The position numbers and the translations under genes were made by a program. Below the pieces are notes generated by a model. The model ran no database searches. It had not been told where the DNA came from and saw nothing but the letters and a program-made list of their open reading frames with translations. From Candidatus Latescibacterota bacterium (GTDB lineage Bacteria; Latescibacterota; UBA2968; GCA-2709665), in contig CAXXXF010000015.1 in assembly GCA_963667175.2 (NCBI GenBank), positions 384,001 to 448,000 of the forward strand: DNA of 64,000 nt. The letters are read 5' to 3'. Shown one piece after another: positions 1 through 64,000 of the stretch. Within the stretch, counting starts at the first letter, position 1. Each line of letters opens with the position of its first letter.

Positions 1-2037
1 GAAGGACGACGCGGGCCTCACGCCGATGCCGCCGAAGCTCACGCCCTCCAGCGCGTCGGCCTGATCGCCGGAAACGATCACGGCCAGCGCCGCCGGCGTG
101 CGATAGGTCAACGCGAGGACGCCGGCGCCCTCGGCGCGCGAGAGCGTGGTGTCCAGGACCGACAGGCGCAGGGCGAAGTCCGCGCCGGCGACCACCCTGC
201 CGCCCTGGTCCGGCGCGTTGACGATCCTGAACGCGTCGGCGTTCGGGTTCAGGAAGCCCCTGGCGAACGTGAGCGCCCCGCCGCCGGTCACGCTGGCGTT
301 GCCGGCGAGGTCCACCGCCAGAATCTGCAGCTCGTACCGGCTTCCGTTCCAGAAGCCCGCGCTTTCCACGGGCCAGGTCATCGGGGCGCCGACGGTCTCG
401 AGCCGGCGGTTTCCCCGGTGGAAGCGCTGCACAACCGCCGGGGCGCCGACGGCGAGGTCGATATAGCGGACGGACAGCGATTCCAGCGCCTCGTCGATGG
501 CGAAGACCGGGTCCTTGCTGGCCAGGTTGATGGTGGGCGCGTCGTCGTTGTCCGCGTCCACGGGAGCGGTGGCGGCGGTGGGGAACAGATCGGCGATCAC
601 CGGCGCCTTTTCGTCGTACCAGACGCCCGCGAGGTCCATGGCGGCCCGGTTCCCGAGGCTGTCCCAGACCTCGATCCTCAGGTCTTTGCGCACCCCGCCC
701 GCGCTGTCGTATTTCCAGGGAAGCGCGAGCGTGGCCGTGGAATCGTCGCCCGTGGGCGGCAGGCCTTCGTCGACGCCGCCGCCGCCGCCGAACCCGTGCG
801 CGCTGTCGCCGTGGGTGATCCGGATGGAGTCCGGGACTTCGCTGAGTCTGAACGTGAGCGGGTTCAACCCGCGGTTGGCATGGACGCCCTCGGGCTCTCC
901 GGGCAGAGGTCGAATTCCCGACAGCGTCTGCGTGACGGCCGCCGAGATCCGGTCTTCCTTGCGGTCCGGATCGGGGTGGATGACCGTGATCGCCGGCGGC
1001 GTCGCGTCCGCGATCCACTCCACGCCGCCGGGATCGAAGACGTCCGGCAGTCCATGCCCCGCCCGGACTGCCGAAGGCGTCCCGGCGTCCATGGCGGCGG
1101 CGCCGAGGTTGCCCGCGGCGTCCGCGATCCAGGCCTCGACGCGAACCCGCCGGTTATCGCCGAAATCGCCCGCCTCAACCCACCCGGAGGCCCGCAGACT
1201 CGGGTTGTACAACCGGTCCCCGGCAAACTCGAAGGAAACCGGCGCCGAGGAAAACGCCGAGTCCGCCTCAACGACGCCCACGCGGATGCGGCTGGCGCCG
1301 GCGTTCAGCACGCCCGCGACGTTCAGACCCAGACGGATCGCGATTTTGTCTCCGCTCCTGAACCGCACGCGCTCGATCAGCCCCGCCGACGTCGTGTCGA
1401 CGCCCAGGTTGTCCGTTTCAACGGCGAAGGACCCGAACGCGCCGGTATGCACGGGTCGATTGGCATCGATGCCGAATCGCACCCCGTCGCCCACCCGGTT
1501 GGCGCCGAAGCCCGTGGACGCGGGGGCGATCTTCGTCCTCGTCATCAGGTTGTTCAGTTCGTTGCCGGCCTCGTCCGCGTCCAGGTCCACGACAACCTTG
1601 GCCGCGCGGTTGTTCTCTGTCTCGAAGGCCGCGTCCTTCGGGGAGACGGTTATGGATACCCTGAACGTGTCCACGCCCGACGCCTCGTCGTTCCCAAACG
1701 CGACGCCGGACGGGAGATTGTCCGGACCGGGTATATATATATTGTAATAGACGAATCCGCGGGCGGCGGCGGACCCGCCCGCCGTGACGCCGACGTCCCG
1801 GTCTCGGACCGTCGCGTCCACGACCGACACGCGGAACCCCTCATCGAGGGCGCCCTCGAACGACAGGATGCGGATCTCGATCCCGTCGCCGATGCCCGCC
1901 CACGCGTTGGCGGCGGGCCTGTCCACGCGGATCATGATGCCCGGCGGGTCCGCGACGTCCACGGCGCCGGCGACCCCGACGACGCCAACGATCAGGAAAA
2001 TAGACAGACCCGTGCCTGCAGACGTCCACAACCGCAT
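1..2037 (-). CDS. Large secreted/surface protein with Ig-like (Big-type) beta-sandwich motifs; 3' end runs off the window
   Basis: Not in the ORF track because it has no stop in the window. ATG at 2037 with GGAGG upstream. It translates MRLWTSAGTGLSIFLIVGVVGVAGAVDVADPPG (signal-peptide-like), with recurring DAAGN/DSLGN/DLAGN and D-x-x-P-x-I motifs. The + strand ORFs 418-2400 and 497-1747 are its antisense shadows. Confidence 0.75.
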   Translation of the reverse strand, partial: MRLWTSAGTGLSIFLIVGVVGVAGAVDVADPPGIMIRVDRPAANAWAGIGDGIEIRILSFEGALDEGFRVSVVDATVRDRDVGVTAGGSAAARGFVYYNIYIPGPDNLPSGVAFGNDEASGVDTFRVSITVSPKDAAFETENNRAAKVVVDLDADEAGNELNNLMTRTKIAPASTGFGANRVGDGVRFGIDANRPVHTGAFGSFAVETDNLGVDTTSAGLIERVRFRSGDKIAIRLGLNVAGVLNAGASRIRVGVVEADSAFSSAPVSFEFAGDRLYNPSLRASGWVEAGDFGDNRRVRVEAWIADAAGNLGAAAMDAGTPSAVRAGHGLPDVFDPGGVEWIADATPPAITVIHPDPDRKEDRISAAVTQTLSGIRPLPGEPEGVHANRGLNPLTFRLSEVPDSIRITHGDSAHGFGGGGGVDEGLPPTGDDSTATLALPWKYDSAGGVRKDLRIEVWDSLGNRAAMDLAGVWYDEKAPVIADLFPTAATAPVDADNDDAPTINLASKDPVFAIDEALESLSVRYIDLAVGAPAVVQRFHRGNRRLETVGAPMTWPVESAGFWNGSRYELQILAVDLAGNASVTGGGALTFARGFLNPNADAFRIVNAPDQGGRVVAGADFALRLSVLDTTLSRAEGAGVLALTYRTPAALAVIVSGDQADALEGVSFGGIGVRPASSF

Positions 2038-2146
2038 GACCGGCCTCCCCTCGAATATCACCACGCGCCGATGATGAACCCGCGCGCGCACCGCCTCTCG
2101 ATCGCGTACCGCAGACGCGCAATACGCGTCGCCGGCGGGCAGGGCG

Positions 2147-2161
2147 GCAAAAAGCATGCCA
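2147..2161 (-). promoter_or_regulatory. sigma54 (-24/-12) promoter for the surface-protein gene
   Basis: Minus strand reads TGGCATGCTTTTTGC, i.e. GG-N10-GC matching TGGCAY-N5-TTGC, about 110 bp upstream of the ATG at 2037. Confidence 0.6.
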
Positions 2162-2448
2162 GCAGGACGCCGAACGCGCCGCGCGGCATCGCGGGCACGG
2201 ACGCGATTCGGGACGCGGGAAGCCGGACAGCGGGCCGGGGGCTGGCGCCGGGGACGCGGAAACGGTTGAAGAAACGGCTCAGGAGGGCGTTCGGGCGCGG
2301 ACTGCGGAGGGAGGCGCCGCGAGAGGCGCGGACGACGGTTCAGGCCGTCGAGGGAACCGGGGCGCGAGGAATGGGGCGGAGAACGGTTCGGAGGGATTGA
2401 AAAAAACGTTCACATATGGAAAGAAGCTTTCAGGCAAAGGCGGACCGC

Positions 2449-2532
2449 CCCCGGCCCCGCAGACCTCTCCCCCCTGCCTGCCTGCCGGCAGGCAGGCCCC
2501 CTCTCCCGGGGGGAGAGGGGGAGCAGAGCGGG
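2449..2532. repeat. Partial copy of the GC-rich intergenic palindromic element, carrying the CCTGCCTGCCGGCAGGCAGG insert
   Basis: Near-identical to 5837-5920 and 20268-20342. Confidence 0.85.
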
Positions 2533-2769
2533 AGACCCTGCAGTTGTTACCTCACCCGGCCGAAAATGTCGATCGTCGGACAAGAAATAGAGTAGACGCA
2601 CAGTGCGTGGTTCCCCCACCTCTAAATTCATCGGACGTTTGAAAGCTGAGGGAAAATATCGCTCGTGACGAGTTCAGCTGAATCGTGTACCGTCGCTCAC
2701 TGACTGCCGCATTCGCGCTGAAGCTCGCCTCTTTCTTTAATTTTATGTTTTCTCTTATGTAAATTATTC

Positions 2770-2798
2770 TTGACATAGACGTGGAACACGGGTAAATT
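2770..2798 (+). promoter_or_regulatory. sigma70-type promoter
   Basis: TTGACA (2770-2775), 17 bp spacer, TAAATT (2793-2798), preceded by an AT-rich UP-like tract. Confidence 0.65.
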
Positions 2799-2803
2799 CA
2801 GAC

Positions 2804-2960
2804 AGGACGCATCAGAAGTACCCACAAGTACTTCATCGCCAGTACGTACGAAAACAGGTACCTCTGATCGGAGAATTCCGGTACCGATCCTTGGGGGATC
2901 ACAAACAGGGGACTGTCAGGCGGGGGCGCGGTTAACGGACCGTACCTCCGCCAATTTTTA
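2804..2960 (+). ncRNA. Candidate structured small RNA or leader
   Basis: Lies directly after the promoter. It has several hairpins (GAAGTAC/GTACTTC, GATCGG/CCGATC, GATCC/GGATC) and ends in a GC stem at 2919-2952 followed by TTTTT. No credible ORF. Confidence 0.35.
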
Positions 2961-3094
2961 AGGTAACCAGGTCGTTTGGAGACCGCAATAAAAATCTTCA
3001 AAACAGGACAGGATCGTATACCCTTCAAAAACCCGGGAACGAGGAAGAAGAGGTCTTGGAGGAGAAGCGAAACGGTTTCTCGAAAAACAAGGCG

Positions 3095-3255
3095 TAGCAG
3101 TCCGTTGAAAAAGTCGCTCTGCAGGCGAGGCCGAGTCATTGTGGCCGAAGACAAGGCGCGCCTGTCTGCGTGCCTGCCTGCGCCGAGACGTGCTCGGCAG
3201 GCAGGCGGACACGCACAGGCAGGCAGACCGGATGGACTTTTTCAACGGGCTGGTA
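3095..3255. mobile_element. MITE (non-autonomous IS derivative) with ~20-bp terminal inverted repeats
   Basis: Ends are TAGCAGTCCGTTGAAAAAGTC ... GACTTTTTCAACGGGCTGGTA. A related copy lies in inverted orientation at 58550-58762. No transposase. Confidence 0.8.
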
Positions 3256-3387
3256 GTCTGATAGAGTGGTAGGGAACGGTCAGAAAGGTTTTTGGGCTGC
3301 TTTTTTGTAGGTTGTAATATTATTGTCATTACAGTATCTTCTCTGTCTGTGGGGCAAAATAGAGCATGCAGGATCTGGGAGTATGGG

Positions 3388-4101
3388 ATGACTGTCTGTA
3401 TCGCTGCACTTTATAGTGAAGGCGAAGGAGCGGTTCTGGCCTCTGATAAGATGATTACAGCCCACTTTCCCATTGGCTATGAATTTGAACATGGGGAGCA
3501 TTCCAAGATTATAAGTGTCTCCGGTTCGTCCTCAACTTTTGCTCTCGTATCCGGTGATGTGTTGCGTGGCCAAGAAATCCTTAATGCAGCACAAGAGATG
3601 ATAAGACAACGAGGCGAGGATATTTCTGCTGCCGCTACTGCTGAAACGATCCGTAGTGCGTATCAACAAATCCGTCTCAAGAATATCTCCCATAGAGAAC
3701 TCGAGCCCAGAGGATTAGACCTGGCGAAATTCTATGCCAATCACCAACAGTTAGCTCCACATATCGTACAGATTGTCGACCAAGCTCTGATTACATTTGA
3801 TTTGGGTGTAGAATTGCTGGTGGTGGGTTTGAGTGAAACTACTCATACGATTCACACAATAGTGAATCCAGGAGATATCTATGATAATAGCATCATTGGA
3901 TACGGTACAATAGGTTCGGGATCACCACACGCATTATACTCTCTGATTGAAAATCAGTATACGGTAAAACAGCAGAAGGAGGAGGTAATTTCGTTAGTAA
4001 AAGGAGCAAAAGAAAGAAGTGAAGTAGCTCCCGGGGTTGGAAAACAGACGAGTATTGTGGTTCTTCCAGAAAAGGAGTCAATAAATGAACAACCAGAGTA
4101 A
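3388..4101 (+). CDS. Proteasome-beta/HslV-like Ntn-hydrolase (threonine protease fold)
   Basis: Starts M-T-V-C-I-A (Thr1 after Met removal), then VLASDKM, SKI, YGTIGSGS and the C-terminal PGVG-x-x-T-x-IVV motif. GC content is clearly lower than the flanks. Confidence 0.75.
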   Translation: MTVCIAALYSEGEGAVLASDKMITAHFPIGYEFEHGEHSKIISVSGSSSTFALVSGDVLRGQEILNAAQEMIRQRGEDISAAATAETIRSAYQQIRLKNISHRELEPRGLDLAKFYANHQQLAPHIVQIVDQALITFDLGVELLVVGLSETTHTIHTIVNPGDIYDNSIIGYGTIGSGSPHALYSLIENQYTVKQQKEEVISLVKGAKERSEVAPGVGKQTSIVVLPEKESINEQPE

Positions 4102-4264
4102 TACAGAGTCGCATACCATGAAGTGGATGAAGGCAGAACGAGAACTGGCCGTGCGCCGTGTCGTTGTCCCGATCTACCCAAATCCAAAACACGTTCTAAC
4201 AAAAACAGATGAAAATCTCATTCCATTAATTCCAGATAAGCCTCCCAAAAAAGTTCAAACTTAG
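4085..4264 (+). CDS. 59-aa hypothetical protein overlapping the Ntn-hydrolase 3' end
   Basis: AAAGGAG at 4071-4077, ATG 4085, TAG 4262-4264. Sequence MNNQSNTESHTMKWMKAERELAVRRVVVPIYPNPKHVLTKTDENLIPLIPDKPPKKVQT. It is below the ORF-track size cutoff. Confidence 0.45.
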   Translation: MNNQSNTESHTMKWMKAERELAVRRVVVPIYPNPKHVLTKTDENLIPLIPDKPPKKVQT

Positions 4265-4329
4265 ATCCGCTCAAGCATGAACTGGTGTTCTGTCGGGGCA
4301 TGACCCCGGATCACATGAAACCAGAAAAA

Positions 4330-4356
4330 CAGGGAGAGGCAATTCGCCTCTCCCTG
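4330..4356. terminator. Intrinsic terminator-like hairpin between convergent units
   Basis: CAGGGAGAGGC-AATTC-GCCTCTCCCTG with an A-run on the left, which forms a U-tract on the minus strand downstream of rplI. Confidence 0.65.
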
Positions 4357-4468
4357 CTGCATTTTAGATCAGAGTTTCCTTTAATCGATTCGGGCAAAAA
4401 AAGATGGGCATGCCTGTAGCAAGACCCATCTCTCGACGGTTTTCTTTTTCATTTGCGCCTGCGGCAGG

Positions 4469-4912
4469 TTACTCCTTGACCACCCACACCTTGACGGTCG
4501 CCCGGACTTCGGCGTGGAGGCGGATCGAGACGTCGTAGACTCCGAGCGCGCGGATGGGTTCCTCGAGTTCGATCCAGCGGCGGTCGATTTCGAAGCCCTG
4601 CTCGGCGAGGTGTTCGGAAATGTGCTGCCCCGTGACGGAGCCGAAGATCTGGTCTTCCTTGCCCACGGCAACCGGAATCGTGCAGGATGCCTTCTCCACT
4701 TTTTTCGAGAGGGCCACGGCCTCGCGCTGGTCGCGGGTGTTCCGGGCTTCCTTCTGGCGCTCGAGTTCCTCGTAGACCTTCATGTTCCCCTTGCTGGCCA
4801 CCAGGGCCAGGTTCCGGGGAATGAGGTAATTCCTGGCGTACCCGTCCTTGACGTCAACAACGGTTCCGGCCTGGCCCAGGTTGTCGACACCTTCGGTTAA
4901 GATCACCTTCAT
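4469..4912 (-). CDS. rplI: 50S ribosomal protein L9
   Basis: MKVILTEGVDNLGQAGTVVDVKDGYARNYLIP signature, FGSVT motif. Confidence 0.97.
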   Translation of the reverse strand: MKVILTEGVDNLGQAGTVVDVKDGYARNYLIPRNLALVASKGNMKVYEELERQKEARNTRDQREAVALSKKVEKASCTIPVAVGKEDQIFGSVTGQHISEHLAEQGFEIDRRWIELEEPIRALGVYDVSIRLHAEVRATVKVWVVKE

Positions 4913-5102
4913 GGGGGTTCCCTTTCGATAGAGAACAGCTTTCAGCGGTCAGTTTTCAGCAATCAGCTTGAATCAACATCGAAAATCAGCTCACACGAAG
5001 ACACAGAGGCACAAAGAAAAAGGCAGAAAATGGCCGAAGGCGATGAGGGGGGAGCGGGGGTGAAAAACAGGCTTCCTTCTTCCTTCTCACGTCTCCCCGC
5101 CT

Positions 5103-5327
5103 TTACGACATACTGTCCGTTGCAAAAGGCAACAGCGCGATCTGGCGGGCGCGTTTGAGGTGCCGGGTGACCCTTCGCTGGTGCCTGGCGCACGTCCCGG
5201 AAACGCGTCGGGGGATGATCTTTCCCCTGTCCGTGACGAACCGCTGCATCAGCCGCACGTCCTTATAGTCGATGATCAATGCCTTGTCTTCGCAGAACCT
5301 GCATACCTTGATGCTTGGCCGGTTCAT
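5103..5327 (-). CDS. rpsR: 30S ribosomal protein S18
   Basis: CRFC...IDYKD...[17 protein letters not shown]...[11 protein letters not shown]. Confidence 0.97.
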
Positions 5328-5701
5328 TCGCCCTCCTCGCTGTTGTCGCCTGCGTCGGCGTTCTCCTGCTCGTCCTCTCCGCCTGCGTCCGCTTCCGGCT
5401 CTTCCTCCACCGGACTCTCATCCACGACGACCAGATGCCGCAGCACGGACTCGTCGAGTTTGAACATCCGGTCCACCTCGGACAGGATTTCCGGCGGCGC
5501 CTCGAAGCGGATGAACGTGTAGTCGCCGCGCTGCTGCTTGCCAACGTCGTAGGCCAGCTTGCGCGCGCCCCAGCGGTCGACCTCCACCGAGCGGCCGCCG
5601 CCTTCGGAAACGAGGCGATCGAAACGCGCGACGAGGTCGTCCACCGCGTTATCGGGCGCCTGCACGTTGACGATGAGTGCGAGTTCGTAACGATTCGACA
5701 T
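5324..5701 (-). CDS. rpsF: 30S ribosomal protein S6
   Basis: [11 protein letters not shown]...[10 protein letters not shown]...VLRHLVV. ATG 5701 with GGAGG; stop overlaps the rpsR start. Confidence 0.95.
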
Positions 5702-5827
5702 GGAACCTCCCCCTGGACTGGTGGCCCGCGAGCCGCCCGACCGGGCCTGTCCGCCGTGCTGCGGCACAGGCAGGCGTTCACGAGCGGGAAAGAAAAAGGC
5801 AGCGGTCAGCATTCAGCTTGAAGCAAA

Positions 5828-5987
5828 GAGCGAACCACCCCCGGCCCCGCAAACCTCTCCCCCCGGCCTGCCTGCCGGCAGGCAGGCCCCCTCTCCCAGG
5901 GGGAAAGGGGGAGCAGAGCGAGATGTCTTCTAGCGATGACAGTTCCCCCCTTCCCCCCGGGAAGGGGGACAGGGGGTAGGTTGGCGG
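5828..5987. repeat. GC-rich intergenic palindromic element (partial)
   Basis: Matches 17445-17562, 20268-20406 and 22030-22150. Confidence 0.85.
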
Positions 5988-6045
5988 GTGTGTTGGGCGC
6001 TTCGCGGAACCCAGAATAAAACGCTGAAAGTATTCTCTGAAGGAT

Positions 6046-8058
6046 TCAATCAATCAACAACGGCGCCAGAACCAGCGAAACGACCGACATGAGCTTGATC
6101 AGTATGTTCAGCGAGGGACCGGAGGTGTCCTTCAGCGGATCGCCCACGGTGTCGCCAACGACCGCGGCCTTGTGCGCGTCGGACCCCTTCCCGCCGAAAT
6201 GCCCCTCTTCGATATGCTTCTTGCCGTTGTCCAGCACGCCGCCGCTGTTGGCCATCATCAGCGCCATGAGCATGCCGCTCAGCAGGGCGCCGGCGAGCAT
6301 GCCGCCGAGCGCTTCCTTGCCGAGGATGAACCCGACCAGCACGGGCGTGAGCACGGCAACCACCCCCGGCGGCGCCATTTCCCGCAGCGCCGCAACGGTG
6401 CTGATGTCCACGCAGCGCCGGGTGTCGGGCTTGCCGACGCCTTCCATCAGTCCCGGAATCTCCCGGAACTGCCGCCGGACCTCTTCCACCATCCTGAACG
6501 CCGCCCGGCCTACCGACGTCATCGTCTGCGCGGCCACGAGGAAGGGGATGGAACCCCCGATGAACAGGCCGATCACCACCATGGGCGAGGTCAGGTTGAT
6601 CATCTCCAGCTTCACGGTCGACGCGTAGGCCGAAAACAGAGCCAGGGCCGTGAGCGCGGCCGAACCGATGGCGAAGCCCTTGCCGATGGCCGCCGTGGTG
6701 TTGCCCAGCGCGTCCAGCCCGTCCGTGATCTTCCTCGTCTCCGGCCCGAGTTCCGCCATTTCCGATATGCCGCCAGCATTGTCGGCGATGGGACCGTACG
6801 CGTCCACCGCCATGGTGATGCCCACGGTTGCCAGCATCCCCACGGCCGCGATGCCGATGCCGTAGAGCCCGGCAAAATGATAGGCGAACCCGATGGCGGC
6901 GCAGATGCACAGCACGGGAAGGAAGGTGCTCTGCATGCCGATCGCCAAACCCGAGATGATGTTGGTGGCGGGCCCGGTTTCAGAGGACCTGGCCACCCTG
7001 CGCACCGGCGCGCCGCCGGTGTAGTATTCGGTAAGCAGGCCGATCAGAATGCCGGTGAAACCGCCCAGCAGGATCGCCCAGAACACGCCTTCGGAAAGCC
7101 CCAGTCCCTCAACCGCGAAATAGCTCCCGGCGAACATGATCCCGGCGGCCACGAAAGAAGCGTAGCGGAGGGCGGCCGCGGGGCTGAAACGCTGCAGGAC
7201 GGGCATGGCGAGCATGCCGATGAGGGACGCCACGAGGCCGATGGTGGCGACGAAGAGCGGAAGCTGCATGGCCGCCGTCTTCACGTCGGCGTCGGCGTAC
7301 ACGGAGCTGCCGGCCAGCGTGGCGATCAGCGCGGAGCCGGCCGTGGCCGCGATGGCGATGGTGGCCACGATGGAGCCCACGTAGGACTCGAAGATATCGG
7401 CGCCCATCCCGGCCACGTCGCCCACGTTGTCTCCCACGAAGTCGGCGAGCGCCGCGGGGTTGCGCGGGTCGTCCTCGGGAATGCCCGCCTCCACCTTGCC
7501 GACGAGATCGGCGCCCACGTCGGCCGTTTTGGTATAGATGCCGCCGCCCACGCGCGCGAACAGGGCGATGGAGCTGGCGCCCATGGCGAACCCGTTGATG
7601 ATCACCGCCTGATTCGCGTTGCCGTACAGGAGAAAGAGCGTGCCCACCCCCAGCAGGCCCAGGCTGGCCACCGAGAGGCCCATGACCGTGCCGCCCGAAA
7701 ACGCGACGCTCAGCGCCGTCGACTGGCCCTCCTGGTTGGCGGCGTACGCGGTGCGCACGTTGGCCTTGGTGGCCGCCTTCATCCCGAAAAAACCGGCGCC
7801 GATCGAACAGATCGCGCCGGCCAGAAAGGCGAAGGCCGTGCTGAACGGCCGGATGCCGATCGAAAGCAGGATGAATACCGCGACGATGAAAATCACGAGC
7901 ACCAGGTATTCGCGTTTCAAAAACGCCATGGCGCCTTCGTGGATGGCATCCGAAATCTCCCGCATCCGGTCCGTACCGGCCGGTTTACGGGCAATCCGGA
8001 AATATACCAGCCCGGCGACGAGCAACCCGGCGATCCCGAATATTGGCGTCCAGAACAT
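6046..8058 (-). CDS. hppA: Membrane-bound ion-translocating pyrophosphatase, K+-dependent type, probably Na+-pumping
   Basis: [47 protein letters not shown] and [20 protein letters not shown] (Ala rather than Lys) marks the K+-dependent class. ATG 8058 with GGAGG. Confidence 0.95.
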
Positions 8059-8753
8059 AAGCAAACCTCCGGAAAAGCAGCGATCAGCAGTCAGCAAAAA
8101 TCAACTCACACAAAGACGCGAAGACACAAAGGAAAACAACTGCAATCAGCGATCAACTAGAATCAAAAGCGAAAATCGAGAGCGAGAATCAAATTCAACG
8201 TCCACGTCTCCCCAAATTCCCTGCCTCCGGCGGGTTCCTTTTGAAGCGACCAAAAGGAACCAAAAGTCGCCGCTGGGCGCCTGCCTGCGCCAAGCCCCGC
8301 GCGGCAGGCAGGCGGGGCCTGCCATATGCAAAGCGCGAACACACTCACTGGATGCACTTAACCTTGATTCGTAGTTCTTCGGGAACGTTCATTCGAATAA
8401 ACGCAGGTGAATCAAGGCGATTTGACGTCGGAATTTCAGGAACCTTCAGGTCACTGGACGTGAGCGGAGAAAACATCCATTTGGACGACCTCTACACGCC
8501 GTTTCGCAGCCCTGCCCTTTGTGTCTTTTGTGCTTTTTGTGGCTGATTTTACGGTTATCTTTTTTCGAATTGAGGTTAGCGCTCAGCCAGGAGGGAACCA
8601 CCGCAAACCCTTCCCCCGGAACCCGGTTCCAACGGGTGTTTGTCCGCCGACAGACTACCCTTCAGGATACTACGGATAAACCACGGGAGGACCCAACCCT
8701 TCTTCATTCTTCCTTCTTCGTTCTTCCTTTTACCCTTTACCGTCTCACCGATT

Positions 8754-9311
8754 TTATGAATTATACCGATTCATCGCCTCGTCGACGCCGGATTCCATCC
8801 AGCATGCCGCCCCGGAGGCGGCCGTGCGGACCGCCGCGTCGACGGCGTCGCGCTCATCGTCTTCGAACGGGTTCAGGACGTGCTCGATCCGGTCCGCGCC
8901 TTCCGGCGGCGCGCCGATACCGACTCTCAGCCGCGGAAACGCCCCGGATCCCACGCAAGCGATGATCGACGCCAGCCCGTTGTGCCCCCCGTCGCTGCCG
9001 CCGCGCCGCAGCCGGATCCGCCCCAGATCCAGGTGGACGTCGTCCACGACCACAAGCAACTCCTCGATGCCGACCTCGAAACCGTCCAGGACCCGCGCCA
9101 CCGCAACGCCGCTGCGATTCATGAACGTGGTCGGCTTCACCAGCAACGGCGCCCCGTCGCCCGTCGCGATCCGGCAAAAAAAATACCAGGCGCTCTCCGA
9201 CCAGGTCCCCTCCATCCTTGCCGCCAGCAGGTCCACCACCCGATAGCCCAGGTTGTGGCGGGTGTGAGCGTAATCGGAACCCGGGTTGCCCAGACCCACG
9301 ACAACCTTCAC
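8754..9311 (-). CDS. pth: Peptidyl-tRNA hydrolase
   Basis: VVGLGNPG..Y..TRHNLG, KPTTFMNRSG, GGHNGLASI, RLRVGIG. A GTG start at 9311 is inferred. Confidence 0.96.
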   Translation of the reverse strand: MKVVVGLGNPGSDYAHTRHNLGYRVVDLLAARMEGTWSESAWYFFCRIATGDGAPLLVKPTTFMNRSGVAVARVLDGFEVGIEELLVVVDDVHLDLGRIRLRRGGSDGGHNGLASIIACVGSGAFPRLRVGIGAPPEGADRIEHVLNPFEDDERDAVDAAVRTAASGAACWMESGVDEAMNRYNS

Positions 9312-9575
9312 GAGAACCCCCAAAAGGCAGCCATCAGCGTTCAGCTCTCAGCAATCAGCAAAGATCAAAAGCGACAATCGGCTCACACGAAGGCACGAAG
9401 ACACAAAGGAAAACAACTGCAATCAGCCGAGAGCGAACCACCCCCAGCCCCGCAGACCTCTCCCCCCTGCCTGCCGAAAAACCGCCGGCAGGCGACCTGT
9501 CAGGATGCTATGGGCAAAACACAGGAGGACCACCCCGTTTTCATTCTTCCTTCTTCCTTTCCCGTCTCCCCGCTC

Positions 9576-10262
9576 TTACTCTTCGTCGTCCTCGTCGCCG
9601 TCCTTCTTGCCGCGTTCGATGACCTCGGGCTCCTGCATCTCTTCCTCTTCCTCGATCGCCTCTTCCTCTTCCTCCTCGACCTGCGAGATTGACGGCGGAA
9701 CCACCACGAACACGGACCGGTCGCTCTCGGTAACGATCTCCACGGCGCCGGACACGCTCAAATCGGAAACGTGCACCGAATCCCCGATATCCAGATGCGT
9801 CACGTCGAATCCGATGCGATCCGGGATCTCGGCGGGCAGGCACGATACTTCCACCTGGTGCAGCAGCTGCTCCAGAATACCGCCCTCCGTGCGGACGCCG
9901 GCCGGAATGCCTTCGGCCTCGACGCGGACGTCCACGACGATTTTCTGGGTGAGCGAGATCCTGTAGAAGTCCGCGTGGAGGAGATGACCGCCAACGGGGT
10001 GGTGCTGCAGCTCTTTGACGATGGCGGTGTCTTCCGATTGCTCCTCGCCGTTGCCCACAACCAGGGACAGAAGCGTATTCCGACCGTGTTCGTGCAAGAC
10101 CGTCGACAACGCCTTCGCATCGACCGAACAGGCGACGGACGCGCCACCGTCGCCATAGACGACCGCCGGAATCCTCCCGGTACGGCGGATGCGCCTGGCC
10201 TCGCCCTTTCCGGTTCCGGAGCGTGCGTCGGCCCGTAAACTCACGCCGAGATTGTCAGCCAT
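9576..10262 (-). CDS. rplY: 50S ribosomal protein L25/Ctc
   Basis: GKGEARRIRRTGRIPAVVYG, HADFY, GGIL, acidic tail. ATG 10262 with GGAGG. Confidence 0.96.
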   Translation of the reverse strand: MADNLGVSLRADARSGTGKGEARRIRRTGRIPAVVYGDGGASVACSVDAKALSTVLHEHGRNTLLSLVVGNGEEQSEDTAIVKELQHHPVGGHLLHADFYRISLTQKIVVDVRVEAEGIPAGVRTEGGILEQLLHQVEVSCLPAEIPDRIGFDVTHLDIGDSVHVSDLSVSGAVEIVTESDRSVFVVVPPSISQVEEEEEEAIEEEEEMQEPEVIERGKKDGDEDDEE

Positions 10263-10305
10263 TGACCGATCCTCCACAATTGTCCACCAGCACTACGGTT
10301 TTGCA

Positions 10306-10376
10306 CTGCCGGGCAGGGATTCGAACCCCGATAAACGGCTCCAAAGGCCGCTGTCTTACCCTTAGACGACCCGGCA
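10306..10376 (-). tRNA. tRNA-Gln (UUG)
   Basis: TGCCGGG acceptor stem, anticodon loop CT-TTG-GA, GGTTCGAATCC T-arm. CCA is not encoded. Usual position downstream of ispE. Confidence 0.95.
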
Positions 10377-10505
10377 TCAATAACCGGAACCCGGATGCTG
10401 CGTGCGATCAATACCGCGAGCCATCGTTGAGGCGGCAATCGACCGGGGTCGTACGTTGCGTGACTGTATTTTATGGTATTAGGGACCGCAAACGGTCCGG
10501 TCCGG

Positions 10506-11378
10506 TTACGGTTCGCGCGGCCGGCAGCGACACAGATAGACCCGACGCCCACGGCCCTGCGCAAGGGCTGCCGCAACCGAAGCCTGCCGGGCCTCACGAA
10601 AAACGCCGAAGAGCGTGGACCCGCTGCCCGAAACCGAACAGGCAACCGCGCCCCCGGCGGCCAGCGCCGCGAGGATCCGCGCCACGTCGCCGCTCTCGCC
10701 TTCCACGAGCGGCTGAAAGTCGTTTTCCAGACAGGCGAACAATCGGCCCGCACAGATCCGGCCGGACTTTTCCGCAGAGTCCAGAAATGTACCATACGCC
10801 GCTGCTTCTGTCAAGCCAATTCTCACGTTTCGGTAGGCCCAGGCGGTGGACACCGGGAACCCCGGATACACCAGCACGTACCAGAAATCGCCGTCCCAGT
10901 CCACGGGTCGGATCCGCTCTCCACGCCCCGTCACCACGGCCGTGCCGCCGGTGAGGAAGAACGGGACGTCGGACCCGAGCTCCGCCGCGAGCGCGGCCAG
11001 TCGCTCCGGCCCCAGATGCGATCCCCACAGCCGGTCCAGCGCGCGCAGCGTTGTTGCCGCGTTGGAACTCCCGCCGCCCAGGCCCGCGCCCGCTGGTATC
11101 CGTTTGACCAGGTCCACGCGCACCCCGTTGCCGGCGCCCGTGGCGCGGCGGAGGAGTTCCACGGCGCGGTACACGAGGTTCTCCGGCCCCCCGGGAACGT
11201 CCGGACGGTCGGCGCGGACGAGGGTTTCTCCGGGCGGGGCGGGCGTGAACACCAGGCGGTCGCACAGGTCCACCGTCTGAAGCACGGAGACGATCTCGTG
11301 ATAGCCGTCCGGGCGGCGGCGCAGGATCTTCAGGCCCAGATTCAGCTTCGCCGGCGCGATTTCAACGACGCGATACAA
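10506..11378 (-). CDS. ispE: 4-diphosphocytidyl-2-C-methyl-D-erythritol kinase
   Basis: APAKLNLGL, DGYHEI, KRIPAGAGLGGGSSNAA, LGSDVPFF, ENDF, SGSGST. Confidence 0.95.
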   Translation of the reverse strand: MYRVVEIAPAKLNLGLKILRRRPDGYHEIVSVLQTVDLCDRLVFTPAPPGETLVRADRPDVPGGPENLVYRAVELLRRATGAGNGVRVDLVKRIPAGAGLGGGSSNAATTLRALDRLWGSHLGPERLAALAAELGSDVPFFLTGGTAVVTGRGERIRPVDWDGDFWYVLVYPGFPVSTAWAYRNVRIGLTEAAAYGTFLDSAEKSGRICAGRLFACLENDFQPLVEGESGDVARILAALAAGGAVACSVSGSGSTLFGVFREARQASVAAALAQGRGRRVYLCRCRPREP

Positions 11379-11660
11379 TGGGAAAACCCTTATCCTGCAA
11401 GGAGCTGTCAGCTTTCAGCGTTCAGCAATCAGCTTGAATCAAGAGCGAACGTCAAATTCACCATCCACGTCTCCCCAAATTCCCTGCCGTCGAAAAGCAG
11501 CTTTCAGCAGTCAGCCAAGAGCGAACCTCCCCCAGCCCCGCAAACCTCTCCCCCCGGCCTGCCTGCGCCGAGTTCTGCTCGGCAGGCAGGCCCCGTCTCC
11601 CGTCTCACCGCTTTTAGATTTTCATTCTTCATTCTTCATTCTTGCCGCCTTTTGGCGCTC

Positions 11661-11688
11661 ATGATAACCTCGGTGGTCGTTGTGTCAA
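11661..11688 (-). promoter_or_regulatory. sigma70-type promoter for the ispE cluster
   Basis: Minus strand TTGACA-16 bp-TATCAT. Confidence 0.5.
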
Positions 11689-11843
11689 GCGCCAAACGGG
11701 CGCGGGGCGGGGAGCGCGACGGGCTCATGAGGCGGCGGCGTCTGCCAAACTTGCAGTCCTTCGAACCGCCGGACGCCCATCCGAACCTGCCGCATGGCGA
11801 CCCCGCGTCAAGGCGCGCGCACACGGGAAATCCAGGTTAGGGA

Positions 11844-11872
11844 TTGACGCCCGCGCGCAAATGTGATACATT
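11844..11872 (+). promoter_or_regulatory. sigma70-type promoter for the TPR gene
   Basis: TTGACG-17 bp-TACATT. Confidence 0.5.
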
Positions 11873-11921
11873 GAATGACGCTGCCGTACCGCGCCGCAAA
11901 TACCCATAACCCCCACGTTAT

Positions 11922-14900
11922 ATGCATATTTCTCGCATGTCACTCCCAACGCTTTCATCGCCGCGGCTGCTCCCGGGCGCGGTCGTCGGGCTGTGTGTTC
12001 TGCTGGCCTGTTCGACGCCCGTCGCGGGGCAGGCCGCCGAGGGTGAGCGCGAGAGCATCGAGCTCGCGCAACGGCTCTTCGACAACCGGGATTATGCCAA
12101 TGCGGCGCACGAATTCCGGCGCTTCATCGCCTCCTATCCCACGAGCGCGCGGCTTCCCTCGGCGCTCTTTCAACGGGGCGAGGCCCTCTTTCTGGGCGAA
12201 CGGTTCAGCGAAGCCGTCGTTGCGTACGACGACTTCCTCGTACGGTATCCCGGACGCCTGGAAGCGGACCCGGCCCTGCGGCGAAAGGCGGAATCCCTGG
12301 AGCGCCTCTCCCAATACGCCAGGGCCGGAGCGGCCTTCCGGGAAGCGCACGACCGGTTCGCCGCCGGCAAACACGCCGCCCGAAACCTCCTCGCGGCGGG
12401 GATCAACTTCCACAAGGGAAAGGACCTGGACGCCGCGGGAAAGGCGTTCGGCGCGCTGGTGGCGAATTTCCCCCAATCCGCGCTCGCCGCGGAAGCCGGC
12501 TACCGGTGGGGGCTCGCGCTGCTGGACGCGGGACGCCCCGAAGAGGCGCTGGAACGGTTCAAGACGATATCCGATCCCGGCGCGGGTTCCAGGTGGACGC
12601 CGGACGCCCTGCTCGAAATCGGCAAGACCGCCCTCGGCATGAAGGACGTGAAGGAGGCGGAGGCGGCTTTCGGCACGCTGCGAAGGGCGTATCCCGGTCA
12701 TGCCGCGGCCGGCGCCTCCTACCTGGAACTGGCCGCCTGGTATGAAGGCCGGGAGAACTGGCCGAAGGCCGCTGACGTCTACGGCCTCGCCCGCGGCAAT
12801 CTCCCGCAAAGCGAAGGCCGCCGGCAGGCCGTGCTGGGCCTGGGCAACGCCTGGCTCGAACTGGGCCGAACGGCCGAAGCGCTCGCGCTATTCACCGAGT
12901 TCATCAACGTCTATGCCGCCAGCCCTCGCCTGGACCGCGCCTGGCTGGGCCTGGGGCGCGCCCACGCCGACCTGAATCAGTACCGCGAGGCCCAGAACGC
13001 GTTCCGCCGCCTCCGGGAGCTCTTCCCGGAATCGGAGGCCGGCATCCGGGCGCACGCGGAGATGGGCGACGCCTGGCGGGCCGCGGGCGCGCCGCACAGG
13101 GCATTGAGGGCGTACCGGGCCTACGCCGGGCGGGCGGAGGCGCCCGGCGCCAAAGATTCGGCCCGGCTGCGGATCGCGCGAACGTACGAACAGGACCTGG
13201 GGTGGCACGACCTGGCCCTGGCGGTCTACCGGGACCTGGCGGAAACGGCGCCGGCCGACGTTGCCGGCGAAGCGCAGTTCGGCATCGCCCGTATTCTGGA
13301 TCGAACCGGGCGGGCGGACCGGGCCATTCGCGAATACCGGGCCTACCTGCGGCAATACGGCAGCCGCGCCGGCGAGGCCGAGAACCGCATCCGCTACCTG
13401 CGGGAGTTCGGCCGCGACGCCGCGGGCGTACCGCCGGCCGACCTGGCCGCGCTGCTCTCGAGTCTCCCTGCAATCGCCGGCGATCCGCATGCCCGGTTCG
13501 CACTCGGAAAGTTCCTTCACGACCGGCGGCAATACGCCCAGGCCGCCGAAACGCTCGCCGCCGGGCCGTCGGGGGATCCCCCGCCGCCGTTTGCCGCCGA
13601 GGCCGCCTGGCTTCTGGGCCGGAGCGCCCTGAAAGCGGCGCGGAAAGCGGAACTGGACGGCGGGCGGGAACAGGCATCGTCCTGGCGGCAGAAGGGCCTG
13701 GCGGCGCTCGGGGAGGTTGAAGACGGGTATCCGGAAAGCGAGTTCGCGGACGACGCCGGCCTGTTGCGAATCGAAACGGAAACCCGCCTGCCTGCCAGTC
13801 CAGCCAGCAAAGACAGGCGGGCCGAGCGGATCCCGGCCAGTCTGCCGTTCCAACGGGACAGGCAGGCGCAGGCGGGCGAAGCCGGCGTGGACGCGGCGAG
13901 GGCGAGACGGCAACTCGCGGCGTACCGCGAATTCGCGAAGACCTACCCCGGATCCGACCGGATGGACCGGGCGCTCCTGGGGATGGCCGACGCGATGCGC
14001 ACGCTCAGCCGGGTCGAACCCGCGTGGATCGACACCGCCCTGACAACCTACCGGGAGATCAGGGACGCGTATCCGAAAAGCCCGGCGGCGGAACGGGCAA
14101 CCTACGGCATCGGACTGTGCCAGGCCCTGAAGAAGGACTACGCGGCCGCCGAGGAAACGCTGCGCGATTTCCTCTTCGCGTATCCACGGAGCGACCTGGA
14201 GAGCCACGCCAGGCACGAGCTCGGCCGCATCCTCCTGGAGCGGGGGTTTCCGAGGAGCGCGGCGGACGACCTGGCCGAACTTCTCGCGGGGCCGGCGTCG
14301 CCCGGACTGGCGCGGTCCGCGCGTAACCTGCTGGCCGAGAGCTACTTCAGGGCGGATAACTACCGGCGCGCCATCGAAATTGACGTCGAACTGCTTTCCA
14401 TTGGACCCGACGGGCCCGCGCTCCGCCGGCTCGCGCGGTCCTACGAGGCGAACGGACAGGCGGCCGAAGCCATCGAAACCTGCCAGGCCCTGTTGAGCGC
14501 GTATCCGAACGCGGCCGACGCCGACAGCTTCGCGTACGCCCGGGCGCGGCTTCTGGCTCGCCTGAACCGGGAGTCCGAAGCCGTCGCGGCCTTCAAGGCG
14601 TTCCCGAAACAATATCCCGAAAGCCCGCTCAGGGCAACCGCGGGCAAGGCCCTGGCAACCCTCCTGTTCGACGCCGGAGAATACCGGAACGCGCTGGCGG
14701 CCATTGCGCACGTCCCCGTGCACGCGAGGGACGCGCAGGTCGCCGGAAGCGAAGTCCTCAGCCTGTTCCGGCTGAAACGCGCGCAGGAGGCGAAGAAAGC
14801 CGCGGGCAGGTTCAAGAAGACCTACCCGAACAGCCGCGAGTGGCTCGGCAGGTTCAAGAACGAGGAGGGCAGGTTCTATCTGAACGCCGGCAATTTCAAG

Positions 14901-15704
14901 AAAGCCCGTCAGATTTTCGAAGGCGTGGTCAAAAACCATCCCGGCGGCGAAACCGCGGCCGAAGCCGCCTGGTATCGCGTCAGAACACTGAAACGAGAAG
15001 GTCCGAAGGAAGCATACCGGGAGGCGCTCGCGGGCTTCGTGAAGACCCGTTCAGGCAGCAGCCGCTGGTCCGCCGCGGCCCTGGAGCTGGCCGATATCCT
15101 CTACGACGGCGGGGATTTCGAACGGGCGTCCAGAGCCTACCGGAACGTGCTCGAGGCCGGCCCGTCGCCCGAAGAAACGCCGAAGGTGCTGTCCAGACTG
15201 ATGAAGGTCCACAGACGTCTGAAGCTGCTGGATACGGCGATCGCCTACGCCAACCGGCTCGTCCGGGAATTTCCCGGGCATTCCCTCGCGTCGGACGTGC
15301 GCATCGAAATCGGGACCATGTTGCACGACAACAAGCAATACCGGCTGGCAATCGCCCGGCTGACGCCCCTGCTGAAAGACGCCGAGGGGAACGACTGGTC
15401 GACCATCCAGTATTGGCTCGCAAAGAGCCACTTCGGACTGCGAGACTACGAAAGCGCGAAACGGGAATACCTGAAACTTCAGTACCAGTTTCAGGGCGCC
15501 ACGCAATGGGTGGCCAGCGCCCAGGACGGACTCGCCAGCTGCTATGAAGCCCAGGGGAACTACCGGGAGGCGATCCGGGAACTCGAGGCCATCCGGCGAC
15601 GGGAGGGGGCGACCAGCGACTTCGGCCTCCAGGCGGGACAACGCATCGAAATGCTGAAGGCGCTCCTGAACAGCAGCCAGGAATCCGCGCCGCGCGCGCC
15701 CTGA
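11922..15704 (+). CDS. Large exported TPR protein (BamD/CpoB-like TPR repeats)
   Basis: N-terminal hydrophobic signal, then many A...F...YP.S...A..G helical repeats. The start may be 11937. Confidence 0.85.
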   Translation: MHISRMSLPTLSSPRLLPGAVVGLCVLLACSTPVAGQAAEGERESIELAQRLFDNRDYANAAHEFRRFIASYPTSARLPSALFQRGEALFLGERFSEAVVAYDDFLVRYPGRLEADPALRRKAESLERLSQYARAGAAFREAHDRFAAGKHAARNLLAAGINFHKGKDLDAAGKAFGALVANFPQSALAAEAGYRWGLALLDAGRPEEALERFKTISDPGAGSRWTPDALLEIGKTALGMKDVKEAEAAFGTLRRAYPGHAAAGASYLELAAWYEGRENWPKAADVYGLARGNLPQSEGRRQAVLGLGNAWLELGRTAEALALFTEFINVYAASPRLDRAWLGLGRAHADLNQYREAQNAFRRLRELFPESEAGIRAHAEMGDAWRAAGAPHRALRAYRAYAGRAEAPGAKDSARLRIARTYEQDLGWHDLALAVYRDLAETAPADVAGEAQFGIARILDRTGRADRAIREYRAYLRQYGSRAGEAENRIRYLREFGRDAAGVPPADLAALLSSLPAIAGDPHARFALGKFLHDRRQYAQAAETLAAGPSGDPPPPFAAEAAWLLGRSALKAARKAELDGGREQASSWRQKGLAALGEVEDGYPESEFADDAGLLRIETETRLPASPASKDRRAERIPASLPFQRDRQAQAGEAGVDAARARRQLAAYREFAKTYPGSDRMDRALLGMADAMRTLSRVEPAWIDTALTTYREIRDAYPKSPAAERATYGIGLCQALKKDYAAAEETLRDFLFAYPRSDLESHARHELGRILLERGFPRSAADDLAELLAGPASPGLARSARNLLAESYFRADNYRRAIEIDVELLSIGPDGPALRRLARSYEANGQAAEAIETCQALLSAYPNAADADSFAYARARLLARLNRESEAVAAFKAFPKQYPESPLRATAGKALATLLFDAGEYRNALAAIAHVPVHARDAQVAGSEVLSLFRLKRAQEAKKAAGRFKKTYPNSREWLGRFKNEEGRFYLNAGNFKKARQIFEGVVKNHPGGETAAEAAWYRVRTLKREGPKEAYREALAGFVKTRSGSSRWSAAALELADILYDGGDFERASRAYRNVLEAGPSPEETPKVLSRLMKVHRRLKLLDTAIAYANRLVREFPGHSLASDVRIEIGTMLHDNKQYRLAIARLTPLLKDAEGNDWSTIQYWLAKSHFGLRDYESAKREYLKLQYQFQGATQWVASAQDGLASCYEAQGNYREAIRELEAIRRREGATSDFGLQAGQRIEMLKALLNSSQESAPRAP
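13783..13876. repeat. Palindromic CCTGCC/GGCAGG element inserted in frame inside the TPR gene
   Basis: CCCGCCTGCCTGCC ... GGACAGGCAGGCGCAGGCGGG, the same arms as the intergenic palindrome family. Confidence 0.65.
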
Positions 15705-15782
15705 CAGCCCGTTGCTGAAGTCCATCCGGGCTGCCAAACCGCCGTCACCGGAACCTGAACCCGATTCAAGCGAACGACCGCC

Positions 15783-17330
<1,548 letters not shown>

Positions 17331-17339
17331 AAGAGCGGG

Positions 17340-17562
17340 ACCTCTCCCCCCGACCCCTTAAAAGCGGGGAGAGGGGAGACGGGAGATGATGAGCTGCCTC
17401 TATGGGATATCGATACGGACTGGCGAGATCTTCCGGCGACAGCCGCAGACCTCTCCCCCCAACCCCCTCTCCCGGGGGGAGAGGGGGAGCAGAGCGAGAT
17501 GTCTTCAAGCGATGACCGTTCCCCCCTTCCCCCCGGGAAGGGGGATAGGGGGTAGGTCGGCG
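17340..17562. repeat. ~220-250 bp GC-rich multi-hairpin intergenic element, copy A (no palindrome insert)
   Basis: Nearly identical to 20155-20406 and 21940-22151. Confidence 0.9.
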
Positions 17563-17727
17563 AGGGGTGTGGGGGATTGTAAGCGTTGCATCGCGCAAGA
17601 AGTTCATCGCAGGTAGGTTCGCGAAGTCCAGTCGAGCGCACGGAACCCAGTTCCAACGAGTGTTTGTCCGCCGACAGGCACCCTGTTGGGATGCTATGGA
17701 TAAACTGTACGAGGACCAACCCGTTTT

Positions 17728-17890
17728 CGTTCTTCCTTCTTCCTTCTTCCTTCCTCCTTCCTCCCGTCTACCGTCTCACCGCTTTCAGGTTTTCCTTCTT
17801 CCTTCTCCCTTCTTCCTTTTTCCTTTTCCCTTTTCCCTTCTCCCTTCTTCCTTCTTCCTTTTCCCTTCTTCCTTCTTCCTTCTTCCTTGT
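17728..17890. repeat. Polypyrimidine heptamer tract (TTCTTCC/TTCTCCC)n
   Basis: Almost pure C/T on the + strand with ~7-nt periodicity. Confidence 0.85.
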
Positions 17891-17999
17891 TTTTTCGGAA
17901 CCTTTGCCCCTGCTACCGGGTCTAACACCCGTGACCACGAAAAAACAGCCGAACGCATCTTCGAGCCACCCAGGAGACCTGAGAAAGGGGATTTTCCCG

Positions 18000-19454
18000 A
18001 TGTCGATCCAACCCGTCCGCTACCGGCAACTGACGCTTATTCTGGGCCTGCTCTTCGCCGGCGGCGCATTCACGTCCTCCGCGTACGCGTCCGAGGACCA
18101 GGCCATCGAGCAGCTTCGGAACCTCAACAAGGCCTTTACGACGATCGCCGGGCGGGTGACGCCCACGGTTGTCACCATCAGGACAAGGGAGACCGTTTCA
18201 CTGGCCGACCAGCAATTCGACCCCCGATTTTACTTCCGTCCCTATTCCAGGAGGCCGCGAAACCGGGAACAGGAACGCCCGGGTCTCGGCTCCGGTATCA
18301 TCATGACCAAAGACGGATACATACTCACCAACCACCACGTGGTGGGCACGGCGGACGAAATCTCGGTGATCCTCAACGACAATAAGGAATTCGAAGCCCG
18401 GCTGGTGGGCACCGACTCCCTCACGGACGTGGCCGTCATCAAGATCGATGCCGAAGGGCTCCCAGCGGCGAACGTGGGCGACTCCGACAAGATCCGGATC
18501 GGGGAGTGGGTGATGGCGGTGGGCGCGCCGCTCCATCTGCGTTCTACGGTCACGTCCGGAATTGTGAGCGCTATCGGACGCAATCTGGACATCATTTCCG
18601 ATAATTTCGGCATCGAAGATTTTATCCAGACGGACGCTGCCATCAACCCGGGCAACTCCGGCGGCGCGCTTGTCAACCTCGATGGCGAAGTTATCGGGAT
18701 GAACACAGCCATCGCGACGGAAACGGGGCGGTTGTTTGTCGGCTATGGATTCGCCATACCCATAACCCTCGCAAGAAAAGTAATGGATGATATCGTAACC
18801 CACGGCAGCGTGCGCCGTGGCTTTCTCGGTATAGGTCTCAGATCGGTCGACGCGGCCCTTGCGGACGCGTTCGGGCTGGATCGTCCGCACGGCGTATTCG
18901 TCTCCAGGGTGTACGCGGATACCCCGGCGGAGGTCGCCGGGCTCATAGACGGCGACATCATCCTGAGTTTGGACGGCGAACCCGTCAACCGGCCGAACCA
19001 CGTTCAGAGCCTGATTGCGCGAAAACACCCCGATGATCGCGTGACGTTGAAAATCAGACGGAAGAACAAGACGATCGACCTCCAGGCCAGGCTGGGTGAA
19101 AAACCCGCTCAGATGGGCCAGATTGCCTCCGCCAGGCCGGCGTCCGGCGAGGCCGAGCTCCATGGCCTGAGCCTGAGCGACGTCACCCCGGACGTCGCCG
19201 GAAGATGGGGGCTGGAAGGAGAGACCGAAGGTATCCTCGTGACGGAGGTGGCTCCCCGAAGCCGGGCCGCGAGGGCCCGCTTCGAACGGGGAGACGTCAT
19301 CTTCAAGATCCGCCAGGGGAATTTCGAGCGCGAAGTGCGGTCCGTCGCCGAATTCAAAACGACCCTGACCAAACTCGAAAAGGGCCGCAACGCCGCCTTT
19401 TACGTGCGGCGGGGAACGTACCACCTGTTCCTGACCATGAAGATTCCCGAATAG
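18000..19454 (+). CDS. DegP/DegQ (HtrA) periplasmic serine protease with two PDZ domains
   Basis: Signal peptide, GLGSGII, LTNHHVV, TDVAVIK, QTDAAINPGNSGGAL. The ORF-track extension from 17586 is repeat read-through. Confidence 0.93.
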   Translation: MSIQPVRYRQLTLILGLLFAGGAFTSSAYASEDQAIEQLRNLNKAFTTIAGRVTPTVVTIRTRETVSLADQQFDPRFYFRPYSRRPRNREQERPGLGSGIIMTKDGYILTNHHVVGTADEISVILNDNKEFEARLVGTDSLTDVAVIKIDAEGLPAANVGDSDKIRIGEWVMAVGAPLHLRSTVTSGIVSAIGRNLDIISDNFGIEDFIQTDAAINPGNSGGALVNLDGEVIGMNTAIATETGRLFVGYGFAIPITLARKVMDDIVTHGSVRRGFLGIGLRSVDAALADAFGLDRPHGVFVSRVYADTPAEVAGLIDGDIILSLDGEPVNRPNHVQSLIARKHPDDRVTLKIRRKNKTIDLQARLGEKPAQMGQIASARPASGEAELHGLSLSDVTPDVAGRWGLEGETEGILVTEVAPRSRAARARFERGDVIFKIRQGNFEREVRSVAEFKTTLTKLEKGRNAAFYVRRGTYHLFLTMKIPE

Positions 19455-19508
19455 GCGGCGCGCCTCGGCGCACGGCGGCACAAGCCGCCAAAACGACACT
19501 CACGAACG

Positions 19509-19543
19509 AAGAAGCCCGGTGGGCATTCCCGCCGGGCTTCTTT
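19509..19543 (+). terminator. Intrinsic terminator after the protease gene
   Basis: AAGAAGCCCGG...CCGGGCTTCTTT. Confidence 0.7.
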
Positions 19544-19924
19544 GGATATGGAAAGTATTTGTTGATCGAGAAACTCGGACAACTCTTCAATCTCAATCGA
19601 GGAAGTCAGATGGAGGTCGGCGAACTTATCCAGGTCTATTTGAATCGCATCGACCGGGATGAGATTGGCCCTGTGCGCCTTCATCCGTTCACCGTAGACC
19701 CGCGGCTGAACCGGCAACGGGCAAACAGGCGTCACGTTTTCATCAGCCCATACGTTTCGTTCGGACGCCCGTCAATCACTGGCATCGGTGTGGCCACCGA
19801 AGTAGTTTATGATAGATTCATTGGAGGAGACACCTTCAGCGAAATGTGTAAGGACTATCGCCTCACACCCGTTCAGTTTGAGGAAGTCTTAAGGTATGAG
19901 TCCGCGATCAGGCGGGCCGCCTGA
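19540..19924 (+). pseudogene. 5'-truncated DUF433 (VapB45-like) antitoxin
   Basis: LLIEKLGQLFNLN...YLNRIDRD...ISPYVSFGRPSITGIGVATEVVYDRFIGGD...DYRL...EEVLRYE. The N-terminal HTH part is absent. Confidence 0.65.
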
Positions 19925-20027
19925 ATCCCCGATTCACATATTTGTTGACCGCAACCTGTCCAGCGGGATATTATCACGAGAATTGCGCGAGGCCCGGGTC
20001 ACCAGCGACCTGGGCCTCGAAAGTTGA
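19896..20027 (+). pseudogene. Truncated PIN (VapC45-like) toxin remnant
   Basis: Overlaps the antitoxin stop. ...IFVDRNLSSGILSRELREA resembles the FFxDRxL start of VapC45-type PIN proteins; it stops after 43 aa. Confidence 0.5.
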
Positions 20028-20154
20028 GGAAACGGTGTGATGGTGGGGCCTGCCTGCAGCGCCTGTCTGCGTGCGCACACGCACAGGCAGGCAGTTCGCT
20101 GCGCAGGCGGGCAGACATTCCTGTCTGCCCGCTTTTTTATTTCCGCAGGAATGC

Positions 20155-20406
20155 AGACCTCTCCCCCCGGGCCCTTAAAAGCGGGGAGAGGTGAGACGGG
20201 AGATGGTAGATGATGAGCTGCGTCTATGGGATATCGATACGGACTGGCGATATCTTTCAGCGATAGCCGCAGACCTCTCCCCCCGGCCTGCCTGCCGGCA
20301 GGCAGGCCCCCTCTCCCAGGGGGAGAGGGGGAGCAGAGCGGGACGTCTTCAAGCGATGACAGTCCCCCCTTCCCCCCGGGAAGGGGGATAGGGGGTAGGT
20401 CGGCGG
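20155..20406. repeat. GC-rich multi-hairpin element, copy B (with palindrome insert)
   Basis: Matches copies A and C, plus GGCCTGCCTGCCGGCAGGCAGG. Confidence 0.9.
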
Positions 20407-20618
20407 GGAGACGGGAGATGATATGAGTGCCCGATCGTTTTATCTGCCGTAACAACAATGGCTTTCAATTTACTCACCAAACGCCGAAAATCCCTTGAGA
20501 TATCGTCCGTTTGGCGATATATTTTCGTTGACTGCACGTCGAGCAATAGACAGGTCGGAATTGTCAGACGTTTTAAAGACCTGTGCGATTACCGAAAATT
20601 CATGAAGGGTTGGCCGCC

Positions 20619-21806
20619 ATGTCCATTCAGAGCGCTTTTCTGGACGAAGTACACGTCACGAACTTCCTCAGCTTGCGCGACGTCCAGCTTCCGCTAAAGC
20701 CACTGACGGTTCTTGTGGGACCCAATGCGAGTGGAAAATCCAATATCCTCAGCGCGTTGAGTCTTCTCAATACGGTGATGACCGCCGAAGAATTGCCGCC
20801 TGTTGAAACTATCCTGAATCACCTTTGGGCAGGTGAAGCAAACCAGGTCACGTTCCAATTGCAAGCGAACGTGGCAGGAGTTCCAACGCTATATGAACTG
20901 AAGCTTACGGCCGAAGCAAACAATCCGGTTGTTGCTGAAGAACTCTCGGTTGACTCTGTAAACGTCATCTCAATTCAAAAGGGAACGGGCGAAGTCTGGG
21001 ATGAAGATGGCAAAAATAAGACGCCGTACAGGTCCAATAAACTCGCATTGAAGTCAGCCGGCGACTATGGGAACAAGCCGGTGACAAGCGTCTTGACAGA
21101 GTTTATTAAAGGTTGGGAATTTTACGACTTTCGACCAGAATACATGCGCGGGCATTTATTGGGATTCCCATTCATAAAAACACGCTCGAATGAGTTGCGC
21201 GAATCCCCAAAACTCGACGATGATGGTTCGACCTTATCGACGCTACTTTCACATTGGCACGAGAATTCACGAGAGCGTTTCCAGAGTATCAGTGATTCCC
21301 TTGCAGCTTCTACGAATATCAGAATGGATCAACGTTCAATAAACGGTGAAAGCCAACTCTGTCTCCTGGAGGGCTACAAGCAGCCGATACCCCTTACGAG
21401 GGCATCGGACGGCACACTTCGGCTCGTAGCATATTACATCCTGCTCAACGAGCCTGAATTGCCGCCGTTTATTGCCATCGAAGAACCTGAGCGAAATCTG
21501 CATCCGGGCGCTTTGAAGGACATCGCGAATGTCCTTGAGCAGATCTCCGAGCACTCCCAGGTGATGATCACGACCCATAGCTCGCAACTATTGGATGCCT
21601 TCAGTCCTGAGAACTTATCAGAATCACTCGGTGTCGTGCTCTTACGAAACGTCCCCGGACGTGGCACGGAAGTCATCAACCTCGAAGACATTCGCGGCGA
21701 CCGAGCAGCAATTGACGGATGGATTACCGATTTCGGAATCGGCAGCGCCATTTTTGATAGCGAACTGCTCCCGGACCTGATGAAGGAGCCTGCGTGCCAA
21801 GCATAA
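20619..21806 (+). CDS. ABC/SMC-like ATPase (AAA_21 type) of accessory or defence modules
   Basis: NFLSL, Walker A GPNASGKSN, signature SDGTLR, Walker B IEEPERNLHP, ITTHS. Lower GC than the flanks. Confidence 0.88.
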   Translation: MSIQSAFLDEVHVTNFLSLRDVQLPLKPLTVLVGPNASGKSNILSALSLLNTVMTAEELPPVETILNHLWAGEANQVTFQLQANVAGVPTLYELKLTAEANNPVVAEELSVDSVNVISIQKGTGEVWDEDGKNKTPYRSNKLALKSAGDYGNKPVTSVLTEFIKGWEFYDFRPEYMRGHLLGFPFIKTRSNELRESPKLDDDGSTLSTLLSHWHENSRERFQSISDSLAASTNIRMDQRSINGESQLCLLEGYKQPIPLTRASDGTLRLVAYYILLNEPELPPFIAIEEPERNLHPGALKDIANVLEQISEHSQVMITTHSSQLLDAFSPENLSESLGVVLLRNVPGRGTEVINLEDIRGDRAAIDGWITDFGIGSAIFDSELLPDLMKEPACQA

Positions 21807-21871
21807 GAATCTGGGCTCTGGAATCAGACAATGATGCCAAAGCCGTGAAATGTCTCGCTCGATTCCAATAG
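21794..21871 (+). pseudogene. 25-aa remnant of the ATPase partner gene (DUF4276/TOPRIM-like start)
   Basis: GTG overlapping the ATPase end with GAAGGAG upstream. MPSIRIWALESDNDAKAVKCLA has an E-x-x-x-D motif, then stops. Confidence 0.4.
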
Positions 21872-21939
21872 CAAACAGCCCGCCGGATCACAAAGGACCT
21901 GGGCCTCGAAATTCGTTCTCACCCGGACGAGGCACGTTT

Positions 21940-22151
21940 GAAGGCGGGGAGACGGTAGACGTTAGACGGGAGATGATGAGCTGCGTCTATGGGATATCGA
22001 TACGGACTGGCGATATCTTTCAGCGATAGCCGCAGACCTCTCCCCCCAACCCCCTCTCCCGGGGGGAGAGGGGGAGCAGAGCGGGACGTCTTCAAGCGAT
22101 CACAGTTCCCCCCTTCCCCCCGGGAAGGGGATAGGGGGTAGGTCGGCGGGG
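21940..22151. repeat. GC-rich multi-hairpin element, copy C
   Basis: Matches copies A and B. Confidence 0.9.
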
Positions 22152-22261
22152 ACGTGGAGGAGAGATTACCTGCCGTGTGAGGTCTCGATCCAGGCCGGAG
22201 GCATTCAGGAAGAGCATATTGGGCAAGCGTCTTCTACCGTCTCACGTCTCACCGCTTTCAG

Positions 22262-22448
22262 GTCTTCCTTCTTCCTTCTTCCTTCTTCCTTCTCCCTTCT
22301 TCCTTCTCCCTTCTTCCTTCTTCCTTCTCCCTTCTCCCTTCTTCCTTCCTCCTTCTCCCTTCTCCCTTCTTCCTTCCTCCTTCTCCCTTCTTCCTTCCTC
22401 CTTCTCCCTTCTTCCTTCCTCCTTCTCCCTTCTTCCTTCTTCCTTCTC
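22262..22448. repeat. Polypyrimidine heptamer tract
   Basis: About 185 bp of C/T only, with 7/21-nt periodicity, abutting the stop codon of the minus-strand gene. Confidence 0.9.
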
Positions 22449-24204
22449 ACCGCTCTTTCCTGATCTCGATGACGTAGGTCTCGGGAGATTCGGTTTTGTG
22501 TATCACCTCGAAGCGTTCGGGATAGGCTTTTACGGCCGGGACGATGTACTTCATTTTCTCTTTGAAAAACGGGACGTTGTCCAGAAGGACGTAGTCGAAC
22601 GCTTCCAGGGCCCGCAGGGCCCGGGCGGGATCCTCCACGCGGGGATAGCCACCGGTTTCCCGCTCCGACCAGAACCAGACCAGACCCGGTTTTCGGGTGG
22701 AGACGCGGCTCTGAGGCGGCGTGTTGTCCCGTATCCAGACGCTGGCCTCGTAGTACGTCTTCCAGTGCCGATGATAGCCCGGCGCCATCCTCTTTTCCCG
22801 TACGATTCCGAAATCCACGAACAACGATGGCAGCAGAAACAGACAGGCCAGGAACACGGGCGCATGCCTGTTCAGAACGGGACGTGTAAACACGGGCGCG
22901 ATCTTTCTCAGTGCCGGAAAGCGGGCGTAGCGCCGGGCCGGACCCGTCGATTCCGGGAAACATGCGCAGATCTTTTCTGCAGCCTTGAAAACGTAGAGCA
23001 TGATGAACGGCAGGATGGGGAGAAGATATCGATGCGGGGAACCGGGAAGGGTGAAGAGGGTCGCGACGTATCCCATGAAAAACCAGTCGTGGACCTCCAG
23101 GCTTCGCAGAAGCGAGAGGGGCTTTCTGTCAGGCGACGTTCTCCCGAACACGAACCCGATGCCGATCAGAATCAGAAGGAACCAGCCGATGGGCCGCCAT
23201 TTTGCGGAAATCGGCAACGGGTACATATACTCGACAGGCAGCAGGAGGTATTCCAGGTTCTTCAGATAGCCTGCCGGGTTTTTGTTGAAGATATAATAGA
23301 AAAAATTCTGCCAGAAGGAACCCGCTTCACCTTCCGGAATATAGGCTCCTCTCGCGATCTGATGGATCATTCCCAGGTATCCCTGGGACTCGGGAAAGTT
23401 GACCTTCAGGTACATTGCCCAGGGCAGCACCCAGACGGAGGCGCATGCAACGAGAAGCAGCGGTTTCCTGACCTCCTTTCGAAGCGCGAGGTAAATGGTT
23501 GCCGCAATCACCAGGTATATGGACGGGGACTTCACATGGTAGGCCCAGCCGGCGGCGCAGGCGGCGGCGATCAGCCATTTCCGCGAAATCCCGGGTCGCC
23601 TGATATATCGAAGAATAACCCACAGCGCCAACAGCGAAAAGGCCGGGAAGGGCACGTCCGCCGTGACGACGGCGGCGTATTCCACCGCAATCCAGAACGC
23701 GCCGCAAATCATCGCAATCAGCAGCGCCCGGTTGGCGTTCATGAATTCCCGAAAGACCAGAAACGCGCAGAACGGCAACAGGAAGCCCGAAATCGCGATC
23801 GTGACCTTGAGCGCGGGCACGCTGCCACGAAACAGGACGACCGCCGGCGTCAGCAGGGTCTTCACGCCCAGGCCGTACTGGCTGTCGAGAACGCGCTTTC
23901 CCTGAACCAGGCGCCTGGCGTCCCTGATATACGCGATATTGTCGCCGATCACGTGGACCCACTCGTTGCAGGTGAGCAGGTACAGACCGGTGACGGCGAC
24001 GCAGCCCGTGACGGCCGCGGTCACAATCCGGCGTTCCGGAATCCGCCCGAAAGCCGCCAGGCCGGCGACGCAGAGAATCACCACCATACAGGCCATCGTG
24101 GGCGCCAGCGTCGCAACGTTGAGACGGTGCGCGCAGTGATAGGCCAGCAGGACGACCAGGGAATACGGGAAAACGTAGCTGAGATATCGGGCGGTCGCGT
24201 TCAC
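22447..24204 (-). CDS. Polytopic membrane glycosyltransferase (GT-C, ArnT/PMT-like)
   Basis: Many TM segments, GDNIAYI loop motif, RYLLPILP, soluble C-terminal domain. Confidence 0.7.
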   Translation of the reverse strand: MNATARYLSYVFPYSLVVLLAYHCAHRLNVATLAPTMACMVVILCVAGLAAFGRIPERRIVTAAVTGCVAVTGLYLLTCNEWVHVIGDNIAYIRDARRLVQGKRVLDSQYGLGVKTLLTPAVVLFRGSVPALKVTIAISGFLLPFCAFLVFREFMNANRALLIAMICGAFWIAVEYAAVVTADVPFPAFSLLALWVILRYIRRPGISRKWLIAAACAAGWAYHVKSPSIYLVIAATIYLALRKEVRKPLLLVACASVWVLPWAMYLKVNFPESQGYLGMIHQIARGAYIPEGEAGSFWQNFFYYIFNKNPAGYLKNLEYLLLPVEYMYPLPISAKWRPIGWFLLILIGIGFVFGRTSPDRKPLSLLRSLEVHDWFFMGYVATLFTLPGSPHRYLLPILPFIMLYVFKAAEKICACFPESTGPARRYARFPALRKIAPVFTRPVLNRHAPVFLACLFLLPSLFVDFGIVREKRMAPGYHRHWKTYYEASVWIRDNTPPQSRVSTRKPGLVWFWSERETGGYPRVEDPARALRALEAFDYVLLDNVPFFKEKMKYIVPAVKAYPERFEVIHKTESPETYVIEIRKER

Positions 24205-24923
24205 GAGAAGCGGGTTTTGAGGAGGGTTTTGACGTTGATGAAAAAGTCCGTCCAGCGCACCTTCTTGCCGGCGCGCGCGTCACGTCCCTGGTAGGTGATC
24301 GGAACGTCCACGATCCGGCAACCCCTCTTCAGGAGCTTGGCCGTGAGTTCGTGTTCCAGGTCGAAGCCGTCCCGAACCAGGGGTATCCCGCGCACGACGT
24401 CGGTCCGGTAGAGCTTGTACCCGGTGCACAGATCGCTGATGCGGGAGTTGAAGAGGAGATTCGTAAACCACGTGAGCAGCTTGTTCGCAATGAAGTTCGG
24501 CAGTTTCATGCCTTCGATCCGGCCCTGGAAACGCGAACCGAAGACCACATCGATCGACGGGTCCCGCAGAAAGGGCGCGATCAGGTCGGGGTAGTCTTCA
24601 GGCGCGTATTCCAGGTCGGCGTCCTGGATGAGGGCCCAGTCGCCGGTGATATGCTCCAGGGCCGTGCGGACGGCCGCGCCCTTTCCCCTGTTTTGGGGAT
24701 GGCGGGCCACGCGGATGCCGCGGGCCTTCAGGTCCTCACATATCGTCCCGGTCCCGTCGGTGGACCCGTCATCCACGACGACGATCTCTTTTCCCACGCC
24801 TTCCTGGACGGGTACGGCCCTCACGCGGTCGATTACCGCGCCAAGCGTGCTCGCCTCGTTGAACACGGGAATCATGACGGACAGCAGGTGTTCTCGCGAG
24901 GCCCTGTTCGAGCGCGCGCTCAC
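24201..24923 (-). CDS. GT2 glycosyltransferase (polyprenol-phosphate sugar synthase-like)
   Basis: LSVMIPVFNE, VVDDGSTDGT, NRGKGAA, IQDADLEY, GSRF. GTG start overlaps the upstream stop. Confidence 0.9.
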   Translation of the reverse strand: MSARSNRASREHLLSVMIPVFNEASTLGAVIDRVRAVPVQEGVGKEIVVVDDGSTDGTGTICEDLKARGIRVARHPQNRGKGAAVRTALEHITGDWALIQDADLEYAPEDYPDLIAPFLRDPSIDVVFGSRFQGRIEGMKLPNFIANKLLTWFTNLLFNSRISDLCTGYKLYRTDVVRGIPLVRDGFDLEHELTAKLLKRGCRIVDVPITYQGRDARAGKKVRWTDFFINVKTLLKTRFS

Positions 24924-25999
24924 GTGGCGCCTCCCGGCGCAACCTGCGCGACCTCGAGGCCCGCGGGATCGACGGTTGCCGCAAGGAGCCGTGCGGTGGG
25001 TACCGAGGCCAGTATCTCCCGCCATGCGGCCGCGAGTTCGGACGTGGCTTCGGGGCGCGGCGCAAGCGCCCAGACGCAACCTCCGTTGCCGCTGCCCGCC
25101 GTGGCAAAGCCCGCCCCAATACTGGCGCATACGGCCTGCAGCTTCTCTCCGAGCACGGTCATCCGGGCGGGCACGATCGCGCATCGAATCCCGGTTTCCT
25201 CGTCCAGCAGCCTTCCGGCGGCCTCCCAGTCCGCGCGTTTCAGGGCGCCCGCGAATTCTGTGGCGATTTCATTGACACGGAACCACAGGTCGCGGCGCCG
25301 TCCCGCGAGGAAATCCTCCACCTGCCGGCTGTTGACGTCGTTGGAGTCGTGCGGCTTGCCAATGTAGGCGACCAGCAGCCGGTCGCCCAGGGCGCCGTAC
25401 CGGTCCCGCGAGAGAACCGCCTCCCTGCGGAACTTTCCCGTCGGTTCGCCATAGGTCCAGCGCCACGTGTTGACCCCGCCGTACGCGGCGGCGCACTGGT
25501 CCTGCAGACCGGTATAGGAGAATCGGAGACCGTCTTCAATATTGTAGACGACCTCGATGATTTCCTCCGGCGACAGACCGGGGCCCCCATTCAGCGCCCT
25601 CGCGCGGGAAAGCGCCCCTGCCAGGGCGACCGAGAGCGTGCCGGACCCGCCCACGCCGCTGCGCGGCGGGCAGCCGTAGGAGATCTCGATTTCGACGCCG
25701 CCCAGCGCGAAATGAGCCGCAATCGCGAACAGAAGTCCGAAATGGCCCGTCATGTCCGGCGCGTCCGCGGGAAACGTCTCGTGATGAAATTCGTCCGCAA
25801 TGCGCACGTATCCCGGCCGGTAGGCTTTGAGGCGGACGCGGGTGCGCGCGGAGATGGCGATATTGGTGGTGGCGGGATTCAGACTGGCGTAGGGCAGCGC
25901 GAAACACTTGAGGTCCCACGTGCCGCCAACGTCCAGGCGGCAGGGCGCCGAAGACAGGATTTCGACGGTCTGAAGGCGGGCGCTGAGGTCCGTGGTCAT
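24920..25999 (-). CDS. GHMP-family sugar kinase (HddA/heptose-7-phosphate kinase-like)
   Basis: SAPCRLDVGGTWD, PPRSGVGGSG, GLQDQCAAAYGG, AGSGNGGC. Confidence 0.8.
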   Translation of the reverse strand: MTTDLSARLQTVEILSSAPCRLDVGGTWDLKCFALPYASLNPATTNIAISARTRVRLKAYRPGYVRIADEFHHETFPADAPDMTGHFGLLFAIAAHFALGGVEIEISYGCPPRSGVGGSGTLSVALAGALSRARALNGGPGLSPEEIIEVVYNIEDGLRFSYTGLQDQCAAAYGGVNTWRWTYGEPTGKFRREAVLSRDRYGALGDRLLVAYIGKPHDSNDVNSRQVEDFLAGRRRDLWFRVNEIATEFAGALKRADWEAAGRLLDEETGIRCAIVPARMTVLGEKLQAVCASIGAGFATAGSGNGGCVWALAPRPEATSELAAAWREILASVPTARLLAATVDPAGLEVAQVAPGGAT

Positions 26000-26022
26000 G
26001 TGCTTTCTCGAAGCGCGCGAGC

Positions 26023-26949
26023 TCACGCGCGCGGATGAAAGGTGCGGTGGACCTCTTTCAGGTATTCCCGATCGACGTGGGTGTAGATCTGCGTGGTGGA
26101 AATATCCACGTGCCCCAGCATCTCCTGCACGGCGCGGAGGTCGGCGCCGCCCTCCAGCAGATGGGTCGCGAACGAATGACGCATGGTGTGCGGGCTGACC
26201 GCCTTGTCGATACCGGAACTCCGGACGTACCCCTTCAGGATCTTCCACACGCCCATGCGCGACATGGCCCCGCCCCGGAAATTCAGGAAAATCGTGTCTC
26301 CCGACGCATGCCCGCTCAGGTCGACGCGCGCGCCCGTCAGATAGCGATTGACCCAATCCACGGCTTCCGTTCCGATGGGCACGATCCGCTCCCGGCTGCC
26401 CTTGCCGATCACGCGCACCACCTCCAGGTCGAAGAGGAGGTGCAACCGCTCCAGCCCGATCAGTTCCGACACCCGGAGACCGGCGCCGTACAACATTTCC
26501 AGCAATGCGCGGTCGCGCAGCCCCAGCGGCGTCTCCACGTCCGGCGCCATCATCAGGCGTTCCACTTCGTAGACGTTCAGGACGGCGGGCAGTTTACGGC
26601 CCAGTTTGGGCGACTTCATATGCTCGGTGGGGTCGTTTTCGATGACGCCTTCGGCCTGCAGGAACCGATGAAACATCCGGACGGCAGTCAGATTTCGCGC
26701 CACGCTGGAAGCTTCCAGGCCGAGGTCCCCCAGCAACTGCAATAACGCGGACACGTCGGCCTGCGACACGTCGACGGGGGTCCTTACCCCGCGCGCGTCC
26801 AGCACGTCGGCGTACCGGTCCAGGTCCCGGGCATAGGCCGATACGGTATTTTCGGCCAACCCCTGCTCCAGGCGCACGTAGTCCAGGAACCCGCGCAACG
26901 CGTCCCGCCATTCCGCCGACGCGCCCCGCTCGCCCGCGTCCGTATCCAT
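26023..26949 (-). CDS. xerD: Tyrosine recombinase XerD
   Basis: NTVSAYARDL, RDRALLEMLYGAGLRVSEL, GKGSRER, SPHTMRHSFATHLLEGGADLRAVQEMLGH, TTQIYTHV. Confidence 0.93.
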   Translation of the reverse strand: MDTDAGERGASAEWRDALRGFLDYVRLEQGLAENTVSAYARDLDRYADVLDARGVRTPVDVSQADVSALLQLLGDLGLEASSVARNLTAVRMFHRFLQAEGVIENDPTEHMKSPKLGRKLPAVLNVYEVERLMMAPDVETPLGLRDRALLEMLYGAGLRVSELIGLERLHLLFDLEVVRVIGKGSRERIVPIGTEAVDWVNRYLTGARVDLSGHASGDTIFLNFRGGAMSRMGVWKILKGYVRSSGIDKAVSPHTMRHSFATHLLEGGADLRAVQEMLGHVDISTTQIYTHVDREYLKEVHRTFHPRA

Positions 26950-27491
26950 CACGACCGCCATTCCCGCGAACTCCCCCTGCCGCCGTTCCCTTCCAGCGCC
27001 AGCAGGGCGCCCTTCCATTCCCCGCCGTAGGCGAACCCCGTCAGCGCCCCGGACGCGCCCACAACCCGGTGACAAGGCACAACGATCACGCAGGGGTTCT
27101 TTGCGAGCGCGGCGCCCACCGCGCGGGCGGCCTTCGGGCGTCCGATGGCATTTGCGACGTCGCCGTAAGACCGCCGCCCGCCGTACGGAATCTCCCGGGT
27201 CGCCCGCCAGACCATCCCCTGGAACGCCGTATGGCCGGAGAGGTCGGGCACGTCGTGAAACCGCACGGGTTCGCCGGAAAAATAGCCGGCCAGCGCGTCG
27301 ATGAGGCGCTGCCCCTGCTCGTTGGGGGGAGCGCCCTCCACCAGCTCGGGACCGGCGATCTCGACCCGCTCGAAACGCCCCAGCCGGATCGACGACAGCC
27401 TGCCATCGTCCCAGGTTGCCTCGACCCGACCCAGTCCCGTCTTCAGAACGGCGGACTGCAGGGTCGACGCGGTGTGATTTCCGTTTTTCAT
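26949..27491 (-). CDS. ogt: Methylated-DNA-protein-cysteine methyltransferase
   Basis: IPYG..SYG.VA, ARAVG, PCHRVV. Confidence 0.92.
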   Translation of the reverse strand: MKNGNHTASTLQSAVLKTGLGRVEATWDDGRLSSIRLGRFERVEIAGPELVEGAPPNEQGQRLIDALAGYFSGEPVRFHDVPDLSGHTAFQGMVWRATREIPYGGRRSYGDVANAIGRPKAARAVGAALAKNPCVIVVPCHRVVGASGALTGFAYGGEWKGALLALEGNGGRGSSREWRS

Positions 27492-29392
27492 TGTCCTTTC
27501 TCCGATTCCAACTGTTCTGCGATCTGTTCCGCGAGCCGATCTCCGATGCCCTCCACCGCCGCGAGTTCCGATGCGCCCGCCACCAGGATCTTCTTCATCG
27601 ACCCGAAGTGCGTCAGCAGCGCCTTTCGCCGGGCCGGACCCACGCCATCGAGCTCATCCAGCCGGGAAGCCAGGGTTCGTTTCTGCCTCAGCTTCCGGTG
27701 ATAGGCGACCGCGAACCGGTGCGATTCATCCCGGACGGCCTGCAGCAGCTTGAGCGCCGCCGAGACCTTCGGGATATTCTGCGGCGCCGGGCAGCCGGGC
27801 AGGAAGACGTCTTCCAGGCGCTTCGCCAGGCCGATGACGGGCTGATTCTGTACGCCCGCCTCATGCAACGCCGCAACGGCGCTGGAAAGCTGCCCCTTCC
27901 CTCCGTCGATCAGCAGCAGATCGGGAAACGCCCGCCCCTCCTCCATCAGGCGCTTGAAGCGCCGCGTCACCACCTGCCGCATCATCGCGAAGTCGTCGGG
28001 CCCTTCGACGCCCGTAATCCTGAAGTGCCTGTATTCGGACTTCCGCGGCCGGCCATCCACGAAGCACACCAGCGACGCCACGGGATCCGAACCCTGGAAA
28101 TTCGAGACGTCCATGGCCTCGATCCGCTTCGGGGGACGCTCGAGGCGCAGGTCGCGCTGGAGCGCGGCGACGGCGGCCGGCGCCTGGGACCGCCTGTTTT
28201 CCCGCCGCAACCGGCGCTCGCTGAGCAACAGCGCGGCGTTGTTCTCGGCCATCTTCACCAGCCGCGCCTTGTCGCCCCGCTGCGGCACGCGGATTTCCAC
28301 AAGACCGCCGGCCCGCCCGCGCAACCAATCGAGGACGGTCTCGCGGGACTCGACGTCGCACGGCAGGCAGATCTCCTCCGGCACGAACGAGGCGGTCAGA
28401 TAGAGCAACTGCACGAAGGCGCCGACCACCTCGGCCATGGGCGCGTCGAGTACGCCGCCGAGGAAATAGTGCTGACGTCCGATCAGCCGTCCTTCCCGGA
28501 CCTCCATCACCACGCAGCAGGCTTCGTCGTCTTCCCTGGCAACCGCGATCGTGTCCCAGTCCTTCTGTTCCGGGGACACCACCTTCTGGCGGTTGGTCGT
28601 CTGCTCCAGGTCCCTCAGACGGTCCCGGTACACCGCGGCCTCTTCGAAATGCCGCCCGGCCGCCGCCTGCCGCATGCGTTCCTTCAGCGCGGCCACGACC
28701 TGGGTGTGGCGTCCGGTCAGAAACAGCACCGCCTCCCGTACGATCTTGCGGTACTCCGCGGCCGCAATCAGCCCCTCGCAGGGGCCGTCGCATCGTTTGA
28801 TCTCGTAGTCCAGGCACAGACGGACGTTGTCCGCCGGCAGCGCATAGTCGCAACTGCGGACCCGGAACAGCCGGTGCATCGTTTCCAGGGTCCGGCGCAG
28901 GGCCTTCACGTCCGTATAGGGGCCCAGATAACGCGACCCGTCCTTGACCACGTCGCGCGTGAACGTGATCCGGGGAAACGGCTCATCGCTAATCCTGATA
29001 AAGGGGTATTTCTTGTCGTCTTTCAGATTGATATTGTACCGGGGCTTGTGCTCCTTGACCAGATTGGCCTCCAGAATCAGGGCCTCCACCTCGGTATCCG
29101 CGACAATGTATTCCAGGTCTCTCACGTTGCGCACGAGCGCCCGGAACTGCCGCCGGCCGTCGTCGGCGTTGGACCGGATGTACGACTGCGCGCGGCTTCG
29201 GAGGCACTTGGCCTTTCCGATGTAGATGATCCGCCCCTGTTCGTCCTTCAACAGATAGACGCCGGGTTCCCGGGGCATATGCGCCACAATCTCGTTCAGG
29301 CGCCGGCGCACGGCCTTGCGGGTCATCTTCACCGGCGCGGCGCCGCGATGATCGGATCCCGAATTCATCATCCATGCCCTCTGCGCGGCCAC
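27488..29392 (-). CDS. uvrC: Excinuclease ABC subunit C
   Basis: PGVY...IYIGKAK, PRYNINLKDDKKYP, IEAMDVSN, DLLLIDGGKGQL, RDESHRFA, HhH. The true start may be 29326. Confidence 0.96.
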   Translation of the reverse strand: MAAQRAWMMNSGSDHRGAAPVKMTRKAVRRRLNEIVAHMPREPGVYLLKDEQGRIIYIGKAKCLRSRAQSYIRSNADDGRRQFRALVRNVRDLEYIVADTEVEALILEANLVKEHKPRYNINLKDDKKYPFIRISDEPFPRITFTRDVVKDGSRYLGPYTDVKALRRTLETMHRLFRVRSCDYALPADNVRLCLDYEIKRCDGPCEGLIAAAEYRKIVREAVLFLTGRHTQVVAALKERMRQAAAGRHFEEAAVYRDRLRDLEQTTNRQKVVSPEQKDWDTIAVAREDDEACCVVMEVREGRLIGRQHYFLGGVLDAPMAEVVGAFVQLLYLTASFVPEEICLPCDVESRETVLDWLRGRAGGLVEIRVPQRGDKARLVKMAENNAALLLSERRLRRENRRSQAPAAVAALQRDLRLERPPKRIEAMDVSNFQGSDPVASLVCFVDGRPRKSEYRHFRITGVEGPDDFAMMRQVVTRRFKRLMEEGRAFPDLLLIDGGKGQLSSAVAALHEAGVQNQPVIGLAKRLEDVFLPGCPAPQNIPKVSAALKLLQAVRDESHRFAVAYHRKLRQKRTLASRLDELDGVGPARRKALLTHFGSMKKILVAGASELAAVEGIGDRLAEQIAEQLESEKGQ

Positions 29393-29405
29393 TCCGCAAC
29401 TTCCA

Positions 29406-29900
29406 TCATAAGTCCAGAATCTCGACCTGCAGGCGCTGCAGATCCAGCAACCCGACCGTGGACCGGCCGGTGACCCAGCCGCCCGCCTCTCCGGGATTCA
29501 CCACCAGGGTTTCGCCGTGACGAACGTCGATCTCATGGGTATGGCCGTATACGATCACGTCGTAGGCGCCGCTTGCGGCCAGCGCGTCCACTTCATCGGG
29601 CTCGTGCATCAGCAGCAGCCGCCTGCCCTGGCAGTCGAACGCATGGGGCGCCCGGTGGATGGGCCCCAGCGGCTCGAACTGGGCGCGAAGACCGAACCTC
29701 TCGCCGTCGTTATTGCCGAAAACGCCCACCATGGGCGCGTTCAGGCCCGCCATCCACCTGGCGTTGAAGGGCGCGATGAAATCCCCGGCGTGCGCCACGA
29801 GCCCCACTTCGTTCTCATTGAACAGGGTCACCGACTTCTCCACCGAAATCCGGTTGTCGTGCGTGTCGGCGATCAGTCCCACCAGATGCGCGTGTGCCAT
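29406..29900 (-). CDS. YfcE/MJ0936-family metallophosphoesterase
   Basis: ADTHDN, HAGD, GNND, GHTH, NPG motifs. Confidence 0.9.
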   Translation of the reverse strand: MAHAHLVGLIADTHDNRISVEKSVTLFNENEVGLVAHAGDFIAPFNARWMAGLNAPMVGVFGNNDGERFGLRAQFEPLGPIHRAPHAFDCQGRRLLLMHEPDEVDALAASGAYDVIVYGHTHEIDVRHGETLVVNPGEAGGWVTGRSTVGLLDLQRLQVEILDL

Positions 29901-30094
29901 GGAAACCGTCCGTCGGTTTGCGGGTTGCGATGATTGTCGACTCGAAGCGGGCGCGGCGCCGGGGGCCGCGGGTGCATCCTGGAATCTAGACAAACTTACG
30001 TCCCTCCCGCGGTTTTGTCAACCGATGGGCGCGCGTTACGGAGACGCCCGGCAGTTGACCATCGGCACTCATGTCGTAACTGAGCGCAGTGAGT

Positions 30095-30192
30095 GACACC
30101 CCCCACCGCATCAGCCTTCGCCTGACGGCTCGGCTTCTGCCTGCCTGTCCTGCGGACGCAGGCAGGCGACTCCCCCTCGAGGGGGGAGTGAT
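30095..30192. repeat. Palindromic intergenic element with nested CCTGCC/GGCAGG insert
   Basis: CACCCCCCACC...GCCTGCCTGTCCTGCGGACGCAGGCAGGC...ACTCCCCCTCGAGGGGGGAGT. Confidence 0.6.
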
Positions 30193-30351
30193 GCGTACGT
30201 CGCAACATGACTGCTAATCGCGTGGCGCCTTTGGGACAGGTTTATGTTGACAAGGTCGATAGATTATGTGAATTTTGGGACCGTCCATAACGTGGGCGGG
30301 AGTCGGGGCGGCACGGTAGTCGTCCCGACCGCCGTTAAAGAGGAACATTCG

Positions 30352-31281
30352 ATGCCGGTTTTGAAAATCGCGCTGCCGTCCGGCAGCCTCCGGGATGCCA
30401 CCCTCGATCTGTTCGCGAACGCCGGCTATCGCATTCTCGCCAACCACAGGTCCTACACGCCGTCGATCGACGATCCGGACCTGGAGGGCCTGTTCCTGCG
30501 CGCGCAGGAAATCGCCCATTACGTGGAGCGGGGCGTGCTCGACGTCGGCCTGACCGGCAAAGACTGGATCCTGGAGAACGACGCAGACGTTGTCGAGGTT
30601 GCGGAACTCCCGTACAGCAAATCCACCGCGCGGTCTGCGCGCTGGGTCATCGCCGTGCCGGAGGAATCTCCGGTTCGCGCGGTGAACGACCTCCAGGGGA
30701 AGCGCATTGCGACCGAACTGGTCAACGTGACCCGGAGATTTCTCCGGGAACGGGGCGTACAGGCCGAGGTGGAGTTCTCCTGGGGGTCCACGGAAGCCAA
30801 GGTCCGCACGGCGGGCGTGCCGCACGGCAGGGAAAACGCGGAGGACGACAGGCCCTACGAGCCGGGGCTGGTGGACGCCATTGTGGAACTCACCGAAACC
30901 GGCTCTTCGATCCGGGCCAACAAGCTTCGGGTCGTGGACGACCTGCTGGAAACCACCCCCCGCTTCATTGCCAACAAGAGCGCGTGGGACGACCCCTGGA
31001 AACGGGAAAAAGCGCAGAACGTCGCCACGCTGCTGGTGGGCGCCTTCCAGGCGGAAGACAAGGTGGGCCTCAAGATGAACGTCCGCCGCAAAGACCTGGA
31101 TGCGGTTGTCGGGCTGCTTCCGGCGCTGAACAACCCCACCGTCTCGAATCTGCTGGACGGCGACTGGGTGGCCGTGGAGGTCGTCGTTGACGAACGCGTC
31201 GTGCGCGACACGGTGCCGCTGCTGAAGAACAAGGGCGCCGAAGGCATTATCGAATACCCTTTGAACAAAGTGATCTACTGA
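30352..31281 (+). CDS. hisG: ATP phosphoribosyltransferase (long form)
   Basis: LKIALPSGSL, RAQEI, DVGLTGKDW, RIATE, ETGSSIRANKL, C-terminal regulatory domain. Confidence 0.95.
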   Translation: MPVLKIALPSGSLRDATLDLFANAGYRILANHRSYTPSIDDPDLEGLFLRAQEIAHYVERGVLDVGLTGKDWILENDADVVEVAELPYSKSTARSARWVIAVPEESPVRAVNDLQGKRIATELVNVTRRFLRERGVQAEVEFSWGSTEAKVRTAGVPHGRENAEDDRPYEPGLVDAIVELTETGSSIRANKLRVVDDLLETTPRFIANKSAWDDPWKREKAQNVATLLVGAFQAEDKVGLKMNVRRKDLDAVVGLLPALNNPTVSNLLDGDWVAVEVVVDERVVRDTVPLLKNKGAEGIIEYPLNKVIY

Positions 31282-32576
31282 TGATCGACCTTGTCGTTCA
31301 CGATGCGAAGAATCCGCCCCCGAGACTCCAGGCCATCCTCTCCCGGACCACCGATTTCGAGCCCGATTTGCTGGCCTCGGCGCAGGAGGTCGTCCGGGAC
31401 GTGAGAGAACGCGGGGACGACGCGGTCCTGGAATATACCCGGCAATTCGACGGCGTGGAACTCGACGCGGGCCGGATGCGGGTGACCGGGGCGGAAATCG
31501 AAGCCGCTTACCGCGGCACGGACCCGGACCTGATCAGGACCATCACCGCCGCGGCGGACAACATCCGGCGGTTTCACGAGGCGCAAAGGCAGACGTCCTG
31601 GTTCATCGAAGACGGCGACGGCGTGGTGCTCGGCAGACGCGTGCTCCCCATCGAGCAGGTCGGCATTCTCATCCCCGGCGCCAGCGCTCCGCTTTTCTCC
31701 ACGCTTTTGATGGCCGCCATTCCCGCCGGAATCGCGGGCGTGACGCGAATCTGCATGGCCACGCCCCCGCGGCCGGACGGGTCCGTGCATCCCGCCGTAC
31801 TCGCGGCCGCGCAACTCGTGGGCGTCAAAGAAATCTACCGGGTTTTCGGCGCCCAGGCCGTTGCCGCCATGGCCTACGGCACCGCCTCCATCCCCAGGGT
31901 GGACAAACTCGTGGGCCCCGGCCACCCCTCCGTCCAGATCGCCAAAAAGCTGGTCTTCGGGACGGTCGACGTCGACATGGTTGCCGGCCCCAGCGAGATC
32001 GTCGTTCTGGCCGACGAAAGCGCCAACCCGAGACACGTCGCGGCCGACCTGTTGTCCCAGGCCGAGCACGGAAGCGGGTACGAGGCCGCCGTGTGCGTCA
32101 CGCCATGCATCGACCTCGCCAGACGGGTCGCGGACGAAGTCGAACGGCAGGCCGCCCGCCTGGAACGCCGCGACGACGTCCGCAGGGCCCTCCGCAACTT
32201 CGGCGCGGTGGTGGTGGTGAAAGACCTGGACGAGGGCATCGGGCTGGCCAATCGGATCGCCCCGGAACACCTGGAACTCCTGGTGCGCGACCCCTGGGCC
32301 TGCCTGGACGGCGTCCGTCACGCGGGCGCGGTCTTTATGGGCGCCGCCTCGTCCGAACCCGTGGGCGATTATTACGCGGGCGTGAACCACATCCTGCCCA
32401 CCGCCGGCGCCGCGCGCTTCGCCTCGCCCGTGGGCGTGGATACCTTTCTGAAGAGCGCGAGTATCGTCTCCTACACGGACAGGCGCCTGAAGAAGACGGC
32501 GGGCGACATCATCGCCCTGGCCGAAGCCGAGGGACTGGGCGCGCACGCCAGCGCCATCCGCGTCCGGCAGGAATAA
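31281..32576 (+). CDS. hisD: Histidinol dehydrogenase
   Basis: GAQAVAAMAYGT, DMVAGPSE, DLLSQAEH, APEHLEL, GDYYAGVNHILPT. Confidence 0.96.
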   Translation: MIDLVVHDAKNPPPRLQAILSRTTDFEPDLLASAQEVVRDVRERGDDAVLEYTRQFDGVELDAGRMRVTGAEIEAAYRGTDPDLIRTITAAADNIRRFHEAQRQTSWFIEDGDGVVLGRRVLPIEQVGILIPGASAPLFSTLLMAAIPAGIAGVTRICMATPPRPDGSVHPAVLAAAQLVGVKEIYRVFGAQAVAAMAYGTASIPRVDKLVGPGHPSVQIAKKLVFGTVDVDMVAGPSEIVVLADESANPRHVAADLLSQAEHGSGYEAAVCVTPCIDLARRVADEVERQAARLERRDDVRRALRNFGAVVVVKDLDEGIGLANRIAPEHLELLVRDPWACLDGVRHAGAVFMGAASSEPVGDYYAGVNHILPTAGAARFASPVGVDTFLKSASIVSYTDRRLKKTAGDIIALAEAEGLGAHASAIRVRQE

Positions 32577-32579
32577 CGC

Positions 32580-33659
32580 ATGATCGATCCACCCCTGCAG
32601 CGCATCAAACCGGAAGTCCGTTCGGCGGACGGGTACCACCTGGCCCACCACGACTGTCCGGTAAAGTTGAATCAGAACGAAAGCCCGTTCGACGTTCCGG
32701 ACGATCTGAAAGACGAGATCCTGGAAGCCGTCCGGCAACGGCCCTGGTTCCGCTACCCGCAGCCGATGGAGATGGACCTGGTGGAAGCCCTGGCCGGCTA
32801 CGCCGGCTGGCGCCCGGACGGGCTGATCGTGTGCAACGGCTCCAACACCCTGGTGCAGCTGGTCCTGGCCGTCAGCACCTCCCCCGGCGCGGCCGTGGTG
32901 GTCCCCTCCCCGGGTTTCTCGCTGTACGGGCTCTACGCCGGCTTTTTCGGGGGTCGGGTGATTCCGGCGGACCTCAGCGTGGACCATACGTTCGATCTCC
33001 CGGCGATCCGGGAGGCCGTCCGGCGGGAATCGGCAAACATGGTCGTTTTGGGCTCGCCCAACAACCCCACCGGCTGTGTCGTATCCAATGCGGACCTGGA
33101 AGCCCTGCTCGGTGAGACGGACGCGCTGGTGATGGTGGACGAAGCCTATGCCGAGTTCAGCGACGAGACCGCGCGGGACCTGATCGGGGAATACGCCAAC
33201 CTCATCGTGTTGAAGACCTTCTCGAAAGCCCTGGGCGCCGCCGGCATCCGCATCGGCTACCTGATGGCGCACCCGGACGTTGCGGGAGAGGTCCTGAAAG
33301 CCAAGGTCCCGTTCGACGTCAACGTGTTCTCCCATACCGCGGCGCTGCGCATTCTGAAACACGCTCGCCTGATCCGGGAACGCGTGGGGATGATCCGAAA
33401 CGAACGCGGGCGCGTGTTCGCGGCGCTGCGGAAAATCGACGGCGTACGCCCCTACCCGTCGCATGCCAACTTCATCCTCTTCGAAGTCCGCAACCCGGTC
33501 CGGGTCTTCGACGGGCTGATCGAACGAGGCATCCTCATCCGCAACGTGACCGCCTATCCGAGGCTGGAAAACGCCCTGCGCGTCAGCATTGGCACGGTTG
33601 AGGAAAACACCCTGTTTCTGAACGCGCTGGAACGGACACTCGACGATTCGCGAGTATAA
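32580..33659 (+). CDS. hisC: Histidinol-phosphate aminotransferase
   Basis: KLNQNESP, PNNPTG, VDEAYAEF, KTFSKA.G.AG.RIGY. Confidence 0.95.
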   Translation: MIDPPLQRIKPEVRSADGYHLAHHDCPVKLNQNESPFDVPDDLKDEILEAVRQRPWFRYPQPMEMDLVEALAGYAGWRPDGLIVCNGSNTLVQLVLAVSTSPGAAVVVPSPGFSLYGLYAGFFGGRVIPADLSVDHTFDLPAIREAVRRESANMVVLGSPNNPTGCVVSNADLEALLGETDALVMVDEAYAEFSDETARDLIGEYANLIVLKTFSKALGAAGIRIGYLMAHPDVAGEVLKAKVPFDVNVFSHTAALRILKHARLIRERVGMIRNERGRVFAALRKIDGVRPYPSHANFILFEVRNPVRVFDGLIERGILIRNVTAYPRLENALRVSIGTVEENTLFLNALERTLDDSRV

Positions 33660-33907
33660 CGGGTAACCGGTTCAAACCATAAACAAGAACCAACCTCAAT
33701 TGGAAAAAAGACAACCGTTAGCACAAAAAGCACAAAAGGCCTGCCTGCAGCGCCTGTCTGCGTGCGTACACGCACAGGCAGGCAGGGCACTGCGCAGGCA
33801 GGCACAAAGGGGATCGCTACGAACCGGCGTGTGTCGTAAAGCCGTGGCCCCGCAGGTATCTCCTTCTCTTTCGGTTATTCACCCTTTTACAGGATAGGGC
33901 AACCCCC

Positions 33908-34501
33908 ATGCCGGTCCTTCGCACCGCCCGCGTCCAACGCAAGACGTCTGAAACCGACGTCGACCTCACGCTGAACCTGGACGGTTCGGGCGACGGCCGG
34001 CTGGAAACGGGCATCGGCTTTTTCGACCACATGCTCAACGCCTTCGCCCGGCACGGCGGATTCGACCTGGACGTGGCCTGCCGGGGCGACCTGGACGTGG
34101 ACGCGCACCATACCGTTGAAGACGTGGGCATCTGTCTCGGCCGGGCGTTTTCGGATGCGCTGGGCGACAAGGCCGGCATCACGCGTTTCGGACACAGTTT
34201 CGTGCCCATGGACGAAGCCCTGGCGCGCGCGGCCGTCGACCTTTCGGGGCGGCCCTTCCTGGTCTACAATGCCGATCTGCCCGACGAGATGGTCGGCGCG
34301 TATCCGACGGCGATGAGCCCGGAGTTCTTCCGGTCCCTCGCGGACCACGGGCGCCTGAACGCGCACGTCGACCTGATCCGCGGGACAAATGCCCACCACG
34401 CCACCGAAGCCGTCTTCAAGGCCGTCGGCCGGGCGCTCCGCCAGGCCTGCGCGCAGGACCCCGGCGTTGTGGGAATTCCTTCGACCAAGGGCGTGCTGTA
34501 G
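33908..34501 (+). CDS. hisB: Imidazoleglycerol-phosphate dehydratase
   Basis: TGIGFFDHML, DAHHTVED, PMDEAL, NAHHATEAVFKA, PSTKG. Confidence 0.96.
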   Translation: MPVLRTARVQRKTSETDVDLTLNLDGSGDGRLETGIGFFDHMLNAFARHGGFDLDVACRGDLDVDAHHTVEDVGICLGRAFSDALGDKAGITRFGHSFVPMDEALARAAVDLSGRPFLVYNADLPDEMVGAYPTAMSPEFFRSLADHGRLNAHVDLIRGTNAHHATEAVFKAVGRALRQACAQDPGVVGIPSTKGVL

Positions 34502-34527
34502 GTCCGCCCGCCCGAACCGGGTTCCGC

Positions 34528-35133
34528 ATGACTGTTGACAGGGCGTCGCCCGCGACCTCCCGATTCGATCCGGATTCCGCGGGCAGGAAGGTCATTACGC
34601 TGGAACAGGCCCGGCGGGTCCGGCGGCGCCTGAGACAGAACCGCGCCTCGCTGGTTTTCACGAACGGGTGCTTCGACCTGATCCATCCCGGCCACGTCGC
34701 CTACCTGCAGCGGGCCCGCTCGCTGGGCGATGCGCTCCTCCTGGGCCTCAACAGCGACGATTCCGTGCGGCGCATCAAGGGCCGGGGCCGTCCGATTCTC
34801 TCGGTCGAGGAACGTGCCGCCGTGCTGGCGGGCCTGGAAGCCGTGGACTACATCTGCGTGTTCGAAGAGGATACCCCGCACACGATCGTCCGGGAACTCC
34901 TGCCCGACGTCCTCGTCAAGGGCGGGGACTATTCGCCGGACCGGATCGTCGCCCGCGAGGTGGTCGAAGACGCCGGGGGGCGCGCGGCCATTGTGTCCAC
35001 CGCGTTCGACACCTCCACTTCGTCCATCATCAGACGCGTCGTGGAGGCCGTGGGAACCTCTCCCTCCCGGGCCGGACAACAATCATCTCACACAAAGACA
35101 CGAAGACACAAAGGAAACCCGGAAACGACCTGA
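34528..35133 (+). CDS. RfaE domain II-type (heptose-1-phosphate) nucleotidyltransferase
   Basis: FTNGCFDLIHPGH, LNSDDSV, KGGDY, STSSII. Confidence 0.88.
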   Translation: MTVDRASPATSRFDPDSAGRKVITLEQARRVRRRLRQNRASLVFTNGCFDLIHPGHVAYLQRARSLGDALLLGLNSDDSVRRIKGRGRPILSVEERAAVLAGLEAVDYICVFEEDTPHTIVRELLPDVLVKGGDYSPDRIVAREVVEDAGGRAAIVSTAFDTSTSSIIRRVVEAVGTSPSRAGQQSSHTKTRRHKGNPETT

Positions 35134-35226
35134 AGGCGGGCATTCTGACAAGCTTACTTCGGCAAGCTCAATGCAAGCGGCACAGGCAATGACCAGGTTT
35201 CTCCTGACGGTTCACCCGGGCTCGCC

Positions 35227-36336
35227 ATGAAAATCCTCCACACCATCTACGACGACGTGGAGAATCCCTGGTGCGGAGGCGGCGGCGCGGTGCGGGCCGT
35301 GGAAATCAACCGCCGCCTGGCCGCCAGACACGACGTCACGCTCCTGACGGGAAACTTTCCAGGGGCCGCGCGGGAGGAAGACCGTGACGGGTTCCGGTTA
35401 CGCCGGGTGGGGACGAGCCGGAACTATTGGCTCAGCCGCCTGAGCTTTTCGGCGCTGGCGTCCCGGGCGCTGGCGTCCCGGCCCTTCGACCTCTGGGTGT
35501 ACGACTTTTCCGCGTTCTCGCCCGTCTGCGCCCTTCCCTCCCGTCAGGCGCGGTCGGTGATGGTCTTTCACCATCCCGTATCCGACCACGCCACGCGGAA
35601 ATTTCCCGGCATCGGCATGGCCGCCGCCGCCGCCGAAGGCCTCCACGTCCGGCTGCACCGCCGGATCATCGCGGTTTCCCCAAGTACGGCCCTGCACCTG
35701 GAGAGGCGCGCGCGCCGGAACACGCCCGTCCATACCATCTGCAACGGGGTGCATCATCCGGAAGCGAGGGAGACGCGCGAAGAGGACTATATCCTCTATT
35801 TCGGACGGCTGGATATCTACAATAAGGGCATCGACGTCCTGCTTTCCGCGTTCGCCAGGCTCACACCGGGGCATCCGGACGTCCGCCTGGTCCTGGCGGG
35901 ACGCGGTACCGAGGGGCGCCGGGCCGAACTGGCGGCCATCTCCCGGTCTCTCGGCGTCTCGGACCGCGTGGAGCTGACGGGGCCGGTCCCGGAAGCGGAA
36001 AAATGGAACCTCTACGGCGGCGCGTTGTTCACCTGTCAACCCTCCCGTTACGAAGGCTGGGGCATCGCCGCCATCGAGTCCGGCGCCGCGGGGAAAGCGG
36101 TGATCGGCACGAAGATCCCGGGGCTCGTCGACGCCATCCGACACGGTCGGACCGGCGTACTCGTGCCCGCGGAGGACCCGGACGCCCTCGCGGAGGCCAT
36201 GACTCACCTCCTCGAAAACCCCCGGCGACGCGCGGACCTGGGCCGCAACGGCAGAGCATGGGCCGCCAACTTTTCCTGGGACCGGATCGCCGCCGAACAG
36301 GAGCGGGTCTACGTGCGGTCTCTCCGGGAGCAATGA
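35227..36336 (+). CDS. GT4 glycosyltransferase
   Basis: GRLDIYNKG, PSRYEGWGIAAIE (EX7E), FSWD. Confidence 0.9.
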   Translation: MKILHTIYDDVENPWCGGGGAVRAVEINRRLAARHDVTLLTGNFPGAAREEDRDGFRLRRVGTSRNYWLSRLSFSALASRALASRPFDLWVYDFSAFSPVCALPSRQARSVMVFHHPVSDHATRKFPGIGMAAAAAEGLHVRLHRRIIAVSPSTALHLERRARRNTPVHTICNGVHHPEARETREEDYILYFGRLDIYNKGIDVLLSAFARLTPGHPDVRLVLAGRGTEGRRAELAAISRSLGVSDRVELTGPVPEAEKWNLYGGALFTCQPSRYEGWGIAAIESGAAGKAVIGTKIPGLVDAIRHGRTGVLVPAEDPDALAEAMTHLLENPRRRADLGRNGRAWAANFSWDRIAAEQERVYVRSLREQ

Positions 36337-36367
36337 GAAGGGCAGGCAGGATTCCGATGACGCAACC

Positions 36368-36396
36368 GTAGGGGCAGGTTTAAAACCTGCCCCTAC
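36368..36396. repeat. GTAG-type REP palindrome
   Basis: GTAGGGGCAGGTTTAAAACCTGCCCCTAC. A second, near-identical copy lies at 48483-48507. Confidence 0.8.
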
Positions 36397-36442
36397 ATCC
36401 CAGTTCCACCTTCACGACTGAATTCGCCGGGTTCACACGCAC

Positions 36443-37639
36443 ATGACCACCGAATACTCAACTGACGTCTGCATTGTCGGCGGGGCCGGGCGCGTGGGCC
36501 TGCCCCTGGCGCTGACCTTCGCCGACGTGGGCTTTCGCGTTGTCGTCTGCGACGTCAACGAGGCATCCCTGAGGATGATCCGCGACGGGCAGATGCCGTT
36601 CGCCGAAAAGGGCGCCGGCGATCTGCTCGCCCGGGCGCTCGCGGAAGGCCGGCTGGGTGTGTCGTCGGAACCGGCGTCCGCGGCCGACGCGGCCACCGTG
36701 ATCGTGACCATCGGCACGCCCGCGGACGAGTTGGAGAAACCGATTCTCTCCACCTTCAAGAGCCTCGCGGACGACTTGCTTCCGCACCTGTCGGACGATC
36801 AGCTCGTCGTCCTTCGGTCCACGGTTTCCCCCGGAACCACGGACTGGCTGTACGACTACCTGCGCGCCAACGGCAGAAATCCGAGGGTTTCCTTCTGCCC
36901 CGAACGCATCGTCCAGGGCAAGGCCATCGAAGAAATCCGGTTGCTGACCCAGATCGTCAGCGGTACCACGCCGGAAGCGGAATGGAAAGCGGCGGCCCTC
37001 TTCGAGCGGATCTCCCCCCGGATCGTCCGCCTGACGCCCATCGAAGCCGAATTCGCGAAGCTGTTCAGCAACGCGTACCGGTACATTCAGTTCGCAACCG
37101 CGAACCAGTTCCATATGATCGCGAACGCCGCGGGCGTGGACTACAGCCGGGTGCTCGAAGGCATGAAAAGAGACTATCCCCGGGCGCGGGACATCCCCCC
37201 GGCGGGGTTCGCGGCGGGCCCGTGCCTGCTGAAGGACACCATGCAGCTGGCCGCGTTCGCCAGCGACGGTTTCACGTTGGGACAGGCGGCCATGAACGTC
37301 AACCAGGGCCTGGTGAACCACCTCGTCGAGGAGGCGCGGAACCGTTACGGAGACCTGAGCCGCCTCCGCGTCGGCCTGCTTGGCATGGCCTTCAAGGCGG
37401 ACAGCGACGACGTCCGGTTTTCGCTGAGCTACAAATTAAAGGACGTCCTGGCCTTCCGCGCCAGGGAGGTGCTGACCACGGACCCGTACGTGACCTCGGA
37501 CCCGAACCTTCTGCCCATCCGGGAAGTGCTGGAAAGAAGCGATCTGCTGGTCCTCTGCGTGCCGCACAGCGCGTACCGGCGCCTGGACCTCAAAAACAAG
37601 CCGGTCCTGGACGTCTGGGGGTTTCTGAACCTTGAGTAA
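36443..37639 (+). CDS. Nucleotide-sugar dehydrogenase (UDP-Glc/GDP-Man/UDP-ManNAc family)
   Basis: GGAGRVGLP, LRSTV.PGT, CPER, AEFAKL, GPCL.KD, GMAFK. Confidence 0.9.
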   Translation: MTTEYSTDVCIVGGAGRVGLPLALTFADVGFRVVVCDVNEASLRMIRDGQMPFAEKGAGDLLARALAEGRLGVSSEPASAADAATVIVTIGTPADELEKPILSTFKSLADDLLPHLSDDQLVVLRSTVSPGTTDWLYDYLRANGRNPRVSFCPERIVQGKAIEEIRLLTQIVSGTTPEAEWKAAALFERISPRIVRLTPIEAEFAKLFSNAYRYIQFATANQFHMIANAAGVDYSRVLEGMKRDYPRARDIPPAGFAAGPCLLKDTMQLAAFASDGFTLGQAAMNVNQGLVNHLVEEARNRYGDLSRLRVGLLGMAFKADSDDVRFSLSYKLKDVLAFRAREVLTTDPYVTSDPNLLPIREVLERSDLLVLCVPHSAYRRLDLKNKPVLDVWGFLNLE

Positions 37640-38600
37640 GCTCTACCTGGTCACGGGCGGCGCGGGATTCATCGGCTCTTCTCTGGTACGGCGCCTGCTC
37701 CAGGACGGCCACAACGTCCGGGTTCTCGACAACCAGTCCAGGGGGCGCGTCGACCGTCTGGCGGACCTCCGGGACCACGTGGAATTCATCGCGGCGGACG
37801 TTCGGGACGCGGATGCCGTTCGTCAGGCCGCGCGGGGCGTGGACAGCCTGTGCCACCTGGCCTCGGTCAACGGCACCGAATGGTTCTACAGCAAGCCGGA
37901 AGTCGTCCTCGACGTGGGCGTGAAGGGAATTGTGAATACCATCGACGCATGCCTGGAACACAACGTTCCGGAATTCGTCCTGGCTTCCAGTTCCGAGGTG
38001 TACCAGACGCCCCCTGCCGTTCCCACGGACGAGACCGCGCCCCTGTCCGTTCCCGACCCGCTGAACCCCCGGTTTTCCTACGGCGGCGCCAAGATCGTCA
38101 GCGAACTCATCGCCTTGAATTACGGCCGCCGCCACCTGGAGCGCGTGCTGGTGTTTCGCCCGCACAACGTGTACGGACCCGACATGGGCCGGGAGCACGT
38201 GATCCCGCAGTTCATTCTCCGGGCCGGCGCCCTCGCGGCGGAACGCCCGGAAGGCGTGATCCGGTTTCCGATACAGGGCGACGGTTCGCAGACCCGCGTC
38301 TTCGTCCACGTCGACGATTTCACCGACGGGCTGGCCGCCATCCTGGAAAAGGGCGCCCACCTCAACGTCTACCACGTCGGCAGCGACAACGAAGTCACCA
38401 TCCGGCGGCTGGCCGAGCTGATTTTCAGCCACCTCGGCCGGGAGTTCGAAATCGTCTCCGGGCCGGCGCCGGAGGGCAGTCCACAGAGAAGGCGCCCCGA
38501 TATCCGCAAACTCAGGGCCCTCGGGTACCGGCCCCGCGTTACACTCCGCGACGGGCTGGCCGGCGTCATCGACTGGTACCTGGAGACCCCGCCCAGTTGA
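37632..38600 (+). CDS. NAD-dependent epimerase/dehydratase (SDR)
   Basis: TGGAGFIG, ASSSEVY, SYGGAK, HNVYGP. Confidence 0.9.
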   Translation: MSKLYLVTGGAGFIGSSLVRRLLQDGHNVRVLDNQSRGRVDRLADLRDHVEFIAADVRDADAVRQAARGVDSLCHLASVNGTEWFYSKPEVVLDVGVKGIVNTIDACLEHNVPEFVLASSSEVYQTPPAVPTDETAPLSVPDPLNPRFSYGGAKIVSELIALNYGRRHLERVLVFRPHNVYGPDMGREHVIPQFILRAGALAAERPEGVIRFPIQGDGSQTRVFVHVDDFTDGLAAILEKGAHLNVYHVGSDNEVTIRRLAELIFSHLGREFEIVSGPAPEGSPQRRRPDIRKLRALGYRPRVTLRDGLAGVIDWYLETPPS

Positions 38601-38602
38601 GC

Positions 38603-39871
38603 ATGATCCAAGGAGCAGGCGTGCCGCCCGCGACCTCAAGAAACATCGCGCGATGCCAGATCAGCAACTCCGCGAACCTTGAATCCGTACTCTTTCTGGG
38701 CTTCGTCCCGCCGGTGAACGACATGCAACCGGTCGGCGGACGGCCCGAAGCGCGTTCGATGTACCCCCTGGAACTGCTCTATTGCCCGGATTCGCACCTG
38801 GTGCAGATCGGCTGCGAGGTGGACCCGGAAATCCTGTTTCCGCCGGAATATCCCTACACCAGCGGCGCCACGCGCATTCTCCGTGACAATTTCGCGGACC
38901 TGTACAAGCAGTGCCGGGAACGACTCGGCATCGACGCGTCCTCATTTGTCATCGACGTCGGCTCCAACGACGGGACGCTGCTGGCGAACTTCAGGGACGG
39001 GGGCTGCCGGGTTCTGGGCATCGAGCCCACGGACCGGGCCCGGCTTGCGGACGAGAGAGGCGTCCGCAGCCTCCGGACGTTCTTCTCGAGGGAAACCGCG
39101 CGGGCCGTGTCCGGGAGGTATGGCGCCGCCGACCTCGTGACCGCAACCAACGTGTTCGCGCACATGCCCCGGGTCGACGAGGTCGTCGCCGGGATTCTGG
39201 ACGTCCTGGACGACAGGGGCGTTTTCGTCTCCGAGTCCCACTACCTGCTGGACCTGATCACGACTCTGCAATTCGATACGGTCTATCACGAGCACCTCAG
39301 GTACTACTCGCTGCACAGCCTGCAGTACCTCTTGGAAAAACACGGGCTGGAGATGTTCCACGTCAAGCGCATCCCCACGCACGGGGGCTCCATCCGTGTC
39401 TTCGCCGCGCGGAAGGGACAATACCGCGTGGAACCGTCCGTCCCGTGTCAACTGGAGACCGAAAGACGGGCCGGCCTGCTCGACCCTGAGACGTACCGGC
39501 GCTTCGCCGCGGACGTCATGCGGAGCAAACTCGACCTCATGGGCCTGCTCCGGGACGTCAAGGCCGGCGGGGGCCGCATCTACGGCATCGGCGCTCCCTC
39601 CCGCGCCAGCACCCTCATCGCGTATACCGGTCTCGATCACGAACTTGTCGACTGCGTCATGGAAATCCGGGGCTCGTACAAAATCGGGAAATACATGCCG
39701 GGCACCCGGATCCCCGTGCTCGAAGAGTCCGCACTGTTCAGCGACCAGCCCGAATACGCGCTGCTCTTCTCCTGGCATATCGCCGCGGAACTCATGCCCA
39801 AACTCACCCGCAAGGGGTACCGCGGCGAGTACATCATCCCGCTTCCGTCGCCCGAAATTGCGGCGGGATGA
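38603..39871 (+). CDS. NDP-hexose C-methyltransferase-like SAM methyltransferase
   Basis: IDVGSNDGTLL, NVFAH, FDTVYHEH, THGGS.R, K.GKYMPGTRIP. Confidence 0.85.
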   Translation: MIQGAGVPPATSRNIARCQISNSANLESVLFLGFVPPVNDMQPVGGRPEARSMYPLELLYCPDSHLVQIGCEVDPEILFPPEYPYTSGATRILRDNFADLYKQCRERLGIDASSFVIDVGSNDGTLLANFRDGGCRVLGIEPTDRARLADERGVRSLRTFFSRETARAVSGRYGAADLVTATNVFAHMPRVDEVVAGILDVLDDRGVFVSESHYLLDLITTLQFDTVYHEHLRYYSLHSLQYLLEKHGLEMFHVKRIPTHGGSIRVFAARKGQYRVEPSVPCQLETERRAGLLDPETYRRFAADVMRSKLDLMGLLRDVKAGGGRIYGIGAPSRASTLIAYTGLDHELVDCVMEIRGSYKIGKYMPGTRIPVLEESALFSDQPEYALLFSWHIAAELMPKLTRKGYRGEYIIPLPSPEIAAG

Positions 39872-40662
39872 AGCGCGTTTCCGTGCTCGTACCCAAAGCG
39901 TGGACCCGGACCATGCCCGATCTCGACGTCGTCATCCCCGTGTACAATGAGGGCGCCAACATCCTGAACGTCCTGAACGCGCTGTGCGATTCCACGAAAA
40001 CGTCCTTTCGGGTGCTGATCTGTTACGACGACGACGACGACGACACCCTTCAGGCCCTGAAGGACTTCCAGACTCCCCGGTGCGAGATCGTAAGCGTGCG
40101 GAACCGGGGGACGGGGGCGCACGGGGCCGTCGTGACGGGTTTCCGTGAAGGCGATGCGCCCGCGGCGATCATGTGGCCGGCCGACGACACCTTCAATGCC
40201 GGCATTATCGATGCGATGGTTCGGGAATACCGGAACGGCTGCCACGTCGTCTCCGCCAGCCGGTTTATCGAGGGCGGTTGCATGGTGGGCGCGCCCTGGC
40301 TGAAATCTCTGCTTGTCAGAAGTTCCGCCTTTACCCTTTATTACCTCGCGCGGTTACCCGCCCGGGACGCCAGCAACGGGCTGCGCCTGTTCTCCCGGCG
40401 TCTCCTGGACCGCACCAGGATCGAGTCCTCGGCCGGCTTTGCGTACGGCATCGAACTGCTGGTCAAATGTCACCGGCTCGGCTGGAAGATCGCCGAGGTC
40501 CCCGCGGTATGGTACGAACGGACGACCGGCAGGAGCCGTTTCAGGGTCATCCGCTGGCTTCCGGAATACCTGCGCTGGTATTTCTACGCCTTTGCGACCA
40601 CGTACCTGCGCCGGGGCCCTGAATCCGTCCCCGGAAACGACGGACGCGATCGCCCGACCTGA
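39868..40662 (+). CDS. GT2 glycosyltransferase
   Basis: VVIPVYNE, ADD, ASRF, ERTTGRSRF. Confidence 0.85.
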   Translation: MKRVSVLVPKAWTRTMPDLDVVIPVYNEGANILNVLNALCDSTKTSFRVLICYDDDDDDTLQALKDFQTPRCEIVSVRNRGTGAHGAVVTGFREGDAPAAIMWPADDTFNAGIIDAMVREYRNGCHVVSASRFIEGGCMVGAPWLKSLLVRSSAFTLYYLARLPARDASNGLRLFSRRLLDRTRIESSAGFAYGIELLVKCHRLGWKIAEVPAVWYERTTGRSRFRVIRWLPEYLRWYFYAFATTYLRRGPESVPGNDGRDRPT

Positions 40663-40689
40663 ATCTTTGCAGCCCGTTGGAGACGAATT

Positions 40690-43135
40690 GTGAGCAAGCG
40701 CAGAAAGAGAACCGCCCGCCGTCCCGCAACGCCGCGGTCGCATGCCACCGAAAGCCTCTCCGGCCGCCTCGGTCGCTTCGTCGTCTCGCCGTGGGCGCCG
40801 GTCGCGTTCTTTCTGTTGCTGAGCGTGGTCTACTTCGCCGGATTCGTCTTCACCGACCACGTCATTCTCGGCCAGGACACGGGGAGGGAATTCCACAAGG
40901 GACAGGAACCGTTCCTTGAAAAGCTGGCCAACCTGGCCCCGGCCAACTGGACGCGGTACCTCGGCGGCACACCGGTCACCGGACAGCGCATGTCCCAATA
41001 CTTCCCTCTGGAGATCATCGCCCTGTTTAGCACCCGGCACCGGCTTCTGGGCTGGCGATATTTCTTCGCCATGTTCATGGCCGGCTATTTCATGTACCTC
41101 TGCATCCGCGGCTTCGGCCTGAAGCCGCTCACCGCCTGGCTCACCGGCATCGCGTACGCCTCCGCGCCCGCCCTGCTCACCTTCATCTACGCCGGCCACG
41201 AAGCCAAAATGCTGGTCATCGGCCTTTTCCCACTCATGGTCTGGGGGCTGTACCGCGGCATTGAAACCGGCCGCCTCATCTACTTCCCTCGTACTGGCGG
41301 TCGCGATCGGCGCGGGCATCTATACGCCGCACCTCCAGATGCTCTATTACGCCCTCCTCGGACTCGGCATCCTCTTCGCCGCCAGGCTTGTCAATCTCTT
41401 CTACGGCGAGAGAGACGTCGCGGCCGCCCTCCGCCGCAGCCTGATCGGCGCGGGCGCGGTGTGCCTGGGCCTGGGCATCGGCGCCATGGGCGTGTTCCCC
41501 CAATACTGGTACACGAAGACGGAATCCAGGCGGGCGCTGGGGAACGGGGAGGGCAAAGGCCTCGAATACGCGCAGACCTGGTCGCTGCACCCCGAGGAAA
41601 TCGCCTCTCTGGTCGTCCCTGAGTTCGCGCATTTCGACGACCCGGACCGACGACAGAGAAACTACTGGGGCCGCAATCCCTTTAAACTCAATTCCGAATA
41701 CTTCGGCATCGCCGTGCTCTTCTTCGCCGCCATCGCACTGGGCCGAATTCGCCGCGACCCCCGAATCTGGATCTTCCTTCTGCTCTTTCTCTTCGCCCTG
41801 GCGTTCGCGCTGGGACCCCACACCTTTCTGCATGGATACGCGTACCGCTACGTTCCGGGTATGAACGTGCTGCGGGCGCCGGGGATGATCGCCTTTCTGT
41901 TCGCCTTCCCCGCCTGCGTGCTGGCCGCCATCGGATTGCAGCGGGTCCTCTATGCGACCGGGGACCCGCTCCGGATGCGGCGGAATCTCGCCATCGGCGC
42001 CGGGGTCGCCGTGGTCCTGCTGCTGGGTGTCGCCCTGTCTCCGCAGGGCGCGGTCAATGCCTGGACCGGCGTCTTCTGGTCCGATATCCCGGATTCAAAC
42101 GTCCGGGTCGCGCAGGCGAACGCGCCCAACCTCAGCCGGGGCGCCATGCTCGCCGCTCTGCTCGTGGCGTTGATGGCCATCCTGACGTGGAGGCGCCTGG
42201 GCGGCGGCCTGTCCCCCGCCCTCTACGCGTGCCTTCTGGTTCCCCTGATGCTGTTCGACACCTGGCGGATCGACCGGCAGTTCCTCCGGGTTTTCGATCC
42301 GGCCCTGCAACCGCCCCCGGAACGCGTGTACGGCGGCGTTCTGCGGCACTTCGAGCGGGACCCGGACCTGTACCGCGTGCTGTTCGTCTCGCAGCACTCC
42401 GTGCCCCCTCCACACATGGGCGCAGGCAAGCGGACGATTGTCGACCGGGTCCGCGTGGATTTTCACGAACCCTTTACGATGCTGCGCTACGACCGGATCA
42501 CCGAACCGCGGTACCTCCGTCATTTTCCCATCCTGAGTCTGCTGAATACACGATACGTGGTGACCCGGGAACCGTTTCAGGACGCGCCGGCGTCCGTGGT
42601 GGCCGACGGGCTGCATATCTACAGGAACGACTTCGCGTTGCCATGGTTCTATCTTGCGCCCGGATACCGGATCGAAACCGACGAGGAAGAGATATTGAAA
42701 CTTCTGTCGGACCCGGCATTCAAACCCGATGAAACCGTTATCCTCGAAGCAGAGCCGGACGGTTTTTCGGCCGGTCCTGCGGACACGCTTGCGCAGGACC
42801 GCATCGAGACGGTCGCGTACGACGATCGCACGGGATACATCCAGATCAACGTCAAAACCGGCGGCGCCCGCCTGCTCGTGGTATCCGAAAACTACCATCC
42901 CTTCTGGCACGCGTACGTGGACGGCAAAGAGCAACCGCTGTTCAGGGCCAACTACGTCTGGAAGGCGGTTGGCATCCCCGAGGGCGAACACCGGGTCGAA
43001 CTCCGCTTCCACGATCCCATCGCCTCGGCCTGCCGCTGGATCACCCTCCTCTCCACCCTCTTCGCCATCGCCTGCGCCGCCGCGTGGGTCTGGCGGCAGC
43101 GCGCCGGGAAACCGGCCCCCGCCACGGCGGAGTAG
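40690..43135 (+). pseudogene. YfhO-like polytopic membrane protein (GT-C type), split by a +1 frameshift near 41287
   Basis: ORF 40690- reads YAGHEAK..LIYF, and the TM sequence continues in the 41261-43135 frame (LVLAVAIG...VSENYHPFWHAYVDG...G.HRVELRF). An extra C lies in TACTTCCCTCGTA. Confidence 0.75.
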
Positions 43136-43138
43136 TCC

Positions 43139-44608
43139 ATGGGCGGCAAGTCACCGATCAGAAGGATCGCGGGCAACACCGCGGTCCAGGTCTTCGGACG
43201 GACCATCGAGTTCGCGATCTTCCTGTTCCTCGTCCACTATCTGGACCTGAAGGCGTTCGGCGCGTATTCGTTCATCCTGACCAACCTCATGTTGTGGAGC
43301 GTCCTCACGGACGCGGGCGCGTATAACGTTCTGGTCAGAGAGAGCGCGACCGGCGATGATTCCGATCGACTCCTCGGCAACGCCCTTTCAATCGGACTGA
43401 TCGGATGCGTTGCCGCCGTTCTGACGTCAAACGCCTATCTCTACCTTTCGGGCCAGGGCACGGAAACCCTCATCCCCGCGCTCATCGCCTCGATCACCCT
43501 GTTCGTATCGCCGCGGCTGAACGCCTTTCGCAAGATGCTGCAGGTCCGGTTTCAGGCCGAACTCAGAATGGGATTCGTGGTGGCGTGGAATACCGTCTCC
43601 CACCTTCTGATGGCCGGCCTGCTGGTCGTCGTGGTCCTCGAACAGGGCTATCTGACCGCCGTCTTCTGCGCGCTCATCGCCGCCGAGCTTCTGTCGTTCG
43701 CCGGCCTGTGCCTCACGCACCGGCGTCTTTTCAGGCTTCCCCGGTTCCGGTTCGACGCGCGGATCATAAAGCCTCTGCTGCGGCAGAGCATGCCGCTCAT
43801 GCTGGCCGCGGCGTGCGTCACCGTGCACGACAAGATCGGCGTCATGCTGCTCGAGTCCATCAAGGGCAAAGAGGCCGTGGGCCTCTACAACATGGCGGCA
43901 CGGATCCCGGACAGCCTCCCCTTCCTCGCCACGATATTCACCGCCAACGTGTTCCCCGTGATGGTGAGACAAAGGGAGACGGATCCGGTTGCCTTCGACA
44001 GAATCTACCAGCGCAGCGCGCGGTACCTGCTGCTCTTTATCATCCCCGTCGCCGGGTTCTGCACCCTTGCCTCGGGCAGCGTCCTGAACCTGCTCTTCCC
44101 GGGGCGGATTCCGGCGGACATGTTCGCTCACGCCAGCGGCGCGCTCGTCCTGCTCATCTGGGCCATGGTCTTCAAGTACATGGGCGCGGCATTCAGCTAT
44201 CTGATCGTGGCCGTGGGCGAGGAAAAGCGCCGGCTTTACTGCCTGGGCGCGGCGGCGCTGCTTGGCGTTCTTCTGAACGTCGCCCTCATCCCCGGCCACC
44301 ACGTCCTCGGATCGGCAATGGCCGTGCTGATCGGGTCCATCGCGTATCCGGTGGCGGGGCTGTGCATCCCGCCGCTGCGGAAGTACGCCGCCATGCTTGG
44401 CGCGGCCGCCGTCAAACCGCTGCTGGCAACCGTTCTGACGGCGGCCTGCGTCGCGCTCGTCACCAATCACCTCATCTTCGCGGCCCTGGTGGGCTTGCCC
44501 GTCTACGGCGCGCTGATCCTGCTTTTCAAAGGCGTTACGCGGGAGGACGTGGCCCTGCTCAAGGAACTGCGGGAAAAAACCGGGGAGACGGGAGAGCAGA
44601 CAGCTTGA
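43139..44608 (+). CDS. Wzx-type oligosaccharide flippase
   Basis: About 12-14 TM segments, N-terminal I.GN, FG.YS, VGLYN.A, LN..LIP..G.A.A. Confidence 0.85.
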   Translation: MGGKSPIRRIAGNTAVQVFGRTIEFAIFLFLVHYLDLKAFGAYSFILTNLMLWSVLTDAGAYNVLVRESATGDDSDRLLGNALSIGLIGCVAAVLTSNAYLYLSGQGTETLIPALIASITLFVSPRLNAFRKMLQVRFQAELRMGFVVAWNTVSHLLMAGLLVVVVLEQGYLTAVFCALIAAELLSFAGLCLTHRRLFRLPRFRFDARIIKPLLRQSMPLMLAAACVTVHDKIGVMLLESIKGKEAVGLYNMAARIPDSLPFLATIFTANVFPVMVRQRETDPVAFDRIYQRSARYLLLFIIPVAGFCTLASGSVLNLLFPGRIPADMFAHASGALVLLIWAMVFKYMGAAFSYLIVAVGEEKRRLYCLGAAALLGVLLNVALIPGHHVLGSAMAVLIGSIAYPVAGLCIPPLRKYAAMLGAAAVKPLLATVLTAACVALVTNHLIFAALVGLPVYGALILLFKGVTREDVALLKELREKTGETGEQTA

Positions 44609-44786
44609 AGCAAAGGGCGAAAACCAGCTCACACAAAGACGCGAAGACACAAAGAAAACCAAAGGCGAACCACCCACCCCGCAGACCTCTCCCCCCGGCC
44701 TGCCTGCGCCGAGTTCTGCTCGGCAGGCAGGCCGGGGGGAGAGGGGGAGAAAACCAGGCGTACATCAAGTGATACAAGGAGAAACT

Positions 44787-45515
44787 ATGGAATCTATTTC
44801 ATCCGCACTTCCCCCGGCGGACCCCGTTGCCGATGCGTTCAGTCGCGACGGGTTCTACATTGCGAAGGGGCTCTATCGCCCACAGGAGATGCTGGACTGG
44901 AAGGCGCGCGTTCTCCAGATCCTCGAGGCGGGCGGTCACGTCAGCAAGGACCCGAAGGGAAGCGGTGTGCACGTCTTCATGGCGGACGCGCTGGACCCGT
45001 TTTTCGGGGAACGCATGCGGGACGCGTGCGTGGCCGGGATTCTCAACCGGATCATCGGTCCGAACGTGGAGTTTCTGAGTGTGAAGTCGGTCTACAAGAA
45101 CAAATTCACCACGTTCGGATCGCCCTGGCACCAGGACTGGCACTACTGGAAGGGCGAGACCAAGATATCCGTGTGGATCGCGCTGGACGACGCCACGCCC
45201 GAGAACGGCTGTCTGAAAATGATCGCCGGCAGCCACGTCAAGCGATTCAAAGTAAAACAGGTCAGGGCGGACAACGGTTTCGGGTGGCGCATCGGAAACG
45301 AGGAGATCGCCGGGCTGCCCGAGACCACGCTCGCCGTGAACCGGGGCGACGCGGTCTTCTTTCACGATCAGACCCTGCACAGTTCCCATCCGAACACCAC
45401 GGGCGCGGACCGCTGGAGCTTCATTTCCACGTATCGGGACGCGTCCGTGCCGGACGAGTCAACGGTCTGGAAACATCCGATGGTTGTCACCGGCAAAAGC
45501 GTGAACGCGGGCTGA
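44787..45515 (+). CDS. Phytanoyl-CoA dioxygenase-family 2OG-Fe(II) oxygenase
   Basis: WHQDW, VWIALDDATPENGCL, GSH, LHSS.PN. AGGAG RBS. Confidence 0.9.
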   Translation: MESISSALPPADPVADAFSRDGFYIAKGLYRPQEMLDWKARVLQILEAGGHVSKDPKGSGVHVFMADALDPFFGERMRDACVAGILNRIIGPNVEFLSVKSVYKNKFTTFGSPWHQDWHYWKGETKISVWIALDDATPENGCLKMIAGSHVKRFKVKQVRADNGFGWRIGNEEIAGLPETTLAVNRGDAVFFHDQTLHSSHPNTTGADRWSFISTYRDASVPDESTVWKHPMVVTGKSVNAG

Positions 45516-45575
45516 ACCGGACCCCGATTGAGGACAGCGAGGCGGGCAGGCCCCACCCTTACAGTGAATTCCCGA

Positions 45576-48383
45576 ATGCCCAGTCCCCGAAATCTCATTG
45601 CGATCCTCAAGCGCCATGCGATGCCGCCGGCCGCCCGGTCGTTTCCCGTCGACCTGGGTCTCGCGGCCGGTTTTTTCTGCGCGTGGCTGGCGCTGTGCGG
45701 CTTTTCGCCCGTGGTCGCGGCGGCCATGGACGAGTTGCGCCTGGCCGTGAGGACCGGACCCTACCGCCTCCAATGGCCTCCGTATGGTCCAGCGGTTGTC
45801 GGCATCGCGGGGCTGGTCCTGGCGTGGGTCCGCCATCGGACGCCCTCTCTACGCCCGCGCCTCCACGAACGCCTGCAACGCGCCACGTTGCTGGCCGCCG
45901 CGCTTCTGGCCCTGCGCCTTCTCGCCCTCTTCGATCCGCTCGTCTACGTCTTTCCCTTCCTGACCATCCTCTGGTCCCCCCACGCGCTGTGGGCCGTTGC
46001 GCTGGTCTTCCTCGGATACGTGCATCTGCCACTCACGCGCGCGTCCTGGTCCCCTCGAAAGACGTATGTCGCGGCGGGTATCCTCTTCGCCGTATGCCTG
46101 CTGATTTATACGCTCTACGCGCTCTACTTCTGCCAGGTTACCATGCTCCACAGCGACGAGGGCCAGTACCTGCGGGTCACGCAGAGCCTCCTGCGCGACG
46201 GGGACATGGACCTCGCCAACAACCTCGATATCGAACAGATCAAAGAATTCCACGTCACGGACTTCGGACTTAACAACACCCCTGCTGCGCCTGAGGGTAG
46301 AATTTACTCGAAGCATCCCATCGGACTCTCCATCGCCCTCGTGCCTGCCTACTGGTGGGGGCTGGAAGCGTGGGGAAACCCCCGATTGGGAACGGCACTC
46401 TTCATTGCGGTGATTGCCGGCGTCTGCGTCCCCCTCCTTTTTCTCTATCTGACGTCTTCAGGCGCCGCGCCCTGGGCGGCGCTTCTCGCCGTCAGCACGA
46501 TGGCCGGAACCGGACCCTGCCTGTATTACTCGAACCAGCTGTACCCCGAATTTCCCGCGATGATGATTGTGCTGACCGTCTTGTTGGCCCTGGTCCACCT
46601 GCAGATCCCCAACGGCGCCTACCGCTCCCTGGGGCGCTGGGAGACGCCTCTTCTGGGACTGCTGACTCTCCTGCTCTGTTGCCTGCCCTTCTTGCATCCG
46701 CGAATCGCGCCGTTGGGACTTTGCTGTGGTGTTCTGGTGCTGCTGCAGGCCTGGTTCAGCCCAAGGCGGTGGTTCGCACTGTGTCTGATCGGCATGTTCG
46801 TTGCCGGCGGGCTGTATGCCGTTTTCCGCTACCACTATGCCTTGAGCGAGGACTGGCTGGGTCCGCTCCGCCCGGGAATCGGGCCCTGGGGCGAGGACCC
46901 TTTCGGTGTCGCCACGTGGAAGGATTCACTTCCTGGCCTTTGGCTTCAAAGCAGTGACGGAATCCTCGAAACGTCGCCCATCTTCTTTTTCTCACTGCCG
47001 GGATTGCTGATTCTCGCGCGCGTTCGTGACCGGCGCGTCATCGTCTCAACGTTGCTCTTTGGCGCCACGGCCGGCGTCTTCGGCCTTCACACGATTTGGG
47101 AAACCGGGTACGTCTTTCCCGGGCGATTTATGGTCATCGCGATTCCTGCCGTGGTGATCTGGCTCTCCTGGGGATGGCCGGTGGTACTGCGCCGGGCAAC
47201 GACCGGTTTTCTGGCGGCGCTATCGCTTGTCTTGAGCATTGAAAGCGTAACTCATACGCTTGCGCTTCCTGAATTGGGATTTAACGGAATGAACCTGCTC
47301 GGCCGATCCATCAATCGCTTCTATCCCCTGCATTCTCATTTTTTCACGCAAGGGGAGAAAGGATTCCCGTTTCCTGACCTGATTTTCTGGAGCATTCTGG
47401 CAACCGCGCTGGTGTGCCGGCCCCGGTCTGTCTGGTTCCGAACGTCCTTGATTGCCGCGGCATCCCTTGCGCCGTTCTTCTGGAGCCGGACAGACGTATC
47501 AGCTTCTCGTTGGGAGAGATCCCGCTCGCCGTATATGACCGTTCTTTCGCGCGAGGTTGCTCCGATGATCTTCGAATTCGACGTCCCGCGGACGGCGGTT
47601 GACGGAAGCGCCCCAGATCCGGAATGGAGGCTGCGGGCGCGGCCCGGGCATACCGCGGTTGGGAAGGTGGACGAATCGCGGTTGTCCGCACCGTTGCTGC
47701 GCGCCACCTATCCCGGCGTCTACAGGTTGAATTTTCAGGGCCTGCGCGTCGATGCGCAACCCGACGGGATCGCAGGCCACCTCACCCGGTCGGAGCGCTA
47801 CACAGTAAAGGCTGTTTCCAACTGGCGCACGTCGACAAACTTTCCGCTCATTGGCGGTCGGATCGACGGAGACCACTCGCTGACCTTCCGCGTCGATCGG
47901 CCGCTCTTCTGTGACGTCTCCGCCTCCTACACGGGAACGGGTGAACTCGCGCTCGATCGTATTCGCGCCGCCTACGTTGCATTTCCGCATTTGCCTGAGC
48001 CGGAAACGTTGGAGATTGAGCGCGTATCTTATGCAGCGCGTGAGCGCCCCATCCGCGCCGTCCACCGGGTTCCCAACCTGCAGGCAGGCCAATATCGACT
48101 CCGCTTCAACCTCAAGGGGTCGACCTTCGCCCGCTTCTTCGAGCGCTTCCCGGAACCGATCAAAACAGCCGTCTACACCCTGCCGCCACCGGCGCGTCCC
48201 GTGGTCGAGGGCGCGCACCCCCCCTGGTGGCTGTCGATCCCCTTCGCCGGCGGCGAGGCCTGTGAGTTGCGTTTCGTTCTGGACAAGACCCAGGATATCC
48301 ATGTGCTGCTGCAATACGACGGAAAGGCCGATCTGGATCTGACGGAGATTGTACTGTATCGTGAGACCTACAAACGTCAGTGA
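45576..48383 (+). CDS. Large membrane protein, GT-C-like N-terminal half plus periplasmic beta domain
   Basis: SDEGQYL..TQSL..DGD.DL.NN, S.HPIGL, YPE, PGRF motifs. Start uncertain. Confidence 0.65.
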   Translation: MPSPRNLIAILKRHAMPPAARSFPVDLGLAAGFFCAWLALCGFSPVVAAAMDELRLAVRTGPYRLQWPPYGPAVVGIAGLVLAWVRHRTPSLRPRLHERLQRATLLAAALLALRLLALFDPLVYVFPFLTILWSPHALWAVALVFLGYVHLPLTRASWSPRKTYVAAGILFAVCLLIYTLYALYFCQVTMLHSDEGQYLRVTQSLLRDGDMDLANNLDIEQIKEFHVTDFGLNNTPAAPEGRIYSKHPIGLSIALVPAYWWGLEAWGNPRLGTALFIAVIAGVCVPLLFLYLTSSGAAPWAALLAVSTMAGTGPCLYYSNQLYPEFPAMMIVLTVLLALVHLQIPNGAYRSLGRWETPLLGLLTLLLCCLPFLHPRIAPLGLCCGVLVLLQAWFSPRRWFALCLIGMFVAGGLYAVFRYHYALSEDWLGPLRPGIGPWGEDPFGVATWKDSLPGLWLQSSDGILETSPIFFFSLPGLLILARVRDRRVIVSTLLFGATAGVFGLHTIWETGYVFPGRFMVIAIPAVVIWLSWGWPVVLRRATTGFLAALSLVLSIESVTHTLALPELGFNGMNLLGRSINRFYPLHSHFFTQGEKGFPFPDLIFWSILATALVCRPRSVWFRTSLIAAASLAPFFWSRTDVSASRWERSRSPYMTVLSREVAPMIFEFDVPRTAVDGSAPDPEWRLRARPGHTAVGKVDESRLSAPLLRATYPGVYRLNFQGLRVDAQPDGIAGHLTRSERYTVKAVSNWRTSTNFPLIGGRIDGDHSLTFRVDRPLFCDVSASYTGTGELALDRIRAAYVAFPHLPEPETLEIERVSYAARERPIRAVHRVPNLQAGQYRLRFNLKGSTFARFFERFPEPIKTAVYTLPPPARPVVEGAHPPWWLSIPFAGGEACELRFVLDKTQDIHVLLQYDGKADLDLTEIVLYRETYKRQ

Positions 48384-48676
48384 CGCGGCCCACCGCCGGA
48401 CAGAAAGGCAGGCAGACAGGAATGTCTGCCCCACCCTCAATCCGGCTTCCTCAGGATGAGAATCTGGCTGGATAGTCCGATCGTAGGGGCAGGTTTCAAA
48501 CCTGCCCGCCGCTCCCTCTATCTGTATTCCGACAGCAGAACGATGATGCAGGCAGGCCACACCCGCACAACGCCAGGGAACACGTGGAACCGATAATTCA
48601 TTGACAAGAAAGCTTGGAACGGGGTATTTTGCGTAGACGTGAAGTGCAGGCGGCAAGCGGAGACACACGAGCGAAT

Positions 48677-51403
48677 ATGCCGGTGACAAAACCCGACAGG
48701 AAGATGCATACGAAGTTGCGCAGGACCGTGGTGGTGGAAGGCCGGTACGCGCGGCGATGGCATCAGACCCAGGCGGCCATTGACGGCAAGCAGGGATTGC
48801 TCGTTGTTTCGATGGAGGAGCTTGCGGCCCGTCTTGCCGGTGGATTCCTCCGGTCCATCCGGGCCGACTCCCTGAAAGCCGGTGTAAGGGAAGCCGCCGC
48901 CGCGGGGTCGCTGGGCGCACTGAACCCGATCAAGGACCTGCCCGGGTTCCAGCGCGCCGCCGCGGCCAGCCTGTCCAAAGTGTGGCGGGCCGGTCTCACG
49001 CTGGATGGGAGCGGCGCGCCCGCCGCCGGCTCTCTGAAGGTCCTCGAGCGGGACGTGCGTTCCAGACTGCCGAAGAATCAACTCCCGGCCGGCGAACTGG
49101 CGAAAGCGGCGCTCGAGCGCGTGAGGTACGCTCCTCTGCTGTTCGGCCGCATCGAGATCCATGGGCGCACCGAATTGTCGCCGGTGTGGAGAAAACTCCT
49201 GCTGCGGCTCAGCAGGGAAACCGACGTGGTCTGGGCGGCGGGCGCCAGGGCGACGCCGGACTGGTTGGCCGGATCGGATATTCTGGTGACGAGGTCACCC
49301 CCGTCGGAACCCTGTCTCCGCGCGGTGTCCTGCGCGACCCCGCGTCACGAAATCCAGGAAGCCCTTCGGTGGGCCCGGAAGCGCCTCGCGGAGGGAATTC
49401 CCGCCCACGAGATCGCAATTGCCGCGGCGTCTCCTGCGACGTGGGACGATCACTTGATGGCCCTGGCACAGTCCGCGAAGCTGCCGGTCCACTTCATCCA
49501 TGGCCGGCCCGCGCTGTCCGTCCGCGAAGGTCAGCTGGCCGCGTCGCTCGCCGAAATCCTCCTGCGCGGGCTGTCGCGGAGTCGCATGGTCCGCTTCGTA
49601 AGGTTGCTGAGTTCGCTTCGCGAGCGTTTCCGCCCATTGGAAGGCGAATGGTGGAAACACCTGCCGCAGGACGCCCCGCTGCTGTCAAGTCTCCGCTGGA
49701 AGGACGCCATCGCCGGATTGACCCCGGAATCCTTTGCCGACGGCGTGGACCGCCGACCCCTGCTGTTGGATATCATCGAGGCCCTGCGACCCGGGCTGGC
49801 TGGCGCGGAGGAGACAGGCGGGGAACTCTTCCGCAGGGAAACACCTGAAGACACGGAAAAGACGCTGGAAATCTGGCAGAAGGCCCTGGAGGAAGGACCG
49901 CCGGCCGCCCTGGACGTGACGCTTGCAGGCCTCCGGGTTCAAGACGATGAAGAGCCGGGCGGGGCCATCGTCTGGGGACCGGCGTCGGCCATTGCCGCGG
50001 CGCCCCGCCCCTTCTGCTGGCTGGTCGGCCTGACGTCGCGCTCCTGGCCCAGGCGCGCCGGCGAGGACCCGCTGCTCCCCAATCACGTCGTGCCGCAGAA
50101 CCAGCTGGATCCGCTGCCCATCCACGAATCGGACCGCCGCGACTTCAGATCAATCTGCGCGATGGCCGACCGGCAGGTGGTCTGCTCCCGCGCTCGGCGG
50201 GACAGCGAAGGGCGGCTCATCGGCGTCTCGCCGCTGTACCCGCGGGAAATCGAGGGGGAACGTCTCGCGCAGAGCCGCGTCCCCGAACACGCCGCGAGCG
50301 AAGACGATCGTCTGATGTCCAGACCCGGTGAATTCGAGTCGCTGCCGCTTGCCCGTTCCGCCGCGCAGACCTGGATAGATTGGCGCAGCGAGAAGCTTAC
50401 CCCGCACGACGGGATGATCAGGCCCGGGCATCCCCTGCTGCTGCGTGCGCTCGACATGACGCAATCCGCCACGTCGCTGGCCAGGCTGCTCCGCGATCCC
50501 CTGGGCTATCTGTGGACCTATGGCTTTGGCTGGAGCGCGCCCGAGGAAACGGAGGAACCGCTCACGCTGGACGCGCTCGCGTTCGGGGCGTTGCTGCACG
50601 AGTTCCTCGAGAACGCGGTAACCCGTCTGGAGGGCGCCGAATCCGGAGGAATCGCGGGGGCATCCCGTGACAGGATTATACCTGCTGTAGAGATGGCCGC
50701 GTTCTCGGTTGCGGAACGATGGAGCGCCACGCGGCCTGTGCCCCCGCCCCTCATCTGGCAGAGAAAGTGTGAAGAGGCGCGGGAACTGGCCGTGGCGGCA
50801 TTGACGCGAGACGAAATCCCGCTGCCCGGGCAGCGCACCTGGTCGGAAGTTCCGTTCGGCAGCAAAGGCCGCGCAAGAGAATCCCGTGAAGCCGCGCGCA
50901 CCGGTCTTCCCTGGGACCCATCCGCGCCGGTTACCATTGACGGCACGCAGATTCGCATCGAGGGCTACATCGACCGGCTCGACCTCTCGGGCGACCGGCG
51001 CCATGCCCGTGTAACCGACTACAAATCGGGGAGAGCTCCGAAGAAATCTCCTCAGGTGCAGGGCGGCGCCGAATTACAGCGATGCCTGTACGCCTTCGCC
51101 GTGAAGACGCTCATCGAGACGCGGCCCGAAGTGGAGGCTTGTCTGGTCTATCCGCGCGGCGACGAACAGGCCATGGTCCTCGACGACACGGAGGAAACCC
51201 TCGCCGAACTCGCGACGTACCTCAATGCGGCCAGGTCCCATTTCACGGACGGCAGGACGCCAAACGGGCCCGCCGCGGAGGAGCGGTGGTACGCATTGGC
51301 CTTCGCGCTTCCCGCGGGCGGGAAGAACCGCTATCTGAACGTCAAACGACCGCTGGCCGAGCGGGCGCTGTCCCCCCTGCCGGTCCTGTGGGAGGCGCCC
51401 TGA
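48677..51403 (+). CDS. AddB-like protein with C-terminal PD-(D/E)XK nuclease
   Basis: FG.LLHEFLE, SEVPFG, G.IDRLD, TDYKSG, LQ..LY. No Walker A or Fe-S Cys cluster seen. The start may be 48704. Confidence 0.8.
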   Translation: MPVTKPDRKMHTKLRRTVVVEGRYARRWHQTQAAIDGKQGLLVVSMEELAARLAGGFLRSIRADSLKAGVREAAAAGSLGALNPIKDLPGFQRAAAASLSKVWRAGLTLDGSGAPAAGSLKVLERDVRSRLPKNQLPAGELAKAALERVRYAPLLFGRIEIHGRTELSPVWRKLLLRLSRETDVVWAAGARATPDWLAGSDILVTRSPPSEPCLRAVSCATPRHEIQEALRWARKRLAEGIPAHEIAIAAASPATWDDHLMALAQSAKLPVHFIHGRPALSVREGQLAASLAEILLRGLSRSRMVRFVRLLSSLRERFRPLEGEWWKHLPQDAPLLSSLRWKDAIAGLTPESFADGVDRRPLLLDIIEALRPGLAGAEETGGELFRRETPEDTEKTLEIWQKALEEGPPAALDVTLAGLRVQDDEEPGGAIVWGPASAIAAAPRPFCWLVGLTSRSWPRRAGEDPLLPNHVVPQNQLDPLPIHESDRRDFRSICAMADRQVVCSRARRDSEGRLIGVSPLYPREIEGERLAQSRVPEHAASEDDRLMSRPGEFESLPLARSAAQTWIDWRSEKLTPHDGMIRPGHPLLLRALDMTQSATSLARLLRDPLGYLWTYGFGWSAPEETEEPLTLDALAFGALLHEFLENAVTRLEGAESGGIAGASRDRIIPAVEMAAFSVAERWSATRPVPPPLIWQRKCEEARELAVAALTRDEIPLPGQRTWSEVPFGSKGRARESREAARTGLPWDPSAPVTIDGTQIRIEGYIDRLDLSGDRRHARVTDYKSGRAPKKSPQVQGGAELQRCLYAFAVKTLIETRPEVEACLVYPRGDEQAMVLDDTEETLAELATYLNAARSHFTDGRTPNGPAAEERWYALAFALPAGGKNRYLNVKRPLAERALSPLPVLWEAP

Positions 51404-51404
51404 G

Positions 51405-54400
51405 ATGCCGGACGCGCGAAAAAGGCCGCCTCCTGCCGACGTCGGGGCGCGCATCCGGGCTCTTGCCGATCACGAACGCACCATGCTCGTCGAGGCGGGC
51501 GCCGGCAGCGGCAAGACGGCGCTCATGGCCGGCAGAGCGGCGTTGCTAGTGGCCGGGGGGACCGCTCCGAAGAACATCGCCGCCATCACCTTCACCGAAG
51601 CGGCTGCCGCCGAGCTTCTGGAGCGGATCGAACGCATCGTAAGGGATCTCGGTTCAGGCGTCGTGCCGACCGAACTCGCGCCGGCCCTGCCGTCGGGTTT
51701 GAGTGCGGCGCAACGCGCCAACCTGAAGAAAGGCGCCGGCACGCTGGACGAGTTGACGTGCGCCACCATCCACGGATTCTGCCAGAAACTGATCGCGCCG
51801 TATCCGGTGGAGGCGGGTCAGGACCCGGGCGCAAAGATCATTGATCCCGGCACGGCGGATCTTGTCTTCGCGGACCTCGTGGACGCCTGGCTCTCGGCGC
51901 GGTTCGGTCGGGATCCGCAGCAGGACGGCCTCGGGCGCACGCCTCCAATTGAGCCTGCAAACGCGAACGGGGAGGACCTCTTCGCCGCGCTGATGCTGAA
52001 GTCGCCGGACCGGACCCTGAATCTGATCAGGAGCGCCGCGCAATTCCTCAGGAACCACCGGACGGCCGGGGCGGCCGATTCAGAAGCCGATCGGCAGGCC
52101 CACGGGAGGTTCCTCGATAGTGTCCGCGTTTTCGCCGCCTGGTACCGCGACTGCGGCATCGAAGAACCGGATACGGCCGTTATCGTCGAAGACCTCCTGG
52201 ACGTGGTGGAAGCATTGGGCGAACCGGTTCCCGGCGTCGTTCCGGGCGAGCGCCTCGCGCAACTGCTCCACCACCGGCGGCCGGCGGCCTGCAAGAAAGG
52301 CGATACGGAATTCAAACAATGGCGGGCGAAGGGGAAATGGCGAACCGGGGCGAAGGGCGCCGGTCATCGCGCTTCCGACGGAGAACGTCTGTTCGCCGCA
52401 GGTTCGGAGTTGTACGACGCATGCAGCGATAGGTACGTCGCGTTTTGCGACGCCCTCGGCAGCATCGCGTTCCGGCGCTTCGTTGGCGAGTTCGACGACG
52501 TCAGGAAGCTGTACCGCGACTTCAAACGCGACGCGGCCCTGCTCGACTTCGACGATCTGTTGTACCAGGCCCGGGATCTCCTCAGGGACCACGAATCGGT
52601 CCGCAGGGCCCTGGCCCGGCGCTACCCCCGCGTCCTTGTCGATGAATTTCAGGATACCGATCCCCTGCAGGCCGAAATCATCTGGCGATTGGCCGGAGAG
52701 GGCGATCCGAAGAACCCCTGGCAGGAACGCGCGATTCGTCCGGGCGCGCTGTTCCTTGTGGGAGACCCGAAACAGGCGATCTACAGGTTCCGCGGCGCGG
52801 ACGTCCGGACGTATCTTGCAGCCAGACGCGCGCTGTCGAAGAGCGATTCCGCGTCGATCCTCAGCATCACGGCGAACTTTCGCTCGCGGGCGCCCATTCT
52901 GGATTTCGTCAACCGGCACTTCGCGAGCATGCTGGAAACGCAACGAGGTCAGCCCGGGTTCACGGCGCTCACGACAACGCGCGACGCGGACGACGTAACG
53001 ACCGGCGCGAGCGTCGCCGCCTTCGAACTCGAAATCGACGAGGATCAAAAGACGGGAAGGGGGCGACTGCTTGCCGATCGGGTTCGCGATAAAGAGGCCG
53101 GCATCGTCGCCGATGCCGTATCCAGGCTCATCGGCGCCTATACCGTATACGACAAGGATGAAGATGCAACGAGACCCGCGCGGCCGGACGACGTGGCGCT
53201 GCTTGCGCCCACCGGTACCAGCCTCTGGATCTACGAGCGGGCGCTCGAGGAAAAGGGCATCCCGATCGCCACGCAGGCCGGCAAGGGCTTTTTTCAACGG
53301 CAGGAAGTTCAGGACCTGATCGCGGTTGCCCGGGCGATCTCGGATTCCAGGGACACGCTGGCGTTCGGCGCATTGATCCGCGGGCCGCTGGTGGGCCTTT
53401 CCGAAGAGCAGATTGCCGACGAAATTCTCGCGTTGCGAGTCTCCACGGAACGCGCCGGGCGCCTGGACGTCGATACCGATCCTTCCCGTGTCGCGAGCCC
53501 GGTTTTGTGTCAGACGCTGAACGTCCTGCAACACCTGCGGATGAAACGCCATGGCACGACGCCCTACCAGATCATGGCGGAGGCGGTCGAAGCGCTGCAC
53601 GTTCGACCGATTCTAAGGGCGCGCCATCGGGGGGGCGCCGAACGCGCGCTTGCCAACGTGGAACTGATCCTTGAGATGGCGCGGCAATACGCGGGAAGGG
53701 GCATGGGAGACTTCGCCCGCGCGCTCCGGCAGAGGTGGGAAGACGAGGAAGCCCAGGTGGAGGGTCGGCACGACGCGGTGACCGAAGCCGTTTCGATCAT
53801 CACCATGCATTCGGCCAAGGGCCTGGAATGGCCCATCGTGATCCCCATCAATTCGACAACCAGCCTGAGGCGCGAGGACGGATTTCTGTACAGGCGGCGG
53901 GACGACACCGTCCATTTCAAAGTCCTTGGCTTTGCGGACACCGAATATGAAAAGACCAGGCTGGAGGAAGCGGAAGAACTCGCCAGGGAGCGCGTGCGGC
54001 TGTGGTACGTTGCGCTGACCCGCGCGCGGGACCTGCTGCTGCTCCCCAGGCAGAGTGAACGCAGCGGATCAGACTGGTGGCGCCTGATCGATATCGACGT
54101 GGATTCCCTCCCGGCTTTCGATGCCGGACGGTTCGACGTCACTGAAGTGATCCCCCACACGCCGGCGTCCAACCATCAGGACGCGGCGACGTGGAAACGG
54201 GAGCATGCGGACGTCGCCGCCAACCTGCGGAAGATAACCTGGCGCCGTCCCAGCCGGCACGAAGACACGGGACAACGGGAAGCGGAACCTGCAACCGTGT
54301 CGTCGGGCATCGAGATCGCGGACGAGACCCATGACGAATGGAATGGCTGGAGTAACGGACAGGAAAGGCTCAAGCGGGGTCTGATCCTGCACAAGCTGAT

Positions 54401-54854
54401 GGAGGAAGCGCTCACCGGAGAAACGCCGGATGAGGAAGGTCCGTTGCGCGCACGCGCCGCGGAACTCATCGACCAGCAGGGTCTCGAGGACGCCGCGAAC
54501 CCGTCGTCCCATATTTCCAGCGTCCGGATGGCGGCCATGGTCGTCCGCACCCTGAACCGTCCGGAGATCGCGGCCCTGCGCCCGCGCCTGGTACCGGAAT
54601 GCTGGGTCTACGGCAGCGACGACAATGGGCGGGAGACGTCGATCACGGCGGGTATCGCCGATGCCGTTGCCGTTGACGAGCAAGGTCGCATCGACGTGGT
54701 GGTGGACTGGAAGAGCGACACGGCGCCCAGGGAGAATCAGATACGGTCGTACCGCGAACAGGTTCGCAAATATCTGGAAGCCACAGGCGCGAAGACCGGG
54801 CTTATCGTATTCCTCAATTCGGACCGCATCGAGACGGTTGTGGGGAGAAACTGA
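51405..54854 (+). CDS. AddA/UvrD-like SF1 helicase with C-terminal nuclease
   Basis: EAGAGSGKT, ITFT, TIHGFC, VDEFQDT, VGDPKQAIYRFRGAD, NFRS, TMHSAKGLEW, YVALTRAR, G..D...DWKS. Confidence 0.9.
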   Translation: MPDARKRPPPADVGARIRALADHERTMLVEAGAGSGKTALMAGRAALLVAGGTAPKNIAAITFTEAAAAELLERIERIVRDLGSGVVPTELAPALPSGLSAAQRANLKKGAGTLDELTCATIHGFCQKLIAPYPVEAGQDPGAKIIDPGTADLVFADLVDAWLSARFGRDPQQDGLGRTPPIEPANANGEDLFAALMLKSPDRTLNLIRSAAQFLRNHRTAGAADSEADRQAHGRFLDSVRVFAAWYRDCGIEEPDTAVIVEDLLDVVEALGEPVPGVVPGERLAQLLHHRRPAACKKGDTEFKQWRAKGKWRTGAKGAGHRASDGERLFAAGSELYDACSDRYVAFCDALGSIAFRRFVGEFDDVRKLYRDFKRDAALLDFDDLLYQARDLLRDHESVRRALARRYPRVLVDEFQDTDPLQAEIIWRLAGEGDPKNPWQERAIRPGALFLVGDPKQAIYRFRGADVRTYLAARRALSKSDSASILSITANFRSRAPILDFVNRHFASMLETQRGQPGFTALTTTRDADDVTTGASVAAFELEIDEDQKTGRGRLLADRVRDKEAGIVADAVSRLIGAYTVYDKDEDATRPARPDDVALLAPTGTSLWIYERALEEKGIPIATQAGKGFFQRQEVQDLIAVARAISDSRDTLAFGALIRGPLVGLSEEQIADEILALRVSTERAGRLDVDTDPSRVASPVLCQTLNVLQHLRMKRHGTTPYQIMAEAVEALHVRPILRARHRGGAERALANVELILEMARQYAGRGMGDFARALRQRWEDEEAQVEGRHDAVTEAVSIITMHSAKGLEWPIVIPINSTTSLRREDGFLYRRRDDTVHFKVLGFADTEYEKTRLEEAEELARERVRLWYVALTRARDLLLLPRQSERSGSDWWRLIDIDVDSLPAFDAGRFDVTEVIPHTPASNHQDAATWKREHADVAANLRKITWRRPSRHEDTGQREAEPATVSSGIEIADETHDEWNGWSNGQERLKRGLILHKLMEEALTGETPDEEGPLRARAAELIDQQGLEDAANPSSHISSVRMAAMVVRTLNRPEIAALRPRLVPECWVYGSDDNGRETSITAGIADAVAVDEQGRIDVVVDWKSDTAPRENQIRSYREQVRKYLEATGAKTGLIVFLNSDRIETVVGRN

Positions 54855-55009
54855 GGAGCCAATCCGTTCGTACGCTCATCGATGTTTTGAAGGTGTCGGA
54901 GGGAACGGTAGAGAAGCGGCTGCCAGGTGTTTTTTCAATTGGCGTTTGGCTACGATCCGCATTACCACGTTTCAGCAACAATTGTCAATCTATCCTGTTG
55001 GGAAACCAC

Positions 55010-56191
55010 ATGCGAATTGTCCACGTCAATCAATTCTATATCCCAGGACTGAGCTACCAGGAGAACATCCTCCCTCATGAACAGGCGAAGCTGGGTCACG
55101 ACGTGTGGATCCTGACCAGCGACCGCCTGCCGCATCCGAAAAAGTACCCCGAGTCCAGGGGCCGCCTGTCGAAGGGAATATCCAGGGAAGAATCGGTACG
55201 CATCTGGAGGTTGCCCTCAATCGTACCCATAAAGAGCAGGGGCCAAGTGTATCTTCGGAACCTGAACCGTACGATCTACAGACTTCGACCCGACGTTGTC
55301 AACACCCATGGGTTAAGGTTTTTTCCCGTACTTCAGGTTTTATCCAAACGCCCGTTTTTCGTCCACGTCGGTGATGACCATTCGGACAACGGCAATCTGC
55401 CCACGGGACCCGGGAACATCATTCGGTTCGGGGTCGGAAAACAGGTGTGCAGAAAAATCGGGCGCCTCGGAGGCAAAGTCTTTACATCCAATCCTTTTGC
55501 CGAATGGTTTGTAAAGCAGGTGTACGCCGCGCGGCCGGAATGCGTGCACCTCCTTCCATTAGGCATCAATACGAAGACATTTTATCCCGATTCGCTCAAT
55601 CGCAAGGAATGGCGAGCCAAATTGGCAATTCCCGACGACGCGTGCCTGTTCATCACGTCCGGACGGCTGACACCGGGCAAGGGATTCGAGCTCTTTTTGA
55701 GGTCCTTCGCGGAGGTCCACCGCCGGCGCCGGGCAACAAGACTCGCGATCGCCGGATCGGGAACGCCCGAATACGAGGCGCAGCTCCACGGACTCGCGAA
55801 TGAACTGGGCATTGGGGACGTTGTGATTTTTTTGAATTGGATGGCTGAAGGCGATCTCCGCGCCTGTTACAATGCGGCTGACGTGGGCGTGATGCCGGGC
55901 AAGCTGGGAGGGATGAAGGAGATCCTCGGTGTCGGCCGCCCTCTCATTGCGCCCGAGCATCTGGCAACAGCCTATCTCGTGGAAAGAGGAAACGGCCTGA
56001 CGTTCACCCCCGATAACGGCACAAGCCTCATCCGGGCGATGCGGCGCTATGCCGAGAGTCCCGACCTTCGAAAAGACCACGGAGAAAATTCCCTTCGGGT
56101 CTCTCGTAACCAGCTCTCCTGGGCGCGAATCGCCCGTGACAGCCTTCAAGTGTATGAGGGCATGCTGGTCGAATATTGCGAAGATCGTTAG
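55010..56191 (+). CDS. GT4 glycosyltransferase
   Basis: MRIVHV, GRLTPGKG, YNAADV, LSW. Confidence 0.85.
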   Translation: MRIVHVNQFYIPGLSYQENILPHEQAKLGHDVWILTSDRLPHPKKYPESRGRLSKGISREESVRIWRLPSIVPIKSRGQVYLRNLNRTIYRLRPDVVNTHGLRFFPVLQVLSKRPFFVHVGDDHSDNGNLPTGPGNIIRFGVGKQVCRKIGRLGGKVFTSNPFAEWFVKQVYAARPECVHLLPLGINTKTFYPDSLNRKEWRAKLAIPDDACLFITSGRLTPGKGFELFLRSFAEVHRRRRATRLAIAGSGTPEYEAQLHGLANELGIGDVVIFLNWMAEGDLRACYNAADVGVMPGKLGGMKEILGVGRPLIAPEHLATAYLVERGNGLTFTPDNGTSLIRAMRRYAESPDLRKDHGENSLRVSRNQLSWARIARDSLQVYEGMLVEYCEDR

Positions 56192-56222
56192 ATGCCCGGA
56201 ATGGGGGTAAAGAAAGGGAAAA

Positions 56223-56822
56223 ATGAAGAGCCTTGATCTCGGATGCGGACTGAAAAAAGCCGCAGGGACGATCGGTCTGGATATCTGGCGAGAATCCAAT
56301 GCGGACGTTGTGGCCGATATGGACGGACCACATCTGCCTTTCAGGGACGACGTTTTCGATAAGGTACAGTTGATCCACGTCATCGAGCATATCGAGGATA
56401 CGATTCATCTGATGAATGAGATCGGGAGGGTTACCGTCGACGGCGCCATCGTTGAAGGCGCCACGCCACACTTCTCATCGTCCGGTTCCTACGCCGATCC
56501 GACACATTGCCACCATTTCGCCTGCCGGACATTCGATTATCTGTCGTTTTCTGCGGACAGACGCGGATTCATCTACCGAGTCCTGAGTCGGGTTTACAAT
56601 CCGGGTCCGATCAGGCTCAGGACCTGCGGTCCATTCAGGTTCCGCAAGGAAACCGTTCGACTGAGATTCAACAGGGTTTTCGCGTGGATCGGCATCGAGC
56701 GTCTTGCAAATGTCTATCCTGAGTTTTACGAGGCATTCTTTGCCGGTCTCATTCCCGCCAGAGAAATCCTCTTTCAACTCAGGACCGTCAAGAACCAGAC
56801 CGGCGGGAAGGTGGATGATTGA
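56223..56822 (+). CDS. Class I SAM methyltransferase (type 11)
   Basis: LDLGCG, LPF.D..FD, HVIEH, DPTH. Confidence 0.85.
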   Translation: MKSLDLGCGLKKAAGTIGLDIWRESNADVVADMDGPHLPFRDDVFDKVQLIHVIEHIEDTIHLMNEIGRVTVDGAIVEGATPHFSSSGSYADPTHCHHFACRTFDYLSFSADRRGFIYRVLSRVYNPGPIRLRTCGPFRFRKETVRLRFNRVFAWIGIERLANVYPEFYEAFFAGLIPAREILFQLRTVKNQTGGKVDD

Positions 56823-56909
56823 ATGAAACCCGTCGATCCGGCATCTTCCGATCTTCACACCCGTTCTTTTTCGAAAACCACTCCCGGACATTGATTTCAG
56901 GCGCCAGTC

Positions 56910-57350
56910 TTGCCTGATAACGCACCATTGCTTTCCGTCATCATCGTCAATGTCGACACAGCGAAGTGGCTGAAGCCATGCCACGAATCGCTGCAGGAAC
57001 ACGACATTTCCGAATCGATTGAAGTGGTGGTCGTGGACAATGGATCCGCTGACGTGGTGCGGCAGGATTTCCCCGATGTGAAACTGGTGACGCTGGAAGA
57101 AACGGTCGGTTTCGGCACGGCGAACAATTTCGGCGCGACGCACCCCGCGGCGCCTGTTCTTCTCTTTCTGAATCCGGACACCAGAACGGTCGAACGCAGC
57201 CTGTCACAGTTGTTGCGGAGATTTGAGGTAAGTATGTGGTGCACCACCCAACTAGAACCCCTGGGCTTATCTCCAATAGCCCAGGGCTTGATTTATGTGG
57301 GTCCGGCCCGTATATTGTATTTTTCGTATCGGCCATCAGGCACAGTTTAG
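56910..57350 (+). pseudogene. Truncated duplicate of the GT2 gene at 59033
   Basis: About 95 codons nearly identical to 59033 onward, with a 12-bp deletion; it diverges after LNPDT. Confidence 0.8.
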
Positions 57351-57625
57351 CGGGTTGGACACGGCATGACATTGCGGCCGTCAAGAGCAATCAAACTCTG
57401 TAGTTCCGCCTTCTTCTCAATTGCCGGATGCAACGTTGTAGGGACCCGTGCCGTGACGTGGTCTTTCAAATTCGATAAATCCCCTGGATCTCGAAGAGAG
57501 CTCCGGGGTCGGTGCGCTGTAGATTCATAGCCCCTCTCCTTTAAATCCCCTCATAAAATTCGACTTCTGCTGATTTAATACCAAATTAAACCAGTAGCAG
57601 GCGATTCAACTCGAGTGCTGATCGT

Positions 57626-58540
57626 ATGCCAAATACGTCTGAGTCATTTAATGAAAAAAGTTACCAATCCCACTCTGGTCATTTTGAACAGTACAAAAAA
57701 GGCGGGAATAGGGCGTCGCTTGCAAGAACATGGCTTGACCAAAATACCGTTGATTCCTGGAGGCATAACAGACACTATAAAGCGCTAGATCCCATCCTTA
57801 TTTCCGCAAAAGACTCCAACTGGCTAACCGTCGGAGACGGGCGCTTTGGAAGAGATGCGAGATATATTCTCGATCAGGGAGTTAAAGCGCTTGCAACTGA
57901 TATTTCGGATTCTTTGCTTAAGGAAGCTAGAAATGACGGGTATATTAAATATTACAAAAAAGAAAATGCGGAGCGTTTGTCATTTGAAGATATGGAATTT
58001 GACTATACCTTATGCAAGGAATCTTATCACCATTTTCCAAGGCCCATGATTGCTTTATATGAAATGCTGCGCGTTTCAAAAAAGGGTATCTTGTTGATAG
58101 AACCGAATGATGATTTTATTTCTGACAGTTTATTGACAGGTCTTTCAAGAAATATAAAGATTGTCATTAAACGATTATTGGGTAAAATTGCAGATAAGCA
58201 CTCTTTTGAAGAAACGGGGAATTTCGTTTATCGCATTTCGCAAAGAGAAATGGAAAAAGTAGCTTTAGGTTTAAATTATCGCTATCTTGCAATTAAAGGA
58301 ATTAATGACATTTATCTTGAAGGGGCCGAATATGAACACATTTCTGAAAATGGTCCATTACTGAAAAAGATAAAAACCATGATCAGAATAGCAGATTTTC
58401 TGTGTAATCTCCGTCTGATGACATACACCTTACTTGCTATATATATATTTAGAGAACAACCTTCAAATCAGATTTTGCAGGAATTAGATAAATCAGGTTT
58501 TAAGGTCATCGAGCTTCCCGGAAACCCTTATATATCCTGA
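57626..58540 (+). CDS. Class I SAM methyltransferase, AT-rich
   Basis: LTVGDGRFG, TDIS, ENAERLSF...FD, ESYHHF, EMLRVS. Much lower GC than the host. Confidence 0.8.
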   Translation: MPNTSESFNEKSYQSHSGHFEQYKKGGNRASLARTWLDQNTVDSWRHNRHYKALDPILISAKDSNWLTVGDGRFGRDARYILDQGVKALATDISDSLLKEARNDGYIKYYKKENAERLSFEDMEFDYTLCKESYHHFPRPMIALYEMLRVSKKGILLIEPNDDFISDSLLTGLSRNIKIVIKRLLGKIADKHSFEETGNFVYRISQREMEKVALGLNYRYLAIKGINDIYLEGAEYEHISENGPLLKKIKTMIRIADFLCNLRLMTYTLLAIYIFREQPSNQILQELDKSGFKVIELPGNPYIS

Positions 58541-58549
58541 CCTTTGGCC

Positions 58550-58762
58550 TAACAGCCCGTTGAAAAAGTCCATCCGGGCTGCCTGCCTGTGCGTTCGCAC
58601 GCAGACAGGCGTCCGGCCCTTATGGCCGAAATACGGCGTTACCTGCCTGCAGCAGGCAGGCGCTCCCTCCCCGAATCCAGGGATTCGCGTCGGTCGCGCG
58701 TCTTGTCTTCGGCCACAATGGCTCGGCCTCGCCTGCAGAGCGACTTTTTCAACGGATTGCTA
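58550..58762. mobile_element. MITE, second copy (inverted relative to 3095-3255)
   Basis: TAACAGCCCGTTGAAAAAGTC ... GACTTTTTCAACGGATTGCTA, with shared internal sequence (TCTTCGGCCACAATG.CTCGGCCTCGCCTGCAGAGC). Confidence 0.8.
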
Positions 58763-59032
58763 AAGATCTGCCTCCGTGCTATCCCCTTGACTGCCTCCCC
58801 CAGCCTCCCTAAATCGATGACGCTACCAATCATCATCAATGCAGGGGGGCCCTTATTATTTCAGAGCCCTTGATCCCGGACTATGAGGTATTGCGCATAT
58901 GCCTGGTTGCGCAGTTGGCGTTGTCCGTATCCAATTTACATTGAAGCCCCTTCTACTTCAATTAAGATAGGCACAATCTCCATCCGAATGTGTTGGCAGT
59001 CCATATCCAATCCACGATCCGAGGCGTCAGTT

Positions 59033-59860
59033 TTGCCTGATCACGCACCATCGCTTTCCGTCATCATCGTCAATGTTGACACAGCGAAATGGCTGAAGCC
59101 ATGCCTCGAATCGCTGCAGGAACAGGACATTTCCGAATCGATTGAAGTGGTGGTCGTGGACAATGGATCCGGTGACGGATCCGCCGACGTGGTGCGGCAG
59201 GATTTCCCCGATGTGAAACTGGTGACGCTGGAAGAAACGGTCGGTTTCGGCACGGCGAACAATTCCGGCGCGACGCACTCCGCGGCGCCTGTTCTTCTCT
59301 TTCTGAATCCGGATACGAGGCTACGCAAAGGGAGCCTGTCGTCGATGTTGCAGAGGTTCGCGCAGCAACCCGATTGTGGAATCGCCGGCGGAATGGTTTT
59401 CGACGGCAAGGGCCGGTTTGAACGTTCTACGGGATCGTCCCCGACACTGTTCAGTATGGGCCTGGGCCGTCTTCTCAAAACCCTTCCGCCGGTCCGCCCG
59501 CTTCTGGGACGTTTTACCCATCAGCACTGGACCGGCTACGATAAACCCCGCCGGGTGGACTGGGTTACCGGCGCTTATCTCTGGATACGCAGGGACGTAT
59601 TTGAAAGAGTCGGGGGATTCGACCCCCGGATTTTTATGTACTGTGAGGACGTTGACCTCTGCTTTCGTGTCCGGCAACTCGGATTCGAGGTCCGGTTTTT
59701 TCCTGAAACGCCGATCACTCATTACGGCGGCAAATCCCGCGTGCCGCGCCCTCGGAAGAAGATGCTGTACGAAAGCCTGCGCTATTTCGCCGACAAGCAC
59801 TACAAGTCTCCCAGATATTGGTTGACACGATGCGTCTTCCGAATCATGTCAAGACGATAA
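59033..59860 (+). CDS. GT2 glycosyltransferase (rhamnosyltransferase WbbL-like)
   Basis: LSVIIVN, VDNGSGDGS, GFG.ANN, LNPDT, WVTGA, GGFD, MYCEDVDLC. Confidence 0.88.
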   Translation: MPDHAPSLSVIIVNVDTAKWLKPCLESLQEQDISESIEVVVVDNGSGDGSADVVRQDFPDVKLVTLEETVGFGTANNSGATHSAAPVLLFLNPDTRLRKGSLSSMLQRFAQQPDCGIAGGMVFDGKGRFERSTGSSPTLFSMGLGRLLKTLPPVRPLLGRFTHQHWTGYDKPRRVDWVTGAYLWIRRDVFERVGGFDPRIFMYCEDVDLCFRVRQLGFEVRFFPETPITHYGGKSRVPRPRKKMLYESLRYFADKHYKSPRYWLTRCVFRIMSRR

Positions 59861-59864
59861 CGCT

Positions 59865-62351
59865 ATGTCCGAACTCCCGCAGTCTCGTCCGTTAAATCAA
59901 GCCCGCCGCACGCTTACCGCACCTTCTATCATCGCCGCTGTATTCCTGGGCCTCCACCTCGTGCCGCTCTTCTGGCGTCCTGACTTGCTATGGGGCGCCG
60001 ACTTCCTGCGCTATATGCCAGCGCCATCACGGGGCCTCTTCACTCTGCTGGCCGTCCTGCTGTTTGTTCCCCGCTTCCGCCTCCAATGCCGCGCCTGGGC
60101 GCGGCGTGTGTCATTGTCGCTCTGGGAAGGGGGCCGCCGCGTCTGGATCACCAGGACCCTGGTGTTGATCCTCGCCCTGGCCGCGTTCGTCGCGCTACCA
60201 TCCGCAACGCACTTCCTCGGCGACGGGTACACCGTTCTCGATAAACTCAATGCGGCCGCCTGGCACGACGCGTTCGTGGCGCCACTCACGTACGCCCTCA
60301 TAGACTCCCTTCATGGCGCAGGCAGTCGTCTGTGGCAATCTGCGGACAACACGTACCGCGTTTATAGCTGCGCGTCCGGAATTCTTTATGTTCTCCTCGC
60401 CTTCCCGGTCGCTGCCACCATCGGGAAGAGTGCCATGGAAAAGTCCGTCGTTCTGGCCTTCCTGCTCACTGCAGGCTACCTTCAGCTGTTCTTCGGGTAC
60501 GTGGAGAATTACGCCCTCTACATGCCCGGCGTACTCGGCTACCTCCTCCTGGGACTGCGCACACTCGAAGGCCGAATGCCGCTGTGCGTTCCGGCGCTGG
60601 CGCTGGGCATTCTGCCCATCCTGCATCGGGCCATGGCCGTCTTCGCGCCGTCTATTCTTGTTATCGCCTATGGCGTGTACCTTCGCCGAGAGAGAGAGGC
60701 CCCATCCCGAAAAAACGGGATCACAACCCTCGCGGCGCTTCTCTGCGTCCCAACCTGCGCGGCGCTTTTCTTATGGCTTAGCGGCGTCGACGCGGAGGCC
60801 TACCTCACCCGGAAAGGCAGCAGCGAGTTTCTGCCCCTGTTTGGCGACCCAGGGTTTTACGCGCAATACCGCGTCTTTTCCTTCGCGCACGTACTGGACT
60901 TTCTGAACCTGCAACTGCTCTCGGCCCCGGCGGCATGCATGGTTCTGTTCCTGCTGCGCAAAGGAGACTTCAAACGTCAGCCCTTTCTCGCCTCGGCATC
61001 GGTCCTGCCGCTATTGTTCACTTTCGCCGCCAAGCCCAACATCGGCGCGTTTCGGGACTGGGATATCTTCTCCCTACCTGCGCTGCCGTTAACGTTGTGG
61101 GCAGTCTCTGCGTTCTTGGGACGGGTTCAGGACCCAGACCGCCGGTTCCACGTCGTTCTGCTCTTCTGTGGCGCTGCGGCCCTGCATACGGTACTCTGGA
61201 TCACCATGAACGCCAACGCCGCGGCGGCGGAAGCCCGGTTCACCCGCCAGCTGGAACGGCTCACGGGCCACGCCAGCGCTACCGGCTGGGTGACCGCGGG
61301 TAACTTCCATAAACGGGAGGACAACGAACCGGCAGCCCTCTATGCCTACAAGCGTGCGCTGGATGCAGATCCCGATAACCCCAATCGTTGGTTGCTCGTG
61401 GGCGGCGCCTACAGAGATATGAAGCGGTCAGCAGACGCGATCGAATACTTCGGGAGAGCACAGGAACTCCAACCGAACCACCCGATTCCATACATGAACC
61501 TCGGCGCGGCGTACAGCGATCTCGGACAGTTCGAAAAAGCAATCGAGCACACCACGAAAGCCATTACGCTACGACCGGATCTGGCGCCGGCGCACAGGAA
61601 TCTCGGCAAAATCTACCATACGTCCGGAAACCTCGAAAAAGCCGTTGAACATCTCGAAAGAGCCGTGGCGCTTGGGCCGAACGACGCCGCGGCAGAGGCG
61701 CATCTCGGCGTCGTTTACTTTGACGCCGGACAGAATGAAAAAGCGATACGTCACCTTGAAAATGCCATCGCGTTACGACCCCGCCATACCCCCACGTTGG
61801 TGAACCTGGCCCTGACCTACAGCCACGCGGGGCAGAACGACCGGGCGATCGAACTCCTTAAAGAAGCGATTGCCATTCAGCCTGAACTCGCAGCGGCCCA
61901 TGCGAACCTGGGCGGCATATACAGCAGAATCGGACAGTACGAAATGGGCATCCAATACCTCTCCAGAGCCCTTGAGATCCAACCCGATCACCCGCTCGCC
62001 AATCAGAATCTCGGCATGGCGCACAGAGCCCAGGGCCGTTACGCGGAAGCGATTGAACACTTCAAGAAAGCGCTCGAACTTCAATCCGGTAGCGGCGACG
62101 CACAAACGTACCTGAATATTGGCGACACGTACTACGACATGGGCCAGTACGAAAAGGCGATCCCTTATTTCCTGGAAGTCGCTGAACGGCATCCCAACGT
62201 AGCGAACGCGCACATGTTGTTGGGTCTGGCCTACCGCAGATTGAACCGCATGGACGAAGCCAGGCCCCATTTTGAGAAAACCCTGGAACTCGAGCCCGAC
62301 CATCCGCAGGCCGCTCAGATCAGACTGTGGCTGGAGCAGATCCGCGAATAG
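59865..62351 (+). CDS. Membrane protein with GT-C-like TM region and C-terminal TPR array
   Basis: About 12 TM segments (LGDG, FFGYVENY, RDWDIF), followed by about 10 TPRs (A..NLG..Y...G..E.A). Confidence 0.8.
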   Translation: MSELPQSRPLNQARRTLTAPSIIAAVFLGLHLVPLFWRPDLLWGADFLRYMPAPSRGLFTLLAVLLFVPRFRLQCRAWARRVSLSLWEGGRRVWITRTLVLILALAAFVALPSATHFLGDGYTVLDKLNAAAWHDAFVAPLTYALIDSLHGAGSRLWQSADNTYRVYSCASGILYVLLAFPVAATIGKSAMEKSVVLAFLLTAGYLQLFFGYVENYALYMPGVLGYLLLGLRTLEGRMPLCVPALALGILPILHRAMAVFAPSILVIAYGVYLRREREAPSRKNGITTLAALLCVPTCAALFLWLSGVDAEAYLTRKGSSEFLPLFGDPGFYAQYRVFSFAHVLDFLNLQLLSAPAACMVLFLLRKGDFKRQPFLASASVLPLLFTFAAKPNIGAFRDWDIFSLPALPLTLWAVSAFLGRVQDPDRRFHVVLLFCGAAALHTVLWITMNANAAAAEARFTRQLERLTGHASATGWVTAGNFHKREDNEPAALYAYKRALDADPDNPNRWLLVGGAYRDMKRSADAIEYFGRAQELQPNHPIPYMNLGAAYSDLGQFEKAIEHTTKAITLRPDLAPAHRNLGKIYHTSGNLEKAVEHLERAVALGPNDAAAEAHLGVVYFDAGQNEKAIRHLENAIALRPRHTPTLVNLALTYSHAGQNDRAIELLKEAIAIQPELAAAHANLGGIYSRIGQYEMGIQYLSRALEIQPDHPLANQNLGMAHRAQGRYAEAIEHFKKALELQSGSGDAQTYLNIGDTYYDMGQYEKAIPYFLEVAERHPNVANAHMLLGLAYRRLNRMDEARPHFEKTLELEPDHPQAAQIRLWLEQIRE

Positions 62352-62390
62352 ACTCTTCTATTGCAACTAAGATAGGTACATTTCCGATCA

Positions 62391-62433
62391 GAATAAAAAG
62401 ACGGGACAACGCGCCTTATGAGTGCATTGTCCC
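62391..62433 (-). terminator. Intrinsic terminator closing the cassette array
   Basis: Minus strand CGGGACAATGCAC-TCATAAG-GCGCGTTGTCCCG followed by TCTTTTTATT. Confidence 0.65.
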
Positions 62434-62473
62434 GATATGTCTTTTGCGGTAAAGGGTATTTCGGGGATGAGAG

Positions 62474-62848
62474 TCAGTCCTGCTCCTGATCCAACACGCG
62501 ACCGAACGCCTCGACGCCGGATACCCGCACCGCCGCGCGGTGCAACTGTTTCAGACGCTGTACGTCGTCGATTTCCGCAACGCGAACCGTCAGTGGATGC
62601 GACCCAGGCAGATTGAATCGAACCTCCAGGACCGCGAGGATGCTGTCCCGAAGCCCCTGCTCGATCCCCTGTTCAATCCCTTGCTCGATCCCCTGTTCGA
62701 TCCCCTGCTCAATCCCTCGCTCGATCCCTTGCTCGATCCCCTGTTCAATCCCTTGCTCGATCCCTCGCTCAATCCCCTGTTCGATCCCCTGCTCTTTGGC
62801 TTCACGCGTGAGATATCGGGCAAAGGACGATTCGCGGATGAGATCCAT
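62474..62848 (-). CDS. Stand-alone Rpn/YhgA-like C-terminal domain protein, 11 GIE(Q/R) repeats
   Basis: AAGGAGG RBS. MDLIRESSFARYL-(GIEQ)n-LEVRF...I.D...L..L...A.....E.F architecture is typical of Rpn/DUF4351-like C-termini. Confidence 0.75.
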   Translation of the reverse strand: MDLIRESSFARYLTREAKEQGIEQGIERGIEQGIEQGIEQGIERGIEQGIEQGIEQGIEQGIEQGLRDSILAVLEVRFNLPGSHPLTVRVAEIDDVQRLKQLHRAAVRVSGVEAFGRVLDQEQD

Positions 62849-62881
62849 GATGCCCTCCTTGTGGTAAGGCGCCGTGTAGAC

Positions 62882-62909
62882 AAGATACCGGATCAGGACC
62901 GAATGTCAA
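62882..62909 (-). promoter_or_regulatory. sigma70-like promoter repeated upstream of each complete cassette ORF
   Basis: TTGACA-16 bp-TATCTT here; TTGACT variants at about 63327-63354 and 63760-63787. Confidence 0.5.
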
Positions 62910-62990
62910 TGAACGAGACGGGACAACGCGCCTTATGAGTGCATTGTCCCGATATGTCTTTTGCGGTAAAGGGTATTTCGGGGATGAGAG

Positions 62991-63293
62991 TCAGTCCTGC
63001 TCCTGATCCAACACGCGACCGAACGCCTCGACGCCGGATACCCGCACCGCCGCGCGATGCAACTGTTTCAGACGCTGTACGTCGTCGATTTCCGCAACGC
63101 GAGCCGTCAGTGGATGCGACCCAGATAGATTGAATCGAACCTCCAGGACCGCGAGGATGCTGTCCCGAAGACCCTGCTCGATCCCCTGTTCAATCCCTCG
63201 CTCGATCCCCTGCTCGATCCCCTGTTCGATCCCCTGCTCTTTGGCTTCACGCGTGAGATATCGGGCAAAGGACGATTCGCGGATGAGATCCAT
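62991..63293 (-). CDS. Stand-alone Rpn-like C-terminal domain protein, 5 repeats
   Basis: Paralog of 62474-62848 with the same RBS. Confidence 0.75.
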   Translation of the reverse strand: MDLIRESSFARYLTREAKEQGIEQGIEQGIERGIEQGIEQGLRDSILAVLEVRFNLSGSHPLTARVAEIDDVQRLKQLHRAAVRVSGVEAFGRVLDQEQD

Positions 63294-63435
63294 GATGCCC
63301 TCCTTGTGGTAAGGCGCCGTGTAGACAAGATACCGGATCAGGACCGAAAGTCAATGAACGAGACGGGACAACGCGCCTTATGAGTGCATTGTCCCGATAT
63401 GTCTTTTGCGGTAAAGGGTATTTCGGGGATGAGAG

Positions 63436-63726
63436 TCAGTCCTGCTCCTGATCCAACACCCGACCGAACGCCTCGACGCCGGATACCCGCACCGCCGCGC
63501 GGTGCAACTGTTTCAGACGCTGTACGTCGTCGATTCCCGCAACGCGAGCCGTCAGTGGATGCGACCCAGGCAGATTGAATCGAACCTCCAGGACCGCGAG
63601 GATGCTGTCCCGAAGACCCTGCTCAATCCCTTGCTCGATCCCCTGTTCGATCCCCTGTTCGATCCCCTGCTCTTTGGCTTCACGCGTGAGATATCGGGCA
63701 AAGGACGATTCGCGGATGAGATCCAT
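63436..63726 (-). CDS. Stand-alone Rpn-like C-terminal domain protein, 4 repeats
   Basis: Paralog with the same RBS. Confidence 0.75.
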   Translation of the reverse strand: MDLIRESSFARYLTREAKEQGIEQGIEQGIEQGIEQGLRDSILAVLEVRFNLPGSHPLTARVAGIDDVQRLKQLHRAAVRVSGVEAFGRVLDQEQD

Positions 63727-63868
63727 GATGCCCTCCTTGTGGAAAGGCGCCGTGTAGACAAGATACCGGATCAGGACCGAAAGTCAATGAACGAGACGGG
63801 ACAACGCGCCTTATGAGTGCATTGTCCCGATATGTCTTTTGCGGTAAAGGGTATTTCGAGAATGGGAG

Positions 63869-64000
63869 TCAGTCCTGCTCCTGATCCAACACGCGACCGA
63901 ACGCCTCGACGCCGGATACCCGCACCGCCGCGCGGTGCAACTCCTTCAGACGCTGTACGTCGTCGATTTCCGCAACGCGAACCGTCAGTGGATGCGACCC
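63869..64000 (-). CDS. Fourth Rpn-like C-terminal domain copy (partial; 5' end beyond the window)
   Basis: Same C-terminus ...GSHPLTVRVAEIDDVQRLKELHRAAVRVSGVEAFGRVLDQEQD, stop at 63869-63871. Confidence 0.7.
   Translation of the reverse strand, partial: GSHPLTVRVAEIDDVQRLKELHRAAVRVSGVEAFGRVLDQEQD

Follow-up and report, generated by a model that had tools for sequence, protein, structure and literature searches.

A tandem array of Rpn-like genes in a Latescibacterota bacterium, with five free-standing copies of a putative nested antitoxin gene

A 64,000-nt stretch of a contig from a Candidatus Latescibacterota bacterium (hereinafter, the window) ends in a series of nearly identical short genes, which raises the question of where such genes come from and what their products could be doing in so many adjacent copies. 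In the Rpn systems, the antitoxin RpnS is translated from an internal start of the toxin gene, blocks the full-length protein RpnL and also occurs as a separate gene, as described by Zhong et al. (2023, PMC10400941). The preliminary description of the window took the short ORFs for the C-terminal part of an Rpn protein, freed from the toxin and amplified, and this reading agrees with what we observed: they correspond to the C-terminal portion of a full-length protein of the Rpn-like type, begin at its internal methionine, and are present in five copies with a single common junction. We infer the antitoxin function from the precedent of E. coli RpnS and, on this analogy, consider it somewhat probable that the locus is a tandemly amplified toxin-antitoxin locus of the Rpn type, with the short proteins as RpnS-like antitoxins.

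When the contig beyond the window was included in the analysis, the array was found to continue for 2,971 nt past the window end and to contain two full-length genes, for which the rightward extension had been proposed. Altogether, it consists of seven head-to-tail units that span 4.6 kb (C15:446395-450971, starting at window position 62395), all on the minus strand, a correction to the preliminary description. In the order of the minus strand, the units are S7, L6, L5, S4, S3, S2 and S1, namely, two full-length genes (L6, 329 aa; L5, 321 aa) and five short ones (S7, 92 aa; S4, 116 aa; S3, 96 aa; S2, 100 aa; S1, 124 aa). The part of the array that lies in the window (62391-64000, minus strand) includes the complete units S1 to S3, with stand-alone RpnS-like ORFs at 62474-62848, 62991-63293 and 63436-63726, respectively, and the 3' part of the S4 ORF (63869-64000), which extends 219 nt past the window end; the four or more tandem units with intact ORFs of 96-124 aa that had been reported are real, with ORFs of 124, 100 and 96 aa and a fourth that exits the window. 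Tandem Repeats Finder detects the array at 62730-64000 as 2.9 copies of a 445-bp period with 96% matches, along with 12-bp sub-repeats within every unit.

The genes around the array are ordinary ones, encoding a TPR membrane protein, a glycosyltransferase, a methyltransferase, Hsp20 and an SHMT-like protein, and no recognised defence island surrounds it, with the sole exception of a gene for a PemK/MazF-like toxin 1.3 kb away. In another genome (G007), a lone full-length copy of the family is located tail-to-tail with a gene 54% identical to the TPR gene; TPR paralogues exist, so that the orthology is uncertain.

Every unit carries a promoter-like TTGAC(A/T)-N16-TATCTT motif, an AAGGAGG located 5 nt before an ATG and a 31-nt hairpin. 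A scan of the full array recovered seven promoter-like sites of this kind on the minus strand (8 in all), compared to 2.1 +/- 1.5 in shuffled sequences. In S1, the promoter-like TTGACA-N16-TATCTT (62882-62909) precedes a Shine-Dalgarno sequence (62854-62860, 5 nt before the ATG) that matches the internal site of L5 and L6 letter for letter, and the unit ends in a hairpin (62403-62433) followed by a T-rich tail (together 62398-62433). Of the unit hairpins, it alone scores as intrinsic-terminator-like and passes the T-tract test (site 62398-62417). The S2 unit-end hairpin (62920-62950) lacks a T-tract, and the -35 box of S1 lies 9 nt further; upstream of the S2 ORF, the region 63299-63354 contains the Shine-Dalgarno sequence (63299-63305), the 5'UTR and a promoter-like TTGACT-N16-TATCTT (63327-63354). 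The S3 unit has the same organization (hairpin, 63365-63395; region 63732-63787 with the Shine-Dalgarno sequence at 63732-63738, the 5'UTR and TTGACT-N16-TATCTT at 63760-63787), and the S4 hairpin is at 63798-63828, all on the minus strand. The elements previously listed for each unit, including the single U-tract at the last hairpin, were all found again.

The basic module of the family consists of a promoter, a 5'UTR without a Shine-Dalgarno sequence, a gene of about 320 codons and a terminator hairpin. Both L5 and L6 are intact, and their N-terminal parts differ at 10 of 213 codons, six of these synonymously. In the full-length gene, AAGGAGG-N5-ATG lies in frame at Met214, a residue with a conservation of 90% or more across 50 homologues, and this internal site would yield a C-terminal protein of about 100 aa, the counterpart of the intragenic antitoxin RpnS. 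The internal start had been proposed already, and a survey of 80 loci from other genomes (72 of them usable, with counts that are not independent, given the kinship of the genomes) indicates that its ribosome-binding site is conserved in all 72 usable homologues, in each case via synonymous codons. The lysine codon at position -4 is AAG in 62 of 62 cases, compared to 180 AAG and 177 AAA elsewhere in the same genes, and the glutamate codon at position -3 is GAG in 72 of 72, compared to 949 GAG and 1020 GAA elsewhere; the site has the form AAGGAGG at 61 loci, GGAGG at 10 and AGGAG at one. By contrast, a 5-mer Shine-Dalgarno sequence was found before the full-length start at none of the 72 loci. 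A strong ribosome site on the short form and none on the long form would lead to an excess of the antitoxin. The full conservation of the internal Shine-Dalgarno sequence at synonymous sites is strong comparative evidence that translation of the putative nested antitoxin is ancient and widespread in the family.

How the nested gene became free-standing is shown by the junction ...TTACCA-C-AAGGAGG that is common to all five short units. At the same point, the full-length units read ...TTACCA-TTCTCCC...ATG and, internally, ...ATTTTG-AAGGAGGGCATCATG, that is, in the short genes the family promoter and 5'UTR are fused directly to the internal AAGGAGG-N5-ATG. The LIRYLVYTAPYH that reads in frame ahead of each short ORF, which had been taken for a decayed remnant of the Rpn coding region, is the translated -10 box and 5'UTR and is found also 5' of the full-length genes, with only 'KEGI' derived from coding sequence. 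As the common junction shows, one deletion took out everything from the 5'UTR to the internal ribosome site and made the nested gene free-standing and promoter-driven, after which unequal recombination between modules produced five short copies around two intact toxin genes. The conversion of a gene within a gene into a free gene is visible here at the resolution of a single junction, with the toxin's own promoter joined to the internal ribosome site. Orphan antitoxins and anti-addiction modules of type II toxin-antitoxin systems likewise outlive the loss of the toxin and can neutralise related toxins; here, in contrast to these, the antitoxin would be nested in the toxin gene, so that an orphan comes about through loss of the 5' part of the gene, and this deletion has to leave the internal ribosome site in place. 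Stand-alone copies in other genomes show at least four other 5' junctions, all of which retain the Shine-Dalgarno sequence and the ATG. Overall, the cassette has 1108 matches among short proteins of 55-175 aa, and among the 120 short relatives listed, 83 begin at the internal methionine (73 by pattern and 10 by eye).

The relationship to Rpn that the preliminary description had recognised is borne out by profile comparison: an alignment of 39 diverse homologues (A2) matched the E. coli RpnA/B/C/E alignment (A3) in hhalign with Prob 93% and E 3.3e-7 over 98 columns. With RpnA alone as the template, the values were Prob 20% and E 0.0011, and a low-diversity alignment (A1) produced no signal against RpnA, the diverse one being required. 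The A2-A3 alignment pairs D5, D48, E65, Q67 and R79 of the family with D11, D63, E82, Q84 and R94 of RpnA, residues whose mutation abolished or changed the activity of RpnA, as reported by Kingston et al. (2017, PMC5350276); in the family, D48 and E65 are invariant, with conservation of at least 90% at the remaining three positions. Furthermore, tblastn detected 17 cyanobacterial plasmid records aligned over residues 4-231 with 25-30% identity and E-values down to 3e-11; the annotations among the 10 matches listed are 'Rpn family...', 'DUF4351 domain-containing protein' and, in one case, 'hypothetical protein'. Thus, there is direct similarity to the cyanobacterial Rpn family recombination-promoting nuclease/putative transposase and DUF4351 proteins, for example those on Nostoc plasmids; unlike these, the array family falls below the Pfam and NCBIfam thresholds. 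In the HMM search that had been suggested as a check, the array proteins showed no match to PF12784 (PDDEXK_2), PF04754 (Transposase_31) or DUF4351 at E <= 1, and TIGR01784 scored 11.4-12.8 bits (11-13 overall) against a cut-off of 52.1, on the repeat tract only. None of 50 close homologues matched TIGR01784, PF04754 or PF12784 at E <= 0.1, and TIGR01784 scored above its cut-off in none of the 151 genomes sampled from the phylum. L5 and L6 are thus members of an Rpn-like family, large and divergent, that lies below the thresholds of the Pfam and NCBIfam models. The family comprises 3818 representative clusters at E <= 0.001, is found mainly in metagenome-assembled genomes labelled Latescibacterota or Gemmatimonadota, and has DUF4351 and DUF2887 in the nearest named Atlas clusters; a tblastn search of a phage collection yielded no match. 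It extends the Rpn toxin-antitoxin family by a large, uncharted branch, one missed by the Pfam and NCBIfam models.

The N-terminal part of L5 and L6 is a predicted PD-(D/E)XK nuclease domain like that of RpnA. The AlphaFold2 model has a pLDDT of 74 and a pTM of 0.61, and with the N-domain model VIA-align retrieved NucS (2vld, Z 6.6, rmsd 3.4, 104 aligned residues), Can2 (8bao, Z 6.1), McrC (6hz4, Z 5.7), FokI (Z 5.1) and Hjc (Z 4.8), all below the advised Z of 8; the best relevant Foldseek match was XisH (2inb, E 0.066, prob 0.99).

For the C-terminal domain, neither profile nor fold searches detected likeness to RpnA-S, and the equivalence to RpnS therefore rests on the position, the repeats, the internal start and two relatives that score with DUF4351. 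The latter are 2 of the 39 distant full-length homologues, which pass the gathering score of DUF4351 (PF14261) in their last ~55 residues (P0345, 29.6 bits, and P0378, 26.3 bits; cut-off, 25). A single C-terminal protein matched only a low-complexity rhoptry protein among solved structures; the best match of the cassette profile (A4) was an unrelated helicase with E 1, RpnA-S (7TH0) not being found; and hhalign of this profile with the E. coli Rpn alignment returned nothing beyond a match over 20 columns, which is meaningless. In the model of the 100-aa cassette (pLDDT 73), three short helices come after a long one (26-53); the fold used for comparison, RpnA-S (PDB 7TH0), is a dimeric bundle of three helices, the first of them long. 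For the cassette model, Foldseek found no match at E <= 0.001, and the wide VIA-align search returned only generic helical bundles, at best a designed helical protein with Z 7.1; 7TH0 was not among the matches listed in these searches, which may have missed a likeness.

The repeats are tetrapeptide (Q/R)G(I/T)E units that begin at cassette residues 19-20, and the counts of the GIEQ repeat in S7, L6, L5, S4, S3, S2 and S1 are 3, 9, 7, 9, 4, 5 and 11, respectively; in S1, the 12-bp tract occupies 62654-62794 on the minus strand and amounts to 11.8 copies. Other paralogues have 1, 2 or 5 repeats, and the homologues vary likewise. Matches of the array proteins to FliH and Yae1_N fall on this tract and were taken as compositional, as was that to the PADLOC 'putative invertase' PDLC01084 (E 1e-5 to 2e-3), which covers the repeat tract only. 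In RpnS, as described by Zhong et al. (PMC10400941), four-residue repeats with one hydrophobic residue and charged residues or glycine begin 8-20 residues after the methionine; the array repeats fit this definition in position and variability, with glutamine being polar rather than charged. Slippage of the 12-bp tract has led to different helix lengths among the copies. According to the same work, a single additional repeat abolishes neutralisation in E. coli (PMC10400941), and in the array only S4 has the same count as a neighbouring toxin (9, as in L6), whereas S2 (5) equals the paralogue on C16 (5), and S1 (11), S3 (4) and S7 (3) match no full-length gene in the genome. Taken together with the E. 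coli rule, the single match of S4 argues against a simple dosage bank. With putative toxins of 7 and 9 repeats and putative antitoxins of 3, 4, 5, 9 and 11, the array is a natural matrix for the study of this repeat-specificity rule.

Under the mechanism that we propose by analogy with E. coli, the short proteins would use the long helix that carries the repeats to pair with the equivalent region of the full-length nuclease, which they would keep inactive. The predicted complex of the full-length and the short protein scored 0.42, compared to 0.01 for the best of three controls, which with our own alignments amounts to weak support; 58 of 80 solved complexes reach the mark, as do 2 of 110 mismatched pairs, but only 7 of those 80 and both of the mismatches reach it at a score of 0.60 or under. 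The runs agreed in at least 93% of the predicted contacts, with partner pLDDT of at least 79.

Several other explanations have to be weighed against the antitoxin reading. The short genes could be by-products without a selected role, remnants of toxin loss passively multiplied by unequal crossing-over, which we regard as rather unlikely. Because the toxin gene holds the antitoxin at its 3' end, a 5' deletion is the sole way to lose a harmful toxin and yet keep immunity; the repeat numbers 3, 4, 5, 9 and 11 look unconstrained, are mostly unmatched to toxins and could drift by slippage; the family has many copies that are truncated, frameshifted or reduced to fragments (for instance, C18 and C4 in the same genome, many partial matches in relatives, a frameshifted short gene at L147 of genome G009); and the units are just 1.6-5% diverged, so that intact ORFs are to be expected even without selection. 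The evidence of purifying selection on the cassettes is indeed weak: the five short genes have 6 synonymous and 6 non-synonymous variable sites (binomial P 0.065) and all seven units have 9 and 9 (P 0.025), the sites in both sets not being independent. Nevertheless, the promoter-like site, the Shine-Dalgarno sequence, the ATG, the ORF and the hairpin are all kept in five of five cassettes; at least five independent deletions across genomes each preserved the Shine-Dalgarno sequence and the ATG; the 83 of the 120 listed short relatives begin exactly at the internal methionine; and an E. coli remnant of the same kind, RpnE-Ss (ypaA), is made as a protein, as reported by Zhong et al. (PMC10400941). 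An assembly artefact, whereby the array or its copy number was over-expanded or mis-joined from one or two real copies, we consider most improbable. Units that are 95-98% identical are hard to assemble, the copy number and order rest on one assembly, and the Logan contigs from public runs over the array are 32-433 nt long, with none crossing more than one unit junction; however, each unit can be told apart by its repeat number and 5-16 substitutions per 322 nt, the array is embedded in a 905,912-bp contig without N, and a cassette junction is bridged by contigs from other runs, namely, X6 record 25 (L009 781-990, 1 difference) and X1 record 8 (L009 4893-4957, 0 differences), although X1 may be the source sample and then is not independent (in L009 coordinates, 417-398 corresponds to window 62398-62417 and the S4 ORF runs to 2219). 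One longer Logan contig, of 2,502 nt, covers the left flank.

Two further possibilities assign the short genes a different role. The cassettes could form a repertoire of length variants that serve as C-terminal donors and reset the repeat number or the C-terminus of the full-length proteins, or confer cross-immunity against RpnL of other lengths; we hold this to be quite unlikely, and that the array as a whole is a length-coded repertoire of independently transcribed antitoxin or specificity modules (3, 4, 5, 9 and 11 repeats), reprogramming the adjacent nucleases or giving cross-immunity, seems doubtful as well. There are six different repeat numbers in seven units; the units are 100% identical in the 57 nt that precede the tract and vary at 2-14 sites in the 186 nt that follow, a pattern to be expected from exchange with its anchor on the upstream side; neighbouring copies in other genomes also differ in repeats (4 and 6 at L051, 4 and 5 at L056, 1 and 2 at L066); the genomes of the group hold many paralogues; and RpnL itself may drive such recombination, as Zhong et al. 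suggest (PMC10400941). On the other hand, neither recombinants nor switching events were seen, slippage can be buffered without a bank because a nested antitoxin always changes along with the toxin that contains it, and only 2 of the 6 stand-alone copies in the genome (the five cassettes and C18) match any full-length count, which by our estimate is close to chance. Were a repertoire to be the case, homologous exchange via the conserved 57 nt would reset the helix length and the C-terminus of the two adjacent nucleases, a cassette switching for a defence toxin with a logic comparable to that of antigenic variation from silent cassettes, or else the array would confer constant cross-immunity to Rpn toxins, whatever their length. 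Finally, it appears very unlikely that the short helical protein has a role other than that of an antitoxin, either binding DNA as an autoregulator at the conserved promoter or serving as a subunit of dominant-negative or assembly type. Within the closest sub-clade, the promoter and the 5'UTR are conserved from genome to genome (14 of the 80 loci, judged by pattern), Zhong et al. mention a relatedness of RpnS to HTH motifs by HHpred (PMC10400941), and the fold searches yield generic helical bundles only; however, many antitoxins double as repressors, so that a regulatory role does not exclude the antitoxin reading, and the predicted contact with the full-length protein, weak as it is, exceeds the controls.

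The locus is an extreme variant of a known arrangement because stand-alone RpnS genes, rpn arrays produced by tandem duplication and variation of four-residue repeats have all been reported by Zhong et al. (2023, PMC10400941). As presented there, such arrays are head-to-tail duplications of whole rpn regions without target-site duplications, as is the case here; the arrays in the main text of that paper are of rpn genes, whereas here five of the seven units are antitoxin-only, and its supplement may list similar cases. The closest E. coli counterparts described in the same work (PMC10400941) are RpnE with ypaA (RpnE-Ss) and RpnC with RpnC-Ss, which share with the array a PD-(D/E)XK toxin (predicted for the array), an in-frame internal start, a separate copy of the small gene that adjoins the full-length gene and variable four-residue repeats early in the small protein. 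In K-12, ypaA is an annotated pseudogene located 13 nt downstream of rpnE. In the C-terminal domain, no HMM-level similarity links the array proteins to E. coli Rpn. In addition, there is one separate copy in each of these E. coli cases (PMC10400941), compared to five in the array, and the copies in the array, unlike those of E. coli, each have a toxin-derived promoter-like site and flank two toxin genes.

The minus strand is the coding strand of a set of head-to-tail repeats at 62391-64000 with a period of 433-517 bp, for which Tandem Repeats Finder reports a 445-bp period (2.9 copies, 96% matches) and 12-bp sub-repeats within the units. The preliminary description of these repeats as tandem gene cassettes is confirmed because the intact ORFs, the repeat period and the signals of each unit were all found: the ORFs S1 (62474-62848, minus, 124 aa), S2 (62991-63293, minus, 100 aa) and S3 (63436-63726, minus, 96 aa) are intact, a fourth minus-strand ORF, S4, extends past the window end, and each unit contains a promoter-like TTGAC(A/T)-N16-TATCTT site, an AAGGAGG sequence 5 nt upstream of the ATG and a 31-nt hairpin 3' of the stop. 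The contig continues past the window (positions 384001-448000 of CAXXXF010000015.1), and the rightward extension that the same description had proposed revealed two full-length genes, L5 and L6, inside the array, which consists of seven minus-strand units within contig positions 446001-460000 (extract L009). In the order of transcription, these are S7 (92 aa), L6 (329 aa), L5 (321 aa), S4 (116 aa), S3 (96 aa), S2 (100 aa) and S1 (124 aa), all on the minus strand, with unit lengths of 421, 1147, 1123, 493, 433, 445 and 515 nt, respectively. Each short ORF corresponds to the C-terminal portion of a long ORF and starts at the internal methionine of ...ILKEGI-MDLIRESS.... A consensus scan of the full array detected promoter-like sites at all seven unit starts (8 in total vs 2.1 +/- 1.5 in shuffles) and, among the unit hairpins, a terminator-like score for the last one only. 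Separately, a terminator-like GC-rich hairpin with T6 lies inside the nuclease-coding part of both L5 and L6, around residues 90-97 (L009 3046-3060 and 4193-4219, minus), and could reduce the amount of full-length transcript.

The seven units are alike in their promoter-like site and in the initial ~20 nt of the 5'UTR, up to ...GGCGCCTTACCA. Beyond this point, L5 and L6 proceed to TTCTCCCAGAGTTCCCCGGGCATCCTGC-ATG, without a Shine-Dalgarno (SD) sequence, and all five short units proceed to C-AAGGAGGGCATC-ATG, a junction whose internal counterpart in the long genes is ...ATTTTG-AAGGAGGGCATC-ATG. That the five short units share one junction is explained by a single deletion reaching from the 5'UTR to the internal ribosome site, after which the resulting cassette was amplified. 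The in-frame LIRYLVYTAPYH, previously taken for decayed coding sequence, turned out to be the translated -10 box and 5'UTR. S7 has kept the upstream flank GATGCAA-TTGAC, which is also found in single-copy homologs from other genomes, and S1 has kept the T-rich tail 3' of the hairpin. The whole module is preserved across genomes in the closest sub-clade (loci L050-L066; 14 of the 80 homologous loci examined fit by pattern), with TTGACT-N17-TATCTT placed ~76 nt upstream of the start; its 5'UTR is likewise conserved and leads via ...GGGCATCCTGC into the ATG, and the gene is followed by the hairpin GGACAAYGCAC...GTGYGTTGTCC and its T-rich tail.

Curated HMMs do not recognize the long genes: TIGR01784 reaches 11-13 bits where 52.1 are required, with only Yae1_N (Pfam) and FliH (NCBIfam) matching, both on the repeat tract; none of the proteins from 151 genomes sampled from the phylum exceeded the TIGR01784 cut-off. 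The family is nevertheless large, comprising 3818 representative clusters at E <= 0.001, and 2337 near-length relatives were found at the same threshold among 7999 candidates scored; the few named relatives come from MAGs labelled Gemmatimonadota or Latescibacterota and include one 'Rpn family...' and three 'predicted transposase YdaD' entries. When 39 diverse homologs were compared with E. coli RpnA/B/C/E using hhalign, the nuclease cores aligned with a probability of 93% (E 3.3e-7), the signal being weak or absent with less diverse inputs. This alignment pairs D5, D48, E65, Q67 and R79, each invariant or at least 90% conserved among the homologs, with RpnA D11, D63, E82, Q84 and R94, which, according to Kingston et al. 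(PMC5350276), are needed for the RpnA phenotypes. A tblastn search matched 17 cyanobacterial plasmid records (E down to 3e-11), and the 10 matches listed bear the names 'Rpn family recombination-promoting nuclease/putative transposase' and 'DUF4351 domain-containing protein', with one 'hypothetical protein'. Among the 39 distant homologs, two pass the DUF4351 gathering score at the C-terminal ~55 residues, and PDDEXK_2 and Transposase_31 each make sub-threshold contact with one. The first ~135 residues of an AF2 model (pLDDT 74) align with many PD-(D/E)XK nucleases at Z 5-6.6, under the tool's secure level, which is consistent with such a fold. Because four lines of kinship concur and yet the curated models fail, we treat the family as a divergent branch of the Rpn superfamily rather than as a member by curated model. 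The nuclease parts of L5 and L6 differ in 10 codons, 6 of them synonymously, and both retain the catalytic motif.

Homologous loci were examined in other genomes (80 loci, protein identity 56-78%), and 72 were usable, the motif or frame of the other 8 not being matched by the pattern. Among these 72, the lysine codon at -4 is AAG in 62/62 cases vs 180 AAG to 177 AAA in the rest of the same genes, and the glutamate codon at -3 is GAG in 72/72 vs 949 GAG to 1020 GAA, although the genomes are related, so that these counts are not independent trials. The internal SD is AAGGAGG in 61 loci, GGAGG in 10 and AGGAG in one, and no 5-mer SD precedes the full-length start in any of the 72. Because free synonymous sites would vary at such divergence, these data make a good comparative case for conservation of an internal translation start, which would supply an RpnS-like product (the C-terminal antitoxin) in excess over the long form.

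Outside the array, the cassette matches 1108 proteins of 55-175 aa (E <= 0.001), and among the 120 matches listed, 83 start at the internal methionine (73 by pattern and 10 'MDAI...' by eye). The 5' junctions of the stand-alone short genes vary, with ~11 codons of upstream sequence kept in L144/L051, the family -35 region together with unrelated sequence in L145, the first ~20-30 N-terminal codons joined to KEG-M in L146 and P0198, and unrelated DNA directly against the SD in L148, and every one of these junctions keeps the SD and ATG; the short gene of L147 is frameshifted. Because the junctions differ, the nuclease part must have been lost repeatedly while the nested gene was retained. A further family copy lies within 6 kb in 10 of the 80 loci; L079 contains two short genes in tandem, L107 and L119 a short gene directly 3' of a long one, and L115 three full-length members in tandem within 4.2 kb, with roughly 2, 9 and 1 repeat units. 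The family occurs in 13 of 14 same-genus genomes, and among the 21 other genomes compared from the family-level group, no run of at least three adjacent C-terminal-only copies was seen when the rows were read by eye. Two proteins from other genomes, P0135 and P0149 (159-165 aa), are head-to-tail fusions of two RpnS-like domains, each opening with (M/T)DLIRESS. In the genome studied here, another contig (C18:51299-52956) encodes an 81-aa stand-alone short protein with one repeat and a 143-aa truncated Rpn-like C-terminal piece, which flank a 91-aa ORF resembling a RelE/ParE-type toxin.

Zhong et al. 2023 (PMC10400941) provide the closest precedents: RpnS, which blocks the full-length toxin RpnL, is the product of an internal start; it also occurs as a separate gene (ypaA/RpnE-Ss, RpnC-Ss); tandem direct duplication gives rise to rpn arrays; the 4-residue repeats vary and determine specificity; and RpnL itself is suggested to promote the recombination that creates small downstream homologs. 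No other paper on arrays of stand-alone RpnS or DUF4351 was found among the openly accessible full texts searched. Relative to the main text of Zhong et al., the novelty is one of degree and detail, namely, a branch of the family that is divergent and uncharted, a promoter cleanly fused to the internal start, an apparent antitoxin-only form amplified five-fold around two putative toxins, six repeat lengths within one array, and an internal ribosome site with family-wide synonymous conservation.

The most likely reading, and a fairly probable one, is a toxin-antitoxin locus of the Rpn type in which the nested antitoxin would have become free in a single event and multiplied afterwards; the cassettes would then act as stand-alone RpnS-like proteins. 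That the cassettes are a by-product without a selected role seems unlikely but deserves weight, and the divergence of the units bears on it. With the repeat tract left out, identity between units is 95.0-98.4% (322 nt compared); the 57 nt from the ATG to the tract are the same in every unit, whereas the 186 nt 3' of it contain 2-14 differing sites between units, for which gene conversion anchored 5' of the tract is one possibility. The variable sites 3' of the tract comprise 9 synonymous and 9 non-synonymous ones in all units (P 0.025 against neutrality) and 6 of each in the short units alone (P 0.065), counts that are only suggestive of purifying selection. The (Q/R)G(I/T)E repeats, which begin 19-20 residues into the short protein, inside the 8-20 residue range reported for RpnS (PMC10400941), number 3 in S7, 9 in L6, 7 in L5, 9 in S4, 4 in S3, 5 in S2 and 11 in S1; elsewhere in the genome, the full-length paralogs on contigs C16 and C2 have 5 and 2, and the C18 short gene has 1. 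In E. coli, one extra repeat in RpnC-S ended neutralization unless it was also present in RpnC-L (PMC10400941), so that, if this rule is valid here, only S4 fits a neighboring toxin, L6; by the same analogy, S2 could be the partner of the C16 paralog, from which it differs in 14 of 61 post-repeat residues (counted by eye). Repeat numbers are also unequal between adjoining copies in other genomes. With such a spread, the cassettes might be conceived as a repertoire of length variants, which we regard as distinctly improbable.

An assembly artefact is very improbable: the host contig (905,912 bp) contains no N, each unit is individually recognizable, and two of the short contigs from public runs (X6 record 25 and X1 record 8, X1 possibly being the source sample) bridge the cassette-specific junction. 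The order and copy number nevertheless rest on one assembly, the contigs from the public runs being short. Two other runs labelled 'sponge metagenome' (X2, X3) contain contigs that match portions of the array and of its left flank with 95-100% identity and show differences at the strain level. We likewise give very little credence to a purely regulatory role of the short protein. When the complex between the full-length protein and the cassette product was predicted from analyst-made alignments (A1 and A4, respectively), it scored 0.42 vs 0.01 for the best of 3 controls ('weak support'); 58 of 80 solved complexes reach the mark, as do 2 of 110 mismatched pairs, but only 7 of the 80, and both mismatches, reach it at <=0.60. 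Contact agreement between the runs is at least 93%, and the partner pLDDT is at least 79; the prediction shifts the odds slightly rather than constituting evidence for binding in the cell.

The array is flanked on one side by genes for a TPR membrane protein, a family-2 glycosyltransferase and a methyltransferase, and on the other by those for Hsp20, a PemK/MazF-like toxin with a small upstream ORF, an SHMT-like enzyme and a BNR protein; judged by the genes on both sides, these surroundings are not a recognized defence island. The PemK/MazF-like gene (PF02452, E 4.4e-13; L009 6250-6839, minus, that is, contig positions 452250-452839) lies 1.3 kb beyond the array and is overlapped by the upstream 87-aa ORF, which has no Pfam match, the two probably forming a type II toxin-antitoxin pair. 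The AT-rich spacer between the array and the Hsp20 gene contains 3.2 copies of the 8-bp unit ATTATGTC (L009 5146-5171).
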